A DNA stretch of 64,000 bases from Patescibacteria group bacterium (GCA_022709735.1 JAKLIG010000001.1:128586-192585); one strand, 5' to 3'; shown: positions 1 through 64,000, counted from the first letter of the stretch. The notes: generated from the letters alone by a model not told the origin. Numbers and translations are program-made.

Positions 1-327
1 TTGTTCGCCCTTGGAATAATATTCTTCTGTTAATTCCGGCATGGCATTTTGTGCTTCAATTATTTCTTTTTGTTTTTCTTTAATTAATAAACTTATTTGT
101 TCTGGTTTTTGAGCAAAGAATATTTTTTTACCAAATTTTTGCGATTCGATAATTAACCCTGTCGCAATTAAATTATCTAGAAAATCATAAACGGAAGTTC
201 GATTCATTCCAATTTTTTTTGATATCTCTGTTGCGCCAATTCCGCCTGCGGATTCAAGGCATACCCCAAACACATCCTTCTCAGCCGGATGTAAATCGAA
301 TAAATTCAAAATCTTGTCTATTTTCAT
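1..327 (-). CDS. TrmB-like HTH transcriptional regulator (partial, runs off window start)
   Basis: Minus-strand ORF starting ATG at 327-325 (MKIDKILNLFDLHPAEKDVFGVCLESAGGIGATEISKKIGMNRTSVYDFLDNLIATGLI...), open to position 1; N-terminal wHTH pattern typical of TrmB family; not in ORF track because truncated by window edge. Confidence 0.55.
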   Translation of the reverse strand, partial: MKIDKILNLFDLHPAEKDVFGVCLESAGGIGATEISKKIGMNRTSVYDFLDNLIATGLIIESQKFGKKIFFAQKPEQISLLIKEKQKEIIEAQNAMPELTEEYYSKGEQ

Positions 328-412
328 ATTGTTGTGGAAATGTTTCAACAGCATTTACAATACAGATAAAAACCTTTAGTGTCAAGATAAGTAACAAATT
401 AAGAAAAAATAA

Positions 413-1426
413 ATGAAGAAAAAAATTATTGACGCCGGTCTGTTTGTGGGCTTATTAGTAGCTATTGGATTATTGGCTTATTCTTTTGTTTTTTTTCCAA
501 AGCACACGCAACCTGTTTCCATAAAAGAAAATGCGGAAAAAATAAAAATAGGTTATCTGCCAGTTTTGGTTAATTTGCCTTTGTTTGTTGCGATAGAGAA
601 TAAATATTTTGAAAAATATAATTTAGAAGTTGAAGCTATTGAAACTCAATCTCCTAATAATGTAATTGATGGCATAATTTCAGGTAATCTAGACGGTGCT
701 GGCGTTTTGGCTTACCCAGTTCTTTTTACGGCTGAAGAAAAATATCCAAATGAATTTAAAATTTTTGCTTCTGGAGATGAAACGGAAAGTGAATATGTTT
801 CTGCCATAATCACCCCAAAAGATTCTCCTATAAAAAAGCCGGAAGATTTGAAAGGAAAAAAAATCGGAGTTTATACTGGGTTGGTACAGGTAGTATTTTT
901 AAAAGGAATAATCGCCGGCATGGGCATGGATCCTGAAAAAGATATTGAAATTGTACAAATTGAACCCAGGCTACAGCTTCAAGCCCTAGAGTCTGGACAA
1001 TTTGATGCTTTGTCTACAGTTGAACCTTATCAAACTATTGCCAAAGGCCAAAATCTTACAAAAACGATAATCGAAAATCCTCGAGTTAAATATATACAAA
1101 ATCCTTTTCCTTCAGTAGCTACTCCGGTTTCCAGTGAATTTATTAAAAATAATCCTAAAGCAACCAGAGCTTATTTGCTGGCTATTCGTGACGCAATTGA
1201 TTTTATAAAGAACCATCCCGAGGAAGCTAAAGCGTATCTGGCTAAATATACGCCAATAAATGAAGAGGATGCGCAAAAAACAAATATCTTAAAATTTAAC
1301 CAGTTTGGCGAAGAAAATAAGGATGACATACAAAAAAATGCTGATTGGATGTTTGAGCAAAAATTATTAGATAAAAAAATTAATATTCTTGATATGTTTG
1401 GTAATATGGAATTATTGCAACAATAA
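413..1426 (+). CDS. ABC transporter substrate-binding protein, NitT/TauT (NMT1/SsuA-like) family
   Basis: N-terminal TM/signal anchor, periplasmic-binding-protein-like sequence (IKIGYLPVLVNLPLFVAIE...), immediately followed by cognate ATPase and permease. Confidence 0.65.
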   Translation: MKKKIIDAGLFVGLLVAIGLLAYSFVFFPKHTQPVSIKENAEKIKIGYLPVLVNLPLFVAIENKYFEKYNLEVEAIETQSPNNVIDGIISGNLDGAGVLAYPVLFTAEEKYPNEFKIFASGDETESEYVSAIITPKDSPIKKPEDLKGKKIGVYTGLVQVVFLKGIIAGMGMDPEKDIEIVQIEPRLQLQALESGQFDALSTVEPYQTIAKGQNLTKTIIENPRVKYIQNPFPSVATPVSSEFIKNNPKATRAYLLAIRDAIDFIKNHPEEAKAYLAKYTPINEEDAQKTNILKFNQFGEENKDDIQKNADWMFEQKLLDKKINILDMFGNMELLQQ

Positions 1427-1428
1427 AA

Positions 1429-2163
1429 ATGTCTTATATAGAAATAAAAAATATATGGAAATATTTTCAAAACAATGTTATTTTGAAAAAAATTAATTTG
1501 AAAATTGAAAAAGGAACATTTATTTGCATTTTTGGTCCTAATGGTTGCGGAAAAACAACTCTGCTTAACATAATTGCTGGCATATTAATACCTGATGCTG
1601 GATATGTTTCTATTGATGGAAAAAAATCTAATGATAATATTATCGGCTATATTTTCCAGGATTATAGGGAATCGCTTCTCCCGTGGAAAACAAATTTAGA
1701 AAATATCGCTTTCCCTTTGGAACTTAGGGGAATTTCTAAAAAAGAACGAAATACAAAAGTGCGGGATATTGTGAAAAATTTGAATCTTCGGATACCTTTG
1801 GATAGTTATCCTTATCAAAGTAGTGGCGGGGAACAGCAGTTAGTCGCGTTGCTTCGAGAAATAATCGCCGAGCCAAAAGTTATTTTAATGGACGAACCAT
1901 TTTCTTCTTTGCACTGCAAAAGCCGAGATTATTTGAAAATAGAAATTCAAAAAATTTATAAAAAACTGGGCTTGACTATTATTTTTGTATCTCATGAAAT
2001 TACCGAAACAATGCAATTGGCCGATCGCATCATTGTTATGAAAAAATACCCTGGAGAAATAATCAATATACTAAATATAAATTTTCCAAGACCCAGAACA
2101 GAAGAACTAGTCTTTTCAAGCGGATTTTCTGATATTAGAGAAATTTTAAGATCACAAATTTAA
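1429..2163 (+). CDS. ABC transporter ATP-binding protein (NitT/TauT family)
   Basis: Walker A GPNGCGKTT, ABC signature SGGEQQ, Walker B ILMDEPFSSL. Confidence 0.85.
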   Translation: MSYIEIKNIWKYFQNNVILKKINLKIEKGTFICIFGPNGCGKTTLLNIIAGILIPDAGYVSIDGKKSNDNIIGYIFQDYRESLLPWKTNLENIAFPLELRGISKKERNTKVRDIVKNLNLRIPLDSYPYQSSGGEQQLVALLREIIAEPKVILMDEPFSSLHCKSRDYLKIEIQKIYKKLGLTIIFVSHEITETMQLADRIIVMKKYPGEIINILNINFPRPRTEELVFSSGFSDIREILRSQI

Positions 2164-2167
2164 CTAT

Positions 2168-2908
2168 ATGAAATTATTTTACAAAATATCTGTTTTGATA
2201 TTTTTTTTAGCTTTATGGTTTTTTATTAACCAGAATCATTTAATCAAGCCTATATTTTTACCAAAAATAACCGCTGTTTTTTCTTCTTTGCAAGAAATAA
2301 TTTTTTCTGAATATGGATTAAAAAACATTTTTTCAACCTTAGGGCGAGTTTTAATCGGATTTTTTATCGCGCTTAGCTTTTCTGTCCCGCTTGGAATATT
2401 CTTGGGAGTTTTTAAAAAAATTTACGAATCCCTGGAGTGGTTTATTGATTTTTTTCGTTCTATTCCAGTAACTGCAATGTTTCCGCTTTTTTTAATATTT
2501 TTTGGATTTGGCGATGCTTCAAAAATAGCCATGGGTGCTTGGGCTTGTGGATTTATCATTTTAGTAAATACCATTAGCGGAGTTTGGAATTCCAAGCCGA
2601 ATCGAGAAATTATGGCTAAAACTAAAAAGGCCAGTTATTTTCAAATTTTAACCAAGATTACATTCTTTGAAGCTTTACCTTTTATTTTCACGGGCATAAA
2701 AATAGGTGTTTCTTGGAATCTTATCGTTGTAATTGTAGCGGAAATGTTTATTGGCACTCGCTATGGATTAGGTCGTTTAATTTATGATTCAAGTATAACA
2801 CTGGATACGCCGATGGTATTTTCTGGGATAATTATAATCGGTTTGATCGGATATTTTTTAAACCAATTTATTCTTATACTTGAGAGAAAAATTATTCACT
2901 GGCAATAA
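2168..2908 (+). CDS. ABC transporter permease (NitT/TauT family, SsuC-like)
   Basis: Six predicted TM helices, BPD-transporter-like conserved loop, third gene of transporter operon. Confidence 0.75.
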   Translation: MKLFYKISVLIFFLALWFFINQNHLIKPIFLPKITAVFSSLQEIIFSEYGLKNIFSTLGRVLIGFFIALSFSVPLGIFLGVFKKIYESLEWFIDFFRSIPVTAMFPLFLIFFGFGDASKIAMGAWACGFIILVNTISGVWNSKPNREIMAKTKKASYFQILTKITFFEALPFIFTGIKIGVSWNLIVVIVAEMFIGTRYGLGRLIYDSSITLDTPMVFSGIIIIGLIGYFLNQFILILERKIIHWQ

Positions 2909-2914
2909 AATAAA

Positions 2915-2936
2915 AAACCGGCCAAAGGCCGGTTTT
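2915..2936. terminator. Rho-independent, bidirectional terminator between convergent genes
   Basis: aaaaccggcc-aaa-ggccggtttt perfect GC stem flanked by A/T runs. Confidence 0.7.
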
Positions 2937-2955
2937 CAAAACCTAAAAAATTGAA

Positions 2956-3615
2956 TTATTTCTTAAACACCAAAAACTTATATCCCAAGAAATTCCAAAC
3001 TAGTCCAACGATTGAGCCAAAAGCTGCGCCGATGAGTCCCCACTGGTCATAATTCATTCCGGAGAACGGATGGATATATTTGAAAACAAAAGAGGCAACG
3101 GCGACATTGATAATGAATCCAACTATGCTCACAATGAAGAACTGGACGAATTCTGATTTTTTTCCGCCCTTTTCTCCAAAAGTCCAATATTTATTCCAAA
3201 AATAACTATTAATATTAGCGACGGTAAAGGACAAAGCTTTATATAAAGAATATACACTAACAACCAAAACACCAAGGCTTAACAAGATGTCTGTAGAGCT
3301 AATCTCAAAATATTTTTTAAGATAAATTGTCAAAAGAGTGAGCACTCCAAAATCAACCAAAACATTCAAAACTCCGGTGACAACAAATTTCCCGAGTTGC
3401 CAGATGAGCGGAATTTTTTTTCCGATAAGGTGAGCGATGGCAAGTCCAAGCGGAGTGCCAATCAGAAAAAATGGAAGGATAGCCATTTTTAACCGAATAT
3501 AAAGATCCGGTTTAGCGACCGCTAAAACCGGCATAAACATAAGACCGATTAAGAAACCGGATAAAATTCCTAGCCAAAAATCTTTTTTAGGCATCGCTTC
3601 TGAATTTATTTTCAT
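2956..3615 (-). CDS. GtrA-family membrane protein (polysaccharide synthesis associated)
   Basis: Polytopic membrane protein; C-terminal half carries GtrA-type pattern incl. NSYFWNKYWTFG. Confidence 0.55.
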   Translation of the reverse strand: MKINSEAMPKKDFWLGILSGFLIGLMFMPVLAVAKPDLYIRLKMAILPFFLIGTPLGLAIAHLIGKKIPLIWQLGKFVVTGVLNVLVDFGVLTLLTIYLKKYFEISSTDILLSLGVLVVSVYSLYKALSFTVANINSYFWNKYWTFGEKGGKKSEFVQFFIVSIVGFIINVAVASFVFKYIHPFSGMNYDQWGLIGAAFGSIVGLVWNFLGYKFLVFKK

Positions 3616-4319
3616 AAAACTTCCGAATTTTCTGTTGAGTTATTATTCAATTCTTTTTTTAGCTCTTCCAGATCCGGCGTCCATTCGTCAATAATTGTAG
3701 AGTCGTTTGATTTGGCTGGCGCATCTTCTTTCAAAATTTCATCAATATTTTTTCTCTCTCTTGGTAAATGTGATTCCTTTTCTCTTCCTTTTTGCAGCAC
3801 ATTTTCAATTGAACCCCAATCGGAAGAAATATTTTTTGGAATAACTAAAGTGACTTCATCTCCTGGCTCTACTTTGAAATAGGTGATGGAAGCCAAGAGA
3901 ACTTTGTAAGCCTTGCCTTCGGCCGCCACAAAATAGTCGCCTTGGGCGTCAAGGCTGGCAACACCGATAACTCTTTTTCGATCAGTCGGTCCGATTTGTT
4001 TATATATGAAAGACCCGTCAGGAGTGATGGTGAGTTTGAGCATATCTCCTTCAACGAGTTTTGATTTCGAAGCATAGTTGGCCGGCACGGGATATTGCTT
4101 GCCGTCAGTGCCGATCATAATTTGTCCGTCAAAAGTTCCTTCAACAATTCTGCCTTCTTCCAAATCTTCTTCACTTATTTTTTTTCTTCGGCCAACTTTC
4201 TTTTTTCCTTCAAGTTGAAGAAGCATTGACTTGGCGCCTTGCAAAGTTTTTTCCGCCGCATAAATCATCTCGCGAAGCGCTTGAACTTTTTCATTTGTTT
4301 TTTCGTCTTTTTCTTCCAT
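3612..4319 (-). CDS. Hypothetical protein (charged termini, central beta-rich domain)
   Basis: 235-aa ORF translationally coupled (4-nt overlap) to the GtrA gene; no recognisable motif. Confidence 0.4.
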   Translation of the reverse strand: MEEKDEKTNEKVQALREMIYAAEKTLQGAKSMLLQLEGKKKVGRRKKISEEDLEEGRIVEGTFDGQIMIGTDGKQYPVPANYASKSKLVEGDMLKLTITPDGSFIYKQIGPTDRKRVIGVASLDAQGDYFVAAEGKAYKVLLASITYFKVEPGDEVTLVIPKNISSDWGSIENVLQKGREKESHLPRERKNIDEILKEDAPAKSNDSTIIDEWTPDLEELKKELNNNSTENSEVL

Positions 4320-4430
4320 TTTTTCTTTTTATGTTTGTATTACAAAATAATTATACAATTGTATTAGAAGATATGCAAGGCATTGTTTTGCACAGTCAAT
4401 GTTAGAAAACAGAGTTCACCAAAATAAGCC

Positions 4431-5174
4431 TTATTTTTTCATTTTTTTCCATTTACGGCTTTCGAAAAGAGATGAATACAAATCATCTTTCAAATTTATT
4501 CTAAGATTTTTAATTTCTCTTGAAGTCGGATTCCCATTTTTGAATTTTAAAAAAGACACATCTTTAATAATTGCAATTGGAGTTTGTTCATTTCCTTCGC
4601 CCATTACTAATACCGCAGAAGAAGCAAGAGCATCATAAACATTAGCCTTAGTTACATTCAAACGTTTATTAAAAATATCTTTTTTCCCGATATAGTTATT
4701 AAGCGGAGAAAATCCACTGAAAGCAATGGATACCCCAGAGGTTCCCCAGCGAAGCGGAGTTGTTTTACTATCGGTAATTATTATTCCCAATTTTTTTAAT
4801 CTAAATTTTTTCTTTAGATATCTTCTTATTTCATTTGCTGTTTTCTGAGGATTTTTAGGCCAAAGAATAAAATATCCATTTCCATTTGATTCATCAATTC
4901 CAGCGGTGGGGATCAATAAGTTATTTTTAATTGTTATAACTATCCCGTATTTGCTTTTTTTAGAATCGTCCAAAATAAAGTCCGCTTCTTTTTCAATAAG
5001 TTCGTATTTATTAATTTTATCTGATTTAACTATTCTTCTTTCGCAAATAGCGACTATCTTTGAAGTTATAGCAATAATCGACCCCTCTTCAATAAACGAA
5101 ATATATTTGTCTAAAATATCAAACAAATTATCACCCAGAATAATTTTATGAGTTTTTACCGATTTAATTTTCAT
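4431..5174 (-). CDS. Coenzyme F420-0:L-glutamate ligase-like (CofE/FbiB family) protein
   Basis: IIAITSKIVAICERR and PTAGIDESNGNGY motifs characteristic of CofE-type gamma-glutamyl ligases. Confidence 0.6.
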   Translation of the reverse strand: MKIKSVKTHKIILGDNLFDILDKYISFIEEGSIIAITSKIVAICERRIVKSDKINKYELIEKEADFILDDSKKSKYGIVITIKNNLLIPTAGIDESNGNGYFILWPKNPQKTANEIRRYLKKKFRLKKLGIIITDSKTTPLRWGTSGVSIAFSGFSPLNNYIGKKDIFNKRLNVTKANVYDALASSAVLVMGEGNEQTPIAIIKDVSFLKFKNGNPTSREIKNLRINLKDDLYSSLFESRKWKKMKK

Positions 5175-5183
5175 ATTTTTACT

Positions 5184-5819
5184 TTAATTTTTCTTAAGCC
5201 ATTTGACTCCGGCATAAACAACTGGAGTTTCAAAAACGGAAACTAAACATTTTAGTATCCAATAAGGAATTATAAGTCCAAAAAGAAAAACAACATTATT
5301 TGCGAGGGGTTTGTCCAGAGAATAGAAAGCAAATAAATAGAAAATACTGGTATCGAAAAATTGAGCGATAAAATTTGAAACATTGTTTCTTAACCACAAA
5401 GATTTCTCTTTCATCATTTCTCTTATTTTGACGAAAACTAACACATCTAGATATTCCGCAACGAAAAAGGCGATCAAGCTCGATATAGATATTCTAATAG
5501 AAACTCCGAATATATTTTTATAGGCGGATTGATTTTCGGAAAATCTTTGAGAAGGAGGAAGGCTTATTGCTAAAAAAGAAAACAGAATCAAGAAAACAAT
5601 CATAATAAGTCCGGATTTAATTATACTTTTTGTTCTTTCTTTTCCGTATACTTCAGCAATAATATCATTAACAGTAAAAATAAAAGGCATCAAGAATATA
5701 GCAACGCTTGCACTGAATTTTCCTATCAATGGAAAAGTTTTAGCTCCCATTAATTCGGAAACTATTATGCAAAAAATGTAGAGAGAAATTAGAAAGTCAA
5801 GCTTATTTATTTTTAACAT
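5184..5819 (-). CDS. Queuosine-precursor transporter-like membrane protein (YhhQ/VUT family, DUF165)
   Basis: ~210 aa, 6 TM, FTVNDIIAEVYG motif resembling YhhQ family. Confidence 0.5.
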   Translation of the reverse strand: MLKINKLDFLISLYIFCIIVSELMGAKTFPLIGKFSASVAIFLMPFIFTVNDIIAEVYGKERTKSIIKSGLIMIVFLILFSFLAISLPPSQRFSENQSAYKNIFGVSIRISISSLIAFFVAEYLDVLVFVKIREMMKEKSLWLRNNVSNFIAQFFDTSIFYLFAFYSLDKPLANNVVFLFGLIIPYWILKCLVSVFETPVVYAGVKWLKKN

Positions 5820-6065
5820 ATTGTTTTTAAAATTAAAAAATTAGATAAATAAAAATCCGTCGAGCGGATTAACATTTACTAAATAAGCACAAAAATCCAT
5901 TCTCGACAAATTAAGTCAATGGATATATATCGTTAAAACTGGACCAAGTTTTTTTATTTTTTCTCAAAAGCATAGTTAAATTCTATCAAGAGTGGATTTT
6001 TTTGTCAATTTTGACACTTCGGATTTTTAGTGCTAATCTATAAATTAGTTCAAACTTACGAATTA

Positions 6066-6085
6066 CCTGCCTGCCGGCAGGCAGG
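6066..6085. repeat. GC-rich 20-bp perfect palindrome CCTGCCTGCCGGCAGGCAGG (copy 1 of dispersed family)
   Basis: Perfect palindrome in AT-rich spacer upstream of typA, flanked by CGAAT direct repeat; near-identical copies at 30941-30963 and 35617-35634. Confidence 0.8.
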
Positions 6086-6185
6086 CGAATCAACTATTAT
6101 TATACTAATCGTATTGATAAGTATTTTAAGAATACTTTTTTTTATTGGTATATTAGTAATAAATTAGTAATTAGTAGAGAATATT

Positions 6186-7985
6186 ATGGAAATTCGAAAC
6201 ATTGCTATTATCGCGCATGTTGATCATGGCAAAACAACAATTACCGACGCTCTAATGAAACAAACCGGAATGGTGAGTGAAGAAGGAGCGACAATGGACA
6301 CAAACGCCCTCGAAAAAGAGCGCGGTATTACGATTTATGCTAAAAATGCTTGTCTTTTTTATAAAGATACGAAAATCAATATCGTAGACACTCCGGGGCA
6401 TGCTGATTTTGGAAGCGAAGTAGAAAGAGTTTTACGTTCAATTGACAGCGTGCTTTTGGTCGTTGACGCGCAAGAAGGCCCAATGCCACAAACTCGATTT
6501 GTGCTCAAAAAATCACTGGAGCTCGGACTTCGTCCGATTGTAGTAATAAACAAAATAGACAAACCTGCCGCTGATCCAGCCATGGCGCAAGAAAAAGTTT
6601 TTGAATTATTTTTAGATTTGGGCGCCAGCGACGAACAATTGGATTTTGAAACAATTTATACGATTGGAAAACAGGAGATTGCTAAAATGCATTTGGATGA
6701 TGAAAGCCAGAATATGAATCCGCTTTTGGATTTAGTTTTGGAAAAAGTTTCACCGGCTGATGCAAAAAAAGACATTCCTCTTCGCGCCCAGCCTTTCAAT
6801 TTGGGTTATGATAATTTTTTGGGGCGTCTCGCCATTCTTCGAATTTATGAAGGAACAATTAAAAACGGAAGCAATTTGTATCTTAAGAAAATAAATGGTG
6901 AGATAAAAAGTGGAAGGATAACTAAGCTTTTTAGTTTTCACGGAATGGAACGGCGAGAAATTGAAGAATCAATTGCTGGAGACATTGTGATGATGTCTGG
7001 TTTTCCGGATATTGAAATAGGCGATACGATTTGTGAAGATCAAAACCAAGAAATTTTACCGGCCATTTCAATTGATGAGCCGACCATTTCACTTAGATTT
7101 TTGGCGAACGATTCGCCCTTTTCCGGGAAAGACGGAAAATTTGTGACGACCAAACAAATCAGAGAAAGATTGGAAAAAGAATTGGAAATAAATGTTGGGC
7201 TAAAAATTGATTTTACTTCTTCGGAATTTTGGAAAGTTTATGGCCGAGGCGAACTTCACATCGCGATACTTTTGGAAAATATGCGACGCGAAGGTTATGA
7301 AATTCAGGTTTCGCAACCGCAGGTGATTATAAAAGATATTGATGGGATAAAATCAGAACCGTTTGAAGAAGCGACGATTGATGTTCCAACAGAAATGTCC
7401 GGTTCAATTATTGAAACGCTTGGGAAAAGAAAAGGAATTATGGTTGATATGCAGACGCATGGAAATATAACGCGAATGATTTTTGAAATTCCAACGCGCG
7501 GAATTTTGGGATATCGCGGACAATTTGTTATGGATACAAAAGGTCTTGGAATTATGTGTTCGCGCGTGATTGGATTTCGACCATACGCTGGAGAAATTTC
7601 CAAACGCGAAGTTGGTTCAATGATTTCGATGGCTTCCGGAAAAGCACTTGGTTTTTCATTGGCGAATCTTCAACAAAGAGGCACGCTTTATATTGGCCCT
7701 GGAATGGAAATTTATGAAGGCATGGTGATTGGCAATGTATCAAAAGGTGAGGATATGGCAGTCAACCCGACCAAAGGAAAGCAAATGAGTAACATGAGAT
7801 CATCTGGCGCCGATGAAGCGATTCATCTTGTCCCGCCGATGAATTTGAATATTGAACGAGGCTTGGAAATTATGGCGGAAGACGAATATCTTGAAATCAC
7901 TCCGCATTCGGTGCGACTTCGAAAAGAATTTTTGACGGAAGTTGATAGAAATCGCGCGGGGAGGAAAAAAAATAATAATTCTTGA
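6186..7985 (+). CDS. typA: Translational GTPase TypA/BipA
   Basis: AHVDHGKTT G1 motif, DTPGHADF G3, NKIDK G4, full-length 599 aa with EF-G-like C-terminal domains. Confidence 0.95.
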   Translation: MEIRNIAIIAHVDHGKTTITDALMKQTGMVSEEGATMDTNALEKERGITIYAKNACLFYKDTKINIVDTPGHADFGSEVERVLRSIDSVLLVVDAQEGPMPQTRFVLKKSLELGLRPIVVINKIDKPAADPAMAQEKVFELFLDLGASDEQLDFETIYTIGKQEIAKMHLDDESQNMNPLLDLVLEKVSPADAKKDIPLRAQPFNLGYDNFLGRLAILRIYEGTIKNGSNLYLKKINGEIKSGRITKLFSFHGMERREIEESIAGDIVMMSGFPDIEIGDTICEDQNQEILPAISIDEPTISLRFLANDSPFSGKDGKFVTTKQIRERLEKELEINVGLKIDFTSSEFWKVYGRGELHIAILLENMRREGYEIQVSQPQVIIKDIDGIKSEPFEEATIDVPTEMSGSIIETLGKRKGIMVDMQTHGNITRMIFEIPTRGILGYRGQFVMDTKGLGIMCSRVIGFRPYAGEISKREVGSMISMASGKALGFSLANLQQRGTLYIGPGMEIYEGMVIGNVSKGEDMAVNPTKGKQMSNMRSSGADEAIHLVPPMNLNIERGLEIMAEDEYLEITPHSVRLRKEFLTEVDRNRAGRKKNNNS

Positions 7986-8084
7986 CAAATTTTAAAAGCT
8001 ACATAAATATATAATTTATAGTTCTTTTTGATTTAGGAAAAAAGCAAACAACAAACTTTTAAACAAGAAGGAGAAAAGTCGGTT

Positions 8085-8189
8085 ATGGAAAAAAAAATGG
8101 ATATCTTAATGAAGTTTAGCGCCCTTATTTTCTTGGGTGCTATTGTTTTGATTTCTCTCGCTGGCATGTTTAGTAAATTTTACTTCTAA
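8085..8189 (+). CDS. Small hydrophobic peptide (34 aa), un-called micro-ORF
   Basis: AAGGAG Shine-Dalgarno about 10 nt upstream of ATG 8085; MEKKMDILMKFSALIFLGAIVLISLAGMFSKFYF single TM; followed directly by strong terminator. Confidence 0.45.
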   Translation: MEKKMDILMKFSALIFLGAIVLISLAGMFSKFYF

Positions 8190-8206
8190 AGAATATGCCA
8201 GCCGCC

Positions 8207-8247
8207 AAAACTCGTTCAGCAGATATCTGCTGAACGAGTTTTTTTAT
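8207..8247 (+). terminator. Rho-independent terminator
   Basis: aaaactcgttcagcagatatctgctgaacgagttttttt: 13-bp perfect stem plus T-run. Confidence 0.8.
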
Positions 8248-8352
8248 TGGAATGTTTTAACTTTAATACTTGAGGACAGACTGTGCATAACTTTTTAAAA
8301 ACTGCCTAAAATAGGCGGTTTTTTTTGATATTTTTTAAGTGGCAAGAAAGTG

Positions 8353-8381
8353 TTGACCGATGAAGCGTGGTGGAGTAAAAT
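8353..8381 (+). promoter_or_regulatory. Sigma70-like promoter of the mraZ/dcw operon
   Basis: TTGACC -35, exact 17-nt spacer, TAAAAT -10; about 130 nt upstream of mraZ start. Confidence 0.55.
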
Positions 8382-8418
8382 AGATTTGTAGTATATAAAA
8401 GTGGTGAAAAGTGGAGAA

Positions 8419-8506
8419 TTACGAACTACGAAATTAATACGAAAGTACGAAAATACGAAAAGGGATTTTGAAATGTTTCGTATTTCGTTAATTTCGTAGT
8501 TCGTAA
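8419..8506. repeat. 88-bp inverted repeat built from TTACGAACTACGAAATTA/TACGAAA units, candidate mraZ operator
   Basis: Arm 8419-8437 TTACGAACTACGAAATTAA is the exact reverse complement of 8488-8506; inner TACGAAA direct repeats; lies between promoter -10 and mraZ ATG; the 18-mer recurs at 9510 and 24652. Confidence 0.75.
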
Positions 8507-8513
8507 ATAATTT

Positions 8514-8948
8514 ATGTTTATTGGCGAGTATCAACATTCTATTGATCCGAAAAAAAGATTGGCAGTGCCATCGAAGTTTCGAAGTGATTTGAAAAATAAA
8601 GTCGTGGTAACGAAAGGACTGGATAAGTGTCTCATCATCTATCCAATGAAAGTTTGGCAAGAACTGGCAGAAAAACTCGGAACACTTCCGATTGGAGAAT
8701 CCGCCACGCGAAGTTTTGTTCGTTCAATGCTAGCTGGCGCAGTGGATTGCGAGATTGACAAGCAAGGAAGAATTTTGATTCCAGATTTTTTGCGCGAATA
8801 TGCGGCGCTTGGCAAGAATGTCATCATCGCCGGAGTGTATAATCGCTTAGAAATTTGGGACGAAAAGAAATGGAATGGATACAAGAAGAATGCGGAAAAA
8901 AATACGGATGAAATTGCAGAACAACTGGGTAAATTGGGAGTATATTAG
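8514..8948 (+). CDS. mraZ: Transcriptional regulator MraZ
   Basis: MFIGEYQHSIDPKKRLAVPSKFR... two MraZ/SpoVT-AbrB repeats, first gene of dcw cluster. Confidence 0.9.
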   Translation: MFIGEYQHSIDPKKRLAVPSKFRSDLKNKVVVTKGLDKCLIIYPMKVWQELAEKLGTLPIGESATRSFVRSMLAGAVDCEIDKQGRILIPDFLREYAALGKNVIIAGVYNRLEIWDEKKWNGYKKNAEKNTDEIAEQLGKLGVY

Positions 8949-9092
8949 AAAATAATTTTCAATTATCAATTTACAATTTACAATAAATTTTCAATTAAAT
9001 AATTTTCAACATATTGTTTTATTTGAAAATTGATTATTGATTATTGTAAATTGATTGAAAATTGATTATTGTAAATTGAAAATTAAAACCAG
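8949..9092. repeat. AT-rich imperfect inverted repeat built from CAATTTACAAT / TTTTCAATT units
   Basis: Left arm 8955-9005 and right arm 9030-9088 are approximate reverse complements; same motif at 31673-31715 and inside rsmH 9290-9340. Confidence 0.6.
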
Positions 9093-10094
9093 ATGTCTAT
9101 TCACAAGCCAGTATTGCTAAGCGAAACAATAGAAGCATTAAATCTTAAAAAAGGCGATGTTGTGGTAGATGCGACTTTCGGACAAGGAGGACATAGCCGC
9201 GAAGTATTGAAGAGAATAGGAAGTAAAGGAATAATAGTCGGAATTGATACAGACGAGGATGTTATAAAAAATTTCGCGGAATTTCCAATTTCCAAATCTC
9301 AATTTCCAAATAATTTTCAAATTCCAATTTACAAAAAAGAAAATATTTTTTTAGTCAACAGTAATTTTAATAATCTAGAAATAATTTTAAAAATAATCGG
9401 AATAGAAAAAGTTGATGCGATCCTCGCTGATCTTGGCTGGTCAAGTGACCAGCTCAAAGGAAAGGGAATGAGTTTTCAGGAAGATGAAGAGCTGGATATG
9501 CGATTATCTTTACGAACTACGAAATTAACGAACTACGAAAAAATAAACAGTGAAAACCTAAGCGCTAAAGATATTGTAAATAATTATTCAGAAGAAGAAC
9601 TGGGGAGAATTATTAGAAAATATGGCGAAGAAAAATTTTGGAAAAATATTGCGAGAAAAATAGTTGAATATAGAAAAGATAAAAAAATAGAAAAGACTAA
9701 AGAATTGGCGGAAATTATAAAAACTGCCATTCCGGAAAAGTTCAGGCATACCAAACTAAATCCAGCGACGAGAACTTTTCAAGCTTTGCGAATCGAAGTC
9801 AATGAGGAACTAGAAAATCTGGAAAAATTTATTCCGCAAGCAATCAAAGTTTTGAAGCCGAAAGGCAGACTGGCGATAATCGCATTTCATTCGTTAGAAG
9901 ATAGAATTATTAAAGATAAGTTCCGGGAAAATGCAAGGGGATGCATTTGCCCGCCGGATTTTCCGCAGTGTATTTGCGGAAAAAGTCCGAAGGTTTCAAT
10001 CATCACGAGAAAGCCGATCATGGCCAGTGATGCGGAAATCAAAAACAATCCAAGGTCTAGAAGCGCTAAGCTTCGAGTAATTGAGAAAAAATAA
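9093..10094 (+). CDS. rsmH: 16S rRNA (cytosine1402-N4)-methyltransferase RsmH (MraW)
   Basis: DATFGQGGHS SAM motif, LADLGWSSDQL, DMR motif; 333 aa with two extra in-frame segments derived from repeat families. Confidence 0.9.
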   Translation: MSIHKPVLLSETIEALNLKKGDVVVDATFGQGGHSREVLKRIGSKGIIVGIDTDEDVIKNFAEFPISKSQFPNNFQIPIYKKENIFLVNSNFNNLEIILKIIGIEKVDAILADLGWSSDQLKGKGMSFQEDEELDMRLSLRTTKLTNYEKINSENLSAKDIVNNYSEEELGRIIRKYGEEKFWKNIARKIVEYRKDKKIEKTKELAEIIKTAIPEKFRHTKLNPATRTFQALRIEVNEELENLEKFIPQAIKVLKPKGRLAIIAFHSLEDRIIKDKFRENARGCICPPDFPQCICGKSPKVSIITRKPIMASDAEIKNNPRSRSAKLRVIEKK

Positions 10095-10134
10095 AGATAA
10101 ATATACAAATAAATTTCAGGGGGACTGGAATTTA

Positions 10135-10578
10135 ATGTCAAGAGTTTTAACCATCAAAAAAACTGAATTTGGATTTTTTACTTCCAATTTCAGAAGGGGA
10201 AAAACAAAAAGCATATCTCCGAATTGCTCTGTTTTTAGCATGAGAGAATGTTCCAGAACAAAGCGCACTTATGCCAAAAATTTTCGAGGAAGTTTTGATT
10301 TTAATTTTAAAAGCACAATTTTTGTTTTAGCCTCTCTGGTTTTAATGTTAGGAATTTTTTATCTGTATCAAGTGAACGATTTGGCAACCAAGGGATATGA
10401 GATAAAAGAAATGGAAAAACAAATTGCCAATCTTTCACAAATTAATAAAAATAATCGGATCAAGGAAGTGGAGCTTAAGTCAATGTATAATATTGAAAAG
10501 ACGGCAGAAGGTTTGAATCTGGTTAGCTCAAAAGGCATAACTTATCTTAATCTCAATGGTCCGGTAGCAATGAAATAA
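10135..10578 (+). CDS. ftsL: FtsL/DivIC-like cell-division protein (septum formation initiator family)
   Basis: Position between rsmH and ftsI; single TM (TIFVLASLVLMLGIFYLYQV) followed by coiled coil; start moved to ATG 10135 with AGGGGGA SD (track ORF begins at TTG 10081). Confidence 0.5.
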   Translation: MSRVLTIKKTEFGFFTSNFRRGKTKSISPNCSVFSMRECSRTKRTYAKNFRGSFDFNFKSTIFVLASLVLMLGIFYLYQVNDLATKGYEIKEMEKQIANLSQINKNNRIKEVELKSMYNIEKTAEGLNLVSSKGITYLNLNGPVAMK

Positions 10579-10607
10579 ATTCTGCACTAACTTTTCTAAA
10601 TATAGCT

Positions 10608-12467
10608 ATGGCTTCAAAGGATCTAAGAAACAGCCGATGTAAAATAAGCGATTATTCTGAAATTCGAATTTACTTGTTATTTTTCATAATCTTCTTTTTT
10701 TCTTCTCTGATAATTTTTCGGCTGTATAATCTTCAAATATTATCGCGCGATTATTATATATCGCTGGCAGAAGGCCAGCATTCTATTTTTGCCAATTTAA
10801 TCCCAAAACGGGGTGAAATATTTTTGAAAGACAAAGAAGGAGTTTATCCGGTAGCGGTGAATAAAAATACCAAAATGGCTTTTGCTGTTCCACGAGAAAT
10901 AGAAGATTTTCGGAGCACAGCGGAAATTTTAGCGAAAGTGCTTGGCCTCGATGAAGCAGAACTTAAGGATAAATTAGATAATCCCGAGGATATGTACGAA
11001 GTTTTGAAGCATCGCTTGAATGATTATGAAATTTCAGATTTAAATAATTTAAAACTTAAGGGAGTACATTTGTCAGATGAAAGTTTCCGCTATTATCCGG
11101 GAGGAGAATTAGCTTCGCAAGCTTTGGGTTTTGTTGGCTGGAGAGAAAATAGTTTTGGTGGACGCTATGGAATTGAAAATTATTTCGACAAAGAGCTTGG
11201 TGGCCAGGAAGGAAAACTTTTTCAAAACAAAGATAATTCCGGAAAATGGATTCCGACCGGAAAAAAAGAAATAACTTTGGCAAAAGACGGTGATAATTTA
11301 GTTTTGACAATTGATCGAGTCATTCAATATGGAGCAGAAAAAATTCTAAAAAGCGCGGTAAAAAAATTCGAAGCGGACCGAGGAACGATAATTGTGATGG
11401 ATCCGCCGACTGGAAAAATTCTTGCTCTGGCGAGTTATCCATTCTTCGATCCAAATAATTATCAAAGCGAAGATTTGGAAAAATTCAGAAATATTGCAAT
11501 AAGTGATTCCTATGAATGCGGTAGTGTTTTCAAAACCATAACCCTAGCTTCGGCGATAGATGACGGAAAAATTTCTCCTGACACGACTTTCACGGATACC
11601 GGAACAGTAAATGAAGCCGGGTATGCTATAAAAAATTCTGATCTCAAAGCTTATGGCAAGCAAACAATGACGCAAGTTTTGGAAAAATCGCTAAATACCG
11701 GAGCGATATATGCGCAGAAACTTTTAGGCAATAATAATTTTTCTGATTATGTAAAAAGATTCGGTTTTGGCGAAATAACTGGGATTGGGTTGCCTGGGGA
11801 AAGTGCTGGAAACATTTCCAATTTAAAAAATGTAAAAAGTGATATAAATTTTTTCACGGCTTCGTTCGGGCAGGGAATATCCGTCACGCCCATTCAATTA
11901 GTTTCTGCTTACAATGCTATTGCTAGCGGGGGAACGCTTATGAAGCCCCAAATTGTAGAAAAAATTATTCATGCGGATGGAAGCGTGGATGAAATTCAAC
12001 CCGAGGAAGTTAGAAAAGTTATTTCTCAAAGCGCTGTCGGCCAAATTTCTCAAATACTTGAAAGTGTTGTCGTCAATGGGCATGGAAAAAGAGCAGGAGT
12101 TCCTGGATATAAAGTGGGCGGAAAAACTGGAACAGCGCAAATAGCCAGCAGGGAAAAAAAGGGTTATGAAGAGGGAAAAAACATTGGATCATTCGCTGGT
12201 TTTGCTCCTCTGGACAATCCGCAATTTACAATTTTAGTTCGAATGGATAATCCTAAAGCAGTTGAATGGGCGGAATCCAGCGCAGCGCCGACCTTTGGGG
12301 AACTAATGAAATTTTTGCTGGATTATAAAAATATCAAGCCGACAGAAAAATATACAGAAAAAGATTTAAATATTTTTCGACAAACCCATAATTTGAACGA
12401 ATTTTATATAAATAGTGAAAAAGAAGAAAGGGAAAAAGAAAAAAAAGATGAAAGAGCAAAGCCATAA
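10608..12467 (+). CDS. ftsI: Peptidoglycan D,D-transpeptidase FtsI (class B PBP)
   Basis: N-terminal anchor, SXXK (GSVFKT), SXN (KSLNTG), KTGT (GGKTGTAQ) motifs. Confidence 0.9.
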   Translation: MASKDLRNSRCKISDYSEIRIYLLFFIIFFFSSLIIFRLYNLQILSRDYYISLAEGQHSIFANLIPKRGEIFLKDKEGVYPVAVNKNTKMAFAVPREIEDFRSTAEILAKVLGLDEAELKDKLDNPEDMYEVLKHRLNDYEISDLNNLKLKGVHLSDESFRYYPGGELASQALGFVGWRENSFGGRYGIENYFDKELGGQEGKLFQNKDNSGKWIPTGKKEITLAKDGDNLVLTIDRVIQYGAEKILKSAVKKFEADRGTIIVMDPPTGKILALASYPFFDPNNYQSEDLEKFRNIAISDSYECGSVFKTITLASAIDDGKISPDTTFTDTGTVNEAGYAIKNSDLKAYGKQTMTQVLEKSLNTGAIYAQKLLGNNNFSDYVKRFGFGEITGIGLPGESAGNISNLKNVKSDINFFTASFGQGISVTPIQLVSAYNAIASGGTLMKPQIVEKIIHADGSVDEIQPEEVRKVISQSAVGQISQILESVVVNGHGKRAGVPGYKVGGKTGTAQIASREKKGYEEGKNIGSFAGFAPLDNPQFTILVRMDNPKAVEWAESSAAPTFGELMKFLLDYKNIKPTEKYTEKDLNIFRQTHNLNEFYINSEKEEREKEKKDERAKP

Positions 12468-13773
12468 GGCAAAAAAAATTATTTTTCTCGAAAAAACCTT
12501 GAAGTTCATGGCGGTTTTGCTGATCAAAAAATATAAGCCAAAAATTATCGGCATCACCGGATCAGTGGGAAAAACTTCTTCCAAGGAGGCAATCTATGCG
12601 GTTTTATTCAAGCATTTTCGCGTGAGAAAAACTGAAAAAAATTATAACAATGAAATCGGGCTTCCACTTTCTATTATCGGAGCGGAAAGCGGGGGAAAAT
12701 CAGCTTGGAAGTGGATCGGCGTTTTCTTGAAGTGGCTCGGATTTTTGATTTTGCCTTTGAAGTATCCGGAAATTTTGATTTTAGAAATGGGTGCTGACCG
12801 ACCGGGAGACATCAGATATTTAACGAGTTTTATTCGTCCTGAAATAGCTGTGATTACGGAAATTTCCTTGAGTCATTTGGAATATTTTAAGACAGTTGAA
12901 AAAATTGCCGAGGAGAAATGGACGCTCGTGGAAAAACTTGAACCCAAAGGTTTTGCGGCGGTAAATTTGGATAATCAAAAGATAAAAAAACTGAAAGAAC
13001 AAAACAAAAGAGATGACATTAATTTTCTGACTTTTGGATTTTTAGAGAACGCGGATATCCAGGCGACCGATATCTCTTATAATTATTCTAATAGCGAAAG
13101 CAATGGGGGCAGAGAAATAAAGGGCCTTTCTTTCAAGCTAAATTACAAGGGCACAAGCATTCCGGTTCGGCTCAATAATATTTTAGCCGAGCATAATATT
13201 TATGCGGCGCTTTCTGCTGTTGCAATCGGGCTGGTTTTCAAACTTAATCTGGTGGAAATTGCCGAATCTCTTTCAAATTTTTCAATGCCGGCTGGCCGGA
13301 TGAATTTAATTTCCGGGATAAAAAATACTTTTATAATCGACGATACATACAATGCTTCTCCAATCGCAACACTTTCCGCTTTGGAAGTTTTGAAAAATAT
13401 TGAAGCGCCGAGAAAGATTGCGGTGCTTGGAGATATGTTGGAACTTGGAGAAGAAACACAGGTCGAACATCGAAGCGTGGCTAAGAAATTTTTGGAAATT
13501 AAGAATGGAATATTTTTTGCCGTAGGCGAGCGGATGAAATTTGCAACGGAAGAACTCAAAAAACACCGCATTGCCCCGGAAAGAATATTTGAATTTGCTG
13601 ATTCAGTTTCTGCTGGAAGAAAACTTCAGGAAATAATTCAAGAGGGAGATCTAATTTTAATCAAGGGTTCGCAAGGCATGCGAATGGAAAAAATAGTCGA
13701 AGAAATTATGGCGGAACCAGAAATGGCCAGGGAGCTTCTTTGCCGGCAAAGCGAGGCCTGGAAGAAAAATTGA
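12448..13773 (+). CDS. murF: UDP-N-acetylmuramoyl-tripeptide--D-alanyl-D-alanine ligase MurF (short N-terminal domain)
   Basis: GITGSVGKTS P-loop, DDTYNASP (MurF-type DDSYNANP) motif; start overlaps ftsI stop within A-rich tract. Confidence 0.75.
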   Translation: MKEQSHKAKKIIFLEKTLKFMAVLLIKKYKPKIIGITGSVGKTSSKEAIYAVLFKHFRVRKTEKNYNNEIGLPLSIIGAESGGKSAWKWIGVFLKWLGFLILPLKYPEILILEMGADRPGDIRYLTSFIRPEIAVITEISLSHLEYFKTVEKIAEEKWTLVEKLEPKGFAAVNLDNQKIKKLKEQNKRDDINFLTFGFLENADIQATDISYNYSNSESNGGREIKGLSFKLNYKGTSIPVRLNNILAEHNIYAALSAVAIGLVFKLNLVEIAESLSNFSMPAGRMNLISGIKNTFIIDDTYNASPIATLSALEVLKNIEAPRKIAVLGDMLELGEETQVEHRSVAKKFLEIKNGIFFAVGERMKFATEELKKHRIAPERIFEFADSVSAGRKLQEIIQEGDLILIKGSQGMRMEKIVEEIMAEPEMARELLCRQSEAWKKN

Positions 13774-13825
13774 AAATTTTGGCAAGTTTAGATAATCGGA
13801 TTGGTCGGGGGAGGAAATCCGATAT

Positions 13826-13858
13826 GAAAAACTCCGGGATGAAAATCTCGGAGTTTTT
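13826..13858 (+). terminator. Rho-independent terminator after murF
   Basis: aaaaactccg-ggatgaaaatct-cggagttttt stem-loop plus T-run. Confidence 0.65.
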
Positions 13859-13898
13859 AGTTTTTGACCCTAAAACATATTTGGCGTAAAATTGAAAT

Positions 13899-14549
13899 AT
13901 GGCGAAATTCAAAACACATATGGGCTGGGGAGTTTTTGTCGGAGTCGCTCTGGTTGTAGCCGGGTTGATTTATTCTATAATTTCCGGAATAGAATCAGCC
14001 ATCTGGATTTTTTCGGCCGTGCTCTTGGGTTCATTTCTTCCTGATCTTGATTTGGATGGCGGAGTTCCATTTCAAATTCTTTTCGGTCTTCTTGGGGCGG
14101 GATTTGCCGGGTTTATATTTTTTAACTTTTATCAGGAAGGGGAGCGGAGTTTGAAAATATTAATTTTAATTCCGGCGCTGACTTTTGTTGCAGTTCGTTT
14201 TATCGCTGGATATATTTTTGAAAAATTTACTCATCATCGAGGAATGTTCCATTCTATTCCGGCGGCCATTCTTTTTGGGCTTCTTACAATTTGGTTTTCA
14301 CATTTATTCAAAATTATCGAGGGCAAAGAGCTTGTTATTGGGGCATCAGTCGCCATCGGTTATATCGGGCATTTGATTTTAGACGAAATCTATTCCTCCA
14401 CTAATCTCAAGGGCTATTCGCTTCTTCCCAAACAATCTCTTGGAAGCGCGCTCAAATTTTATTCTGATTCTCGACTTTCCACCTTGCTCTTTTATTGTTT
14501 GATTTTTGCTCTCGCGCTCACACTTCCCGAAACGAGAGAATTTTTCTAA
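13899..14549 (+). CDS. Membrane-bound metal-dependent hydrolase (YdjM/DUF457 family)
   Basis: Polytopic; HHRGMFHS and GHLILDE His-rich motifs typical of DUF457. Confidence 0.5.
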   Translation: MAKFKTHMGWGVFVGVALVVAGLIYSIISGIESAIWIFSAVLLGSFLPDLDLDGGVPFQILFGLLGAGFAGFIFFNFYQEGERSLKILILIPALTFVAVRFIAGYIFEKFTHHRGMFHSIPAAILFGLLTIWFSHLFKIIEGKELVIGASVAIGYIGHLILDEIYSSTNLKGYSLLPKQSLGSALKFYSDSRLSTLLFYCLIFALALTLPETREFF

Positions 14550-14582
14550 AAAATGGTATAATATATTCAAATAAATTTATTT

Positions 14583-15095
14583 ATGAAAATATCACTTGAT
14601 ATTGAACTTGAAAAAGCTGTGCGAATTTTGGCAAAATATTTGTTGCCTTCTAAAGAAAATTCTAGGAAGCCAATTTTGATGCATGATTTGCGAGTCGGAA
14701 TGCATTTGTATGAAAATAATTATTCACACGATATTATTCTTGCGGGAGTGTTGCATGATGCTTTAGAATTCAGTGAAATTACAGAGCAAATGATTTCTGA
14801 AGAATTTGGTGAAAATGTTTTGCGTCTTGTAAAAGCGAATTCAAAAGATAGATCAATTGAAAATTCAGATGAGAGAATAGAAGAATTAATTAAAAGATGC
14901 GCTCAAACTGGCGAAGATGCTCTGATAGTGAAAGTAGCGGATACGCTGGATAGTTTCAAATATTATACAAAAACAAATAATCAATCCGAACTTGAATATT
15001 GTCGAAAAACAACCGGGGCGATTTTCAAATATAAGTCGGAAGATTACAAAGATCCGATATTCGAAAAACTTGAGGAGTGGATTAATAAATTATAA
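14583..15095 (+). CDS. HD-domain phosphohydrolase
   Basis: H..H...HD motif region LMHDLRVGMHLY...VLHDALE. Confidence 0.65.
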   Translation: MKISLDIELEKAVRILAKYLLPSKENSRKPILMHDLRVGMHLYENNYSHDIILAGVLHDALEFSEITEQMISEEFGENVLRLVKANSKDRSIENSDERIEELIKRCAQTGEDALIVKVADTLDSFKYYTKTNNQSELEYCRKTTGAIFKYKSEDYKDPIFEKLEEWINKL

Positions 15096-15123
15096 AAATT
15101 TAATTTAATCTAAAAATTATTTT

Positions 15124-15864
15124 ATGCGAAAAGAAGAAGTGAAAAAAATTGTAAAGGATAGTTATACGAAAATTGCCAAAGGAAGCGGTTGCTCCTGTTG
15201 CGGGGCAAAGAAGGAGCAGGAAAGAATTGCTCAGGAAATTGGCTATTCCAAAGAGGATATTGGAAAATTTTCTGAGGCGAACTTAGGATTGGGATGTGGA
15301 AATCCAGTGGCGATGGCAGAAATTAAAGAAGGCGATGTTGTTTTAGATTTGGGATCAGGCGCTGGGTTTGATTGTTTTTTAGCAGTTAGAAGAGTAGGAG
15401 AAATTGGAAAAGTAATTGGAGTAGATATGACAGAGGAAATGTTGAAAAAAGCCAAAACCAATGCTGAAAAATATGGATATAAAAATGTTGAATTTAAACT
15501 GGGTGAGATTGAAAATTTACCGGTGGAAAATAATTCTATAGACATAATAATTAGTAATTGCGTGATTAATTTGTCGCCCGACAAAGACAAAGTTTTTGAG
15601 GAATCTTTTAGGGTTTTGAAAACTGGAGGAAAAATGTTTGTTTCTGATATCGTTTTGCTTCAGGAACTTCCGGAGGAAATCAAAAATAATAAAGATCTTC
15701 TATCTGGTTGTGTGGCTGGCGCACTTTTAAAGGACAATTATATTTCCAAAATGAAAAAAGCTGGTTTTGAAATCGAAGTGCTTTCAGAAGACAAAGATAT
15801 TAGTAAAAAACAATATTCCAATATGCCTCTTGAAAGCTTAAAAATCAAAGCAGTTAAAAAATAA
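15124..15864 (+). CDS. arsM: ArsM-type arsenite S-adenosylmethionine methyltransferase-like protein
   Basis: [14 protein letters not shown] motif; [19 protein letters not shown] and SGCVAGA cysteine motifs matching ArsM catalytic Cys positions; N-terminal CSCCG. Confidence 0.55.
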
Positions 15865-15892
15865 AATTAATAATAATTAAAATAAAAAAATT

Positions 15893-16555
15893 ATGAGAAA
15901 ACTATTTTTGGACATTGAAACGCTTCCGGCGCATGAGGAAAATCACGAAATACTCAAATTTCTTTTTGACAAGAAAAAAGCCAAGAAAAATAAAAAAGAC
16001 GGATGCGAAGATGGCACTGATTTTGAACAATATCTTTTGGGCACTTCTTTTGACGGCGCTTATGGCCGAATTCTTTGTATTGCTTATGCAATTGATGACA
16101 AACCGGTCGAAGTTTTGAATGGCGACGGCGATGAAGCCCAGATGCTCGAAAAATTTTGGGAAATTGTAGATTCAATCAGTAAGCCAGCACAAAATCCGCA
16201 GTGGCCAGATTATGGCGTGCAATTTATCGGGCACAATGTGATGGATTTTGATTTGCGCTTTATTTATCAGCGATCAATTGTCAACAAAGTGAAGCCAGCT
16301 TATGAATTGTCATTTGCGAGGTATAGAAGTTATCCAATTTATGACACGATGAAAGAATGGGTGAAATGGGCGAATAATAATGTTGGATTGGAAACTTTGG
16401 CACTGGCGCTTGGTATTCCAACGCCCAAAGATGGAATTGACGGTTCGCAAGTTTATGATTTTTGGAAAGCTGGAAAAGCTAAAGAAATCTGCGAATATTG
16501 CAAAAGAGATGTCGAATGCACGCGGGAAGTCTACAAAAGAATGACATTTTACTAA
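15893..16555 (+). CDS. PolB-type 3'-5' exonuclease domain protein (RNase H-like fold)
   Basis: LDIETLP exo-I-like motif, GHNVMDFDLRFI exo-II-like, C-terminal YCKRDVE. Confidence 0.5.
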   Translation: MRKLFLDIETLPAHEENHEILKFLFDKKKAKKNKKDGCEDGTDFEQYLLGTSFDGAYGRILCIAYAIDDKPVEVLNGDGDEAQMLEKFWEIVDSISKPAQNPQWPDYGVQFIGHNVMDFDLRFIYQRSIVNKVKPAYELSFARYRSYPIYDTMKEWVKWANNNVGLETLALALGIPTPKDGIDGSQVYDFWKAGKAKEICEYCKRDVECTREVYKRMTFY

Positions 16556-16569
16556 AATAATTTTAATTT

Positions 16570-17172
16570 ATGATTTTCACGCATTGGTTAGTGATTGCTG
16601 GTGTAATAGTTGGTTTTGGAGGCTCCTTTAAATATATTCGTGATACATTGATTGGGGAAACAAAACCTAATCGAGTCTCTTGGCTTATGTGGTCGCTTGC
16701 CCCATTAATTAGTTTGGGGGCAGCTCTATCAAGCGGTGGCGATTTTTGGGCAAACATTCGCGTTTTTACTGCCGGATTTATTCCGCTTATAATTTTTATT
16801 ATATCTTTTGTTAATCCCAAGAGTTATTGGAAAATAACATTTTTTGATTTAGTATGTGGCGCTTGTTCTGCTGTAGCAATTATTATTTGGCTAGTTATTG
16901 ATTCTCCTCGGCTAGCAATTATTTTAGCACTTTTGGGCGATGGATTTGCTGCTTTTCCAACTATAATAAAGGCATGGAAATTTCCAGAAACTGAAACCGG
17001 GCTGACTTTCATAGCAGGGATAATAAGTGTTTTGCTTATACTTCCATCTATTCCGGTTTGGAATATTGAAAATTCTGCTTTTCAAATTTATCTTTTAATT
17101 GCAAATTTTTCTATAGCCATATCAATATATCGTAAAAAAATATTTGGATATTTTTTAGCAGATAAGTGTTAA
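16570..17172 (+). CDS. Polytopic membrane protein, unknown function
   Basis: 200 aa, 5-6 predicted TM helices. Confidence 0.5.
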   Translation: MIFTHWLVIAGVIVGFGGSFKYIRDTLIGETKPNRVSWLMWSLAPLISLGAALSSGGDFWANIRVFTAGFIPLIIFIISFVNPKSYWKITFFDLVCGACSAVAIIIWLVIDSPRLAIILALLGDGFAAFPTIIKAWKFPETETGLTFIAGIISVLLILPSIPVWNIENSAFQIYLLIANFSIAISIYRKKIFGYFLADKC

Positions 17173-17174
17173 TT

Positions 17175-17423
17175 ATGTATTATCTCTATATTCTCAAATG
17201 CGCTGACAAAACTTTATATACCGGAATTACTACGGACTTAGAAAGAAGAATTGTCGAACATAACAACACGAAACTTGGCGCAAAATATACCGCTTTTCGC
17301 CGACCAGTAAAATTGGTTTACTGCAAAAAATTCAAAAGTCGGTCGCTAGCTTCCAAAGAAGAAGCTAAAATTAAAAAATTGAGAAGAATTCAAAAGTTAG
17401 AATTAATTAAAAAAGCTAAATAA
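17175..17423 (+). CDS. GIY-YIG nuclease family protein (UPF0213/YhbQ-like)
   Basis: YYLYILKCADKTLYTGITTDLERRIVEHN GIY-YIG motif; ATG at 17175 chosen (track ORF starts at GTG 17166). Confidence 0.8.
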   Translation: MYYLYILKCADKTLYTGITTDLERRIVEHNNTKLGAKYTAFRRPVKLVYCKKFKSRSLASKEEAKIKKLRRIQKLELIKKAK

Positions 17424-17428
17424 AAAAT

Positions 17429-17824
17429 ATGAAAGCATATAATTGGTATTCGCAATTAATCAAACCGACCTGGTCTCCGCCAGCCTGGGTTTTTGGACCA
17501 GTCTGGACTTTTCTCTATGCGTTAATTGCCATTTCATTCGGAAAAGTATTGTGGATGTTTTTGAAAAAACAAATTCCTTTTTTGGTAATTTTGCCATTTA
17601 TTCTAAATCTTATTTTTAATTTTTCTTTTACTCCAATCCAATTTGGTTTGAAAAATAATCTTTTGGCAGCAGCAGATATTTTGCTAGTTCTTGGAACGCT
17701 TATTTGGGCGATGATTGCGATTTATCCTCATGCGCGTTGGATAACTTACATCCAAATTCCATATCTTCTTTGGGTAACATTCGCAACAGTTTTGCAACTT
17801 ACTATTACATATTTAAATAAGTAA
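17429..17824 (+). CDS. tspO: TspO/MBR family tryptophan-rich sensory protein
   Basis: LIKPTWSPPAWVFGPVWTFLY matches TspO consensus; 131 aa, multiple TM. Confidence 0.7.
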   Translation: MKAYNWYSQLIKPTWSPPAWVFGPVWTFLYALIAISFGKVLWMFLKKQIPFLVILPFILNLIFNFSFTPIQFGLKNNLLAAADILLVLGTLIWAMIAIYPHARWITYIQIPYLLWVTFATVLQLTITYLNK

Positions 17825-17965
17825 TTTTATTATGAAAAATTACGCTAAAGTCGGAGGAAAGAATGGGAAGCCGGCTTATCGGACGCCATCAAGTTTTTGT
17901 TATAAAAAAATTTAAAAATAAATAAAATAAAGCGCAAAATCAAATAATTATTAATTTTTAAAGTT

Positions 17966-18421
17966 ATGAATGAAGTAGAAATTTTTAATCATCTTTTTGA
18001 AATAGCAAAAAAATCGCATGATCCGCGCGGAGTAGTATCAGCATGTCTGATTAATGGGGATGAAATTATTACTTCATCGGCCAGCGCTGATGATGGAAAG
18101 CTTCATGCTGAAGAAATTGTTATTGAAAAAGGCAAAGAGGATATAACTAATTCGACAGTATTATATTCCACGCTTGAACCATGTAGCCAGAGAAAAAACA
18201 AAGAAATTATTGATTGTACGACAGTAATAATAAATAGCGGAATAAAGAATGTGATATTCGGGGCAAAAGATCCAGAACATAGTAGCAAAACGCATAAAAG
18301 ATTGGGAGAAAAAGGAATTTCGATTAGACAAACAACCAATCCGGATATTATAAAAAAATGCGCGCAAATTTTTAACGGCACAGTTTTAGAAAAAGATGTT
18401 AAATTAAAACCAGAAGATTAA
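17966..18421 (+). CDS. CMP/dCMP-type zinc deaminase domain protein
   Basis: HAEE ... LEPCSQR...C zinc-ligand pattern. Confidence 0.45.
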   Translation: MNEVEIFNHLFEIAKKSHDPRGVVSACLINGDEIITSSASADDGKLHAEEIVIEKGKEDITNSTVLYSTLEPCSQRKNKEIIDCTTVIINSGIKNVIFGAKDPEHSSKTHKRLGEKGISIRQTTNPDIIKKCAQIFNGTVLEKDVKLKPED

Positions 18422-18433
18422 TTGTAAAATAAC

Positions 18434-18465
18434 ATTCTCATATTCTGCAGAATGTCAGAATATTA
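18434..18465. repeat. Composite palindrome, ATTCTGCAGAAT core with flanking ATTCT/AGAAT half-sites (copy 1)
   Basis: cattctcatattctgcagaatgtcagaatatt; related copies at 21669-21694 and 22032-22071. Confidence 0.75.
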
Positions 18466-18477
18466 TTTTAAAATACT

Positions 18478-18582
18478 ATGAAAATTTTAATTGCGTTTTA
18501 TTCAAGAACCGAGACGACCAAGAAAGTCGGCGAGATGATTGCGGAAAAGTTTAAGGACGCAATTATTCCCCAACCTGCTTAA
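18478..18582 (+). pseudogene. Flavodoxin N-terminal fragment (34 codons) followed by terminator
   Basis: MKILIAFYSRTETTKKVGEMIAEKF matches flavodoxin/WrbA N-terminus but stops after 34 aa; hairpin aacctgc-ttaatt-gcaggtttttt at 18568-18596. Confidence 0.4.
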
Positions 18583-18645
18583 TTTGCAGGTTTTTTAAAA
18601 TTGTGGTGTAATAAAATAAGTAAAAAATTAAAATAAAAACCTGCT

Positions 18646-18993
18646 TTGGGCAAAAGTTTTTTGTTTATAAAATTTTTGCAGGAAGTTGGGGAGAAAAAAG
18701 GTATGTGTTCATATATAAATTGTTTTAGCGATTTATCAGCGCTAGTGTTTTTTTTGATTATTACTTTTATTATAGCAATGTTTGTTTTTTTTAAGTTTAA
18801 AAATTTGATTTTATCAATAACTTGCGCTTCCATAATAGTTAATTTATTTTTTATTCTTTTAACTCTTTCCAGATCGCTTATTTTTTTTGAATATCATGTT
18901 GAATGGTTTCAATACTTTTCTCTTATTTTTTGGCCAATAATAAATATTTATCTAATTATTAAATATTTCAAAAACAAAAATGAAAAACAATAA
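18646..18993 (+). CDS. Small membrane protein (3 TM), hypothetical
   Basis: 115-aa ORF overlapping start of downstream large gene; hydrophobic; competes with antisense ORF 18579-18833. Confidence 0.3.
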   Translation: MGKSFLFIKFLQEVGEKKGMCSYINCFSDLSALVFFLIITFIIAMFVFFKFKNLILSITCASIIVNLFFILLTLSRSLIFFEYHVEWFQYFSLIFWPIINIYLIIKYFKNKNEKQ

Positions 18994-21610
18994 AATAACG
19001 CTAGTTATATTTCTATCAATTCTAATTTCCCTAGCGCCTATCCCGCTAAAAAATTCATTAGTTTTTTCCGAAGAAAATTATACTGAAATAAGCGAAAACA
19101 TAGAAATCGTCGAATTAATGGAAATTCCTGTTGGAACAACTACGGTTATAAAAAAAGGTATAACTGTTTCCATGAATAATGCTTCAATCAAGATCGAAGG
19201 AAATTTAATTGTAAAAGGAACGCTAAATGATTTGGTAAAAATAAAAAAAACTGGTAATGATCCTTTTCACTTTATAGTTATGCCAGGCGGAAATTTAGAA
19301 ATGTCCAATGTGGAAGTGGACGGGGGCGGATCAGCTGTTTATCCTTGTGATGAAGAAAATCCGGAAATGGAAGCTATGCGGGGAGCAGTGGATGTGGTTG
19401 GGGGAAAATTCACCGGTCAAAATGTAAATTTTCATGATAATGTCGTTGCTGTTTCAATAGCAGGCAATGGTTCGTCAGTCAAGGTTAATCGTTCCAAATT
19501 TTTGAATAATTTTCAATATGAAGTTTTCCAAAGTGGCAATCCTAGTTTAGCCGATTTTCGTTATAATTGGTGGGGCAATCCAAATGGTCCAATTCAAAAT
19601 TGCGAGATATATAATGCTTGCTGGCCTATTTCTGGAAACGTCGATTCTTCTAGCTGGCTTTTGGAGCCGGACTTTAGGGACCCGGTGATTATTGTGCCGG
19701 GAATTTTGGGATCATGGAAAATAACCGATGGCGGGAAATGGAAACTTGATCCTATCTTCAAAACCTATGATACTTTGTATAAAACTTTCAAAGAAAATGG
19801 ATATGAAGAAGGCAAAGATTTATTTGCTTTTCCGTATCAATGGCGCGATAGTAATGTCAATAATGCTGTTTTGTTAAAACAAAAAATTCAAGAAATAAAA
19901 ACAGCAAATAATTGGCCAAAAGTTGACATCGTAGCTCATTCAATGGGTGGGCTTTTGACAAGAGAATATATTGAATCAGAAAATTATCAAGACGATGTCG
20001 ACCAGCTAGTTTTACTTGGAACTCCCAACGCTGGAGCGCCTGAAGATTATTTAATGTGGGAAGGAGGAAAAAATCCTCCTTCTAGTTCAGCTATAGCAGA
20101 TTTATTCTTTAAGCTTATTTTTAAGCAAGAAGCTAAAGAGGCGGGTTTTAGTAGTATTTTTGAGTATTTGCATAAACAGCCGATAAAATCTGTTCAAGAA
20201 CTTCTTCCTAATTATGATTATTTATATGATATTGAATCGAAAAAAATGCGATCATACGCGAATAATGAACATTATCCCAAAAATATTTTTTTAGATAAGT
20301 TGAATCTTATCGAGAATGCCAGAAAAATGAATTCAGTAATAGTGACGAACATCACAGGAAAGTTGTCGGAAAATAAGACAATAAAAAAAATTAAAGTTGA
20401 AAAACCTTCGGTTGATGAAAATTCCCTTTGGGCGCATGGATATCCTAAAGGTTTTGATTCGCTTTCCGGAGATCACGGTTTAGAATATGGAGCGGGGGAT
20501 GGTACTGTTCCAAAAGAGTCATCGGAGAATATTCTTTCAGATGAACAAATAGAAACAAACTTTGCTCATTCTGATCTACCAGGAAAAACAGCGAAAACTG
20601 TTTTCAAAGAATTGACTGGAAATTCTGTTCAAGAAGAAGTTCCTTTTATTGGAACATATGAAATTCTTATTCTTTCTGCTTTCTCTCCCATCGATATTCA
20701 AATAATTTCTCCTTCCGGAAAAAAGGTTGGGAAAAATTTTGAAACAGGAGGAATATACGATGAAATTGACGGCGCTTATTATACCGGATTTGATACAGAC
20801 AATGAATTTTTGACTATTCCTAATCCGGAAGACGGAGAATATAAAATTCTAACGGAAGGGACGGGGGATGGCGAATATAAAATTGAAGCGACGAAAATTT
20901 CCGAAGATGAAAATAATCCGGAAAATGTTGCGGAATCAATAGTTAGCATGACCGGAACAGCCGAAGATGGAGTGCAAGAAGAAAAAACCGTAGAAGTTTC
21001 CGGTAATGAAGTAACGAGTGGCGGAGATCAATATATTGTGGGACCTAAGATCAATATTGTTTCTCCAAAAGAAAAAATATATTTAAATAACCAAATAATG
21101 AGAATACTATATTTCATAGAAGGTGATATATTTTTAACAAGTAAAGTAGAAAAAAAATTATATTATGATGGAAAAGAACTTAAAGATTCCAAAATAAATT
21201 TATATCTTGAGTCTATTGGCGAACATGTTGTGAAAATTACGGCCAAAGACGAAGCGCAAAATTTATCCGAAAAAGAAGTGAGATTTCAGCTCACAACCGA
21301 CATCGATACATTTATTAAGAATCTAGATTATTATCAAAAGAATAATCTAATCAAGAATTATCCTGGGAAAATGGCGATAAAAAAACCGCTTAATGAAATA
21401 AAAAATGATTTCAGAAAGATAGAATCGATAAAAAAGAAGAAAAAGTTAAGCGCGGGAGAAAAAGAAATGCTGATTGGCGTTGTAAAAGAATCAATTAATT
21501 CCAAAATCGATCTTCTCATTGAATATGTTGAAAAAAATGAAAATCACGCCATTTCAAAAAAGGGACAAATTTTGTTTATTGAACTTCTAAATGAAATCCG
21601 ACCGGAATAG
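18980..21610 (+). CDS. Secreted multidomain alpha/beta-hydrolase (lipase/LCAT/PGAP1-like) with N-terminal parallel beta-helix region
   Basis: N-terminal signal/anchor; repetitive beta-helix-like segment; DPVIIVPGILGSW ... AHSMGG nucleophile elbow; C-terminal beta-sandwich-like region. Confidence 0.5.
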   Translation: MKNNKITLVIFLSILISLAPIPLKNSLVFSEENYTEISENIEIVELMEIPVGTTTVIKKGITVSMNNASIKIEGNLIVKGTLNDLVKIKKTGNDPFHFIVMPGGNLEMSNVEVDGGGSAVYPCDEENPEMEAMRGAVDVVGGKFTGQNVNFHDNVVAVSIAGNGSSVKVNRSKFLNNFQYEVFQSGNPSLADFRYNWWGNPNGPIQNCEIYNACWPISGNVDSSSWLLEPDFRDPVIIVPGILGSWKITDGGKWKLDPIFKTYDTLYKTFKENGYEEGKDLFAFPYQWRDSNVNNAVLLKQKIQEIKTANNWPKVDIVAHSMGGLLTREYIESENYQDDVDQLVLLGTPNAGAPEDYLMWEGGKNPPSSSAIADLFFKLIFKQEAKEAGFSSIFEYLHKQPIKSVQELLPNYDYLYDIESKKMRSYANNEHYPKNIFLDKLNLIENARKMNSVIVTNITGKLSENKTIKKIKVEKPSVDENSLWAHGYPKGFDSLSGDHGLEYGAGDGTVPKESSENILSDEQIETNFAHSDLPGKTAKTVFKELTGNSVQEEVPFIGTYEILILSAFSPIDIQIISPSGKKVGKNFETGGIYDEIDGAYYTGFDTDNEFLTIPNPEDGEYKILTEGTGDGEYKIEATKISEDENNPENVAESIVSMTGTAEDGVQEEKTVEVSGNEVTSGGDQYIVGPKINIVSPKEKIYLNNQIMRILYFIEGDIFLTSKVEKKLYYDGKELKDSKINLYLESIGEHVVKITAKDEAQNLSEKEVRFQLTTDIDTFIKNLDYYQKNNLIKNYPGKMAIKKPLNEIKNDFRKIESIKKKKKLSAGEKEMLIGVVKESINSKIDLLIEYVEKNENHAISKKGQILFIELLNEIRPE

Positions 21611-21668
21611 ATACTAGCGTTATATCGATAAATGTTATCTTCACAATTAAAATTTATTATATGCAACG

Positions 21669-21694
21669 TTCTCATATTCTGCAGAATATGAGAA
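21669..21694. repeat. 26-bp perfect palindrome TTCTCATATTCTGCAGAATATGAGAA (copy 2)
   Basis: Perfect palindrome 55 bp after hydrolase stop and about 50 bp before ArsR-like gene start. Confidence 0.8.
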
Positions 21695-21744
21695 TATTAC
21701 TATGTTGAATATTTAAATTATTAATAAAAATAAATTACAAAAAA

Positions 21745-22044
21745 ATGCTTGCTAAAAAACGCAAATTTCAAAAAAATGTCAAAACCCCAAAACAAATGGA
21801 GCGACATTTGAAAGGCGTGGCTAACCATAGGCGGATTGAAATACTTTTTCTAATTGCTAGAGAAGAAGGAATCACATTAGATGGTATTTGCGAAGATTTA
21901 AGCTGTAATGTTAAAACTATTTCTGAACATACTAAAAAATTAGTTCAGGCGGGATTGGTAAATAAAAACTACAAAGGTAGGGAAGTGAAGCATTCTCTTT
22001 CTCCATACGGCAAACGCTTTCTAAAATTCATACAAACATTCTGA
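21745..22044 (+). CDS. ArsR/SmtB-family winged-helix transcriptional regulator
   Basis: HRRIEILFLI ... TISEHTKKLVQAGLV HTH pattern; 99 aa. Confidence 0.6.
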   Translation: MLAKKRKFQKNVKTPKQMERHLKGVANHRRIEILFLIAREEGITLDGICEDLSCNVKTISEHTKKLVQAGLVNKNYKGREVKHSLSPYGKRFLKFIQTF

Positions 22045-22071
22045 CATTCTGCAGAATATCAGAATGTTTGT
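22032..22071. repeat. 40-bp near-perfect palindrome ACAAACATTCTGACATTCTGCAGAATATCAGAATGTTTGT (copy 3) overlapping regulator stop codon
   Basis: 13-bp perfect outer arms plus ATTCTGCAGAAT core. Confidence 0.8.
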
Positions 22072-22186
22072 ATATTTAAATTATTGTTTAAATCTTTAAA
22101 TGAATAATAGAATTGTTATTTTATAAAAGTGGTTTTTTGGGAAAATATCGGGTATAATATGGTTAATAAATATAACACTTAAATTT

Positions 22187-22492
22187 ATGCGAAAAAAACT
22201 TATAATCCAAAGCCTTCTATTGTCCTTGGGAGAAATAATTTATCTTTTGTTTTTATCTTTGCTTATGAGCAATGACAAATTTTTTGCAAATGAACATAAC
22301 TCCATGATTTCTTTTATCGTTGTTCTTTTGCTTTTTGTTTTTTCAGCAGCGGTAAGTGGAGCATTTGTATTGGGAAAGCCAGCCATGCTATTTTTGGAAG
22401 GCAAGAAAAAAGAAGCGATGGAACTTTTTAGCTACATTCTTGGCTGGATGCTGATATTTCTAGTTGTTTTATTTCTTACATTTGCATTTTAA
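22187..22492 (+). CDS. Small membrane protein (3 TM), hypothetical
   Basis: 101 aa, hydrophobic; TATAAT-like box at about 22155. Confidence 0.4.
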   Translation: MRKKLIIQSLLLSLGEIIYLLFLSLLMSNDKFFANEHNSMISFIVVLLLFVFSAAVSGAFVLGKPAMLFLEGKKKEAMELFSYILGWMLIFLVVLFLTFAF

Positions 22493-22514
22493 TAATTTTT
22501 TAACCTAAAAAACT

Positions 22515-22865
22515 ATGTCAAAGGAAATTGTGAAAGACAAAAATTTAATCGCTTTTTGCGGACTGTATTGTGGAGCGTGCAAGCGATATCTCGCCGAAAA
22601 ATGCCCAGGATGCCAAAAAAACGAGAAAGCTAGCTGGTGCGGAATACGAAAATGTTGCATGGCGAATAATTATTCCAATTGCGCAGCTTGCCGAAAATTC
22701 CAAGATGTCAATGAGTGCAAAGATTTCAACAATTTTTTCTCCAAACTTTTCGGTTTCATTTTCCGATCAAACAGAAAAGCTTGTATTTGCAGAATAAAAG
22801 AAGTTGGCGAAGAAAAATTTGCTTCGGAGATGGCGGAAAAAAAGACACATTCGATAAAAAGATAA
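22515..22865 (+). CDS. Cys-rich DUF3795-like protein
   Basis: CGLYCGACKRY...CPGCQ...CGIRKCC...CAAC cysteine spacing typical of DUF3795. Confidence 0.5.
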   Translation: MSKEIVKDKNLIAFCGLYCGACKRYLAEKCPGCQKNEKASWCGIRKCCMANNYSNCAACRKFQDVNECKDFNNFFSKLFGFIFRSNRKACICRIKEVGEEKFASEMAEKKTHSIKR

Positions 22866-22885
22866 TTAATAAATTTTTAAATACT

Positions 22886-23530
22886 ATGCTTAAAAAAACA
22901 TTATTAATGACAGTTGTTATTTTTGCGGTTGTGGCGCTCTCCGGTTGTGGCGCAAGAAACGGAGATGGTGATGCGTCAAAAGCAGATAATAAAACAGCCA
23001 GCAATGTAAGTGGTCCGTGCAAAGAAGAAAAAGTGGAAATTCCAAATTATGGCGACAAAGGCAAAAGACTCAAAAATTGTTTTGTAGAATATCCTGGCGA
23101 ACCATCGCGCCAAGACAAAAGTTATTATATTGTTGAAGATATTTGCGGGCAGTTCACCAAGGAGTTTGTGGAAAATGCGTTGGGTCAAAAAATAATAAAA
23201 ACCGAACCGCCAAAAATTGCCAGTCTGTACAATTGCACCTATTATCTTGATGAAAAGGAATACCTGCTTTTTAACCTCGAATATCTTAAGATTGAAAATC
23301 AAAAAAAGTTTTATGAGGAATTTGGAGACAAAATAGAAAAGAGTCCAGAAATCCCGATGGAAAATTTAGTCTTGTATAAAGGACCAAAAGCAGTAAATGG
23401 CACAGTTTATTTGGTTTTGGGTCCGGAAAAATTTATCTCCATTACTCCAAGTTCGATGAATGTTGCAGAAAAGGTAAATTTAATTGGTGCTGCTGCTAAA
23501 ATCGGAGAAGCGATAAAGAAATATAAATAA
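22886..23530 (+). CDS. Lipoprotein, unknown function
   Basis: Signal peptide MLKKTLLMTVVIFAVVALSGC with lipobox; start moved to ATG 22886 (track ORF 22715 has implausible N-terminal extension overlapping DUF3795 gene). Confidence 0.5.
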   Translation: MLKKTLLMTVVIFAVVALSGCGARNGDGDASKADNKTASNVSGPCKEEKVEIPNYGDKGKRLKNCFVEYPGEPSRQDKSYYIVEDICGQFTKEFVENALGQKIIKTEPPKIASLYNCTYYLDEKEYLLFNLEYLKIENQKKFYEEFGDKIEKSPEIPMENLVLYKGPKAVNGTVYLVLGPEKFISITPSSMNVAEKVNLIGAAAKIGEAIKKYK

Positions 23531-23559
23531 AAATTAGCTTATTTCAGCGTTTTTACCTT

Positions 23560-23579
23560 CGCATCAAAATTTTGATGCG
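23560..23579 (+). terminator. Palindromic hairpin CGCATCAAAATTTTGATGCG (terminator-like)
   Basis: 20-bp perfect palindrome 30 bp after lipoprotein stop, followed by gggtttacttttt. Confidence 0.5.
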
Positions 23580-23697
23580 GGGGTTTACTTTTTGCCCTCT
23601 TGATACTATACTGATATCAGCAAGTTATCGAAAATATTGTCCTTTGAAACGAATACTTTTAGGAAGCTCAAAAAACTACACTAAGGAGGTGAATAAT

Positions 23698-23928
23698 ATG
23701 GGCGATAACTATTGGATCGCTACAGACCAGATTAAGAAAAGGTTGGGAGGAAAAAATCCGAAGTGTCCCACATGCGGAGGGGAAATGTTTCCACAAGATG
23801 ACCACGGTAGATTCACTTGCTTTAGCTGTCCTGGGCGGCCAGATACCAATCTGGCAAGTTTTTCCAGATTATCATTAAAAAAAGGAAAGTTGGGAATTCA
23901 AAAACCAGGAGAAACGGAAAAACCGTGA
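23698..23928 (+). CDS. Small zinc-ribbon protein (76 aa)
   Basis: Strong SD AAGGAGGTG 8 nt before ATG 23698; CPTCGG...CFSCPG two Cys pairs; locally elevated GC. Confidence 0.5.
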   Translation: MGDNYWIATDQIKKRLGGKNPKCPTCGGEMFPQDDHGRFTCFSCPGRPDTNLASFSRLSLKKGKLGIQKPGETEKP

Positions 23929-24046
23929 CTATTGCAAATAAACAATTGATAACGGGAAAGAGTATATAAATACTACTTTCCCACTTCCTAAAAGCATTTG
24001 TTTTGCTGGTTTATTAGTCAGCAAATTAACTATTTAAGTAAAACCT

Positions 24047-24649
24047 ATGTCAGAAATATTAGAAAGTCTTTTTGGTTCCAAAGAACGCGCTCGGCTTTTG
24101 CGCTTTTTTCTGCAAAATCCAGAACCGATTTTCAGTTTTTCCGAAATCGTCAAAAAAAATATGCTTAAATCCGGCAAAGCCAGAAATGAGCTGGCCAATT
24201 TAGCCAAGATAAGATTTGTTCTTAGAAGAACCAAAGGCGGAAAAACTTTTTATCAGCTGAACCAAGATTTCAATTTTTATCCGGAACTAAAAAATTTAAT
24301 TGCTAAATCGAATGTTTATCCGCAATGCCAAAGTCTTTCAAAAGTCGGAAAAATCGGAAACATCAAACTCGCTGTGATTAGCGGAGTGTTTATCAATTAT
24401 GCTAAAAGCAAAGCGGATATGATAATTGTTGGAGACGCAGTGAGCAAGGCCAAGCTCAAAAATCTTATGAGCGGATTGGAAGCGGAAATCGGAAAAGAAA
24501 TAAATTTTATGCTTATGACGATGGATGAATTCAAATACCGCCTCAATATGCTGGATAAATTTATTTTGGAATTTTTGGAAGGTCCACACGAGGAAGTGAT
24601 TAATAAAATTCAGGGACTGAAAAGATTTATCGCGCAGAGAAAATTGTAA
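24047..24649 (+). CDS. Hypothetical protein with N-terminal winged-helix-like region
   Basis: ERARLLRFFLQNPEPIFSFSEIVKK resembles wHTH; remainder unrecognised. Confidence 0.35.
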   Translation: MSEILESLFGSKERARLLRFFLQNPEPIFSFSEIVKKNMLKSGKARNELANLAKIRFVLRRTKGGKTFYQLNQDFNFYPELKNLIAKSNVYPQCQSLSKVGKIGNIKLAVISGVFINYAKSKADMIIVGDAVSKAKLKNLMSGLEAEIGKEINFMLMTMDEFKYRLNMLDKFILEFLEGPHEEVINKIQGLKRFIAQRKL

Positions 24650-24651
24650 AT

Positions 24652-24669
24652 TTACGAACTACGAAATTA
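24652..24669. repeat. TTACGAACTACGAAATTA 18-mer (copy 3 of mraZ-operator-like repeat) plus TACGAAA unit
   Basis: Exact 18-mer shared with 8420-8437 and 9510-9527, in spacer before rmuC. Confidence 0.8.
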
Positions 24670-24695
24670 GCGAAATACGAAATTTGTAAAAAAAC

Positions 24696-25784
24696 ATGCT
24701 TTATACACTTTTAACTATACTAATTTTAATAATTGCAGTTTTGCTGTTTTTTGTTTTTGATATGCGCAAAAAAATGGATGGAAGCAAAGAAAATGAAAAA
24801 TCAGTGGCGATTTTGGAGCGTTTGTCTATGATGGCTGAACAAAATCGCGATCTTCGCCGGACGATAGATTCCAAGCTTTCTGAAACTCATCGCGCGACCC
24901 AAGAACAATTGGGCCAATCAATGAGAGTGGCGCAGGGGATTGCCAATCAGTCGGTCAAATCAATTTCTGATATAACTGAAAAACTCACTAAGCTTGAAGA
25001 AACAAACAAGCAGGTGGTCAATTTTTCGGCGCAACTTCAAAATTTGCAGGATATTTTGAAAAATCCAAAGCAAAGGGGAGTGCTGGGCGAATATTTTTTG
25101 GAAGAAACTTTGAAAAATGTTTTGCCGCCAAATTCATACCAAATGCAATATGCTTTCAAGGACGGTTCGATTGTGGACGCGGTGGTTTTTGTTAAAAAGA
25201 AAATTATTCCGGTTGATTCCAAATTTTCCTTGGAAAATTATGAAAAAATTATAAACTGCAAAGACATTATAGAAAAAGAAAAACTAGAAAAACTTTTCAA
25301 GCAAGATTTGAAAAATAGAATTGACGAAACTTCAAAATATATCAAGCCGGAAGAAGACACGATGGATTTTGCTTTTATGTTTATTCCATCCGAAGCGATT
25401 TATTATGATCTTCTGATAAACAAAATTGGAGCAGTGCAAGTTAATACGCGCGATCTCATTGAATATGCTTTTCGCGACAAAAAAGTCATCATTGTTTCCC
25501 CAACCTCATTTTTAGCTTATCTTCAAACTGTGCTTCAGGGGCTTCGGGCGCTTCAGATCGAAGAAAGCGCCAAGCAGATTCGAACTAATGTTGAAAAACT
25601 AGGAAAACACCTGATTTCTTATGAAGAATTTTTGAAAAAAATGGGCAATAGTTTGGGAACAACTGTGAGTCATTTCAATTCAGCTCACAAGGAATTTGAA
25701 AAAATCGACAAAGATATTGCGAGAATCACGGAAGGAGAAAAAAATATCGAGCCGTTAGTTTTGGAAAAGCCTAAAGAGGAGTAA
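24696..25784 (+). CDS. rmuC: DNA recombination protein RmuC
   Basis: N-terminal TM plus coiled coil, GEYFLEETLKNVLP and FAFMFIPSEAIYYDLL RmuC-type motifs. Confidence 0.7.
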   Translation: MLYTLLTILILIIAVLLFFVFDMRKKMDGSKENEKSVAILERLSMMAEQNRDLRRTIDSKLSETHRATQEQLGQSMRVAQGIANQSVKSISDITEKLTKLEETNKQVVNFSAQLQNLQDILKNPKQRGVLGEYFLEETLKNVLPPNSYQMQYAFKDGSIVDAVVFVKKKIIPVDSKFSLENYEKIINCKDIIEKEKLEKLFKQDLKNRIDETSKYIKPEEDTMDFAFMFIPSEAIYYDLLINKIGAVQVNTRDLIEYAFRDKKVIIVSPTSFLAYLQTVLQGLRALQIEESAKQIRTNVEKLGKHLISYEEFLKKMGNSLGTTVSHFNSAHKEFEKIDKDIARITEGEKNIEPLVLEKPKEE

Positions 25785-25803
25785 GAATTAGGAATTATGC
25801 AGT

Positions 25804-26220
25804 ATGAATTATGAAATGCAAAAAGAAAATGATACCGGCAAGAAAGGCTTGATTTCTAGATTCAAGCTTTTTTTCAATAATGATTTTTTCAAAAATCATA
25901 TCATTCTTTGGCTTTTGGTTTTCAACTTTCTGGCTAATTTGGCAAACTGGTTGGTCTTGGCGATTTTCATAAACAAATCCGAAGGGGATATAATCTTGCA
26001 TTATAATGTATATTTCGGTGTGGATAATTTTGGAAATTGGAAACAGGTTTTTTTGATGCCGGCTATCGGCCTGTTTTTGTTTCTAGTTAATTTTCAGCTG
26101 TCATTTTTTTTCTATAAGAATAAAGAAAGAATCGCGAGCTATACTTTGCTTCTGGCATCACTCATGGCTCAACTAAGCTTGATAATTGCCGCAGTTAGTG
26201 TTATACTAATAAACTATTAA
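25804..26220 (+). CDS. Membrane protein (4 TM), hypothetical
   Basis: 138 aa hydrophobic ORF preceding GT2 gene. Confidence 0.4.
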   Translation: MNYEMQKENDTGKKGLISRFKLFFNNDFFKNHIILWLLVFNFLANLANWLVLAIFINKSEGDIILHYNVYFGVDNFGNWKQVFLMPAIGLFLFLVNFQLSFFFYKNKERIASYTLLLASLMAQLSLIIAAVSVILINY

Positions 26221-26224
26221 TATT

Positions 26225-27916
26225 ATGTTTACATTTCCCGATCCTAAAACTAAAAATCCCAAGGAGCGACGAATCCAACGAATACTCGAGGTTATTCCGG
26301 GAATTTTGACTTGGACAACGCTTATTGGTATGTTTGTTTTCTCTTTTTTGCTTCCAATTTATGTGGCTATTTTTATCATTGTTTTTGATATCTATTGGAT
26401 TTATCGAACTATTTTTATCGCCTATTATTCCGTAGAGGGATATCGAAAACTCAAAAAAGGCAAAGAAATAAACTGGTGGGATAGATGCCAAAACATTATG
26501 GATCCTGGAAAATACGCTGAAATTATAAAGGAACGCATTTTAAATATGGAAAAAGGCTTGGAAGAAAGTGCTGAACTGCCGAGAAAAGAAAGAAAAATTT
26601 TGGAAAGAGAAATTGACCGATGCAAAGAATATCTCGAAGAAGTGAATGAAATTTCAAAAGTAAAAGAACAAATTTTAGATTGGCGGGAAATTGTTCATGT
26701 GATTATGCTTCCAACAGCTAATGAACCGGCGGAAGTTATCGAGCCAGCTATTCAAGCGATAGCTGATTCTAATTTTCCCAATCAGCAGTTTATTATTCTT
26801 TTGGCGACAGAAGAGCGGGAACCTGAAGCACAGAGACTTCAAAAAGTTAATTATCTCAAAAATAAATTTCAGGGAGTTTTCCGCGATTTTATTGTGACTA
26901 CGCATATAGTGAAAGATGATGAAATGAAAGCCAAGGGATCAAATGCTACTTTTGCGGCAAATTTTTTGGCAAAATATCTAGAAGAAAAAAATATTGATTT
27001 TAAAAAAGTTATTTTTTCTAATTTTGACTGCGACAGCGTAGCTCATAAGGAATATTTTGCCGCGCTCACTTATGAATACATAATTGATCCAAAAAGATTG
27101 CAGAGAAGCTATCAGCCTCTCCCGATGTATCATAATAATTTGTGGGATACTAATGCATTTGTCCGAGTGATTGTTACCGGTTCAAGCTTCTGGCATATTT
27201 TTCAAAGCACCAGAACGGAAGGCATGGTAACTTTCTCTTCTCATAGCGAACCATTTGATACGCTTTATCGAGTAAATTTTTGGCCGATAAATATGATCAG
27301 CGAAGACTCGATTATATATTGGAAATGCTACACGTATTATAACGGCGATTATAAAGTCAAACCGATTTATCTGCCAATTTCACTAGACGCAGTTTTGGCG
27401 GAAACTTATTGGAAGACGATCAAAAATCAATATAAACAAAAAAGACGCTGGGCTTATGGAATCGAAAACTTTCCAATTATTATGAGAGCGATTGGTCCAA
27501 ATAAAAAAATAAGTCCATTGAAAAAATTCAAAGTAGCTTTTGAAATGCTCGAAGGCCATCATAGCTGGGCGACGGCCAGTATGATTTTGGCAGTTTTAGG
27601 GTGGTTACCACTTATTTTTGGAGGCGATAGTTTCAATCAATCAGTTCTAGCGCACAATTTGCCCTATATAACGCGTTTTCTTATGACCTTGGCTATGTTT
27701 GGCCTTGTTATTTCAATGTCCTTGAGTTTTCTTTTGATGCCACCTCGTCCAAAAAAATATTCCAAATGGAGGAACTTTTATATGTTGATTCAATGGGTTT
27801 TAGTGCCAATCATCGCACCTTTTCTTGGATCTTTGCCATCTATTGATTCACAGACAAGAATTTTATTTGGAAAATATTTCGGAGAATTTTGGGTAACGGA
27901 AAAAATGAGAAAATAA
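26225..27916 (+). CDS. Membrane glycosyltransferase family 2, processive (cellulose/chitin-synthase-like)
   Basis: N- and C-terminal TM bundles, central GT-A domain with NFDCD (DXD) and QKRRWAYG (QxxRW) motifs. Confidence 0.55.
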   Translation: MFTFPDPKTKNPKERRIQRILEVIPGILTWTTLIGMFVFSFLLPIYVAIFIIVFDIYWIYRTIFIAYYSVEGYRKLKKGKEINWWDRCQNIMDPGKYAEIIKERILNMEKGLEESAELPRKERKILEREIDRCKEYLEEVNEISKVKEQILDWREIVHVIMLPTANEPAEVIEPAIQAIADSNFPNQQFIILLATEEREPEAQRLQKVNYLKNKFQGVFRDFIVTTHIVKDDEMKAKGSNATFAANFLAKYLEEKNIDFKKVIFSNFDCDSVAHKEYFAALTYEYIIDPKRLQRSYQPLPMYHNNLWDTNAFVRVIVTGSSFWHIFQSTRTEGMVTFSSHSEPFDTLYRVNFWPINMISEDSIIYWKCYTYYNGDYKVKPIYLPISLDAVLAETYWKTIKNQYKQKRRWAYGIENFPIIMRAIGPNKKISPLKKFKVAFEMLEGHHSWATASMILAVLGWLPLIFGGDSFNQSVLAHNLPYITRFLMTLAMFGLVISMSLSFLLMPPRPKKYSKWRNFYMLIQWVLVPIIAPFLGSLPSIDSQTRILFGKYFGEFWVTEKMRK

Positions 27917-27920
27917 AAAT

Positions 27921-28955
27921 ATGAAATACTTGATGCCATTTCTGATTTCTTTTTCCCTTACGGCGATTTTGATTTATGTAATTATTTCGCTTACCAAAAA
28001 AATAAAATGGTTAGGCCGGGAAAATTTCCGCCATATCCACAAAAATAATATCTCAAGGCTCGGCGGATTAGCGATGGTGATTGTTTTTAATCTCGCAATT
28101 TTAATAAACAAAGATTTATTTCTAAATTCCCAGTTTTATGGCTTTTTGATTGGAAACATCATTCTTCTTTTGGTTTGTTTTTTGGATGATCTCAAAGAAA
28201 TTCGCTGGAAAATCCAGCTTTTTACACAAATTGCAACTTCAGTTTTTGTGTTTATTATGGGGATTAGAATCTATTATATAACTAATCCGCTAAACGGGGG
28301 GATTATAAAACTAGATTCTGGAATTGGAGTGATTTTTTCTGTCGCGCTGGTTATCTTCTGGCTTATTTTAGTGATGAATTCGATTAATTGGGCAGATGGA
28401 ATTGACGGACTTTCTGGTGGAATTTCTTTTATAACAGTGGCAACAATATTTTTCTTAAGCTTCCATTCGGAAGTCAATCAACCACCGATTGCTATAGCCT
28501 GTGCAATTTTAATGGGAACTATTCTAGGATTTTTAACTTTCAATTTTTATCCATCAAAAATTCTTGCTGGCACGACCGGCGCTATGTTTATGGGTTTTTC
28601 CTTGGCAGTGCTCGCGATTTTTGCCGGTACAAAAATCGCAACTTCTCTTTTGGTTTTAGCTGTTCCAGTTATCGATTCGCTCTGGGTAGTCGGCGAAAGA
28701 ATTAGGAATAAAAAATCCGTGTTTGTTCCAGATCGGAACCACTTGCATTATAAACTGATGGAATTAGGCTGGTCGCAAAGAAAAATAGTGCTGGTTTATT
28801 GGGTATTCACTGCCGTTGTCGCCACCGTTGCTCTGAATACTCGAATGATCGGGAAGGGAATTACTCTTTTCCTAGTGGCAATCATCATGATAGTGGCGAC
28901 ATTAGCGATAAATAAAAAAATTTCTGATTTAAATAAAAATAAAAAATTAGCTTGA
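27921..28955 (+). CDS. Undecaprenyl-phosphate N-acetylhexosamine-1-phosphate transferase, WecA/TagO-like (GT4/MraY superfamily)
   Basis: NSINWADGIDGLSGG and PDRNHLHYKL motifs (WecA/TagO-type rather than MraY PIHHHxE). Confidence 0.6.
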   Translation: MKYLMPFLISFSLTAILIYVIISLTKKIKWLGRENFRHIHKNNISRLGGLAMVIVFNLAILINKDLFLNSQFYGFLIGNIILLLVCFLDDLKEIRWKIQLFTQIATSVFVFIMGIRIYYITNPLNGGIIKLDSGIGVIFSVALVIFWLILVMNSINWADGIDGLSGGISFITVATIFFLSFHSEVNQPPIAIACAILMGTILGFLTFNFYPSKILAGTTGAMFMGFSLAVLAIFAGTKIATSLLVLAVPVIDSLWVVGERIRNKKSVFVPDRNHLHYKLMELGWSQRKIVLVYWVFTAVVATVALNTRMIGKGITLFLVAIIMIVATLAINKKISDLNKNKKLA

Positions 28956-29395
28956 AATCAAAAAATATTGCAAAAATTATTTCAATAGTTTTTTTTGGAG
29001 CATCTCTGATTCTGGCTGGGCTTTGGTATTATAATTTGAAAAATTACAAAACAGTTGAAATTGGCGGACAAAAATTTTTTGTGAAATTAGTCCAAACGCC
29101 GAAAGAAAAAGCGCTAGGGTTGAGTTGGCGAAGTGATATCAAAGAAAATGAAGGCATGCTTTTTAGCTTTGAGAAAAGCGGGGAGTATTCTTTTTGGATG
29201 AAAGGGATGAAATTTGATTTGGATATCCTTTGGATAGAAGAGGGGAAAATAGCTTATATTGCTAAAAATATAGCGTATAATTCCTTGGAAACAATTGATC
29301 CTAAAATAAAGGCTGATAAAGTTTTGGAAATCAAAGCCGGTATGGCGGATAAATTCGGCTTCAAAATAGGGGACAGTGTGAAAATTTTCTATTAA
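28952..29395 (+). CDS. DUF192 (COG1430) protein
   Basis: ALGLSWRSDIKENEGMLFSF...FWMKGMKFDLDILWI matches DUF192 pattern. Confidence 0.6.
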   Translation: MKSKNIAKIISIVFFGASLILAGLWYYNLKNYKTVEIGGQKFFVKLVQTPKEKALGLSWRSDIKENEGMLFSFEKSGEYSFWMKGMKFDLDILWIEEGKIAYIAKNIAYNSLETIDPKIKADKVLEIKAGMADKFGFKIGDSVKIFY

Positions 29396-29414
29396 AACTT
29401 CTAGCTCATGAAAC

Positions 29415-29448
29415 AAAAATCCTCCCTGCCTAAGCGGGGAGGATTTTT
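29415..29448. terminator. Bidirectional rho-independent terminator
   Basis: aaaaatcctccc-tgcctaagc-gggaggattttt between convergent genes. Confidence 0.75.
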
Positions 29449-29516
29449 GTTATTTTGAAAGTAATAATATACTTATCTCAAAAAAGAACAAAGTGATTAT
29501 GGATTAGGGAATTTCA

Positions 29517-30110
29517 TCATGACAACGACGGTACTCTGACGGCATACTTATGCAGATTTTTCAGCTGATTATCATTAAGATTTTTGGATTTTGAAATCCC
29601 ATCTCTGATTAAATCCTTGGAAAATTCTATTGATGTGCCTACTAAAACTTTGCCCTTGTGTCCTGCATTCTTTCGCAAATAATCTTCGATATAAATCTTA
29701 TGTTCTGCGGTGAGTGCTGAATCAGGGTTTTTTTCTAGAAAATCAGCTAGCGCCTTTCTTGCTAATGTTGTCTGGCTGTCGCCTTTTCCAGCTGCTTCGA
29801 CAAAGGAGTTTTCTGTTTCTTGGCTAGTCGCGATTGAAGATGTTTTTTCTTCACTGGATTTATTTTCAGAAATGGCATTTGATCCATTTTTTTCAGAAGA
29901 AACGCCTTCTTCGCTTATAGCTATATTAGACTCGCTTGATCGTGGGGATTCCGTTCGCTTTGAGTATGAATATATTCCTCCAGCAATCAAAATTACAATA
30001 AGAATGCTCACGATTATCCGCATGTTGTCTTCTAACCATTCCTTAATCTTGCCTTGAGTAGTTGACTCTTGATCTAAATCTTTTTCTTCTACTTCTTGAT
30101 TTTGTTCCAT
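29517..30110 (-). CDS. Membrane-anchored Ser/Glu-rich protein, hypothetical
   Basis: Single TM (IIVSILIVILIAGGIYSY) then low-complexity acidic/Ser region. Confidence 0.4.
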   Translation of the reverse strand: MEQNQEVEEKDLDQESTTQGKIKEWLEDNMRIIVSILIVILIAGGIYSYSKRTESPRSSESNIAISEEGVSSEKNGSNAISENKSSEEKTSSIATSQETENSFVEAAGKGDSQTTLARKALADFLEKNPDSALTAEHKIYIEDYLRKNAGHKGKVLVGTSIEFSKDLIRDGISKSKNLNDNQLKNLHKYAVRVPSLS

Positions 30111-30614
30111 ATTTTCACCTTCCTTTCTATTATTAATATTTATTGTTTTTAACGTGCTTTCGTTGAAGCTTTCTGTATATTAAATTCTAGCGAAAGCCCG
30201 AGGAAGCGTCAACTAGACAGAGGGGCTTATTTAGGGCATAATAAAGGTTTTTTTAGTTTTAAAATTAATTCGCTTATTTTATAAATTGTTTATAATTTGT
30301 CATTTAGTGCTAAAATAATTTTTAATTTTTGAATTTTTAATTTTATAAATAAATTTAAATCTTTTAATGTTTTAAAATTATAATTTTAAGCATTATTTAA
30401 AAATTATAAAATTATAAAATTGAAAATTTTCGCCTGTGGATAACTTTTTGCTATTGCAAATAAAAATAATTCATTGTATAATTACATCAAGAGAATTATT
30501 TTTATTCGATAACGTTCGAAAAAATAATTTTTTGAAAACAAAAAGGTCGAAAACAAAAATTATAAATTATTATAAATTCAAAAAATAAAAATAGAAAGGA
30601 AGGTGACTTTTAAA

Positions 30615-30677
30615 ATGGCAAAGAAAAAAAAGGTTGCAAAAAAGAAAAAGGCTGCAAAGAAGAAGAAGAAGAAATAG
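30615..30677 (+). CDS. Tiny lysine-rich peptide MAKKKKVAKKKKAAKKKKKK (20 aa), un-called micro-ORF
   Basis: AAGGAAGGTGA SD about 10 nt upstream of ATG 30615, TAG stop 30675-30677, perfect terminator 75 bp downstream. Confidence 0.3.
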   Translation: MAKKKKVAKKKKAAKKKKKK

Positions 30678-30750
30678 TCTTTTCTAAATAATGACCCGAT
30701 TTGTTCGGGTTTGATTTGTTCCTTAACGCTTAAGTGTTATCAACAAAAAC

Positions 30751-30776
30751 AAAAAACCGCGAAATCGCGGTTTTTT
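30751..30776. terminator. Bidirectional rho-independent terminator
   Basis: aaaaaaccgcg-aaat-cgcggtttttt perfect stem; 24 bp beyond prmC stop on the other strand. Confidence 0.8.
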
Positions 30777-30799
30777 GCTGTATAAAAGGCAATTTTTCA

Positions 30800-31672
30800 T
30801 TAGATTTCAAAGGAAGCAACGCGCCATTTTCCGGCTAAATCTTTTTGAAATTCAACTTTTGCTTTAGGAAAATATTTTTTGATTAATTTTGAAATTTTTT
30901 GTTTTTGTTCGGGACTAATTTCCAAGATAGCTTTTAGCTTACCTGCCTCGCCGGCAGGCGGGTAGCTTTTAGCTTCTAACTTTTTAATCTGTCGGAATAA
31001 TTTTTCATAGTGGTTTAGTCCATCAATTCCGGAAAGCAAAGCTGATTTTGGTTCAAAGTTTTTAACATCGGGAGAAGTTTTGGAATAAATTATTTCAGAG
31101 AGATAAGGAAGATTGGCGACGATAATTAGTTTGTTAGCTTTTAGCTTTTGGCTTTTAGTAAAAAAATAATTCAATAAATCAGATTGAATAAATTTAATTT
31201 TTTTATCAACTTTATTTTTTTTCGCATTATATTCGGCAACACACAATGCTTTTTTAGAAATATCAATTCCAATAAATTTATTTCTAGTTTTTAAATTTTT
31301 TGCCAAGCTAATTATTATATTTCCGCTACCCGTCCCTAAGTCTATTATTGTGCTGTTTTTTGGGCTTATTTTAAGGACTTCTTCAACTAAATGTTCTGTT
31401 TCTGGTCGAGGGATAAGAACATGCTTGTTCACCTTAAAATCAAGGCCATAAAACTCTTTTTGGCCCAAAATATAGGCAATCGGCTCGTGTTTTAGCCGTC
31501 TTTTTACATACTTCTTAATTCTTTCTTCTTGCTTCTTATTCAAATTGTATTCCGGATGCGCCAAAATAAACTCACGAGACTTTTTTAGGGCGTGAGCGAT
31601 AATTAATTCAAGATCTAAACTATCTAATTTTGAAGAATATTTATTGAAATAATCTTTTATTATCACAACCAA
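30800..31672 (-). CDS. prmC: Release factor glutamine methyltransferase PrmC (HemK)
   Basis: DLGTGSGNIIISLAK SAM motif, VANLPYL (NPPY-type) motif; downstream of prfA. Confidence 0.8.
   Translation of the reverse strand: MVVIIKDYFNKYSSKLDSLDLELIIAHALKKSREFILAHPEYNLNKKQEERIKKYVKRRLKHEPIAYILGQKEFYGLDFKVNKHVLIPRPETEHLVEEVLKISPKNSTIIDLGTGSGNIIISLAKNLKTRNKFIGIDISKKALCVAEYNAKKNKVDKKIKFIQSDLLNYFFTKSQKLKANKLIIVANLPYLSEIIYSKTSPDVKNFEPKSALLSGIDGLNHYEKLFRQIKKLEAKSYPPAGEAGKLKAILEISPEQKQKISKLIKKYFPKAKVEFQKDLAGKWRVASFEI
30929..30975. repeat. GC-rich palindrome ACCTGCCTCGCCGGCAGGCGGGT flanked by 12-bp direct repeat AGCTTTTAGCTT, inside prmC reading frame
   Basis: Palindrome 30941-30963; direct repeats 30929-30940 and 30964-30975; encodes PPAGEAG on minus strand. 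Confidence 0.8.
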
Positions 31673-31715
31673 TTTACAATTTTCAATTTACAATTATTTG
31701 ATCATTGAAAATTAA
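31673..31715. repeat. AT-rich CAATTTACAAT repeat cluster in prfA-prmC spacer
   Basis: caatttacaattttcaatttacaatt... shares units with 8949-9092. Confidence 0.6.
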
Positions 31716-32780
31716 TTATTTTCCTAGCTTCCGTTTAATGTCTTCTTCCTGAAGCGCGGAAATTAGTTCATCTATATTTCCTTCCAAAATATTTTTGATA
31801 TTGCTCCAGCTTTGTTTGATTCGGTGATCAGTGATTCGATCTTGCGGAAAATTGTAGGTTCTGATTTTTTCACTTCGGTCTCCGGTACCGATTTGTGATT
31901 TTCGCGCGTCGCTTGATTCTTTGGCTTTTTTGTCTTCTTCCATTTGCAAAAGTCGGGAACGAAGAACTTTCATGGCCTTATCCTTGTTTTTGAGTTGGGA
32001 TTTTTCGTCTTGGCAGGAAACAATGAGGCCAGTTGGAATGTGCGTAATTCGAACGGCAGATTTAGTTGTGTTTACTGATTGTCCGCCAGGGCCCGATGAG
32101 CAAAAAGTGTCGATTCTTAGGTCTTTTTCTTCGATTTTAAGCTCAACTTCTTGGGCTTCTGGTAGAACGGCCACGGTAGCTGTTGAAGTGTGCACCCGAC
32201 CGTTTTTTTCAGTTTCGGGAATTCTCTGCACGCGATGAACGCCGGATTCATATTTCATTTTTCCATATACATTCGAACCATTAATTTCAAAAACTACTTC
32301 TTTGTATCCGCCAATTCCAATGACATTAGAATTCAAAAAAACTGTTTGCCAGCGATTTTTTTCAGCATAACGCGAATACATTCGAAAAAGAACACCAGCG
32401 AAAAGTGCCGACTCGTCTCCACCAGCGCCAGCGCGAATTTCTACGATGACATTTTTTTCATCATTAGGATCTTTGGGCAAAAGTGCTTTTTCCAATTTTT
32501 TTTCAAAAATTTCTTTTTTTTGAGATAACGAAATATTTTCTTCCATTGCCATTTGTTTCATTTCGGCGTCTTCGGTTGAAGAATTTATAATTCCGGCATT
32601 TTCCTCCATGGCTTTTTCTAATTTTTCCAGCTCGGTTATATTTTCCATAACATCAGAGAGTTCGGCTTGTCTTTTTCCAAGTCGCGCCATTTTTTGGGCA
32701 TCATTAAAAACCTCGGGGCTGTTAAGCTCGGTTGAAATTTCGTTATATTCCTTTTTAATCTTCTCAATTTGGTCTTTCAT
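31716..32780 (-). CDS. prfA: Peptide chain release factor 1
   Basis: [19 protein letters not shown] motif; full-length. Confidence 0.9.
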
Positions 32781-32866
32781 ACCAAGTTATTACAATATTT
32801 ATTCCTAGCTTATTTTGTGCTATATTTAGTATATCATATAAGAAGTTTAATAAGAAAACAAGGATT

Positions 32867-33805
32867 ATGCAAAAGATTCTAATAATAGGTTCCAAGGGAA
32901 TGCTGGGACAAGAGCTGGTTAAAACTTTTAAAAAAGACGGCGATTATAAAGTAATTGCTTGGGATAGGGAAGATATTGATATCACACGCGAAAAAGAAGT
33001 TTCTAAAAAAATCGGCTTTACTAAGCCGAATGTTATCATAAATGCGGCGGCTTATAATGCAGTGGATAAATGCGAGTCTGATAAAAAGGAATATAAATTA
33101 GCTTTGGATATAAATGGCAAGGCACCAGGATATTTGGCGGCGTCAGCGAAAAAAAACAAAGCTATTCTGGTTCATTATTCTACTAATTATGTTTTTAATG
33201 GCGAACCGGAAATTCCAGAGCCCGCAGGTTGCTCTCATTCCTGTGCTTCTTGTTCGCTTCACCAAGGATTTCAACCGGAGATCGGTTTTAATGAAGATGC
33301 TAAAACTAGCCCGATTAATAATTATGGAAAATCTAAATTATTAGGAGAAAAGGAAGTAGAAAAAAATATAAAAAAATATTATATTATACGCACATCGTGG
33401 CTTTTTGGAAAACCGGCTATCTCGAAGGATGCTAAAAGAAGTTTTTTTGATATAATGTTGGAAGTTGGTAAAAATCCGCCAGCTGACGGAAAAGAAGTAA
33501 AAGCAGTAGAGGATGAAAATGCTTGTTTCACTTATGCGCCGGATTTAGCCAAAAAAACCAAGGAAATTGTTGATGCCAAGAAGCCTTTTGGGATTTATCA
33601 CATTGTGAATAGCGGTCCTTGCACATGGTATGAAGCTGTCGTAGAATTATATAAGCAGGCTAAGATTAAAACTAAAGTTATTCCGGTTGAAGGAAGCGAA
33701 TTTCCTCGTCCAGCCAAACGGCCGTTTTATTCGGTTTTGGTTAATACTAAGCTTAATCCGATGAGAAGCTGGAAAGAAGCGTTGAAAGAATATTTAAAGA
33801 AGTGA
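32867..33805 (+). CDS. rmlD: dTDP-4-dehydrorhamnose reductase RmlD with 23-aa Cys-rich insertion
   Basis: MQKILIIGSKGMLGQEL Rossmann start, STNYVF...NYGKSK catalytic YxxxK; extra PEIPEPAGCSHSCASCSLHQGFQ segment. Confidence 0.75.
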   Translation: MQKILIIGSKGMLGQELVKTFKKDGDYKVIAWDREDIDITREKEVSKKIGFTKPNVIINAAAYNAVDKCESDKKEYKLALDINGKAPGYLAASAKKNKAILVHYSTNYVFNGEPEIPEPAGCSHSCASCSLHQGFQPEIGFNEDAKTSPINNYGKSKLLGEKEVEKNIKKYYIIRTSWLFGKPAISKDAKRSFFDIMLEVGKNPPADGKEVKAVEDENACFTYAPDLAKKTKEIVDAKKPFGIYHIVNSGPCTWYEAVVELYKQAKIKTKVIPVEGSEFPRPAKRPFYSVLVNTKLNPMRSWKEALKEYLKK

Positions 33806-33826
33806 TCTTGGTTATAAAAACTAATA

Positions 33827-34279
33827 TTGCATAAAGCTATGTCAGAAAATTTAATGCCGATATTGGATAAAAAAGTAGCATCAGAAGAAATAAACAAAAA
33901 AACAGGATTAACAAAAAAAGAGAAAGAGCATAAAATAGAACTTCTTGATGAGATAATAAAAAAACAAAAGAGGGAATTTTGTGATAATATAATAAATAAT
34001 CCACAAAAAGGCGATGTCATAATTGAAAATCCCGGAACGGAAAGAGAAAAAAAATATGAAATAATTTCTGTTACTAATTGGTCAATAAATAGTTGGGGAA
34101 ATTGGCGTGCTCCAGGAAACGCTAGAATAGACATAGTCAAATTTTGTTATACATTTCATGGGCAAAGTGTTAATTATGAACGGCCACTAGAAATTTTTTC
34201 CGAGAGCATTAAATTTGTTGTTTCGCACGAAGATATTGTTGAGTTTTTACGAAAATCTGAAGATGTATTTTATCGCTAG
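33827..34279 (+). CDS. Hypothetical protein
   Basis: 150-aa ORF (alternative ATG 33839); no recognisable motif. Confidence 0.35.
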   Translation: MHKAMSENLMPILDKKVASEEINKKTGLTKKEKEHKIELLDEIIKKQKREFCDNIINNPQKGDVIIENPGTEREKKYEIISVTNWSINSWGNWRAPGNARIDIVKFCYTFHGQSVNYERPLEIFSESIKFVVSHEDIVEFLRKSEDVFYR

Positions 34280-34315
34280 ATACTATAAAAAATTAATCAA
34301 TGCTAATGAATTAAT

Positions 34316-35560
34316 ATGAAAAATTTAAAAAACCAGGACAAAGAAGTTTATAAGGCGACTTTGGGAGAATTAAAACGTCAGCAGGAAGGAATGGAGCTTA
34401 TTGCATCGGAAAATTATGTTTCCGAAGCTGTTTTGGAAGCGCTAGGGTCGGTTTTTACTAATAAATATAGCGAAGGTTATCCAGGGCATCGTTATTATGG
34501 TGGACAAACCTATACGGATGTAGTGGAAAGTCTAGCAATTTCACGCGCGAAAAAACTTTTTGGCGCGGAGCATGTCAATGTCCAACCGCTTTCCGGCGCA
34601 CCAGCTAATATGATTGCTTATAGCGCAGTTCTCAAGCCTGGTGACAAAGTTTTGGGCATGGATTTGGCGCATGGTGGGCATTTGACTCATGGTCATCCAG
34701 TGACACTATCTGCCAAGATTTATAATTTCATCCGCTATAAAACTGAAAAAAACGGCAAAATTGATTATAAAAAATTGGAAGAAATGGCAAAACGCGAGAA
34801 ACCACAAATGATTCTGGCCGGATTTTCTGCCTATACAAGACAGTTGGATTATAAAAAATTTGCCGATATTGCTAAAAAAGTCGGGGCAATCACAATGATT
34901 GACATTGCCCACATTGCCGGACTTATTGCAGGAAAAGCTCTGCCAAATCCAGTGCCATATTTTGATATTGTGACGACAACGACGCACAAAACTCTTCGCG
35001 GGCCTCGTGGAGGAATGATTATGTGCAAGCAAAAATATGCTAAGGCGATTGATAAGGCAACCTTTCCAGGTTTTCAGGGTGGACCGCATGAAAACAATAT
35101 TGCCGCTAAAGCCGTGGCTTTCGGCGAAGCTTTGAAGCCATCTTTCAAAAAATATGCCACACAAATAATCAAAAATGCCAAAGTGCTGGAACAAGAACTT
35201 CGAAAATATGGATTTAAGCTTTGTTTTGGTGGAACGGATAATCATATGGTGCTAGTTGATGTTTGGGGTTCAAAAAATGTTAGCGGAAAAGAAGCGCAAG
35301 AAGCGCTGGATGAAATCGGAATTTCGCTAAACAAAAATATGATTCCGAATGATACAAGAAATCCAATGGATCCAAGTGGAATTAGAATTGGAGTTCCAGC
35401 CATTACTTCTCGCGGAATGAAAGAGAAAGAAATAAAAATTATTTCTAAGTGGATAAATGACGCAATTAAAAATAAGGATAATAAAAAAGAATTAGAGAAA
35501 TTGCATAAAGAGGTAATAACGCTATGTAAGAAATTTCCGTTATATAAGAATATTAAATAA
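34316..35560 (+). CDS. glyA: Serine hydroxymethyltransferase
   Basis: TTTTHKTLRGPRGG PLP-lysine region; full-length 414 aa. Confidence 0.95.
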   Translation: MKNLKNQDKEVYKATLGELKRQQEGMELIASENYVSEAVLEALGSVFTNKYSEGYPGHRYYGGQTYTDVVESLAISRAKKLFGAEHVNVQPLSGAPANMIAYSAVLKPGDKVLGMDLAHGGHLTHGHPVTLSAKIYNFIRYKTEKNGKIDYKKLEEMAKREKPQMILAGFSAYTRQLDYKKFADIAKKVGAITMIDIAHIAGLIAGKALPNPVPYFDIVTTTTHKTLRGPRGGMIMCKQKYAKAIDKATFPGFQGGPHENNIAAKAVAFGEALKPSFKKYATQIIKNAKVLEQELRKYGFKLCFGGTDNHMVLVDVWGSKNVSGKEAQEALDEIGISLNKNMIPNDTRNPMDPSGIRIGVPAITSRGMKEKEIKIISKWINDAIKNKDNKKELEKLHKEVITLCKKFPLYKNIK

Positions 35561-35606
35561 TTTTTTAATGTCATTCCGAACTTGATCCGGAATCTATATA
35601 AATTAG

Positions 35607-35648
35607 ATCCTGAAACCTGCCTGCCGGCAGGCACGGCAAGTTCAGGAT
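35607..35648. repeat. GC-rich palindrome CCTGCCTGCCGGCAGGCA (copy 3) nested in ATCCTGAAA/TTCAGGAT inverted repeat
   Basis: Between glyA stop and RmlA-like start; preceded by a second hairpin attccgaacttgatccggaat. Confidence 0.8.
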
Positions 35649-35663
35649 GAAAAAAATAATAAT

Positions 35664-36485
35664 ATGAAGGGGATTATTCTCTCGGGTGGGACAGCCACAA
35701 GACTGTTTCCGCTCACAGCAACAACTTCAAAGCAACTTCTTCCGGTTTATGACCGGCAAATGATTTTTTATCCGCTTAACACGCTAATTAAGGCTGGAAT
35801 AAGGGATATTTTGATAATTGTGGCGCCGGAACATTCCGGTCAATATTTGAATCTTTTAGGTTCAATTTTCAAAAATCATGGTGTTAACATTTACTTTGAA
35901 GTCCAAAAAACGCCTCGCGGTCTTGCCGATGCTTTCATCATGGGAGAAAATTTTATCAATAAAGATAATGTCGCTATGATTTTAGGCGACAATATTTTTG
36001 AAGACGATTTAAATGAAAGTATTAGCAATTTTTCAAAAGGCGGAATGGTTTTTGCCAAAGAAGTTCCGGATCCGGAAAGATTTGGAGTGGTAGATTTTGA
36101 TGAGTCGGGAAAAGCTTTGACTATTGAAGAAAAACCAAAAAATCCTAAAAGCAACTATGCTGTAACCGGACTTTATGTTTATGATAACCGCGTAGTTGAA
36201 ATTGCCAAAAACCTAAAACCTTCTGTTCGGGGAGAAATTGAAATCACTGATATAAATAATGAATATTTGAAACTAGGCGAATTGATCGTGAATAAAATAA
36301 ATGGCGTTTGGCTTGATGCCGGAACGCACGACGCACTTCTGGAAGCTAGCAATATTGTTAAGGAAAAAGGAATTTCTCAAAATTTCCATCCTATAATTAA
36401 TGAAGCGATTGAAGAATTTGATCTGCGATTGAAAAATCTAGCCAAAGCGACCTTGGAAGCACATAATTTAATTTTACGAAAATAA
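35664..36485 (+). CDS. rmlA: Glucose-1-phosphate thymidylyltransferase-like nucleotidyltransferase (RmlA family)
   Basis: MKGIILSGGTATRLFPLT...KQLLPVYDRQMIFYPL matches RmlA N-terminus; shorter C-terminus. Confidence 0.65.
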   Translation: MKGIILSGGTATRLFPLTATTSKQLLPVYDRQMIFYPLNTLIKAGIRDILIIVAPEHSGQYLNLLGSIFKNHGVNIYFEVQKTPRGLADAFIMGENFINKDNVAMILGDNIFEDDLNESISNFSKGGMVFAKEVPDPERFGVVDFDESGKALTIEEKPKNPKSNYAVTGLYVYDNRVVEIAKNLKPSVRGEIEITDINNEYLKLGELIVNKINGVWLDAGTHDALLEASNIVKEKGISQNFHPIINEAIEEFDLRLKNLAKATLEAHNLILRK

Positions 36486-37969
36486 TGGATACAAAACCAA
36501 AAATTCATCTTGATTCTTTTGAGGAATATCGAATTTCTATTCTAAGACACATAGAATGGATGCTTAAGCATTATTATAAAAATGTTAAAAATATAACAAT
36601 AAAAGACATAAAAAAAGACGAACAAGAAATAAATGCTTATGATAATTTTGACTATCTGGAGCCGATAAGTTCCGAAAGGATAATTATTTTGGATGATGAC
36701 AAAATGAGTTCTGCTATGGCCGAAAAAGCAATACTAGATGGAAAATTTCTTTGGGAACATACGGCAGCTGGCGAAGCAACTCGGTTGGGCCTAGGAACAA
36801 AATATCTCCTAAATCTCAATCAGTTTACATTGAAAGAAGTGATTTATCATATGCGTCAGGAAGCGATTAGGGAGTTAGAGAAAAAGAATTTAAACAGCAA
36901 AGAACTTCTTGAGGGAAAAAGAAAAATTAATAAGGAAATAAATGAAAAAAATATTTTGGAAATTGCCGGTCAAGATCCTAGAAAATCAATGAATTTATCA
37001 TTGGGCAACCGACATATGATACAAATGGCTTATGATGTTTGTCAAATTGCTAAAAGAAATAATAAAAATCCCAAAAAAATATTGGAGAAGCAGAGTGTTA
37101 TCATGATTCTCAACGAACAAACAGCCGAGGAAATATTAGAAGAGTTTAAGAAATTTAATTTTTTTGGGCTGAAACCTAAGAATGTATACTTTATGATTCA
37201 GAGAAGTTTTCATGGAATTTATATAAAAGAAGGCAGTTTATACTATGATCAAACGACAGAAAGAAATAAGCGATTGCATAATCATGGGCAAATGGTTATG
37301 CAAAAAATTCATGACAATGTTATTTTTCGAGTCGATCAAAAAAATACCAGCAAGAGAGAATTTGTATCAAATGGTGAATTTGAGAAACTCTTAGCTTTTC
37401 ACGACGATATGCTTTCTTACAATGTTGAAGATTTAGGATATCTGACTTGTTCAATTGATTTGCCTAGCCTTTCTTTGGCGCTTGATTTGGGTAAAAAGGG
37501 ATATAATATGGTCATGGAAATTGTTGCTCAAAATCAAATAAAGCCACAAAAGGGTGGAGCTTGTTTTTTTGATAAAAAAGCCAAAAGAGTAGTTATGATT
37601 GAGACCAACCAACTGAAAAATATAAAAAATGAAGATATAAAACATCTTAACAAAAATTTTAATCATTATCCAAATCCTGTTGAATCTTTTAGAGTTCTCA
37701 AAGAAAAAGGTTTGCCAATCTCTTTTGAAGTAAAAAGCGCTTATAACCAAAGCGGTGATAAACAGGATTATATTTATGCTAATCCAGTTCAGGGCAACAT
37801 CAATTTTTTAGTCAAAACTGCTTATGTTATGAGAAAAAATTTAAAACCAATTTATAGCTGGAAATCGCCGGCAACTACTTCACTAGCTATTAGAGCTGTT
37901 TTTGAGCAGGATGCTCAACCTGGTTTTCTCGAATTTGTTAAAAAAATTAAGAAAGGGAAAATTTGTTAA
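36485..37969 (+). CDS. Putative UTP-sugar-1-phosphate uridylyltransferase-like protein (UDPGP family?)
   Basis: AAGEATRLGLGTKY resembles G(G/Q)GTRLG pyrophosphorylase loop; KPQKGGACFFD; weak. Confidence 0.35.
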   Translation: MDTKPKIHLDSFEEYRISILRHIEWMLKHYYKNVKNITIKDIKKDEQEINAYDNFDYLEPISSERIIILDDDKMSSAMAEKAILDGKFLWEHTAAGEATRLGLGTKYLLNLNQFTLKEVIYHMRQEAIRELEKKNLNSKELLEGKRKINKEINEKNILEIAGQDPRKSMNLSLGNRHMIQMAYDVCQIAKRNNKNPKKILEKQSVIMILNEQTAEEILEEFKKFNFFGLKPKNVYFMIQRSFHGIYIKEGSLYYDQTTERNKRLHNHGQMVMQKIHDNVIFRVDQKNTSKREFVSNGEFEKLLAFHDDMLSYNVEDLGYLTCSIDLPSLSLALDLGKKGYNMVMEIVAQNQIKPQKGGACFFDKKAKRVVMIETNQLKNIKNEDIKHLNKNFNHYPNPVESFRVLKEKGLPISFEVKSAYNQSGDKQDYIYANPVQGNINFLVKTAYVMRKNLKPIYSWKSPATTSLAIRAVFEQDAQPGFLEFVKKIKKGKIC

Positions 37970-37970
37970 C

Positions 37971-39089
37971 ATGAAAATTGCTATTCAGGCGGCGGATTTG
38001 GATTGGTCGCGAATTGATGGAACAAGAGTTTATATTCTGAATCTCTTGAAATATTTTGGGAAGATTGATCCAGAAAGCCAGTTTCTAATTTACCATAAGA
38101 AAAATTTCAATCCGGAGCTTACCCCGCCGGATTTTTCAAATTACAAAGTTCTAGAAAAACCATTCCCGCTTTTCTGGACGCAAATCAAATTGTGCTACAG
38201 TCTTTTTCGGGAAAAACCGGATGCGCTTTGGATGCCGATGCACAACATCCCAATTTTTAGAAACAAAAAGGTAAAAACAACAGTCACTATCCATGACTTG
38301 GCTTTCAAATATTTTCCTGATCATTTTAGAAAGTTCGATTTAATTAAACTCAATCTCTTAGCCTCTTGGGCGATAAGAAAAAGCGACAAAATAATTGCGA
38401 TTTCTGAGGCATCAAAAAAAGATATTTTGAAATTTTATCCGGAAATTCAAGAAGATAAAATCAAAGTTATTTATCATGGCTTTGACAAGGAAATTTTTGA
38501 ACGCGAGAGGGATTTAGAAAAAGAACAAGAAATAAAAAATAAATTTAACATTCAAGGCAGATATATTTTGTATGTCGGCGCGCTTCAACCTAGGAAAAAT
38601 TTGAAAACATTAATAAGTGCGTTCGGAGAGCTTAAAAAAGAAGAAGAGTATAAAAATGTAAAACTGGTTTTGGCCGGAGAAAAAGCTTGGCTTTGGAAAG
38701 AAATTTTTGAACAGATAAAAAATAGCCCGGTTGCTTCAGAGATTATTACTCCGGGGAAAATAAAATTTTCTGATCTCGGGCATCTGATGCGTGGAGCGGA
38801 AATTTTCTGTTTCCCGTCGCTTTATGAGGGCTTTGGCATTCCGGTTCTCGAAGCCTTTATTTCAAAAGTTCCAGTAATTTGCGCTAGAAATTCTTCGCTT
38901 CCGGAAGTGGCGGGAGAAGCGGCGCTCTATTTTGAACCGAAAAATCAAATTGAATTAGCTCAACAAATAAAAAAAGTTCTGGATGATTCAGAACTTCGAA
39001 ATAGTTTGATTGCGAAAGGCTTGGAGCAAGCGAAAAAGTTTTCTTGGGAAAAGTGCGCGCGAGAAACCCTAGATTATATCAAAAGCTGA
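37971..39089 (+). CDS. Glycosyltransferase family 4 (GT-B, group 1)
   Basis: EGFGIPVLEAFISKVPVICARNSSLPEVAG; start moved to ATG 37971. Confidence 0.8.
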   Translation: MKIAIQAADLDWSRIDGTRVYILNLLKYFGKIDPESQFLIYHKKNFNPELTPPDFSNYKVLEKPFPLFWTQIKLCYSLFREKPDALWMPMHNIPIFRNKKVKTTVTIHDLAFKYFPDHFRKFDLIKLNLLASWAIRKSDKIIAISEASKKDILKFYPEIQEDKIKVIYHGFDKEIFERERDLEKEQEIKNKFNIQGRYILYVGALQPRKNLKTLISAFGELKKEEEYKNVKLVLAGEKAWLWKEIFEQIKNSPVASEIITPGKIKFSDLGHLMRGAEIFCFPSLYEGFGIPVLEAFISKVPVICARNSSLPEVAGEAALYFEPKNQIELAQQIKKVLDDSELRNSLIAKGLEQAKKFSWEKCARETLDYIKS

Positions 39090-39506
39090 TTATTGGTTAT
39101 TTGAAGAATTAATTGTTTGATGAAATAGAAAAAATAAAACAATTAAAGCAAAGACGGAGATGGGAATCAAAAGAAACATTCCTAAATCTCTGAAAGAATT
39201 CACAATCAAGGCGGTAGAGATAATAAACAAAAATATTACTTTTTTGTTCCAAATTTTATCGCTATTTTCAAGGGCGGGCAAGATATCAGACGAATTTATT
39301 TTGCCCAAATAACTTATCAGCAAAAGAAGAACAAAAAGAGCAATTATAATTTTTGCCAGAAAAAAACTGCTGAAAAAAAAGTTTGGCATTATAACTTGGA
39401 TAACGGTTAGCCCCAGGATAGCCAAAAGCCACAAGATCAAAATTTCATAAAGCAATTTATATGACAGCAACCCAAGCTGTTTTTTAGTTCGTTGTTCCAT
39501 AGCCAT
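39090..39506 (-). CDS. Small membrane protein (4 TM), hypothetical
   Basis: Last gene of five-gene minus-strand operon. Confidence 0.4.
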   Translation of the reverse strand: MAMEQRTKKQLGLLSYKLLYEILILWLLAILGLTVIQVIMPNFFFSSFFLAKIIIALFVLLLLISYLGKINSSDILPALENSDKIWNKKVIFLFIISTALIVNSFRDLGMFLLIPISVFALIVLFFLFHQTINSSNNQ

Positions 39507-40794
39507 AATTTGTTAGAAATCTTTGTTTAATAATCGAAAGCGTATCGCGCAAATTGAGCCAATTTATTTTTTTGGAAAAAACAGCGCGAGTAGCAGAAAT
39601 TTCCAAATCAGGAGAGGATTGGATTTTAAATTGATAATCTTTTCCTGGGGCTTGGCCTAAATTTTCGATGAATGACTTGCAACCATAGGAATTGAATGGC
39701 CATAATTTTTTCTGAAGCGCGCAAGCAGTTTGAAATTCCAAACTTTTTTCCTGGGCAATAATTGGTTTTCTTTTTGAATAAATTTTCAAGATATTTTCTC
39801 CTCTTATTTCTTTTTTGCTTTGTCCGAAAATCAGATAATATTTATTTGAATCCTGGGCAAAAAATACTGTTCCGGATGGATGAGGGCGACTTATTGAGAA
39901 TACTTTATCGCGCTGATATAGGCCGATCTCTTCTTCATTAGCAGGAATAATATCTTCCCAATTATAACCCAGGGCTAGAAAAGTTTCTGGATTGTTAAAG
40001 GGAACGACTTTTTCATCAATAACTAAAAATACTCCAATATCAAAAGAAAGAAGCGTTCCATTGGCAAATCCAATCGGGTTGTCTTGATTGACGGTATATT
40101 TTTTCAAAAATTCTTCATCTTTGGTTAGCGCTTGGCTTTTTTCAAAATATGAGAGAAAAGCTTTTTCACTCACAAACGGATGAAGAATATCAGAAGAAAG
40201 TTTATAATAAGTATTGTCAATCAAAAACAGAGAATCGCTTGGATATTTTTCCGCACTAATTATATCTTCGCCCTTTTCGGAATATTCGATTTCTTCAGTC
40301 GTGGCATCTTGGAAATTTTCTTCGGTATAACCTAGCGCGCTTATAATTTTAGCTCCCGCAAATTTTCGAATTTTCCCATCTGATACTAGAAAAAAATTTT
40401 TGGAATTTTTGAGCAAACTTCCGTTTGGAAAACTAGCTGGACTTTCATCTTCCGGATAAGAAAAAGCGCTATAGGTTTTTCGAATAGCTATTTGTTTTTG
40501 GGATAAATCAGACTGATTTTTTTTAGTGATTATTTGAAAATCAATAATAGAAAAATTTTCTTTTGTATAAGCGCTAAAAAGACTTTCATCGGAAGAAGTA
40601 TTTTCATAACCCAACGGATTTTCTTTGACGCGCTGGCCATTTAAGTTAATAGAAAAATCTAAGGAAGGAAAGAGTGTGCGGTTTAGAAAAAATATGGCAG
40701 AAAAAATAAAAATAATATAAACAAGAATTCGCCCGACAAGATAAATTTTTTGCCAAGCTGGTTCCAGCTTTATGTTTTTTGTAAAATCAAGCAT
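39484..40794 (-). CDS. Membrane-anchored extracytoplasmic protein, hypothetical
   Basis: N-terminal TM then 400-aa soluble region; overlaps neighbours. Confidence 0.4.
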   Translation of the reverse strand: MLDFTKNIKLEPAWQKIYLVGRILVYIIFIFSAIFFLNRTLFPSLDFSINLNGQRVKENPLGYENTSSDESLFSAYTKENFSIIDFQIITKKNQSDLSQKQIAIRKTYSAFSYPEDESPASFPNGSLLKNSKNFFLVSDGKIRKFAGAKIISALGYTEENFQDATTEEIEYSEKGEDIISAEKYPSDSLFLIDNTYYKLSSDILHPFVSEKAFLSYFEKSQALTKDEEFLKKYTVNQDNPIGFANGTLLSFDIGVFLVIDEKVVPFNNPETFLALGYNWEDIIPANEEEIGLYQRDKVFSISRPHPSGTVFFAQDSNKYYLIFGQSKKEIRGENILKIYSKRKPIIAQEKSLEFQTACALQKKLWPFNSYGCKSFIENLGQAPGKDYQFKIQSSPDLEISATRAVFSKKINWLNLRDTLSIIKQRFLTNYGYGTTN

Positions 40795-42533
40795 TATTTT
40801 AATAGATAAATTTTGCCCAAAACTAATTGATTCTCAACTTTAGGTAAGTTTTTGCTGGCAAAATTTTTCAATATATTATTTTCTATAGAATAATCTTTAA
40901 CTGGAATTAATCTTTCCATAATACCGTTTTTCGAATAAAATTCCAAATTGTCATTGGGGATGATGAAATAAACCCCAGTAAATTTTTCAAGATCAATTTT
41001 TTCTAAATCTTTTGGATTGAAAAAATAAACTGCTTGTTTTTTGTAGATAAAATTTAGAGGACCACTCATCATCGACCAATTGTCGCCAGTTGCTTTTTGA
41101 TCAACAAGGACGAGATCGGTTTCTTTGAAATTATCACTGATTTTTCCAATTTGTGAAAGCAGATTTTTATTTGGAATAAAACCTAGAAAAAAACAAAGCA
41201 GGCCCAAATTTACAATTATTAGCAGAGCATAAAAAAAGCGGGAAAATATTTTTTTGGAAAAATAATTTTCTAAAAAAATTACGGAATAGAGGATGCTGAT
41301 TGGAATTACAGCAAACATAAAGCGACGGAGCATCCAAGGGTGGTCGCTGGAAATGTTGGGGAAAATAACATAAATGAAAGCGGGCAAAACAACAAGATAG
41401 GGGATGAGCAATTCGATTTTTTTCTGGCGGAGAGCAAAGAAAAATCCAGCCAGTCCCAAGAGAAAAAAAGTCAATAGCCCATAAAGATAAAAAATACCTA
41501 AAACTTTCCAAGCTGAAAAAATATCAGATGAGAAAGAAATTTTTTCTCCTGAATTAATAAAAGGTTTCAAAACAGCCTTAGCTAGGAATGTGAAAAATTG
41601 CCAGTCGATAAAAATGTTTGCAATATATAAGGCAAAAATTCCAAAAATCAAAAAAATTATTTTTTTATCTAAAACTTTTCTGATTTCTGGCTGTTTTTTA
41701 AATTTCCAAAAAAGTAAAAGCATCGTCATTGCTAAAAAAGCCAGACCTTCAATGCGAGTAAAAATAAGCAATCCAAAAGCTGAAACAAAAACGATAAAAT
41801 AAAGTTTTTTTGGATCATCCCAAAAGACAGCGAAAAAATAAAGACCCAGCCAAACCAGCGCCAGCGCCAAATTTTCGCTCAAGGTGAACTTAAAAAACCA
41901 AAAGGAGGTAAAGGCAGTAGCGGTCAAAAGCCAGGCTAGCCAGGCGGAAAATGAAGTTAAAAAACGCTTAGCTAAAAGATAAAAAGCGCAAGAAAAAAGA
42001 AAAAAGGAAGCTCCATTAGCGATTATTAGCCCAGAAAGCCCAAAAAGAGCGAAAAAAGTAGCTAGCCAAGCGATATAGCCAAGTGGAAATTGGGTTATCA
42101 AGTTGCCTTCCTCGGTATAGCTAAAACCGGGAAAATTCAAAGCTTGGCCAGGGCCGTAAAGTTTGAAAAATTCTTTTTCGGCCGGAAAGGAAAAAGTCAG
42201 CTGATGATTTTGGGAAAGTCGGATAGCGGCCTCACTTAGTGATCCTTGATCACGGCCGGAAAAAATGGTTGGGCTGGAAAAGAAGGAGAAAATTCCGATT
42301 AAAATTAAAGCGGAAGCTATAAAAAATATTTCGTTTTTTGAAATTTTAATTTTTCCAAAATTTTTCCAAAGCAAATAAGCAAAAAATAAAACAGCAAAAA
42401 AAATGTAGGTCAAGAGAATAACTTTATAAAAAAAGCCAAGAAGAGTTAAAATTAAAGAGAGCCAAGCAAAACCTAAAAACAAAAGAATAAAGATGGAAAG
42501 CAGTTCTTTTTTAGAAAGGAAATTTTTAAACAT
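40794..42533 (-). CDS. Polytopic membrane protein, possible GT-C glycosyltransferase
   Basis: at least 12 TM, first extracytoplasmic loop FSGRDQGSLSEAA; paralogous arrangement to 43233-44738. Confidence 0.35.
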   Translation of the reverse strand: MFKNFLSKKELLSIFILLFLGFAWLSLILTLLGFFYKVILLTYIFFAVLFFAYLLWKNFGKIKISKNEIFFIASALILIGIFSFFSSPTIFSGRDQGSLSEAAIRLSQNHQLTFSFPAEKEFFKLYGPGQALNFPGFSYTEEGNLITQFPLGYIAWLATFFALFGLSGLIIANGASFFLFSCAFYLLAKRFLTSFSAWLAWLLTATAFTSFWFFKFTLSENLALALVWLGLYFFAVFWDDPKKLYFIVFVSAFGLLIFTRIEGLAFLAMTMLLLFWKFKKQPEIRKVLDKKIIFLIFGIFALYIANIFIDWQFFTFLAKAVLKPFINSGEKISFSSDIFSAWKVLGIFYLYGLLTFFLLGLAGFFFALRQKKIELLIPYLVVLPAFIYVIFPNISSDHPWMLRRFMFAVIPISILYSVIFLENYFSKKIFSRFFYALLIIVNLGLLCFFLGFIPNKNLLSQIGKISDNFKETDLVLVDQKATGDNWSMMSGPLNFIYKKQAVYFFNPKDLEKIDLEKFTGVYFIIPNDNLEFYSKNGIMERLIPVKDYSIENNILKNFASKNLPKVENQLVLGKIYLLK

Positions 42534-42606
42534 AATTAATTATAGTATAAGGTTATTTTCTGCTTTTGACAAAGTATTTTAAAAGTCTCAAGTCCTAAAT
42601 AAAAAA

Positions 42607-43236
42607 TTAAAATATAATCAGTATAACTACCAAAAAAATTGAAAGAATAATAAAGCTAATAAAAATAGCCCAAAGGTAATAATGCTTGAAAAACCAAGGC
42701 TTATATTGGGAAATTCGTTGATTGAGTTCGTAAAAATTTTCTAAAATGCTGGTATTTTTATATCCCGGTCGCATAGTTAATTGATCATTCAGTGTGTAAA
42801 CCTGAAGATTTTTAGCATTTGTTTCTTGGGGTTTATATTCTAAAATAAGACAGTATTTCTTGCCTTTCGAATCAGCTATTTTTGAAAATTTAAGTCTATA
42901 GAGATCTTTTCTCCCTAAATAAGAAAATTCAGCCGAACCTTCCCTCTCAATTTCAGTGCAGTTTTCTTGCGCCAACTTAAATTTGACTGCTTTCGGATTT
43001 CCAAGTTTTTTTCCTCCACCAAGCAAAATTTCAATTTCGGCCAAATTGGAGCGAGTAGAAATAAATTTACTTGAAAATGGTTGCTGGGGCGAAATTTTTA
43101 TATCAGAATTTTTTTCAAGGCTGTCTTCAAAAAAAATCAATTCTTTTTCAAAGCGAACGAAGATAAAAAATAAGAAAACCGCTAAAGCTATCAGCAATAG
43201 TAATTTTCCAGAAAATTTTGATGCAAAAAATTTCAT
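42607..43236 (-). CDS. Bitopic membrane protein, hypothetical
   Basis: N- and C-terminal TM with 150-aa intervening domain. Confidence 0.35.
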   Translation of the reverse strand: MKFFASKFSGKLLLLIALAVFLFFIFVRFEKELIFFEDSLEKNSDIKISPQQPFSSKFISTRSNLAEIEILLGGGKKLGNPKAVKFKLAQENCTEIEREGSAEFSYLGRKDLYRLKFSKIADSKGKKYCLILEYKPQETNAKNLQVYTLNDQLTMRPGYKNTSILENFYELNQRISQYKPWFFKHYYLWAIFISFIILSIFLVVILIIF

Positions 43237-44738
43237 AGATAAAAATCCAAAATTATAAAATTAAACAAATAATGCATAAAAAATACGAACATCAAAACTA
43301 GTCCGACGGACAAAACAAAGTCAAAATGTATTTCTTTTTTAATTGCTTTCAAAATCATTCCAAGGCCGACAAAAACAAGGGAGATGTGCAGAGCTAAATT
43401 TGGAAAAAAATAACGGCCGGGAGTCTGTAGTTCTAACTCTCCGAATTTGGCAAAGTATTTCCAATCGGCCGCTCGAATGCCAGCTTGAAGAGCGATAAGC
43501 ATCAGGATGAAAAACAAAACATATTTTTTTTCCGGCAAAAATTCAGGTCTTTTTTTGGAAAAAATGAAAATAAAAAGCCCGATAATGGAAATAAACTGAA
43601 TACTCCAGATTATATTAAGCAAATAATTGGAAGTCCAGCTTTTAATAGGAAATTCTCCCCAATAAGTTTTTGAAGATAGAGTCAATAAGCCCGGTTCAAT
43701 ATTTTTCATAAAATATTGAGTAAAACTAGAAATAATTTCATTGAAATTTCCCGCCAATGGCAAATATTTCTGAAAAATTAACAAAATACAAATAGGGGAA
43801 ATTGCCAAAAGAAAATACAGCCAATACTTTTTTGAATAATTTTCAAAAAATCTTTTTTTATAAAAAAGAAGGAAAGGGATTATAAAAATAAAAACGGCTA
43901 AAAGAATAAACGCGGTTCCCTTGGTCCAGATTCCTAAAAAAATAGCCAAAAGCATTAAGGATAAATTTTTCCAATTTAACCCATTTTTGATAAATAACAC
44001 CGCACCCAGGGTAAAAAGAGCGAAAAAAAGAATTAGAAAAGCATCATAATTTATATAAGCGTAATAAAAAGAAAATCGGGGCTGAAAAGATATAATTGCA
44101 GTAAGAAGAAAGCTATGTTTTTGGGAAAAACCGGAATTTTTCAAAATTAAGTAAAAAATAAAAATAACGATTGTTCCAAGCAGGGCAGAAAAAACTCTAA
44201 GCGCATAAAACCTAATCAGGATGCTTTCTTTTCCGAGTAATTTTTCAATTTCGGCGGTCAACTTATGATAAAAGCTTCTTCCGGAAGAAGCCATATTAAC
44301 AGGATAGTCAGTATTATATTGCTTCCATGGCCGGCTGTTTATTTCGGTTTCATTTTTTCCTGCAAAGCCTTCGCCGAAAAGATTATTTTTATAAAGATCG
44401 CATTTATCTTCTCCGCCTACACAACGGATTTTTTCGGCAGTTTTTTTAATCTCCTCTGTATAGTTGAAACGTTGGACCAAATCTCCGTTTTTGATTTCTT
44501 TCTTTTCATTTTTTGGCCAATTTTTTTCTTCTGGTTCGGCTAGATATTGAATGGTATTGTAATGGCGGGCTTCATCATAGCCATTGAAAATTGGGAGAAC
44601 AGCGATAAGCGCCAATTCCTTAAGAAGAAAAATCAGTAAAATCAAAGCCAGGATGAAGCCTGGTTTTTTGCAAAAATTCTTAATTTTTTGAAAACTTGAC
44701 ATATAATCTATTATAATATTTAAAATCCTTTTTGCCAA
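43233..44738 (-). CDS. ArnT/PMT-like GT-C membrane glycosyltransferase (GT83/GT39-like)
   Basis: First loop NGYDEARHYN matches DE(A/T)RY motif of ArnT/PMT enzymes; at least 11 TM. Confidence 0.5.
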   Translation of the reverse strand: MAKRILNIIIDYMSSFQKIKNFCKKPGFILALILLIFLLKELALIAVLPIFNGYDEARHYNTIQYLAEPEEKNWPKNEKKEIKNGDLVQRFNYTEEIKKTAEKIRCVGGEDKCDLYKNNLFGEGFAGKNETEINSRPWKQYNTDYPVNMASSGRSFYHKLTAEIEKLLGKESILIRFYALRVFSALLGTIVIFIFYLILKNSGFSQKHSFLLTAIISFQPRFSFYYAYINYDAFLILFFALFTLGAVLFIKNGLNWKNLSLMLLAIFLGIWTKGTAFILLAVFIFIIPFLLFYKKRFFENYSKKYWLYFLLAISPICILLIFQKYLPLAGNFNEIISSFTQYFMKNIEPGLLTLSSKTYWGEFPIKSWTSNYLLNIIWSIQFISIIGLFIFIFSKKRPEFLPEKKYVLFFILMLIALQAGIRAADWKYFAKFGELELQTPGRYFFPNLALHISLVFVGLGMILKAIKKEIHFDFVLSVGLVLMFVFFMHYLFNFIILDFYL

Positions 44739-44798
44739 TATCTAATATTTAAGTTAAAATAAAATAGCGCGTAATTTTTTAAATTAGTAAAAAAATAA

Positions 44799-46190
44799 AT
44801 GAAAAATTTTTTTAACAGAAGAATGGTGATAATAATCGGACTCATTCTAATTTTGGCAGCGGGGGGTTTTTATTTGTTTAATTTTGCCAAAAATAACAAG
44901 CAGAGCATCGCAATAAAGTCCTTGTCGGCGATTAATAAATTTTCAGGCCTTCTGCCGATTACGGATGATGAGAAAAAAGAATTGGATGTGATGAACACGC
45001 TAGTGGAAAAATTTACTCAAAAGGACGGAGTGACCAGAACTTTTCTATTGCTTCTTCAAAATAATATGGAGCTTCGCCCCGGAGGAGGTTTTTTGGGCCA
45101 ATATGCCATTTTAAAAGTTAAGGATGGGGAAGTTCTTTCAACTTTTTTTGAAGATGCTAATCTTTTGGATCAAAGAATAACTGCTAAAGTTGCCCCGCCT
45201 TTTCCTTTTACTAAGATGATGCAACTTAAGAAATGGAAATTTCGAGATTCAAATTTTTCGCCTGATTTTCCTATGAATGTTGATAAGGCTAAATATTTTT
45301 ATCGATTAGCCGGAGGGAACAGTAATTTTGACGGAGTGATTGCTGTTAATGCCAATGTTTTTAATGATATCTTGGAACTTACTGGTCCGATAACTGTTCC
45401 GGGTTATAATGTTTCTTTCAATAGCAAAGACGGCGCGCTGAAACTTGAAGAATATGTGGAAAAATATTACATTATGAATCCGGAAGTGGATACGCAAAAC
45501 CGAAAAATGATTATGAAAAAAATGGCGCCCCTTCTGGTTGAAAAACTTTTCAGTCTTGGAAATGTCACCAAGATAGCGGATTTAGTCCACAAAGAATTTG
45601 AAAACAGAAATATAATGGTTAATTTTAAAGATCCGGAACTGCAAAAAGCGATTGAAAGTGTTTATTGGGATGGTAAAGTAGCTAAGGATTGGGGTTCGGA
45701 TTATTTGATGATGGTAGATGCGAATATGGGAGCGCTGAAAACTGACTATTATATGAAGCGCCAAGTGGCTTATGATATAGATTTAACTGCGGAAAGGCCG
45801 ACTGTAACGCTAAATATTATATATAAAAATACGGCGACATTTGGAGATTGGCGAACAAGCGATTATCATTCCTATCTTAGAGTTTATGTTCCGAAAGGAT
45901 CAACTTTCTTGGAAAGCAAAATGGTGAGCTTGGCTAATCGAGGAGAGGAATTTGAAAAAACATATTTCGGTTTTATCTGCCATGTGCTTATCGGCCGGGA
46001 AACAAATGCAATGATAAAATATCAGCTACCGGACGGTTTCGATGTCAATAATTACCGGCTTTTGATTCAGAAACAATCCGGCGTGGAAAACATTCCAGTC
46101 AAAGTTCATCTCAAAAATAGCAAGGGGGAATATGATCAAGAACAAACGATGGATAAGGATTTGAAATTTGAATTTCAAAATGCGGATTAA
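44799..46190 (+). CDS. Membrane-anchored DUF4012-like protein
   Basis: N-terminal TM; LLLLQNNMELRPGGGFLGQYAIL resembles DUF4012 signature (from memory). Confidence 0.35.
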   Translation: MKNFFNRRMVIIIGLILILAAGGFYLFNFAKNNKQSIAIKSLSAINKFSGLLPITDDEKKELDVMNTLVEKFTQKDGVTRTFLLLLQNNMELRPGGGFLGQYAILKVKDGEVLSTFFEDANLLDQRITAKVAPPFPFTKMMQLKKWKFRDSNFSPDFPMNVDKAKYFYRLAGGNSNFDGVIAVNANVFNDILELTGPITVPGYNVSFNSKDGALKLEEYVEKYYIMNPEVDTQNRKMIMKKMAPLLVEKLFSLGNVTKIADLVHKEFENRNIMVNFKDPELQKAIESVYWDGKVAKDWGSDYLMMVDANMGALKTDYYMKRQVAYDIDLTAERPTVTLNIIYKNTATFGDWRTSDYHSYLRVYVPKGSTFLESKMVSLANRGEEFEKTYFGFICHVLIGRETNAMIKYQLPDGFDVNNYRLLIQKQSGVENIPVKVHLKNSKGEYDQEQTMDKDLKFEFQNAD

Positions 46191-46205
46191 CCATAGGCGT
46201 GAAAT

Positions 46206-47381
46206 ATGAAGTCTATTTTGATAAAATTGAATAAGGTGATCCGGATGATTCAAAAAAGCGGATTTAGAATCGGTGGAAAAATAGCTGTGGGATATTTAAC
46301 AATTTATCTCAAATCTTTTTTTGTTCCAGCCAGGGACATTTTATTTATTGCTGGCGGAGTAGGTGACAAGGCGCATTATCGAGCTTTTGGCATAGCGGAA
46401 GAATTGAAGGCACATGGGCTTGGCTGTTCTGCAACCAACCAAAATAATCCCAGACTTTTTAAATTTGCTGATAAAACGAAAATCTTTATATTCAGTAAGA
46501 CAACTTACACCCCCAAAATCGCCAAATTTATTTCGGAAATAAAAAAACAAAAAAAAGAAATAATTTTTGATACGGATGATTTAGATTTTGATCCGAAATA
46601 TTTATCGCATATGGATTATTTTTCAAAGATAACAGCGACAGAGAAAAAAGAATACGAAAACGGAATTGGCGCAGAAATTTTGAATGATCCGTATGTTAAA
46701 ACATGCACAACAACAGTTTCCTATTTGGCGGAAAAGTTGAAGGAAAAAAATAAGCGCGTGATAATTGTGCCGAATAAAATTTCCAATCATGAGTTGGAAA
46801 TTGCCGATAAAATCTTGGAAAAAAGAAAAAAATCGGATGAATTTTTGCGGATTGGATATTTTAGCGGAACATATTCGCATAATAAGGATTTTGCTACGAT
46901 TGCAAATGCTCTTGTTGAGATACTTCGAAAATATAAAAATGTAAAACTAGTTTTAGCCGGGCTTTTAGATGCGGAAGAAAAATTAAATGAGTTTGGGGAT
47001 CGGATCGAAATTTTACCAAGAGTTCCGCGCGACGAATACTACACTAATATTTATAAATGTGATATTAATCTAGCACCACTGGAAATTGGCAATCCATTTT
47101 GCGAATCTCGGTCAGCGCTTAAGTTTATTGAAACAGGAATTCTAGCTATTCCAACAGTAGCAGTAAAAAATCAAACATATCGTGAAACGATTAGCGATGG
47201 AGTAGATGGATTTTTGGCGGGCGATACTGATGAATGGGTGGGGAAAATAAGTCAGTTAATTGAAAACGAAAATTTGCGAAACGAAATGGGCAAAAAAGCG
47301 CGCGAAAAAGTCTTACTTGATTATACTAATAAAAACAGCCATAATGAAGAATATTATAATTACCTAAAATCTAAATTATGA
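46206..47381 (+). CDS. Glycosyltransferase family 4 (GT-B)
   Basis: C-terminal LAPLEIGNPFCESRSALKFIETGILAIPTVAV...DGVDGFL pattern. Confidence 0.55.
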   Translation: MKSILIKLNKVIRMIQKSGFRIGGKIAVGYLTIYLKSFFVPARDILFIAGGVGDKAHYRAFGIAEELKAHGLGCSATNQNNPRLFKFADKTKIFIFSKTTYTPKIAKFISEIKKQKKEIIFDTDDLDFDPKYLSHMDYFSKITATEKKEYENGIGAEILNDPYVKTCTTTVSYLAEKLKEKNKRVIIVPNKISNHELEIADKILEKRKKSDEFLRIGYFSGTYSHNKDFATIANALVEILRKYKNVKLVLAGLLDAEEKLNEFGDRIEILPRVPRDEYYTNIYKCDINLAPLEIGNPFCESRSALKFIETGILAIPTVAVKNQTYRETISDGVDGFLAGDTDEWVGKISQLIENENLRNEMGKKAREKVLLDYTNKNSHNEEYYNYLKSKL

Positions 47382-48331
47382 AAATTCTAATCACGGGAGG
47401 AGCGGGGTTCATCGGTAGCGCTTGCGCCAAAAAATTGATGGATAGGGGAGATAAAATTATTATAATCGATAATTTTAATGATTATTATGATCCGAGTTTG
47501 AAAGAAGCGAGAATCAAGAAATTCCTAAAAGGATATAAATTCAAATTATATAGAGGCGACATCAGAGATGAAAAATTAGTGGAGAAAATATTTAAGACAG
47601 AAAAAATAGACAAAGTAATTCATTTGGCGGCGATGGCAGGAGTGCGTTACGCTATAAAATATCCAAAACTTTATTTTGATGTGAATGTGATGGGGAGTAT
47701 TAACCTCTTGGAGTCTGCCGTTAAATATAAAGTTAAAAACTTTGTTTTCGCTTCATCCTCGTCAGTTTATGGTAATAATAAGAAAATGCCTTTTTCGGAA
47801 AGTGATCCGGTGGATACGCCAATTTCACCTTATGCTGCTTCCAAAAAAGCCGATGAACTTATTGCTCATGTTTATGCCCATCTTTATGGTCTAAAAATAA
47901 CCGCCCTTCGTTTTTTTACAGTTTATGGCCCTTGGGGCAGGCCGGATATGGCGCTTTTCAAATTTACCAAAAATATTTTAGCCGGAAAACAAATTGAAGT
48001 TTACAACTATGGAAAGATGAGTCGAAATTTCACTTATGTTGATGATATAGTTTCTGGTGTAATCACAATTTTGGATGCCAATTTAAATTTTGGAATTATG
48101 AACATCGGTGGTGATCGGGAAGAACAGCTTACGCGTTACATTGAGGTTTTAGAAAATTGTCTTGGAAAAATTGCAAAGAAAAAAATGATGCCAATGCAAC
48201 CAGGTGATGTCCCTTCAACTGTTGCAGATATTAGAAAACTTAAAAAGCTCGGTTGGAAACCAGAGACGAGAATTGAAAAAGGAATTGCAAATTTTGTGGA
48301 GTGGTATAAGGAATACTACAAAGTAAAGTAA
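47378..48331 (+). CDS. NAD-dependent nucleotide-sugar epimerase/dehydratase (SDR, UDP-glucuronate/glucose 4-epimerase-like)
   Basis: MKILITGGAGFIGS, YAASKKADE (YxxxK). Confidence 0.8.
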   Translation: MKILITGGAGFIGSACAKKLMDRGDKIIIIDNFNDYYDPSLKEARIKKFLKGYKFKLYRGDIRDEKLVEKIFKTEKIDKVIHLAAMAGVRYAIKYPKLYFDVNVMGSINLLESAVKYKVKNFVFASSSSVYGNNKKMPFSESDPVDTPISPYAASKKADELIAHVYAHLYGLKITALRFFTVYGPWGRPDMALFKFTKNILAGKQIEVYNYGKMSRNFTYVDDIVSGVITILDANLNFGIMNIGGDREEQLTRYIEVLENCLGKIAKKKMMPMQPGDVPSTVADIRKLKKLGWKPETRIEKGIANFVEWYKEYYKVK

Positions 48332-48355
48332 TTTAATTAAATTTATATAAAATCA

Positions 48356-49522
48356 ATGAAAAAAAACATTAGACTCATCACTTCAGAATCCGTGACTGAA
48401 GGTCATCCAGACAAAGTTTGCGACCAAATTAGCGATGGAATTTATGATGAAATGCTCAAAGTTGATCCAATGAGTCGTAGCGCGGTGGAATGTTTTTGCA
48501 CGACCGGAATGGTTATGGTTGGCGGGGAAGTGACAACCAAGGCCTATGTGAATGTGGACAAAGTTGTTCGCGATGTTCTTCGTGGCATTGGCTATGATAA
48601 GCAAGAATATGGCTTCTGCTGTGATGATGTGGGAGTTTTGGTATCTATTCACGAACAAAGCCCGGACATCGCCCAGGGCGTAAATGAAGGCGAAGGAGAG
48701 CATAAGGAACTGGGAGCAGGCGACCAAGGACTTATGTTTGGCTATGCAACAGATGAAACAAAAGAATTGATGCCTCTGCCGATTCTCTTGGCCCATAAAC
48801 TAACAGAACGCTTGGCAGCGGTCAGAAAGAATAAAACCCTGCCTTATCTTCGTCCGGATGGGAAGAGTCAGGTAACAATTGAATATGAAAACGGAATTGC
48901 CAAACGAGCGGAAACGGTGGTTATTGCCGCTCATCACAGCAAGGATGTTTCTATTAAAAAGTTACGAGATGATATTAGAAAGAAAGTTATTGAACCAATA
49001 GTTGGAAAATATTTGGACAGTAAAACTAAATTTTATATTAATGCGACTGGAAAATTTATTTTTGGTGGGCCACCAGCTGACACCGGGCTTACGGGAAGAA
49101 AAATTATTGTTGATACTTATGGCGGAGCCGTACCTCATGGAGGCGGTGCCTTTTCAGGAAAAGATTTGACCAAAGTTGATCGAAGCGGAGCTTATATGGC
49201 ACGCTACACCGCAAAAAATGTAGTTGCCGCCGGACTTGCTTCTCGCTGTCAAATTCAAGTCGCTTATGCAATCGGTGTTGCCGAACCAGTCGGAATTTAT
49301 GTGGACACTTTTGGCACAAACAAAATTTCCGAAGAAGAAATATTGAAACTTATCAAAAAATATTTTGATTTTCGGCCGAAAAGTATTATTGAAAAACTAA
49401 ATTTGCGTCGTCCAATCTACAAAAAAACTGCAGCGTACGGACATTTTGGAAGGCAAGACAAGGATTTTACTTGGGAAAAAACGGATCTGGCGGAAAAATT
49501 GAGAAAGGAAGCAAAGAAATAG
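48356..49522 (+). CDS. metK: S-adenosylmethionine synthetase
   Basis: [21 protein letters not shown] motifs; full-length 388 aa. Confidence 0.95.
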
Positions 49523-49560
49523 AATTTAAGAATTTTGAAAAATTAAAGAAATTTTGCTAA

Positions 49561-50988
49561 ATGAAAACTAGAATAATAAAAGGAATAACATGGAATGTGT
49601 TTCAACTTTTTGCTGATCAAGGATTTAGTATGCTGGTCAAGATTATTCTCGCTAGACTTTTATTGCCAGAACATTTTGGAATAATTGGAATGGCCATTAT
49701 ATTTTCGGGTTTTTTTAGCGCGATTAGCGATGCTGGGCTTGGGGCTGCTTTGATTAGATTTAAAAAAGAAAAACTGGAAGACATTCATTATCAAACAGTT
49801 TTTTGGTCTAGCCTTGTTTTTAGCGGGCTACTTTATTTTATCTTGATATTTGGGATAACTCCTTTTGCAGTTTGGTTTTACAAGGAAGCTATTCTAAGTA
49901 TAATTCTTCCAGTTATTGGTATTTCTCTGATATTAAATTCATTTAATATTATACCAAAAATAATACTTTCCAGAGAGCTAAATTTCAAATCACTTAGTAT
50001 CGTTAGTATAACTTCAAATTTATTTGGAGGAATCATTGCGATTATTTTAGCTTTTTTAGGTGCAGGCGTTTGGAGTATTATTTTACAAGGTTTAATTTCT
50101 GGATTTATTTCAATTCCTATTTTTTGGTATTTTATTGATTGGAAACCGAAATTTAATTTTTCAAAAGAAGCCCTGAAAGATATCCTAGGATTTGGATTAT
50201 ATGAAACAGGGCTAAATATGCTTGGTTATTTTACTAGAAATATAGACTATTTGATTGTGGGAAAATTGCTTGGCGCTTCACTTCTTGGAATATATACAAT
50301 GGCTTTTACGATAACCGATATATTTAGACAGCAAATCATGGGAATTTTAAATAAAATAATGTTTCCAGTTTATGGAATAATGCAAGATGATTTTTCTAAA
50401 ATTAAAAAATATTATTTGAAAGTTATAAAGTTCAACACAATTTTTTTGTTGCCATTTTTGTTGCCATTGATAATTTGCACAAAGCCGTTGATCCTTATTA
50501 TTTTTGGTGAAAAATGGATTTTGGCAGAATTCCCAATTCAAGCTATGGCGGTAGCTTCAATTATTCATGGTATTTCCGGTACGACTGATTCCGTATTTAA
50601 AGGAATTGGCAAAGTCAATATAACATTTAAGATATCTTTGATTAAAATATTTATTATTACCATTCCTTCATTTGTAGTCCTAATTTATTTTTTTGGAATA
50701 AATGGTGCGGCAATAGCTGTTATTGCTCATAAATCAATAGGAAGAATTATACATCAATATTATATGAAAAAGATTATTTGTGTTTCAGAATTAGATATAC
50801 TGAATGTTTTAAAAGAACCATTTTTTGCCTCCATAATTCCTATTATTTTGTTAGTATTAATTTCTAGCTATGTTGATATATATGCATGGGAATATTATAT
50901 AATCGGCATAGCAGTTAGCATTGTGATTTACATGCTTAGTATTTATTTTATGATGAAAAGTGAAATAGGGGAAATATTTAAAAGATAA
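49561..50988 (+). CDS. Polysaccharide flippase (Wzx-like, MOP superfamily)
   Basis: 475 aa, 12-14 TM, N-terminal NVFQLFADQGFSMLVKIILARLL typical of Wzx/RfbX. Confidence 0.65.
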   Translation: MKTRIIKGITWNVFQLFADQGFSMLVKIILARLLLPEHFGIIGMAIIFSGFFSAISDAGLGAALIRFKKEKLEDIHYQTVFWSSLVFSGLLYFILIFGITPFAVWFYKEAILSIILPVIGISLILNSFNIIPKIILSRELNFKSLSIVSITSNLFGGIIAIILAFLGAGVWSIILQGLISGFISIPIFWYFIDWKPKFNFSKEALKDILGFGLYETGLNMLGYFTRNIDYLIVGKLLGASLLGIYTMAFTITDIFRQQIMGILNKIMFPVYGIMQDDFSKIKKYYLKVIKFNTIFLLPFLLPLIICTKPLILIIFGEKWILAEFPIQAMAVASIIHGISGTTDSVFKGIGKVNITFKISLIKIFIITIPSFVVLIYFFGINGAAIAVIAHKSIGRIIHQYYMKKIICVSELDILNVLKEPFFASIIPIILLVLISSYVDIYAWEYYIIGIAVSIVIYMLSIYFMMKSEIGEIFKR

Positions 50989-51000
50989 TTTATAAAAAAA

Positions 51001-51423
51001 ATGAGTAAGAAAAAAATTATCGGTTACACTACGGGAGTTTTTGATCTATTTCATATAGGTCACCTTAATATTCTTAAAAAGGCAAAAAGCAAGTGCGATA
51101 TATTAGTTGTCGGTGTTACCACAGATGAATTAGCTGAAAAATTAAAAGGTAAAAAACCGGTAATTTCTTTTAGAGATAGAATAGAAATTGTAAAAAATAT
51201 AAAATTTGTAGACAAGGTAGTGCCTGAAACTTACGATGACAAAATAAAAGCCTGTAAAAAGTTGAAATTCGATGTAATTTTCAAAGGAAACGATTGGAAG
51301 GGTTCGGAAAAATGGCAAAAATTGGAGGATGAATTTTTAAAATTAGGCGTAAAAGTTATTTATTTTCAATATACCAAAACTACAAGTTCAACCAAAATAA
51401 GCAGGATCTTGGATTTTATGTAG
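51001..51423 (+). CDS. tagD: Glycerol-3-phosphate cytidylyltransferase (TagD-like)
   Basis: GYTTGVFDLFHIGHLNIL HxGH motif, 140 aa. Confidence 0.8.
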   Translation: MSKKKIIGYTTGVFDLFHIGHLNILKKAKSKCDILVVGVTTDELAEKLKGKKPVISFRDRIEIVKNIKFVDKVVPETYDDKIKACKKLKFDVIFKGNDWKGSEKWQKLEDEFLKLGVKVIYFQYTKTTSSTKISRILDFM

Positions 51424-51444
51424 CAGTTATTTTTTCTGAAAAGA

Positions 51445-52194
51445 ATGATTATATCTCACAAATACAAATTTATTTTTGTGAAAACAGCCAAAACTGCCGG
51501 TACAAGTATCGAGATTTTTTTAGATAGATATTGTGACTCAGGAGACGTTTTTACGCCCTTTTCTCGGCAAGAGCTAAATCATCAACCAAGAAATTATGAA
51601 GGTTATTTCAACCCAATTCCTGAAATTTATAAAAATCTAAATATTTTTGATTCCACAAATAATCAAAATATCTGGAGAACTTTCCATGAGTTGTATAATA
51701 AAAATAAATTCCATTGTCATATTCCTGCTTGGCTTATAAGAGCAAGGACACCGAAGAATATTTGGAATAACTATTATAAATTTTGTGTGGAGCGAAACCC
51801 ATGGGAGAAAATAATTTCTGGCTGGCATTGGTATAATAAAAAATATAAAAGCCCAATAGGCTTAGATGAGTATATTGATTTTTGCGAAAAAAGAGTCAAA
51901 CAAAAAATTCGCGGTGTTGGTGTTTGCCCGTATAATTTTTTAAACTATACTGATCCAATCACCGAAAATATTTTAGTTGATAAAATAATTCGCTATGAAA
52001 ATTTAGAAGAAGAATTTTTTTCTACATTAAAAATGCTTGACATGAAAACTGATGGGAAGTTGAATGTGTTTGCTAAGTTCAATGTTGGCGCAAAAGTTTC
52101 GTATGGTAATTTTTATAATGTAAATCAGAGAAAGCGAATAGAAAAAATTTTTAACAAGGAAATTAACCTACGCGGATATAAATTTTATGAATAA
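51445..52194 (+). CDS. Sulfotransferase family protein (Sulfotransfer_2-like)
   Basis: FVKTAKTAGTSI resembles 5'-PSB (h)PKTGGTS motif. Confidence 0.4.
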   Translation: MIISHKYKFIFVKTAKTAGTSIEIFLDRYCDSGDVFTPFSRQELNHQPRNYEGYFNPIPEIYKNLNIFDSTNNQNIWRTFHELYNKNKFHCHIPAWLIRARTPKNIWNNYYKFCVERNPWEKIISGWHWYNKKYKSPIGLDEYIDFCEKRVKQKIRGVGVCPYNFLNYTDPITENILVDKIIRYENLEEEFFSTLKMLDMKTDGKLNVFAKFNVGAKVSYGNFYNVNQRKRIEKIFNKEINLRGYKFYE

Positions 52195-53341
52195 GGGAAA
52201 AGAGAGGATCGTTTTATTTGGAAGTAGCAATGGCAAATACTATTCCGATAATAGTATGTTTGTTTTTGAATGGATTTTAAAAAATCGCAATGATATAAAA
52301 CCAGTTTGGCTGACAAGGAATCGGGCAGTGTTTGACAAGCTAAGAAAAGAGAAAAAACCAGTAGCATTAATTAACAGCATAAAAGGAGTGGTATTATTAT
52401 TTAAGGCAAGCGTAGGATTATTCACTAACAGCTTGCGAGACTTAGCAATAAATCCTTTTTTAATGCCTAAATTTTTGAATTTAATCGCTTTAAGGCATGG
52501 AAAATCAGTTAAAAAAGTGCGTTTTGCAATAGAGGGGAGCAAAATATTAAAAAAGGAAAAAGGGGAGAGGGAAAAAGAAAATTATCACATAAAATATGCA
52601 ATTTCAACATCCGAATTTATATCTGACATTCAAGAGCAGTGCCTTTTAATTGGAAGGGAAAAACATATTGTCACTGGCTATCCAAGAAACGATGAATTAT
52701 TCAATCCTTCCGAAGAGAATAAAAATAAATGGAAAAAATTTACAGAAAGCGTAAGATTTAACAAGGCAATTCTTTATGGTCCTAGTTGGCGCCATGGCAG
52801 AGAGGCTACGCGATTTTTCCCTTTTAATGATTTTGATAAAAATGAGCTGAAAAATTTTTTAGAATCAAAAAAAATTATTCTACTTTTGAGACCACATAAA
52901 AACGATTTGCTAAGATATAATTCATTATCAAAATTTTTGAAAGAACTTGCAAGCAGTTCTGAAAATATAAAATTCGTATCTCATGATATTTTTCCTGATG
53001 TAAATTCGATACTTCCTTTTATTGATGTGCTAATATCGGACTATTCTGCGCTTTATCATGATTTTCTTCTGCTCGATCGTCCTTTAATGTTTGTTCCTTA
53101 TGATTTTGATGATTATAACAAGCAAAATGGTTTTTTATACGATTATTATGAAAATCTCCCAGGTCCAGCTCTGAAAAATTTTAAAGATTTTTGCAATAAT
53201 ATCGAAGCTATATCTAGAGGGATTGATGAATATATTGATAAGCGAAGGAAGCTTTGCGACAGAGTGCATTTTTATAAAGACAGTAAGTCTTGCGAAAGAG
53301 TTAGTAAATTGATAGACCGTATTTTAGATGAAAATAAATAA
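52187..53341 (+). CDS. tagF: CDP-glycerol glycerophosphotransferase (TagF/TagB family)
   Basis: ILYGPSWRHG, LRPHKND, DVLISDYSALYHDFLLLDRPLMFVPYDFDDY match TagF C-terminal catalytic domain. Confidence 0.7.
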   Translation: MNKGKERIVLFGSSNGKYYSDNSMFVFEWILKNRNDIKPVWLTRNRAVFDKLRKEKKPVALINSIKGVVLLFKASVGLFTNSLRDLAINPFLMPKFLNLIALRHGKSVKKVRFAIEGSKILKKEKGEREKENYHIKYAISTSEFISDIQEQCLLIGREKHIVTGYPRNDELFNPSEENKNKWKKFTESVRFNKAILYGPSWRHGREATRFFPFNDFDKNELKNFLESKKIILLLRPHKNDLLRYNSLSKFLKELASSSENIKFVSHDIFPDVNSILPFIDVLISDYSALYHDFLLLDRPLMFVPYDFDDYNKQNGFLYDYYENLPGPALKNFKDFCNNIEAISRGIDEYIDKRRKLCDRVHFYKDSKSCERVSKLIDRILDENK

Positions 53342-53345
53342 GGCC

Positions 53346-55301
53346 ATGAGTATTAATTTGAACGATGTTTTAACCGATTCCGCTGAAAAGGCGCTATTGG
53401 AACAAAAAGAAGATGGCTCAATGCTCTCTGGATACAATGGGCCATATTTCCATCCGGAAACTCCAATTAGAAATACCTCGCATTGGCTGGTATCTTTTTT
53501 AAAAGCATATAATATTACAGGTGAAGAAAAATATTTAAAAGCTTCAGAAAGATGCATAAATTATCTTGTTGAAAATAAGCCAGAATTCAATTATTGTCAG
53601 CGCACATTCAAAGGGAAAGATAAATGTAATGGATTAATTGGACCAGCATGGGTAATGGAAGCTTTCTTAATTGCATCAAAAGAAATAAATCGAAGAGATT
53701 TATCTGATTTGGCTTCAGATATTTTTTGTTTGCATGAATTTGATGAAAAATTGGGACTTTGGCACAGAAGAGAAATCGACGGAGAAATATTGTCTATAGA
53801 TTGGACATTTAATCATCAACTATGGTTTGCGGCAATTGGCAGTATGTTTGATAAAAAATTATATCCCAAGATACACAATCAAATCAAAATATTTATTGAA
53901 AAACTTCCAGTTAATTTTGGTATTTATAAAAGTGGTCTAATCTGGCATCCTGTTTCTAAAATTCCGCTTAAAATAGAAAGTTTTGAAAGATTTTTAGAGT
54001 TATTTAAAAATTTGATTATTAATAAAGAAAAAAATATTAATAAAGCTATAGGCTATCACCAATTTAATTTATACGCCTTTGCAATTTTAAAAGAAAATTA
54101 TCCCAATCTTTCTTTTTGGCAGTCAAAAAAATTTCAAAAAGCTTTGAAATTTATTGAAAGTGAAGAATATGAGAAAGGGCTGATAAACAATAAATTTGGT
54201 TTTGATTATAATGTGGCAGGAATTGAAATGGCGCATACGCTGAAGGTTTTCAAGAAAAATAGCGAAGAATTGCAAAAATATTGGCTGAAAAAACAATTTC
54301 AAAGAAATTATGATTTTGAAAAAAAAATGTTATGCAAAAATACAGATGATCCGGAAACACTCTCCGCGCGAATTTATGAAGCGACTAGACTCGATAGTAT
54401 AGTTCTAAACATAATAACAGAAAAGCCATTTGTTTCAGTTATTGTTCCGGTTTATAATGATCTTGAAAGAATTAAAGTATGTATTGAATGTTTATTGAAT
54501 CAATCTTATCCCAAAGATAAATACGAGATAATTATTATAGACAATAATTCTTCTGATAGTACCCCAGAAATTATAAAAAAGTATCCAGTTAAATTACTTT
54601 TTGAAAAAGAAATCCAAAGCTCTTATGCGGCAAGAAATAGGGGAATAAGAGAATCTAAGGGAGAAATAATAATCTTTACTGATTCTGATTGCCAACCTGC
54701 TGAAAATTGGATTGAAAATGGAATTGCAACATTATATTCAGAGAAAGCAGATTTAATTGCTGGAAAAGTTTCCTTTATATTCTCTGATAAAAATGATATT
54801 TTCGAAATTTGTGATTCATTGGAACATATGCAACAGGAATATTCTGTGAAATTTGGCGGCTCTGCTGCTACTGCTAACTTATTTAGCAAAAGAAATATTT
54901 TTAATGAAATAGGATTTTTCCCAGACAATGTGAAATCAGGAGGTGATGGAATCTGGACATATAATGCGTCAGCAAAGGGATTTAAACTTATATATTGCCA
55001 AAACGCTGAAGTATTTCATCCGACAAGAAAGAAGGATGATATTTTGAAAAAAAAATTACGAATAGGTTATGGCAGCATATCTGCCTCGATAAATAAAAAA
55101 AGGAGCTTGCTAGGTATTATTTTTATATTAATAAGAGACTTTATTCCTCCAATAAGAATTAAACTTGATAAAATTAATACCAAAAAAACAGCCAGTCTTT
55201 TATTAAAAATATATCTTGTTAAGTGGCTGTGTAGCTTGTATTTTAATTTTGGTAAGCTATTATATATAAAAGATACAATCTTTCAAAAAATAAAAAGATA
55301 A
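53346..55301 (+). CDS. Two-domain protein: N-terminal unknown domain (about 350 aa) fused to glycosyltransferase family 2
   Basis: C-terminal VSVIVPVYNDLERIKVCIECLLNQSYPKDKYEIIIIDNNSSDST...FTDSDC GT2 signature; ATG 53346 chosen (53328 overlaps tagF). Confidence 0.65.
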   Translation: MSINLNDVLTDSAEKALLEQKEDGSMLSGYNGPYFHPETPIRNTSHWLVSFLKAYNITGEEKYLKASERCINYLVENKPEFNYCQRTFKGKDKCNGLIGPAWVMEAFLIASKEINRRDLSDLASDIFCLHEFDEKLGLWHRREIDGEILSIDWTFNHQLWFAAIGSMFDKKLYPKIHNQIKIFIEKLPVNFGIYKSGLIWHPVSKIPLKIESFERFLELFKNLIINKEKNINKAIGYHQFNLYAFAILKENYPNLSFWQSKKFQKALKFIESEEYEKGLINNKFGFDYNVAGIEMAHTLKVFKKNSEELQKYWLKKQFQRNYDFEKKMLCKNTDDPETLSARIYEATRLDSIVLNIITEKPFVSVIVPVYNDLERIKVCIECLLNQSYPKDKYEIIIIDNNSSDSTPEIIKKYPVKLLFEKEIQSSYAARNRGIRESKGEIIIFTDSDCQPAENWIENGIATLYSEKADLIAGKVSFIFSDKNDIFEICDSLEHMQQEYSVKFGGSAATANLFSKRNIFNEIGFFPDNVKSGGDGIWTYNASAKGFKLIYCQNAEVFHPTRKKDDILKKKLRIGYGSISASINKKRSLLGIIFILIRDFIPPIRIKLDKINTKKTASLLLKIYLVKWLCSLYFNFGKLLYIKDTIFQKIKR

Positions 55302-55303
55302 TT

Positions 55304-56257
55304 ATGAGAATTTCAATAGTAACACCCGTTTATAATGCGGGAAAATATGTTGAGGAAGCAGTGAAATCTGCATTGGCTCAAGAAGAAGTTGCGGAAGTCA
55401 TTTTAGTAGAAGATGGGTCTTTGGATGGATCTTTAGAAGTTTGCAAAAAATTGGCGGACAAATACGAAAAAGTATTTTTATACCAGCATCCGAACGGAGA
55501 AAACAGGGGAGCGGGAGAAACTAGAAATCTAGCAATAGAAAAATCAACCTGTGAATTCGTAGCCTTTTTGGATGCGGATGATTTTTATTTGTTAGGAAGA
55601 TTTAAGAATGCGAAAAAAATATTTGAAGCTCGACCGGAAGTTGATGGAGTATATGAAGCAATTGGCACGAAATTTGATAACAGTGAAATAGAAGAAAAAT
55701 GGAAGAAAAATAGATGGGATCTTATTCTGACATTAAAACAGAAAGTTAAACCAGAAAAACTATTTGAATTTTTAGTTTTGGCAAAACAAGGAATTTTTTC
55801 TATAGATGGGCTGGTCGTTAAGAAAGAAGCTTTGAAAAAAATAGGCTTATTTAACACGAAACTACGCATATCTCAGGATACTCATATGTATTTGAAACTA
55901 GCTGCTATCTGCACATTAGTCCCAGGGGATATAAAAAATCCTGTTTCGATGAGGAGAATTCATGCGGGCAATAGAATTACAAAAGTTGATAAAAATGAGC
56001 TTTATAGATATCATCATGATCTTTGGAAATCATTGCATGAATGGTCAAGAAACACGCAAATGAATTTTTCTAAAAAAGTGATAATAGAGTATATGAATTT
56101 TTACTACGAAATATTGATAAGAGAGAAAAAAAATTTAAATAATATAAATTATAATATTTTATTGTCTTTGTTAAAATATTCGATTAAAAAGCCTTTTTCG
56201 CATACTTTAATGTTAATGGAAAAATTTCTTTTCTATCTATTTAAAAGCATTATATAA
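55304..56257 (+). CDS. Glycosyltransferase family 2
   Basis: MRISIVTPVYNAGKYVEEAVKSALAQ...VILVEDGSLDGS...FLDADD. Confidence 0.8.
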   Translation: MRISIVTPVYNAGKYVEEAVKSALAQEEVAEVILVEDGSLDGSLEVCKKLADKYEKVFLYQHPNGENRGAGETRNLAIEKSTCEFVAFLDADDFYLLGRFKNAKKIFEARPEVDGVYEAIGTKFDNSEIEEKWKKNRWDLILTLKQKVKPEKLFEFLVLAKQGIFSIDGLVVKKEALKKIGLFNTKLRISQDTHMYLKLAAICTLVPGDIKNPVSMRRIHAGNRITKVDKNELYRYHHDLWKSLHEWSRNTQMNFSKKVIIEYMNFYYEILIREKKNLNNINYNILLSLLKYSIKKPFSHTLMLMEKFLFYLFKSII

Positions 56258-56259
56258 TT

Positions 56260-58512
56260 CTAATTCCTATTACATTTCAAAAGAATAGTACTTGAAAATA
56301 TTTTTTCACTCATGCAGCTTTCATTTATTGTAGAGCTGATCTGAATTTTGTCATTCTTCGCTAAGAGATAAAAATTATTCAGAGATCTCTTTTCTGATTT
56401 ACTAACATCCTCTTGTCTTAGAAGTCTTTTATTATTATTAGTGTAAAACCATAAATTGTGTCGAGCTGATCCAAAAAGAGAATCATTAATAATTATTGTT
56501 GTATCATTTTTAATATTGTTATTGATATAATGAGCAACATTAAGAGCTTCTTCTATTTTTCTATCTTCTATCACTAAGGCTAATTTTTTTGTGTCATCCT
56601 TTATTAGACAATATCTGAAGGTGTTAATAATATTTTGATTATTATTCAGAAAAAATAAAGATGGAATAATAAAGAAAAATAAAAGAAAGGATGTATTTAT
56701 TGGATTATTTTGACTATTTATTTTGAATTTATTTTTGCGAAATAATAAGACAATGAAAATAGTTAAGGAAACAGAAGCCACTATAATTAAAAGTGAATTA
56801 ACTTTTTCAATATAATAAATATAGGGATTAGTTAGTATTATATAATTATTTAAAATAAAGACTATTTTTCCAGCTAAATAAATTCGAATCGGCTTGATCA
56901 GAAAGAAAGAGAGTGAACCGATTGATAATAAATAATTTATTTTTATTTTATTGATAATATTTAAAAAAATTTCATAATTAAAGGCAATAAAAATAGTAGC
57001 AAAAGGAACAAGCATAAGCATATACTTATAACTCATACTAAGAACATAAGCATATAGATGGGGATTGAGAAAAAAAGGATCGGAAAATACTAGAAAAAAT
57101 AAAAAGATAAAAAATAAATTTAGTTTGGAAAAAGTATCATTTTTTATTTTTTTAACCAGTAATAATATAAGGATTATTAAAAATTGCCAAAAAGTTAAAC
57201 CAAAAACTTGTAAATTTGTAAATATTTGAAGTTTATTACTTATTAATATGTGGAAATGATCAATATGCACCTCTTTTTTTATAGTTTCATCCTGCTTCTG
57301 GGTAACTATTGTTTCCTTTTCTTCCATAATTGTCCTAGTTGATTCTTGGGGATCACTTGTTTCTTTCGCCTGGTTATTTATTTTATTTAACCGATTAGCA
57401 AATTCATTGGATTCAAAAGTTTTTTGTTGATTTTCGATTGAAATAAATTTTTTGAAAAATATAAATTTTTTATATTGCATAACTTCATCGCCGCTAAAAA
57501 TAGCAAATGCAAATAAGATTAATAGCAATATTGATATTTTTTTCTTCGGATTTGATTTGAAAAATAAGAGATTTAAAAAGAAAAGTAATCCAGATAGTAC
57601 TAGTCCGCTATAATTTATATAGCTTATCAGGCCACACAATAAGCCTAAAATAATAGCGTAAAACCAACTTCTATTCTCATTTAATTTATGTAATATAAAA
57701 AAAGATAATAACGATAAGTAGGCTATTATTATTTCCTTATAATCAAAATAAGACAAGGATGTAAAAAAATAACACGATAACAAAAAAGTTAGACCAATTA
57801 AGACATTATTTTTTTTAAATCTCGATATTATATAAATGACCAAAAAAAGCAAAAGTATAAAATAATAAGGATATATGAATTCAATGACTGAAAAAGTAGG
57901 GTTGTTTGGCGAATCACTTCTGTAAAAAAATGAATAAAAAATGGGGAGTGCTGGACGGATCCCGCTGTTCATAAGGTATTCTTTTTCTGGTCCATAAAGA
58001 GGATTGTTTTTATTGAAGTTAGAAAAAGGTTCTTGCGTTGTCAGTCTATCTAAATTCCTATCCTGGCTGTAAACAAACCCCTGTCTCAAATACTCGAATG
58101 CATCACTGCGAGTATTGTGATAAAAAATAGTTCTAGTTAAGGTAAAAACCGTCATGAACAAAACAAAAAAAAGCAGGATTTTTTTATTAAGGTTGCAAGA
58201 TATAAAAATTTTTAAAAAATTAGGGATAGGAATTGTTTTAACTTCGCTTGCGAATTGTATGAATTGTTTTTTCAAAGATAGTGCGATTATAAAAAATATC
58301 AAATAAATTATAATGGCATAAAATCCCCATTCTTTTTTGGGAAAGAATAAATAAAGATAATAAAGAAAAAGGGATATCAGAAGAGGGGATATCCCATAGC
58401 CCAAAAGAAAGGATAATTTATTGTCCAGTGTTTCTTTAGCTAAGCGTTTCATAAAAACACTTAATATGAAACCTGCAATTATATAAACAAATATAAAATT
58501 TACAATATCCAT
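56260..58512 (-). CDS. Large polytopic membrane protein (at least 14 TM), possible polymerase/GT-C-like
   Basis: 750 aa dominated by TM helices with one 90-aa charged loop. Confidence 0.35.
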   Translation of the reverse strand: MDIVNFIFVYIIAGFILSVFMKRLAKETLDNKLSFLLGYGISPLLISLFLYYLYLFFPKKEWGFYAIIIYLIFFIIALSLKKQFIQFASEVKTIPIPNFLKIFISCNLNKKILLFFVLFMTVFTLTRTIFYHNTRSDAFEYLRQGFVYSQDRNLDRLTTQEPFSNFNKNNPLYGPEKEYLMNSGIRPALPIFYSFFYRSDSPNNPTFSVIEFIYPYYFILLLFLVIYIISRFKKNNVLIGLTFLLSCYFFTSLSYFDYKEIIIAYLSLLSFFILHKLNENRSWFYAIILGLLCGLISYINYSGLVLSGLLFFLNLLFFKSNPKKKISILLLILFAFAIFSGDEVMQYKKFIFFKKFISIENQQKTFESNEFANRLNKINNQAKETSDPQESTRTIMEEKETIVTQKQDETIKKEVHIDHFHILISNKLQIFTNLQVFGLTFWQFLIILILLLVKKIKNDTFSKLNLFFIFLFFLVFSDPFFLNPHLYAYVLSMSYKYMLMLVPFATIFIAFNYEIFLNIINKIKINYLLSIGSLSFFLIKPIRIYLAGKIVFILNNYIILTNPYIYYIEKVNSLLIIVASVSLTIFIVLLFRKNKFKINSQNNPINTSFLLFFFIIPSLFFLNNNQNIINTFRYCLIKDDTKKLALVIEDRKIEEALNVAHYINNNIKNDTTIIINDSLFGSARHNLWFYTNNNKRLLRQEDVSKSEKRSLNNFYLLAKNDKIQISSTINESCMSEKIFSSTILLKCNRN

Positions 58513-58760
58513 ATATTGATTATGTCCTAAGAAATTTAATGATTAATTATAGTATATCAAAAATATCATAATTTGAAAATAAGTAGAAAATAGAGATAAA
58601 TCACAGTTCGCCAAGATGTATTGATATTTTTGCAAAATTTAGCTATAATTATGGTTATGGACAGGGTTTAATTTCAGATAACTTGGTTATGATTTCAAAA
58701 ATAAGAAACGGATTTATTAATATTCTAGAAATACTACACTTGCGTATTTTTGGACATAAA

Positions 58761-60011
58761 ATGAGCTACGAAATGAAAAAATTCATAGGTCATCTCCCTT
58801 GGTCTTTTTTGGGACTGTTCTTTAGCTCCTTAATACTTTTTTCTGTGAACATACTGGCAGGAAGAATTTTGGGTCCTGAAAGTTATGGAAAGTATAATCT
58901 AGTCTTGGTTGTGGCAAGTATTATGGCCATACCAATCCTTTTGGGGCTGGATATAACTTCAATTAAGTATATATCCAATGCCAAAAATCAATTAGATAAA
59001 AATAAATATCTTTCAAATTCTTTCCGGATAGCAGTATTTTCCAGTTTCACAGTTTTTGTTTTAGTGGCAACCTTTTACTTGAAAATTTCTGAAATTTTCG
59101 GAGTGTCGATTGAGATTGTATTTGTTGCGTTAATTTTTTCTATCCTGCTTAGTTTTAAAAATTTATTGGACAGCTTCATCAAAAGTTTTCATTTTTTTAG
59201 ATTTCAAGCAATAGTTAGAATAGTTGAAAGTAGTGTCGTTATTTTTTTATTTTTTTATTTTTTCTACTTTTTGAAAAAAAATGAGTATGAATTTTATCTC
59301 ATTTCTTCGATTTCCGGAGCGGCTGTTCTCTGTGGTGTTTATCTTTTTAGAATTAGAAAAAATATTATTGGTTGGGACAAAGAAAAAGTCGAGGAGATAT
59401 TTCATTATTCAAAAACAACTATCATTTTGGCTTGCATATTGATGATTATGAATTCCATGGACAAGATCTTTATTGGAAAATTTCTCGGTGTTCATTTACT
59501 TGGAATTTATAGCGCTTATTTTACTGTTTCTATGATTTTTATCAGTCAAGTAGTTTTGATGCTAGGCAATGTTTTTTTTCCGATGATCAGCAGTGCTGAA
59601 AATAAATACGCGGTTGTTAAAAAAATTGATAGGTTGGGAATTATTTTTTTTATTCCTGGGACTCTGGTTATAGCGACTTGTGCATTCTTAATGTTAAAAT
59701 TATACGGCAAAGAATTTCAATTAAACCAGTGGTATATTATTTGGTTTTCGGCGCTTTCTTTTTTGCAGATTCCGAGCGATTTTTATAGAAATGTGATATC
59801 TTCGGAAAATAGGCTATATGCCAAGATGAAAAAAGCTTTTTTTGTAATTCCAATAATTTTCTTTAGTTTATATTATTTGGTATTATCATCGAATGCTACA
59901 AGAAATTTTTTTAATGCAATACTAATCTACTCCATTTATGTGTTGTCTTATTTATTTATTACTCGATTTATTTGCAGGGATATTATAAGTTATAATAATT
60001 TAAAACAATGA
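58761..60011 (+). CDS. Polysaccharide flippase (Wzx-like, MOP superfamily), second copy
   Basis: 12 TM; ILAGRILGPESYGKYNLVLVVASI typical Wzx N-terminus; start at ATG 58761 preferred over TTG 58683. Confidence 0.55.
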   Translation: MSYEMKKFIGHLPWSFLGLFFSSLILFSVNILAGRILGPESYGKYNLVLVVASIMAIPILLGLDITSIKYISNAKNQLDKNKYLSNSFRIAVFSSFTVFVLVATFYLKISEIFGVSIEIVFVALIFSILLSFKNLLDSFIKSFHFFRFQAIVRIVESSVVIFLFFYFFYFLKKNEYEFYLISSISGAAVLCGVYLFRIRKNIIGWDKEKVEEIFHYSKTTIILACILMIMNSMDKIFIGKFLGVHLLGIYSAYFTVSMIFISQVVLMLGNVFFPMISSAENKYAVVKKIDRLGIIFFIPGTLVIATCAFLMLKLYGKEFQLNQWYIIWFSALSFLQIPSDFYRNVISSENRLYAKMKKAFFVIPIIFFSLYYLVLSSNATRNFFNAILIYSIYVLSYLFITRFICRDIISYNNLKQ

Positions 60012-60688
60012 AAATTAATTTAATTTTAGAAAAAATTAATCCAATTCGAATGTTATTCAAAAATCCGAAAACTTTGATTTTTGATTGCGGGCAACTAAAA
60101 AGCGCTATAAAAGGAACGCCGGTTGATTGCGACGGAAATAAAATTCCCTGGTATACATATCCGGCCATTGAATTTTTAGGCCAGCTTGATTTTTCGGACA
60201 AATCAGTATTCGAATATGGTTCCGGAAACTCTTCTTTTTTTTGGGCAAAAAGAGCGAAAGAATTAATTTCTGTGGACGACGATGAAAAATGGCATAAGCT
60301 GGTATCAAAAGAAATATTATTAAATCAAAAAATTGTTTTACTTAAAAATAGAGAAGAATATTCAAATTTTATAAAAAGCACCAATAAAAAATTTGATATT
60401 ATAATAATTGATGCAAAATATCGTATGGATTGCGCAAAATCAGCCAAAGACTCATTGAATAGCGGAGGCATGATAATCTTAGACAATTCGGACTGGTATC
60501 CTGATGTTGCAAAATATATTAGAGAGCAAAATTTTATACAAGTAGATTTTGCCGGATTCGGACCGATTAACAGTTATACTTGGGTGACATCGATTTTTTT
60601 CAGCAGGGAATATAATTTCAAACCAATTAACAAACAACCGCAATATTGTATTGGCGGAATAAAACAATATGCTAAAAACCAAGATTAA
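60008..60688 (+). CDS. Class I SAM-dependent methyltransferase-like protein
   Basis: VFEYGSGNSSFFWAKRAKELISVDDD Gly-rich motif I and acidic motif II. Confidence 0.45.
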   Translation: MKINLILEKINPIRMLFKNPKTLIFDCGQLKSAIKGTPVDCDGNKIPWYTYPAIEFLGQLDFSDKSVFEYGSGNSSFFWAKRAKELISVDDDEKWHKLVSKEILLNQKIVLLKNREEYSNFIKSTNKKFDIIIIDAKYRMDCAKSAKDSLNSGGMIILDNSDWYPDVAKYIREQNFIQVDFAGFGPINSYTWVTSIFFSREYNFKPINKQPQYCIGGIKQYAKNQD

Positions 60689-61403
60689 AAAACTTCTTTC
60701 AAAATCTATCATTATAAATAAAATTTACCAATTACTATTGGAAAAATTTGATGGATATTATGTGAAATCCTACTCACAGGAAGGAGAAGATATGATTCTT
60801 AGAAGATTATTCGAAGATACCAAGAAAGGATTCTATGTCGATATTGGAGCACATCATCCGCAGAGATTTTCTAATACGCAATATTTTTATAAAATGGGAT
60901 GGACTGGTATAAATGTAGATGCTATGCCTGGAAGCATGAAAAAATTTGAAAAATTGAGGCCGAGAGATATAAATTTAGAAATGGCGGTAAGTGATGCAAA
61001 TGAACATATGACGTACTATGCTTTTAATGATTCAGCGCTTAATACTTTTTCAGATGAATTATCAGAAATCTATAAAAAAGATTACAAAATAATTTTTAAA
61101 AAAGATATAGAAACTTTTCCTTTATCGGAAATTCTTGAAAAATATTTACCAAAAAATAAAGAAATAGATTTTCTTTCTATTGATGTTGAAAACCTGGAAT
61201 TAAATGTGCTCAAGTCTAATGATTGGAGCAAATATATGCCAAAATTCATATTAGTTGAGATGCTGAATGATAGAATTGATTCATTGCAGGATAATAAGAT
61301 ATACAATTTTCTTGTAAACAAAAATTATAGATTAATTTCAAAAACATTAAATACTGCAATATTTAGAATAAACACGCAGAGTAATGATATATGTGTGGAA
61401 TAG
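60669..61403 (+). CDS. FkbM-family methyltransferase
   Basis: GFYVDIGAHHPQRFSNT...FLSIDVENLELNVL FkbM pattern. Confidence 0.7.
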   Translation: MLKTKIKKLLSKSIIINKIYQLLLEKFDGYYVKSYSQEGEDMILRRLFEDTKKGFYVDIGAHHPQRFSNTQYFYKMGWTGINVDAMPGSMKKFEKLRPRDINLEMAVSDANEHMTYYAFNDSALNTFSDELSEIYKKDYKIIFKKDIETFPLSEILEKYLPKNKEIDFLSIDVENLELNVLKSNDWSKYMPKFILVEMLNDRIDSLQDNKIYNFLVNKNYRLISKTLNTAIFRINTQSNDICVE

Positions 61404-63304
61404 CGGGCATTTACAATTTTAACAAAAAATCTGTCTTAGAAGAAGAAATTAACATCTTAACTGATGCAGTTTTTCATCGGGGACCTGATGGAAAAGGAAT
61501 TTGGTTTAATGATGACAAGGCCTTGGCTTTAGGCCATAGGAGGCTTTCTATCCTCGATCTTAGCGAAAAGGGAAAACAGCCAATGTCATATAATAAGGGA
61601 AGATATAGAATAACATATAACGGAGAAATCTATAATTTTTTAGAAGTAAAATCAGAATTAGAAAAAAAAAGCTATTTATTTATTTCTGACTCTGACACCG
61701 AAGTCATCCTGGCGGCTTATCAAGAATGGGGAGAAAAAATGCTCCATAAATTTAATGGCATGTGGGCATTTGCTATTTATGATTCTCTTGAAAAAAAATT
61801 ATTTTTATCTCGTGATAGATTCGGCATAAAACCGCTTTATTATTATAAGGGCAAAGATAAGTTTATTTTTTCTTCCGAAGTTCAGGCTATTCACAAAATT
61901 TTAGGCGATAAGCATCCGCTAAATGAAAAAGTAATAAAGGATATATCATCGGGAAGCTTTCTGAATCATGGGACAAATGAAACATATTTGGAAAATGTTT
62001 TTTCTTTGCCGGGAGGGTATAATTTATTATTAGATCAAAAAGGAAAAACAAATATCAAGGAGTGGTATGTTTTAAATAAAATTGATGTTCCAGAAAAATT
62101 TGAAGATCAAGCAAAAAAACTGAAAGAATTGCTTTATGATTCTTGCACATTAAGGCTTAGGAGCGATGTTTTGATTGGAACTTGTCTTTCGGGTGGAATA
62201 GACAGCGGGGGGATAACAGCTATAATTAATTCATTTGAGCCGGAAAAAGATAGTCGTTTTTCAAAATATACTCATCGTGGATTTTGTGCTTCTTTTCCAG
62301 ATACTCCGCTTGATGAAAGAAAGTCAGCAGAATTATTGGCTGAAAAATTAGGTTCTAAATTGGATATTGTGGAAATATTACCACCAAGCAAGGAAGATTT
62401 AGAAATGGCTATGGAGCAATGCGATGGTCCAATGCATGCGCTGGCATTTTTTCCGATTTGGAATCTTTATAAATATATCAAAAATCAAGGAATTACAGTA
62501 ACATTAGATGGTCAAGGCCCTGATGAAATGTTAGGGGGATATCGTCCTATTCTAGAGGCATTAGAATCTGCGATTGAGTTTAAAAATTCTAGATGGTTTT
62601 GGGATATTTATAAAACATATTCTGCTCAGGGAGAAACGCCTCAATTTAGCTCAAAATGGTATGCAAGAAAAGTTTTAATAGTTGTAATTTTTAAAAAAAT
62701 TATTATTTATATCACAAATATATTTTCATGGCTCGGATTTTCAAAAATGAAAAATGATTTGAGCAAACTTTTAGGAGAAAATAAAAAAAATATAAATTTT
62801 TCAAAAAAATCCACTGGCTTTAATGATCTATTGGACGAAAGTTTATTTGAACAATTTTTTCAATCACCATTGCCGGGAATATTAAATCAGTATGACCGAT
62901 GTTCCATGGCGCATGGAGTAGAATGTCGCATGCCATATATGGATTATAGGATAGTTGAATTTGTTTTCTCTCTTCCACCAGAGTCAAAAGTTGGAGGAGG
63001 ATACACAAAAAGAGTTCTACGAGAAGCGCTGAAAGAAATATTGCCGGATGAAACAAGGCTTAATAAATTAAAGCTAGGATTTAATGCACCTATTGTTGAT
63101 TGGTTTAGGGGACCGCTTAAAGAATTTATGATCGAGCAGATGGATACGCAGGAATTTGTAAATTCAAAATATTTTGACGGGGAAAAGATGAAAAATGATT
63201 TTGAAATATTTTTAAGAAATCCAAAACCAAGCTGGGATGATGCGTGGAAATTTTGGCCACCAGTTCATTTGACTTGGTGGATGAATCATAATAATATTAA
63301 ATAA
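61391..63304 (+). CDS. asnB: Asparagine synthetase (glutamine-hydrolysing) family amidotransferase
   Basis: MCGIAGIY N-terminal nucleophile, SGGIDSG PP-loop. Confidence 0.85.
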   Translation: MCGIAGIYNFNKKSVLEEEINILTDAVFHRGPDGKGIWFNDDKALALGHRRLSILDLSEKGKQPMSYNKGRYRITYNGEIYNFLEVKSELEKKSYLFISDSDTEVILAAYQEWGEKMLHKFNGMWAFAIYDSLEKKLFLSRDRFGIKPLYYYKGKDKFIFSSEVQAIHKILGDKHPLNEKVIKDISSGSFLNHGTNETYLENVFSLPGGYNLLLDQKGKTNIKEWYVLNKIDVPEKFEDQAKKLKELLYDSCTLRLRSDVLIGTCLSGGIDSGGITAIINSFEPEKDSRFSKYTHRGFCASFPDTPLDERKSAELLAEKLGSKLDIVEILPPSKEDLEMAMEQCDGPMHALAFFPIWNLYKYIKNQGITVTLDGQGPDEMLGGYRPILEALESAIEFKNSRWFWDIYKTYSAQGETPQFSSKWYARKVLIVVIFKKIIIYITNIFSWLGFSKMKNDLSKLLGENKKNINFSKKSTGFNDLLDESLFEQFFQSPLPGILNQYDRCSMAHGVECRMPYMDYRIVEFVFSLPPESKVGGGYTKRVLREALKEILPDETRLNKLKLGFNAPIVDWFRGPLKEFMIEQMDTQEFVNSKYFDGEKMKNDFEIFLRNPKPSWDDAWKFWPPVHLTWWMNHNNIK

Positions 63305-63306
63305 TT

Positions 63307-64000
63307 ATGCTGGCACCAATCGTTCTATTTGTTTATAACCGTCCATGGCACACCAGAAAAACACTGGAAAGTCTTGAAACAAATGCTCTAGCAAAAGAGT
63401 CAGAACTTTTTATTTTTGCTGATGGGCCAAAAGAAAACGCATCTCAAGAGCAACTAAAAAAAATAACGGAGACGCGAAAAATAATCCGAGAAAAAAACTG
63501 GTGCAATAATGTCACTATTGTCGAGAAGGATGCAAATATGGGCCTGGCCAATTCTGTGATAGCTGGAGTGACTGAAATTGTGAATAAATTTGGGAAAGTA
63601 ATAGTCCTAGAAGATGATTTGCTGATATCAAAGAATTTTTTGAGATATATGAACGATGCTCTTGATAGATATGAAAATGAAGAAAAAGTCATGCAAATTT
63701 CAGGCTACATGTTCCCAACAAAAATTTTGACAAAAAATGATGCATTCTTTTTGCCCTTTACAACCTCATGGGGCTGGGGGACATGGAAAAGAGCTTGGGA
63801 TTGTTTTGATCCGGAAATGAAAGGTTTGGAAACTATTAAAAATAATGAAAATCTACAAAAAAAATTTGATTTAAATGACTCCTATCCTTATTACAAGATG
63901 CTTTTAAATCAAAAGTCTAATCAGATTGATTCATGGGCAATCAGATTTTATCTAAGTGTTTTTTTGAAAGATGGCTTGACACTCTATCCTAAAAAAACAT
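63307..64000 (+). CDS. GT-A fold glycosyltransferase (family-2-like), partial, runs off window end
   Basis: ATG 63307; PIVLFVYNRPWHTRKTLESL...FIFADGP...VLEDDL (DXD); open to position 64000. Confidence 0.5.
   Translation, partial: MLAPIVLFVYNRPWHTRKTLESLETNALAKESELFIFADGPKENASQEQLKKITETRKIIREKNWCNNVTIVEKDANMGLANSVIAGVTEIVNKFGKVIVLEDDLLISKNFLRYMNDALDRYENEEKVMQISGYMFPTKILTKNDAFFLPFTTSWGWGTWKRAWDCFDPEMKGLETIKNNENLQKKFDLNDSYPYYKMLLNQKSNQIDSWAIRFYLSVFLKDGLTLYPKKT

Follow-up and report, generated by a model that had tools for sequence, protein, structure and literature searches.

What kind of sequence is the GC-rich palindrome that lies, in frame and between two copies of the same 12-mer, in the prmC gene of an AT-rich bacterial genome? 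The question was taken up by comparing the window (the whole 64-kb stretch of DNA analysed here, about 33% GC overall) with orthologous loci, with further copies of the palindrome and with a model of the protein.

The palindrome in prmC and its empty orthologues

The PrmC protein of the window is 100% identical to a protein of a Candidatus Moranbacteria MAG, and the host is an uncultured Moranbacteria (Patescibacteria/CPR) bacterium. The reading frame scores as PrmC, with 246 bits against the equivalog model TIGR03534 (cutoff 199), and Pfam returned PrmC_N (PF17827, E = 4e-17) together with a methyltransferase domain. The best solved relatives are the HemK structures 1SG9 and 1NV8. Where the canonical catalytic motif is NPPY the protein has NLPY (residues 187–190; window 31103–31114), and because NLPY is invariant in 120 of 120 orthologues of the clade it is a clade-wide variant and not a sign of decay. 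The AlphaFold model of PrmC has a mean pLDDT of 93.5 and a pTM of 0.90. The positions of the features discussed below are collected in Table 1.

Table 1. Features of the window, and sequences at filled and empty prmC sites (slashes mark junctions)
Feature	Position	Strand	Sequence or remark
prmC, release-factor N5-glutamine methyltransferase	30800..31672	-	Intact, 290 aa
prfA	31716..32780	-	Directly upstream of prmC
Inserted unit 'P', 21 nt	30941..30961		+ strand reads ACCTGCCTCGCCGGCAGGCGG, coding strand CCGCCTGCCGGCGAGGCAGGT; gapped in empty orthologues
23-nt imperfect palindrome, limits of the first-pass annotation	30941..30963		ACCTGCCTCGCCGGCAGGCGGGT; last two bases, GT, are from the complement of the pre-existing TAC codon
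Three heptanucleotide units 5' of insert	30962..30982	-	AAGTTAG AAGCTAA AAGCTAC; include right-hand 12-mer
Two heptanucleotide units 3' of insert	30927..30940	-	AAGCTAA AAGCTAT; include left-hand 12-mer
Second heptanucleotide array in prmC, 'site 2'	31134..31158	-	TKSQKLKANK; AAGCTAA unit, third 12-mer copy; before NLPY
Second family copy, perfect 20-mer	6066..6085	.	CCTGCCTGCCGGCAGGCAGG; apparently intergenic; flanks CGAATT / CGAATC
Third family copy, 21 nt	35616..35636	.	CCTGCCTGCCGGCAGGCACGG; upstream of rmlA-like ORF
Query filled site, coding strand			GAAGCTAAAAGCTAC-CCGCCTGCCGGCGAGGCAGGT-AAGCTAAAAGCTATC; GCTAC/insert/AAGCT
L082 empty prmC site, coding strand			CAAGCCAAAAGCTAC-AAGCTAAAAGCTATT; GCTAC/AAGCT
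L083 empty prmC site, coding strand			GAAGCTAAAAGCTAT-AAACTAGAAGCTATT; GCTAT/AAACT
Query prmC junction			TAC/insert/AAG
L081 prmC			Query's 23-mer with 2 mismatches, opposite orientation; same junction as query
L204 prmC			CTT/CCTGCCTGCCGGCAGGCATGG/CATG
L205 prmC			TCT/CCTGCATTGCCGGCAGGCAGG/TTG
L206 prmC			ATG/CCTGCCTGTCCGGTAGGCAGG/CTT
L207 prmC			CATG/CCTGCCTGCCGAAGAGGCAGG/TTTCATG

The GC palindrome reported by the first-pass annotation is present at 30941–30963, but its symmetry is imperfect: a perfect 6-bp stem (CCTGCC/GGCAGG) encloses a 5-nt loop, and the outer ACC/GGT pairs sit past a T·G mismatch. The block is no chance feature. It takes in the 24 nt that are richest in GC anywhere in the window (19/24), and the 23-mer ACCTGCCTCGCCGGCAGGCGGGT had zero matches in shuffled window sequence.

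In an alignment (A1) of 120 PrmC orthologues with 54–70% identity to the query, residues 238–242 of the query were gapped in 97% of the sequences. The insert corresponds to seven codons, residues 238–244, and the coding strand at the site yields ...EAKSY PPAGEAG KLKAILEIS... (in the stretch ...KSYPPAGEAGKLK...). The closest uninserted proteins read LQAKSY/KLKAILEIS (P0011) and LEAKSY/KLEAILEFS (P0004). Palindrome-free orthologues are exactly seven residues shorter at this point, which is what an insertion predicts, and the segment gained is of seven residues instead of the twelve first proposed. It sits at the turn before the LEIS/LEIG strand (LxLEIG in other PrmCs), where the first-pass annotation had placed it. 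At the DNA level, comparison of the filled site with the empty sites of L082 and L083 indicates that exactly 21 nt were gained in prmC, with zero target duplication. The suspicion that a palindrome had entered without closing the frame is borne out by this clean gain; prmC stays open because the unit is 21 nt long and stop-free in all six frames.

That these residues are ordinary ancestral loop sequence is contradicted by their being missing in 97% of orthologues. A short perfect palindrome common to very different contigs could look adapter-like and suggest an assembly or sequencing artefact, but the flanks are colinear with the orthologues, the insert measures exactly seven codons, and diverged copies occupy the same site in independent assemblies (JGI, ENA, NCBI, Logan). 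Ancestral sequence or artefact is accordingly given next to no credence.

The flanking 12-mer and the heptanucleotide arrays

Two exact copies of the 12-mer AGCTTTTAGCTT, at 30929–30940 and 30964–30975, bracket ACCTGCCTCGCCGGCAGGCGGGT as had been described, and a third exact copy lies 160 nt off at 31136–31147, also in prmC. These are the only three exact occurrences in the 64 kb, every one of them within this gene. With one mismatch allowed there were four matches against 1.2 expected, a number reached in 2 of 100 shuffles.

The 12-mer had been taken for a target-site duplication. On such a reading a transposon-like element of about 23 bp would have duplicated 12 bp of its target and kept the frame by chance, and the two exact 12-mers around the palindrome, like the direct repeats that flank many other family copies (see below), would be accounted for. 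However, both copies are already present in the palindrome-free alleles of L082 (AAGCCAAAAGCTAC/AAGCTAAAAGCTAT) and L083, where a single AAGCTAAAAGCT would be expected. An addition of 23 + 12 = 35 nt would, moreover, shift the prmC frame, the third copy lies elsewhere in the same gene, and a non-coding pair of filled and empty sites, described below, is likewise free of any duplication. Filled and empty prmC alleles alike contain about five imperfect heptamer units. The empty sites refute the duplication model, which we regard as very improbable.

The 12-mer amounts to 1.7 units of a 7-nt tandem array, (AAGCTAN)5, which on the coding strand of the query runs AAGTTAG AAGCTAA AAGCTAC (insert) AAGCTAA AAGCTAT. 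TRF reported a period of 7 at 30963–30984, and with the insert removed the array has a lag-7 autocorrelation of 0.66. The downstream units AAGCTAA AAGCTAT are found in the empty orthologues L082 and L083 too. As judged from these alleles, the 12-bp direct repeat is part of a pre-existing heptamer array and not a target-site duplication. The spacing of the two 12-mers, 35 nt, equals 5 x 7 and is not divisible by 3, which puts them in different reading frames (E-A-K-S-Y vs K-L-K-A); hence the insertion made no 'duplicated KLKA' of the kind that the first-pass annotation had supposed.

Heptamer arrays at PrmC sites 1 and 2 are a feature of the whole clade. Among the PrmC orthologues, peptide identity at offset 7 was 0.18 at site 1, the site of the insert, and 0.154 at site 2, vs about 0.07 elsewhere. 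In the DNA, lag-7 autocorrelation was about 0.5–0.66, and 7 was the strongest lag in 12 of 13 prmC loci. The units themselves differ from orthologue to orthologue: AAGCTAN, ATTGGAA, CTGTNCA, AACTANA and TTTCATG at site 1, CTCACTA, GGAATTG and TGATCAN at site 2. About 20 period-7 arrays occur in the window, several of them within genes. Position and period are kept while the unit changes from one orthologue to the next, a pattern explained neither by point mutation along lines of descent nor by selection on the protein. Conserved in position and variable in unit, they represent an unexplained mutational phenomenon which deserves a study of its own.

The palindromic family, its targets and its return to prmC

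The palindrome belongs to a family whose consensus is CCTGCCTGCCGGCAGGCAGG. An additional base is usual, and the forms met most often are the perfect 20-mer and 21-mers that are one base longer. The ends are sharp, always CCTGCC...GGCAGG, plus or minus one base. Three copies are present in the 64-kb window and none in shuffles. A pattern scan of metagenome contigs found the family in at least 120 contigs, and 72 viral-contig stretches matched as well, altogether more than 190 contigs beyond the window. The identical 20-mer recurred in contigs whose GC content ranges from 29% to about 70%, and also in phage-like ones. By its sequence, the prmC insert is a member of this very large, dispersed family of palindromes and not the singular oddity of prmC that it had first appeared to be.

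The copy at 35616 occupies the loop of a pre-existing hairpin (GATCCTGAAA-CCTGCCTGCCGGCAGGCACGG-CAAGTTCAGGATG; GAAA/insert/CAAG). Its empty counterpart was found in the Moraniibacteriota locus L207 (GATCCTGAAA-CAAGTTCAGGATG; GAAA/CAAG), and here, too, the gain is exactly 21 nt with no duplication. As this pair is non-coding, the 21 nt are a property of the unit itself and do not merely reflect selection on the reading frame. The insert measured 21 nt in all seven cases in which the empty-site sequence or the array frame is known.

For the analysis of target choice, the flanks of about 100 copies in low-GC contigs were compared with control positions on the same contigs. A directly repeated stretch of 7 nt or more, lying in the 14 nt to either side, was present at 14% of copies vs 1.3% of the controls (Fisher, p of about 1e-9), and a direct 6-mer common to both sides of the palindrome at 27% vs 7–9.5%. 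The lag-7 autocorrelation peak was 0.329 in the copy flanks and 0.268 in controls. Among k-mers shared across the palindrome the spacing was a multiple of 7 in 61 of 130 and peaked at 35 nt, the distance that separates the 12-mers in prmC. The enrichment of flanking repeats was weaker in high-GC viral contigs. Apart from a depletion of T at position -1, no conserved base was found among 193 flanks, and the REP tag is not a property of the family, GTAG being found in 4 and CGTC in 1 of the 193.

Single copies sit inside the loops of hairpin repeats (window 35616; L174 copy 3) or in the arms of tRNA fragments. Insertion solely into hairpin loops was considered and rejected, inverted complementarity of the flanks being only weakly enriched (runs of at least 5, 12% vs 6.6%). 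An extension of the hairpin by its flanks was likewise dismissed, the stem beyond CCTGCC..GGCAGG being no longer than chance. Residence within functional tRNA genes, which would imply removal at the RNA level, did not hold: the tRNA-like surroundings in L194 and L135 proved to be truncated pieces of tRNA beside intact tRNAs, and with the palindrome deleted ARAGORN found no tRNA across the junction at either locus. Together, these data show that the family favours short tandem arrays and the loops of hairpins as targets, an unusual choice that can be tested.

The prmC array has been entered more than once. Site 1 exceeds the modal length by 4–14 residues in 11 of the 120 orthologues (~9%), and in the six whose DNA was compared (query, L081, L204, L205, L206 and L207) exactly 21 nt are inserted in each (Table 1). 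A seventh locus, L283, has a related palindrome of 51 nt with a nested hairpin, ACCCGCCTCG-(inner hairpin)-CGAGGCGGGT, and P0037 carries an LPAGRQG insert at site 2. The peptides differ between lineages (PPAGEAG, LPRRQAG, PACRQAW, PALPAGR, ACLPKRQ), as do the phase of the insert within the array and its orientation. Orthologues that carry an insert have uninserted ones as their nearest relatives; P0068, for instance, the closest to P0043, is empty, and P0003 shares 82% identity with P0036 and 79% with P0011, but only 69% with the query. In L204, L205 and L207 the prmC copy is the sole family copy within about 21 kb. The contig scan for prmC relatives used generic peptide patterns, by which only L001–L003 were close. 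Differing phases and orientations, together with empty closest relatives, argue for recurrent targeted insertion in at least six prmC lineages and not for one ancient event, and indicate that the array was hit independently in several of them. For lineages with identical phase (query, L081), recurrent precise loss after an ancient insertion is an alternative.

Copies of the family are depleted from long open frames: by a 450-nt criterion 45% lie in such frames vs 76% of random positions. About 30 in-frame copies were found in other genes, encoding LPAGRQx, LPAGKAG, LPRRQAG, PACRQAG or LPAGEAG. Among their hosts, judged by conserved motifs of the flanking peptides, are one ORF that resembles ATP synthase alpha and one, with three copies, that resembles DNA ligase. 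A continuous ORF spans 17 of 74 copies, and ORFs lie in different frames on both sides in 1 of 74, the random level; there is therefore no hint of translational bypass or frameshift over the palindrome, and both readings were rejected. The coding copies are, as far as frames can tell, translated passengers. A Cys-rich segment of RmlD, EPAGCSHSCASCSLHQGFQ, was considered as a further insertion; it is invariant in two relatives, each 84% identical to the window protein, and is hence not an insertion of the palindrome kind.

In the PrmC model residues 238–244 fall into a loop between a helix (220–236) and a strand (246–251), and the 10-residue blocks over this loop have mean pLDDT values of 64 and 78, below the model average. 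PPAGEAG is thus predicted to sit in a surface loop, a placement that the first-pass annotation had proposed to test. From class I methyltransferase topology, this loop, which enters the strand, would be at the edge of the sheet, opposite the SAM/NLPY catalytic site with its cofactor and substrate.

Could the hairpin have been retained because it is useful, either in the RNA, where it might stabilise the mRNA, be cut by RNase III or make translation pause, or in the enzyme as a functional PPAGEAG loop? Occupation of the site in about 9% of orthologues, and the isolation of the prmC copy within 21 kb in three relatives, would suit such a role, and the coding-strand RNA could fold at the palindrome with -21.5 kcal/mol, the stem being lengthened by flanking AGCT tetramers. 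The z-score of this fold is, however, only -1.7. Rfam gave no match in the window at gathering score, and a search around the site to E 10 returned chance-level matches only (Rickettsia sRNA, 17 bits vs a gathering score of 97). Domestication into a loop, which had been offered as one possibility, is further opposed by the absence of the insert from the closest relatives, by the variation of peptide, orientation and phase between lineages, by the low model confidence of the loop and by the depletion of the family in coding DNA. A useful element is, in our view, quite improbable.

Mode of movement and relation to known systems

Taken together, the locus is probably best explained by a single insertion, free of duplication, of a 21-nt family copy into a pre-existing heptamer array, representing tolerated selfish DNA and not an adaptation. 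One copy of the dispersed GC-rich micro-repeat would have entered prmC at an (AAGCTAN)5 run encoding a helix/beta-strand junction, and PrmC would have gained PPAGEAG in a surface loop with the gene remaining open. The comparisons above establish that 21 nt were inserted and nothing was duplicated, that either orientation is used, that the insert is a member of the family, that certain targets are preferred, that insertion at this site recurred and that, in the model, the added residues fall into a loop.

The manner in which the unit moves is put forward more tentatively. It may travel as a discrete hairpin handled by a structure-specific enzyme supplied in trans, for which a REP/RAYT- or IS200/IS605-like single-strand transposase, or an equivalent, would be a candidate; such an enzyme would favour DNA that is easily single-stranded or folded, namely short tandem arrays and hairpin loops. 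We consider this mode plausible, at somewhat less than an even chance, and it is favoured because the ends of the insert are so sharply defined. Pfam scans of the copy-rich contigs L174 (carrying FtsK, RecA and EF-P) and L248 (phage genes) revealed no mobilising gene. The missing conserved flanking motif goes against insertion of the IS200/IS605 type, which predicts one, and the same 20-mer in contigs of 29–70% GC is hard to square with a single host-specific transposase.

The main rival to a trans-acting enzyme is an enzyme-free spread, in which replication template switching or ectopic gene conversion would copy the palindrome from one of its other sites into structured or stalled DNA. The flanks would then be expected to show neither a duplication nor a conserved motif, slippage-prone arrays and hairpin loops would be natural targets, and neither the lack of a transposase beside the copy-rich regions of L174 and L248 nor the very different GC content of the hosts would be surprising. 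Copy-choice events, however, usually leave microhomology and variable end points, whereas here the ends are sharp, the length is 21 nt in all seven known cases, and homology between donor and target is absent, the heptamer units varying by locus. We therefore rate enzyme-free spread as rather unlikely. The distribution of the 20-mer over 29–70% GC and phage contigs is explained by neither the enzyme nor the template-switching model.

More speculatively, palindrome and arrays may both be traces of an undescribed insertion system that crosses phyla. At 21 nt, the length of three heptamers or of seven codons, its unit would be smaller than any other discrete mobile DNA known, would enter arrays and hairpin loops without duplication and would repeatedly remodel the same loops of essential proteins; the arrays would be made or continually rewritten by that machinery and would not be passive landing pads. 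We hold this broader proposal to be doubtful.

Whichever way the unit moves, the family inflates and diversifies protein loops in the CPR, with LPAGRQx, LPAGKAG and PPAGEAG in PrmC and in ATP synthase- and DNA ligase-like proteins (identified by motifs). Such inserts can mislead alignments and the assignment of domain boundaries, and they may serve as presence/absence markers for strain tracking. Clean filled/empty pairs and the repeated return to the same few bases of an essential gene make the target choice of this tiny repeat directly testable.

In-frame selfish palindromes are textbook knowledge for Rickettsia and for yeast mitochondria. Our literature search found no report of them in the Candidate Phyla Radiation, and the 20-mer was in no paper found.

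REPs inside genes, repair genes among them, are on record (Di Nocera et al., 2013; PMC3733652). REPs and the prmC family are both GC-rich stem-loops of 20–40 bp with many copies, mostly intergenic and in some cases intragenic, where the few residues that they contribute plausibly fall into loops, and both are thought to be non-autonomous. With a palindrome of 20–21 nt and three copies in 64 kb, the family has the size and copy number of REPs. In contrast to REPs, it lacks the GTAG/CGTC tag, occurs mostly as singletons and not as head-to-head dimers or BIME clusters, has no RAYT in the copy-rich L174 and L248, has a fixed length of 20–21 nt and is strongly associated with heptanucleotide arrays; its host in the window is of the Patescibacteria/CPR, and the same 20-mer is found at 29–70% GC and in viral contigs.

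In Rickettsia, RPEs enter genes without disturbing the frame (PMC10969869), and the analogy drawn with them by the first-pass annotation is apt in kind: both are selfish palindromes that lie in frame in housekeeping genes unrelated to one another, in a genome that is reduced and AT-rich, and at places where the protein fold admits them. RPEs differ in being about 100–150 bp long, with a conserved peptide of 30–50 residues, and in being confined to Rickettsia, whereas the prmC unit has 21 nt and seven residues; no similarity of this unit to RPE-1 to RPE-10 was found.

The GC clusters of yeast mitochondria include optional in-frame insertions in var1 (PMC8811140). Like the prmC family, they are short, mobile, GC-rich palindromes of a very AT-rich genome, mostly intergenic, with optional in-frame insertion in a protein gene and with nesting in the loops of other clusters. 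They are longer (30–50 bp and above), have AG/TAG terminal repeats read as target duplications, and some of their relatives are translationally bypassed. The prmC family shares their optional in-frame presence, but shows neither terminal repeats created by insertion nor any sign of bypass, and lives in a bacterial host; common descent is not implied.

MITEs and the IS200/IS605-derived PATEs are, like the prmC family, non-autonomous structured repeats, and insertion of the IS200/IS605 type is also duplication-free, into single-stranded DNA. MITEs, however, have terminal inverted repeats and target duplications and measure at least 50 bp, and PATEs have two different end hairpins and a fixed target of 4–5 nt; the prmC family has neither set of features, and two filled/empty comparisons gave a clean gain of 21 nt with no duplicated base. 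Set apart from each of these systems by the features which define it, the element in prmC is a REP/RPE-like selfish micro-element, tolerated by its host, undescribed but ordinary in kind.

Dispersed GC palindromes and in-frame insertions

The window contains 13 GC-rich perfect-arm palindromes (arm of at least 6 nt, loop of at most 5 nt) vs. 1-6 in each of 20 composition-preserving shuffles, and 3 of the 13 belong to the 21-nt-palindrome family. A 12-nt in-frame indel, to which the small palindrome within the RmlD ORF belongs, gives GKNPPADGKE in the window and GKK----NKE in the comparison locus L081; in the Moraniibacteriota locus L207, the counterpart of this palindrome is the perfect TCCGCCAGCTGGCGGA. 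As this indel carries a different palindrome, more than one repeat family makes in-frame GC-palindrome insertions. The hairpin repeats upstream of the rmlA-like gene read GTCATTCCGAACTTGATCCGGAATC, followed by GATCCTGAAA..CAAGTTCAGGATG. Both occur in L207 as well, but the 21-nt palindrome nested in the second is found only in the window genome.

Coordinates of the features (window positions unless a locus is named)
Feature	Position	Location
PrmC catalytic motif NLPY	31103-31114	residues 187-190
Heptanucleotide tandem arrays	30927-30982, 31134-31158, 31509-31538, 31670-31695	in or at prmC
Family copies	L194 640-700 and 816-880; L135 325-380	inside truncated tRNA fragments
Small GC palindrome TCCGCCAGCTGACGGA, distinct from the 21-nt family	33475-33490	inside RmlD ORF 32867..33805
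Common hairpin repeats, two copies	35570-35594 and 35606-35649	upstream of rmlA-like gene
In-frame heptamer arrays	9270-9335 and 9505-9545	inside ORF 9093..10094
Long imperfect inverted repeat	8418-8510	upstream of MraZ-like ORF 8514..8948

Family copies in tRNA fragments and viral contigs

In the comparison contigs L194 and L135, the truncated tRNA fragments that hold family copies are 5' halves, with the copy in the D-arm, and one 3' half, with the copy in the T-arm. Intact tRNA genes adjoin the fragments, which look like integration scars. A GIY-YIG-like ORF, called from its sequence motif alone, is located near the fragments in L194.

The identical 20-mer CCTGCCTGCCGGCAGGCAGG is multicopy in phage-like IMG/VR contigs of 60-68% GC (L209, L219, L248, L250, L251 and L266). 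Some of these copies are flanked by GTGAGAG/GTGAAAG heptamers and some are situated within longer inverted repeats; in L248, GTAG immediately precedes the stem on its 5' side in some cases. The 21-nt-palindrome family, or the CCTGCCTGCCGGCAGGCAGG sequence, extends beyond AT-rich CPR genomes.

Heptamer arrays in prmC and around the MraZ-like ORF

The PrmC catalytic motif, NLPY in place of the canonical NPPY, is invariant in 120/120 orthologues of the Moranbacteria/Parcubacteria clade. Heptanucleotide arrays are also present in the prmC genes of L001, L002, L280-L282 and the empty-site orthologues L082 and L083, at positions in PrmC that are fixed clade-wide. The unit varies among orthologues (AAGCTAN, ATTGGAA x4, CTGTNCA, AACTANA, TTTCATG, CTCACTA x4, GGAATTG x4); its sequence has been replaced, yet period and position are conserved. 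We know of no mechanism that would produce this pattern.

Both arms of the inverted repeat upstream of the MraZ-like ORF are themselves heptamer arrays (TACGAAN / NTTCGTA) around a 14-nt centre. Because the 19-mer TTACGAACTACGAAATTAA from this region recurs at 9510, within the adjoining ORF, the TACGAAN-type arrays behave as dispersed repeats. The latter ORF is rsmH/mraW-like, going by its position, and its AATTTCC and TACGAAC units encode EFPISKSQFPNNFQIPIY and SLRTTKLTNYEK, respectively. By analogy with the arrays of PrmC, these in-frame arrays probably add loop residues.
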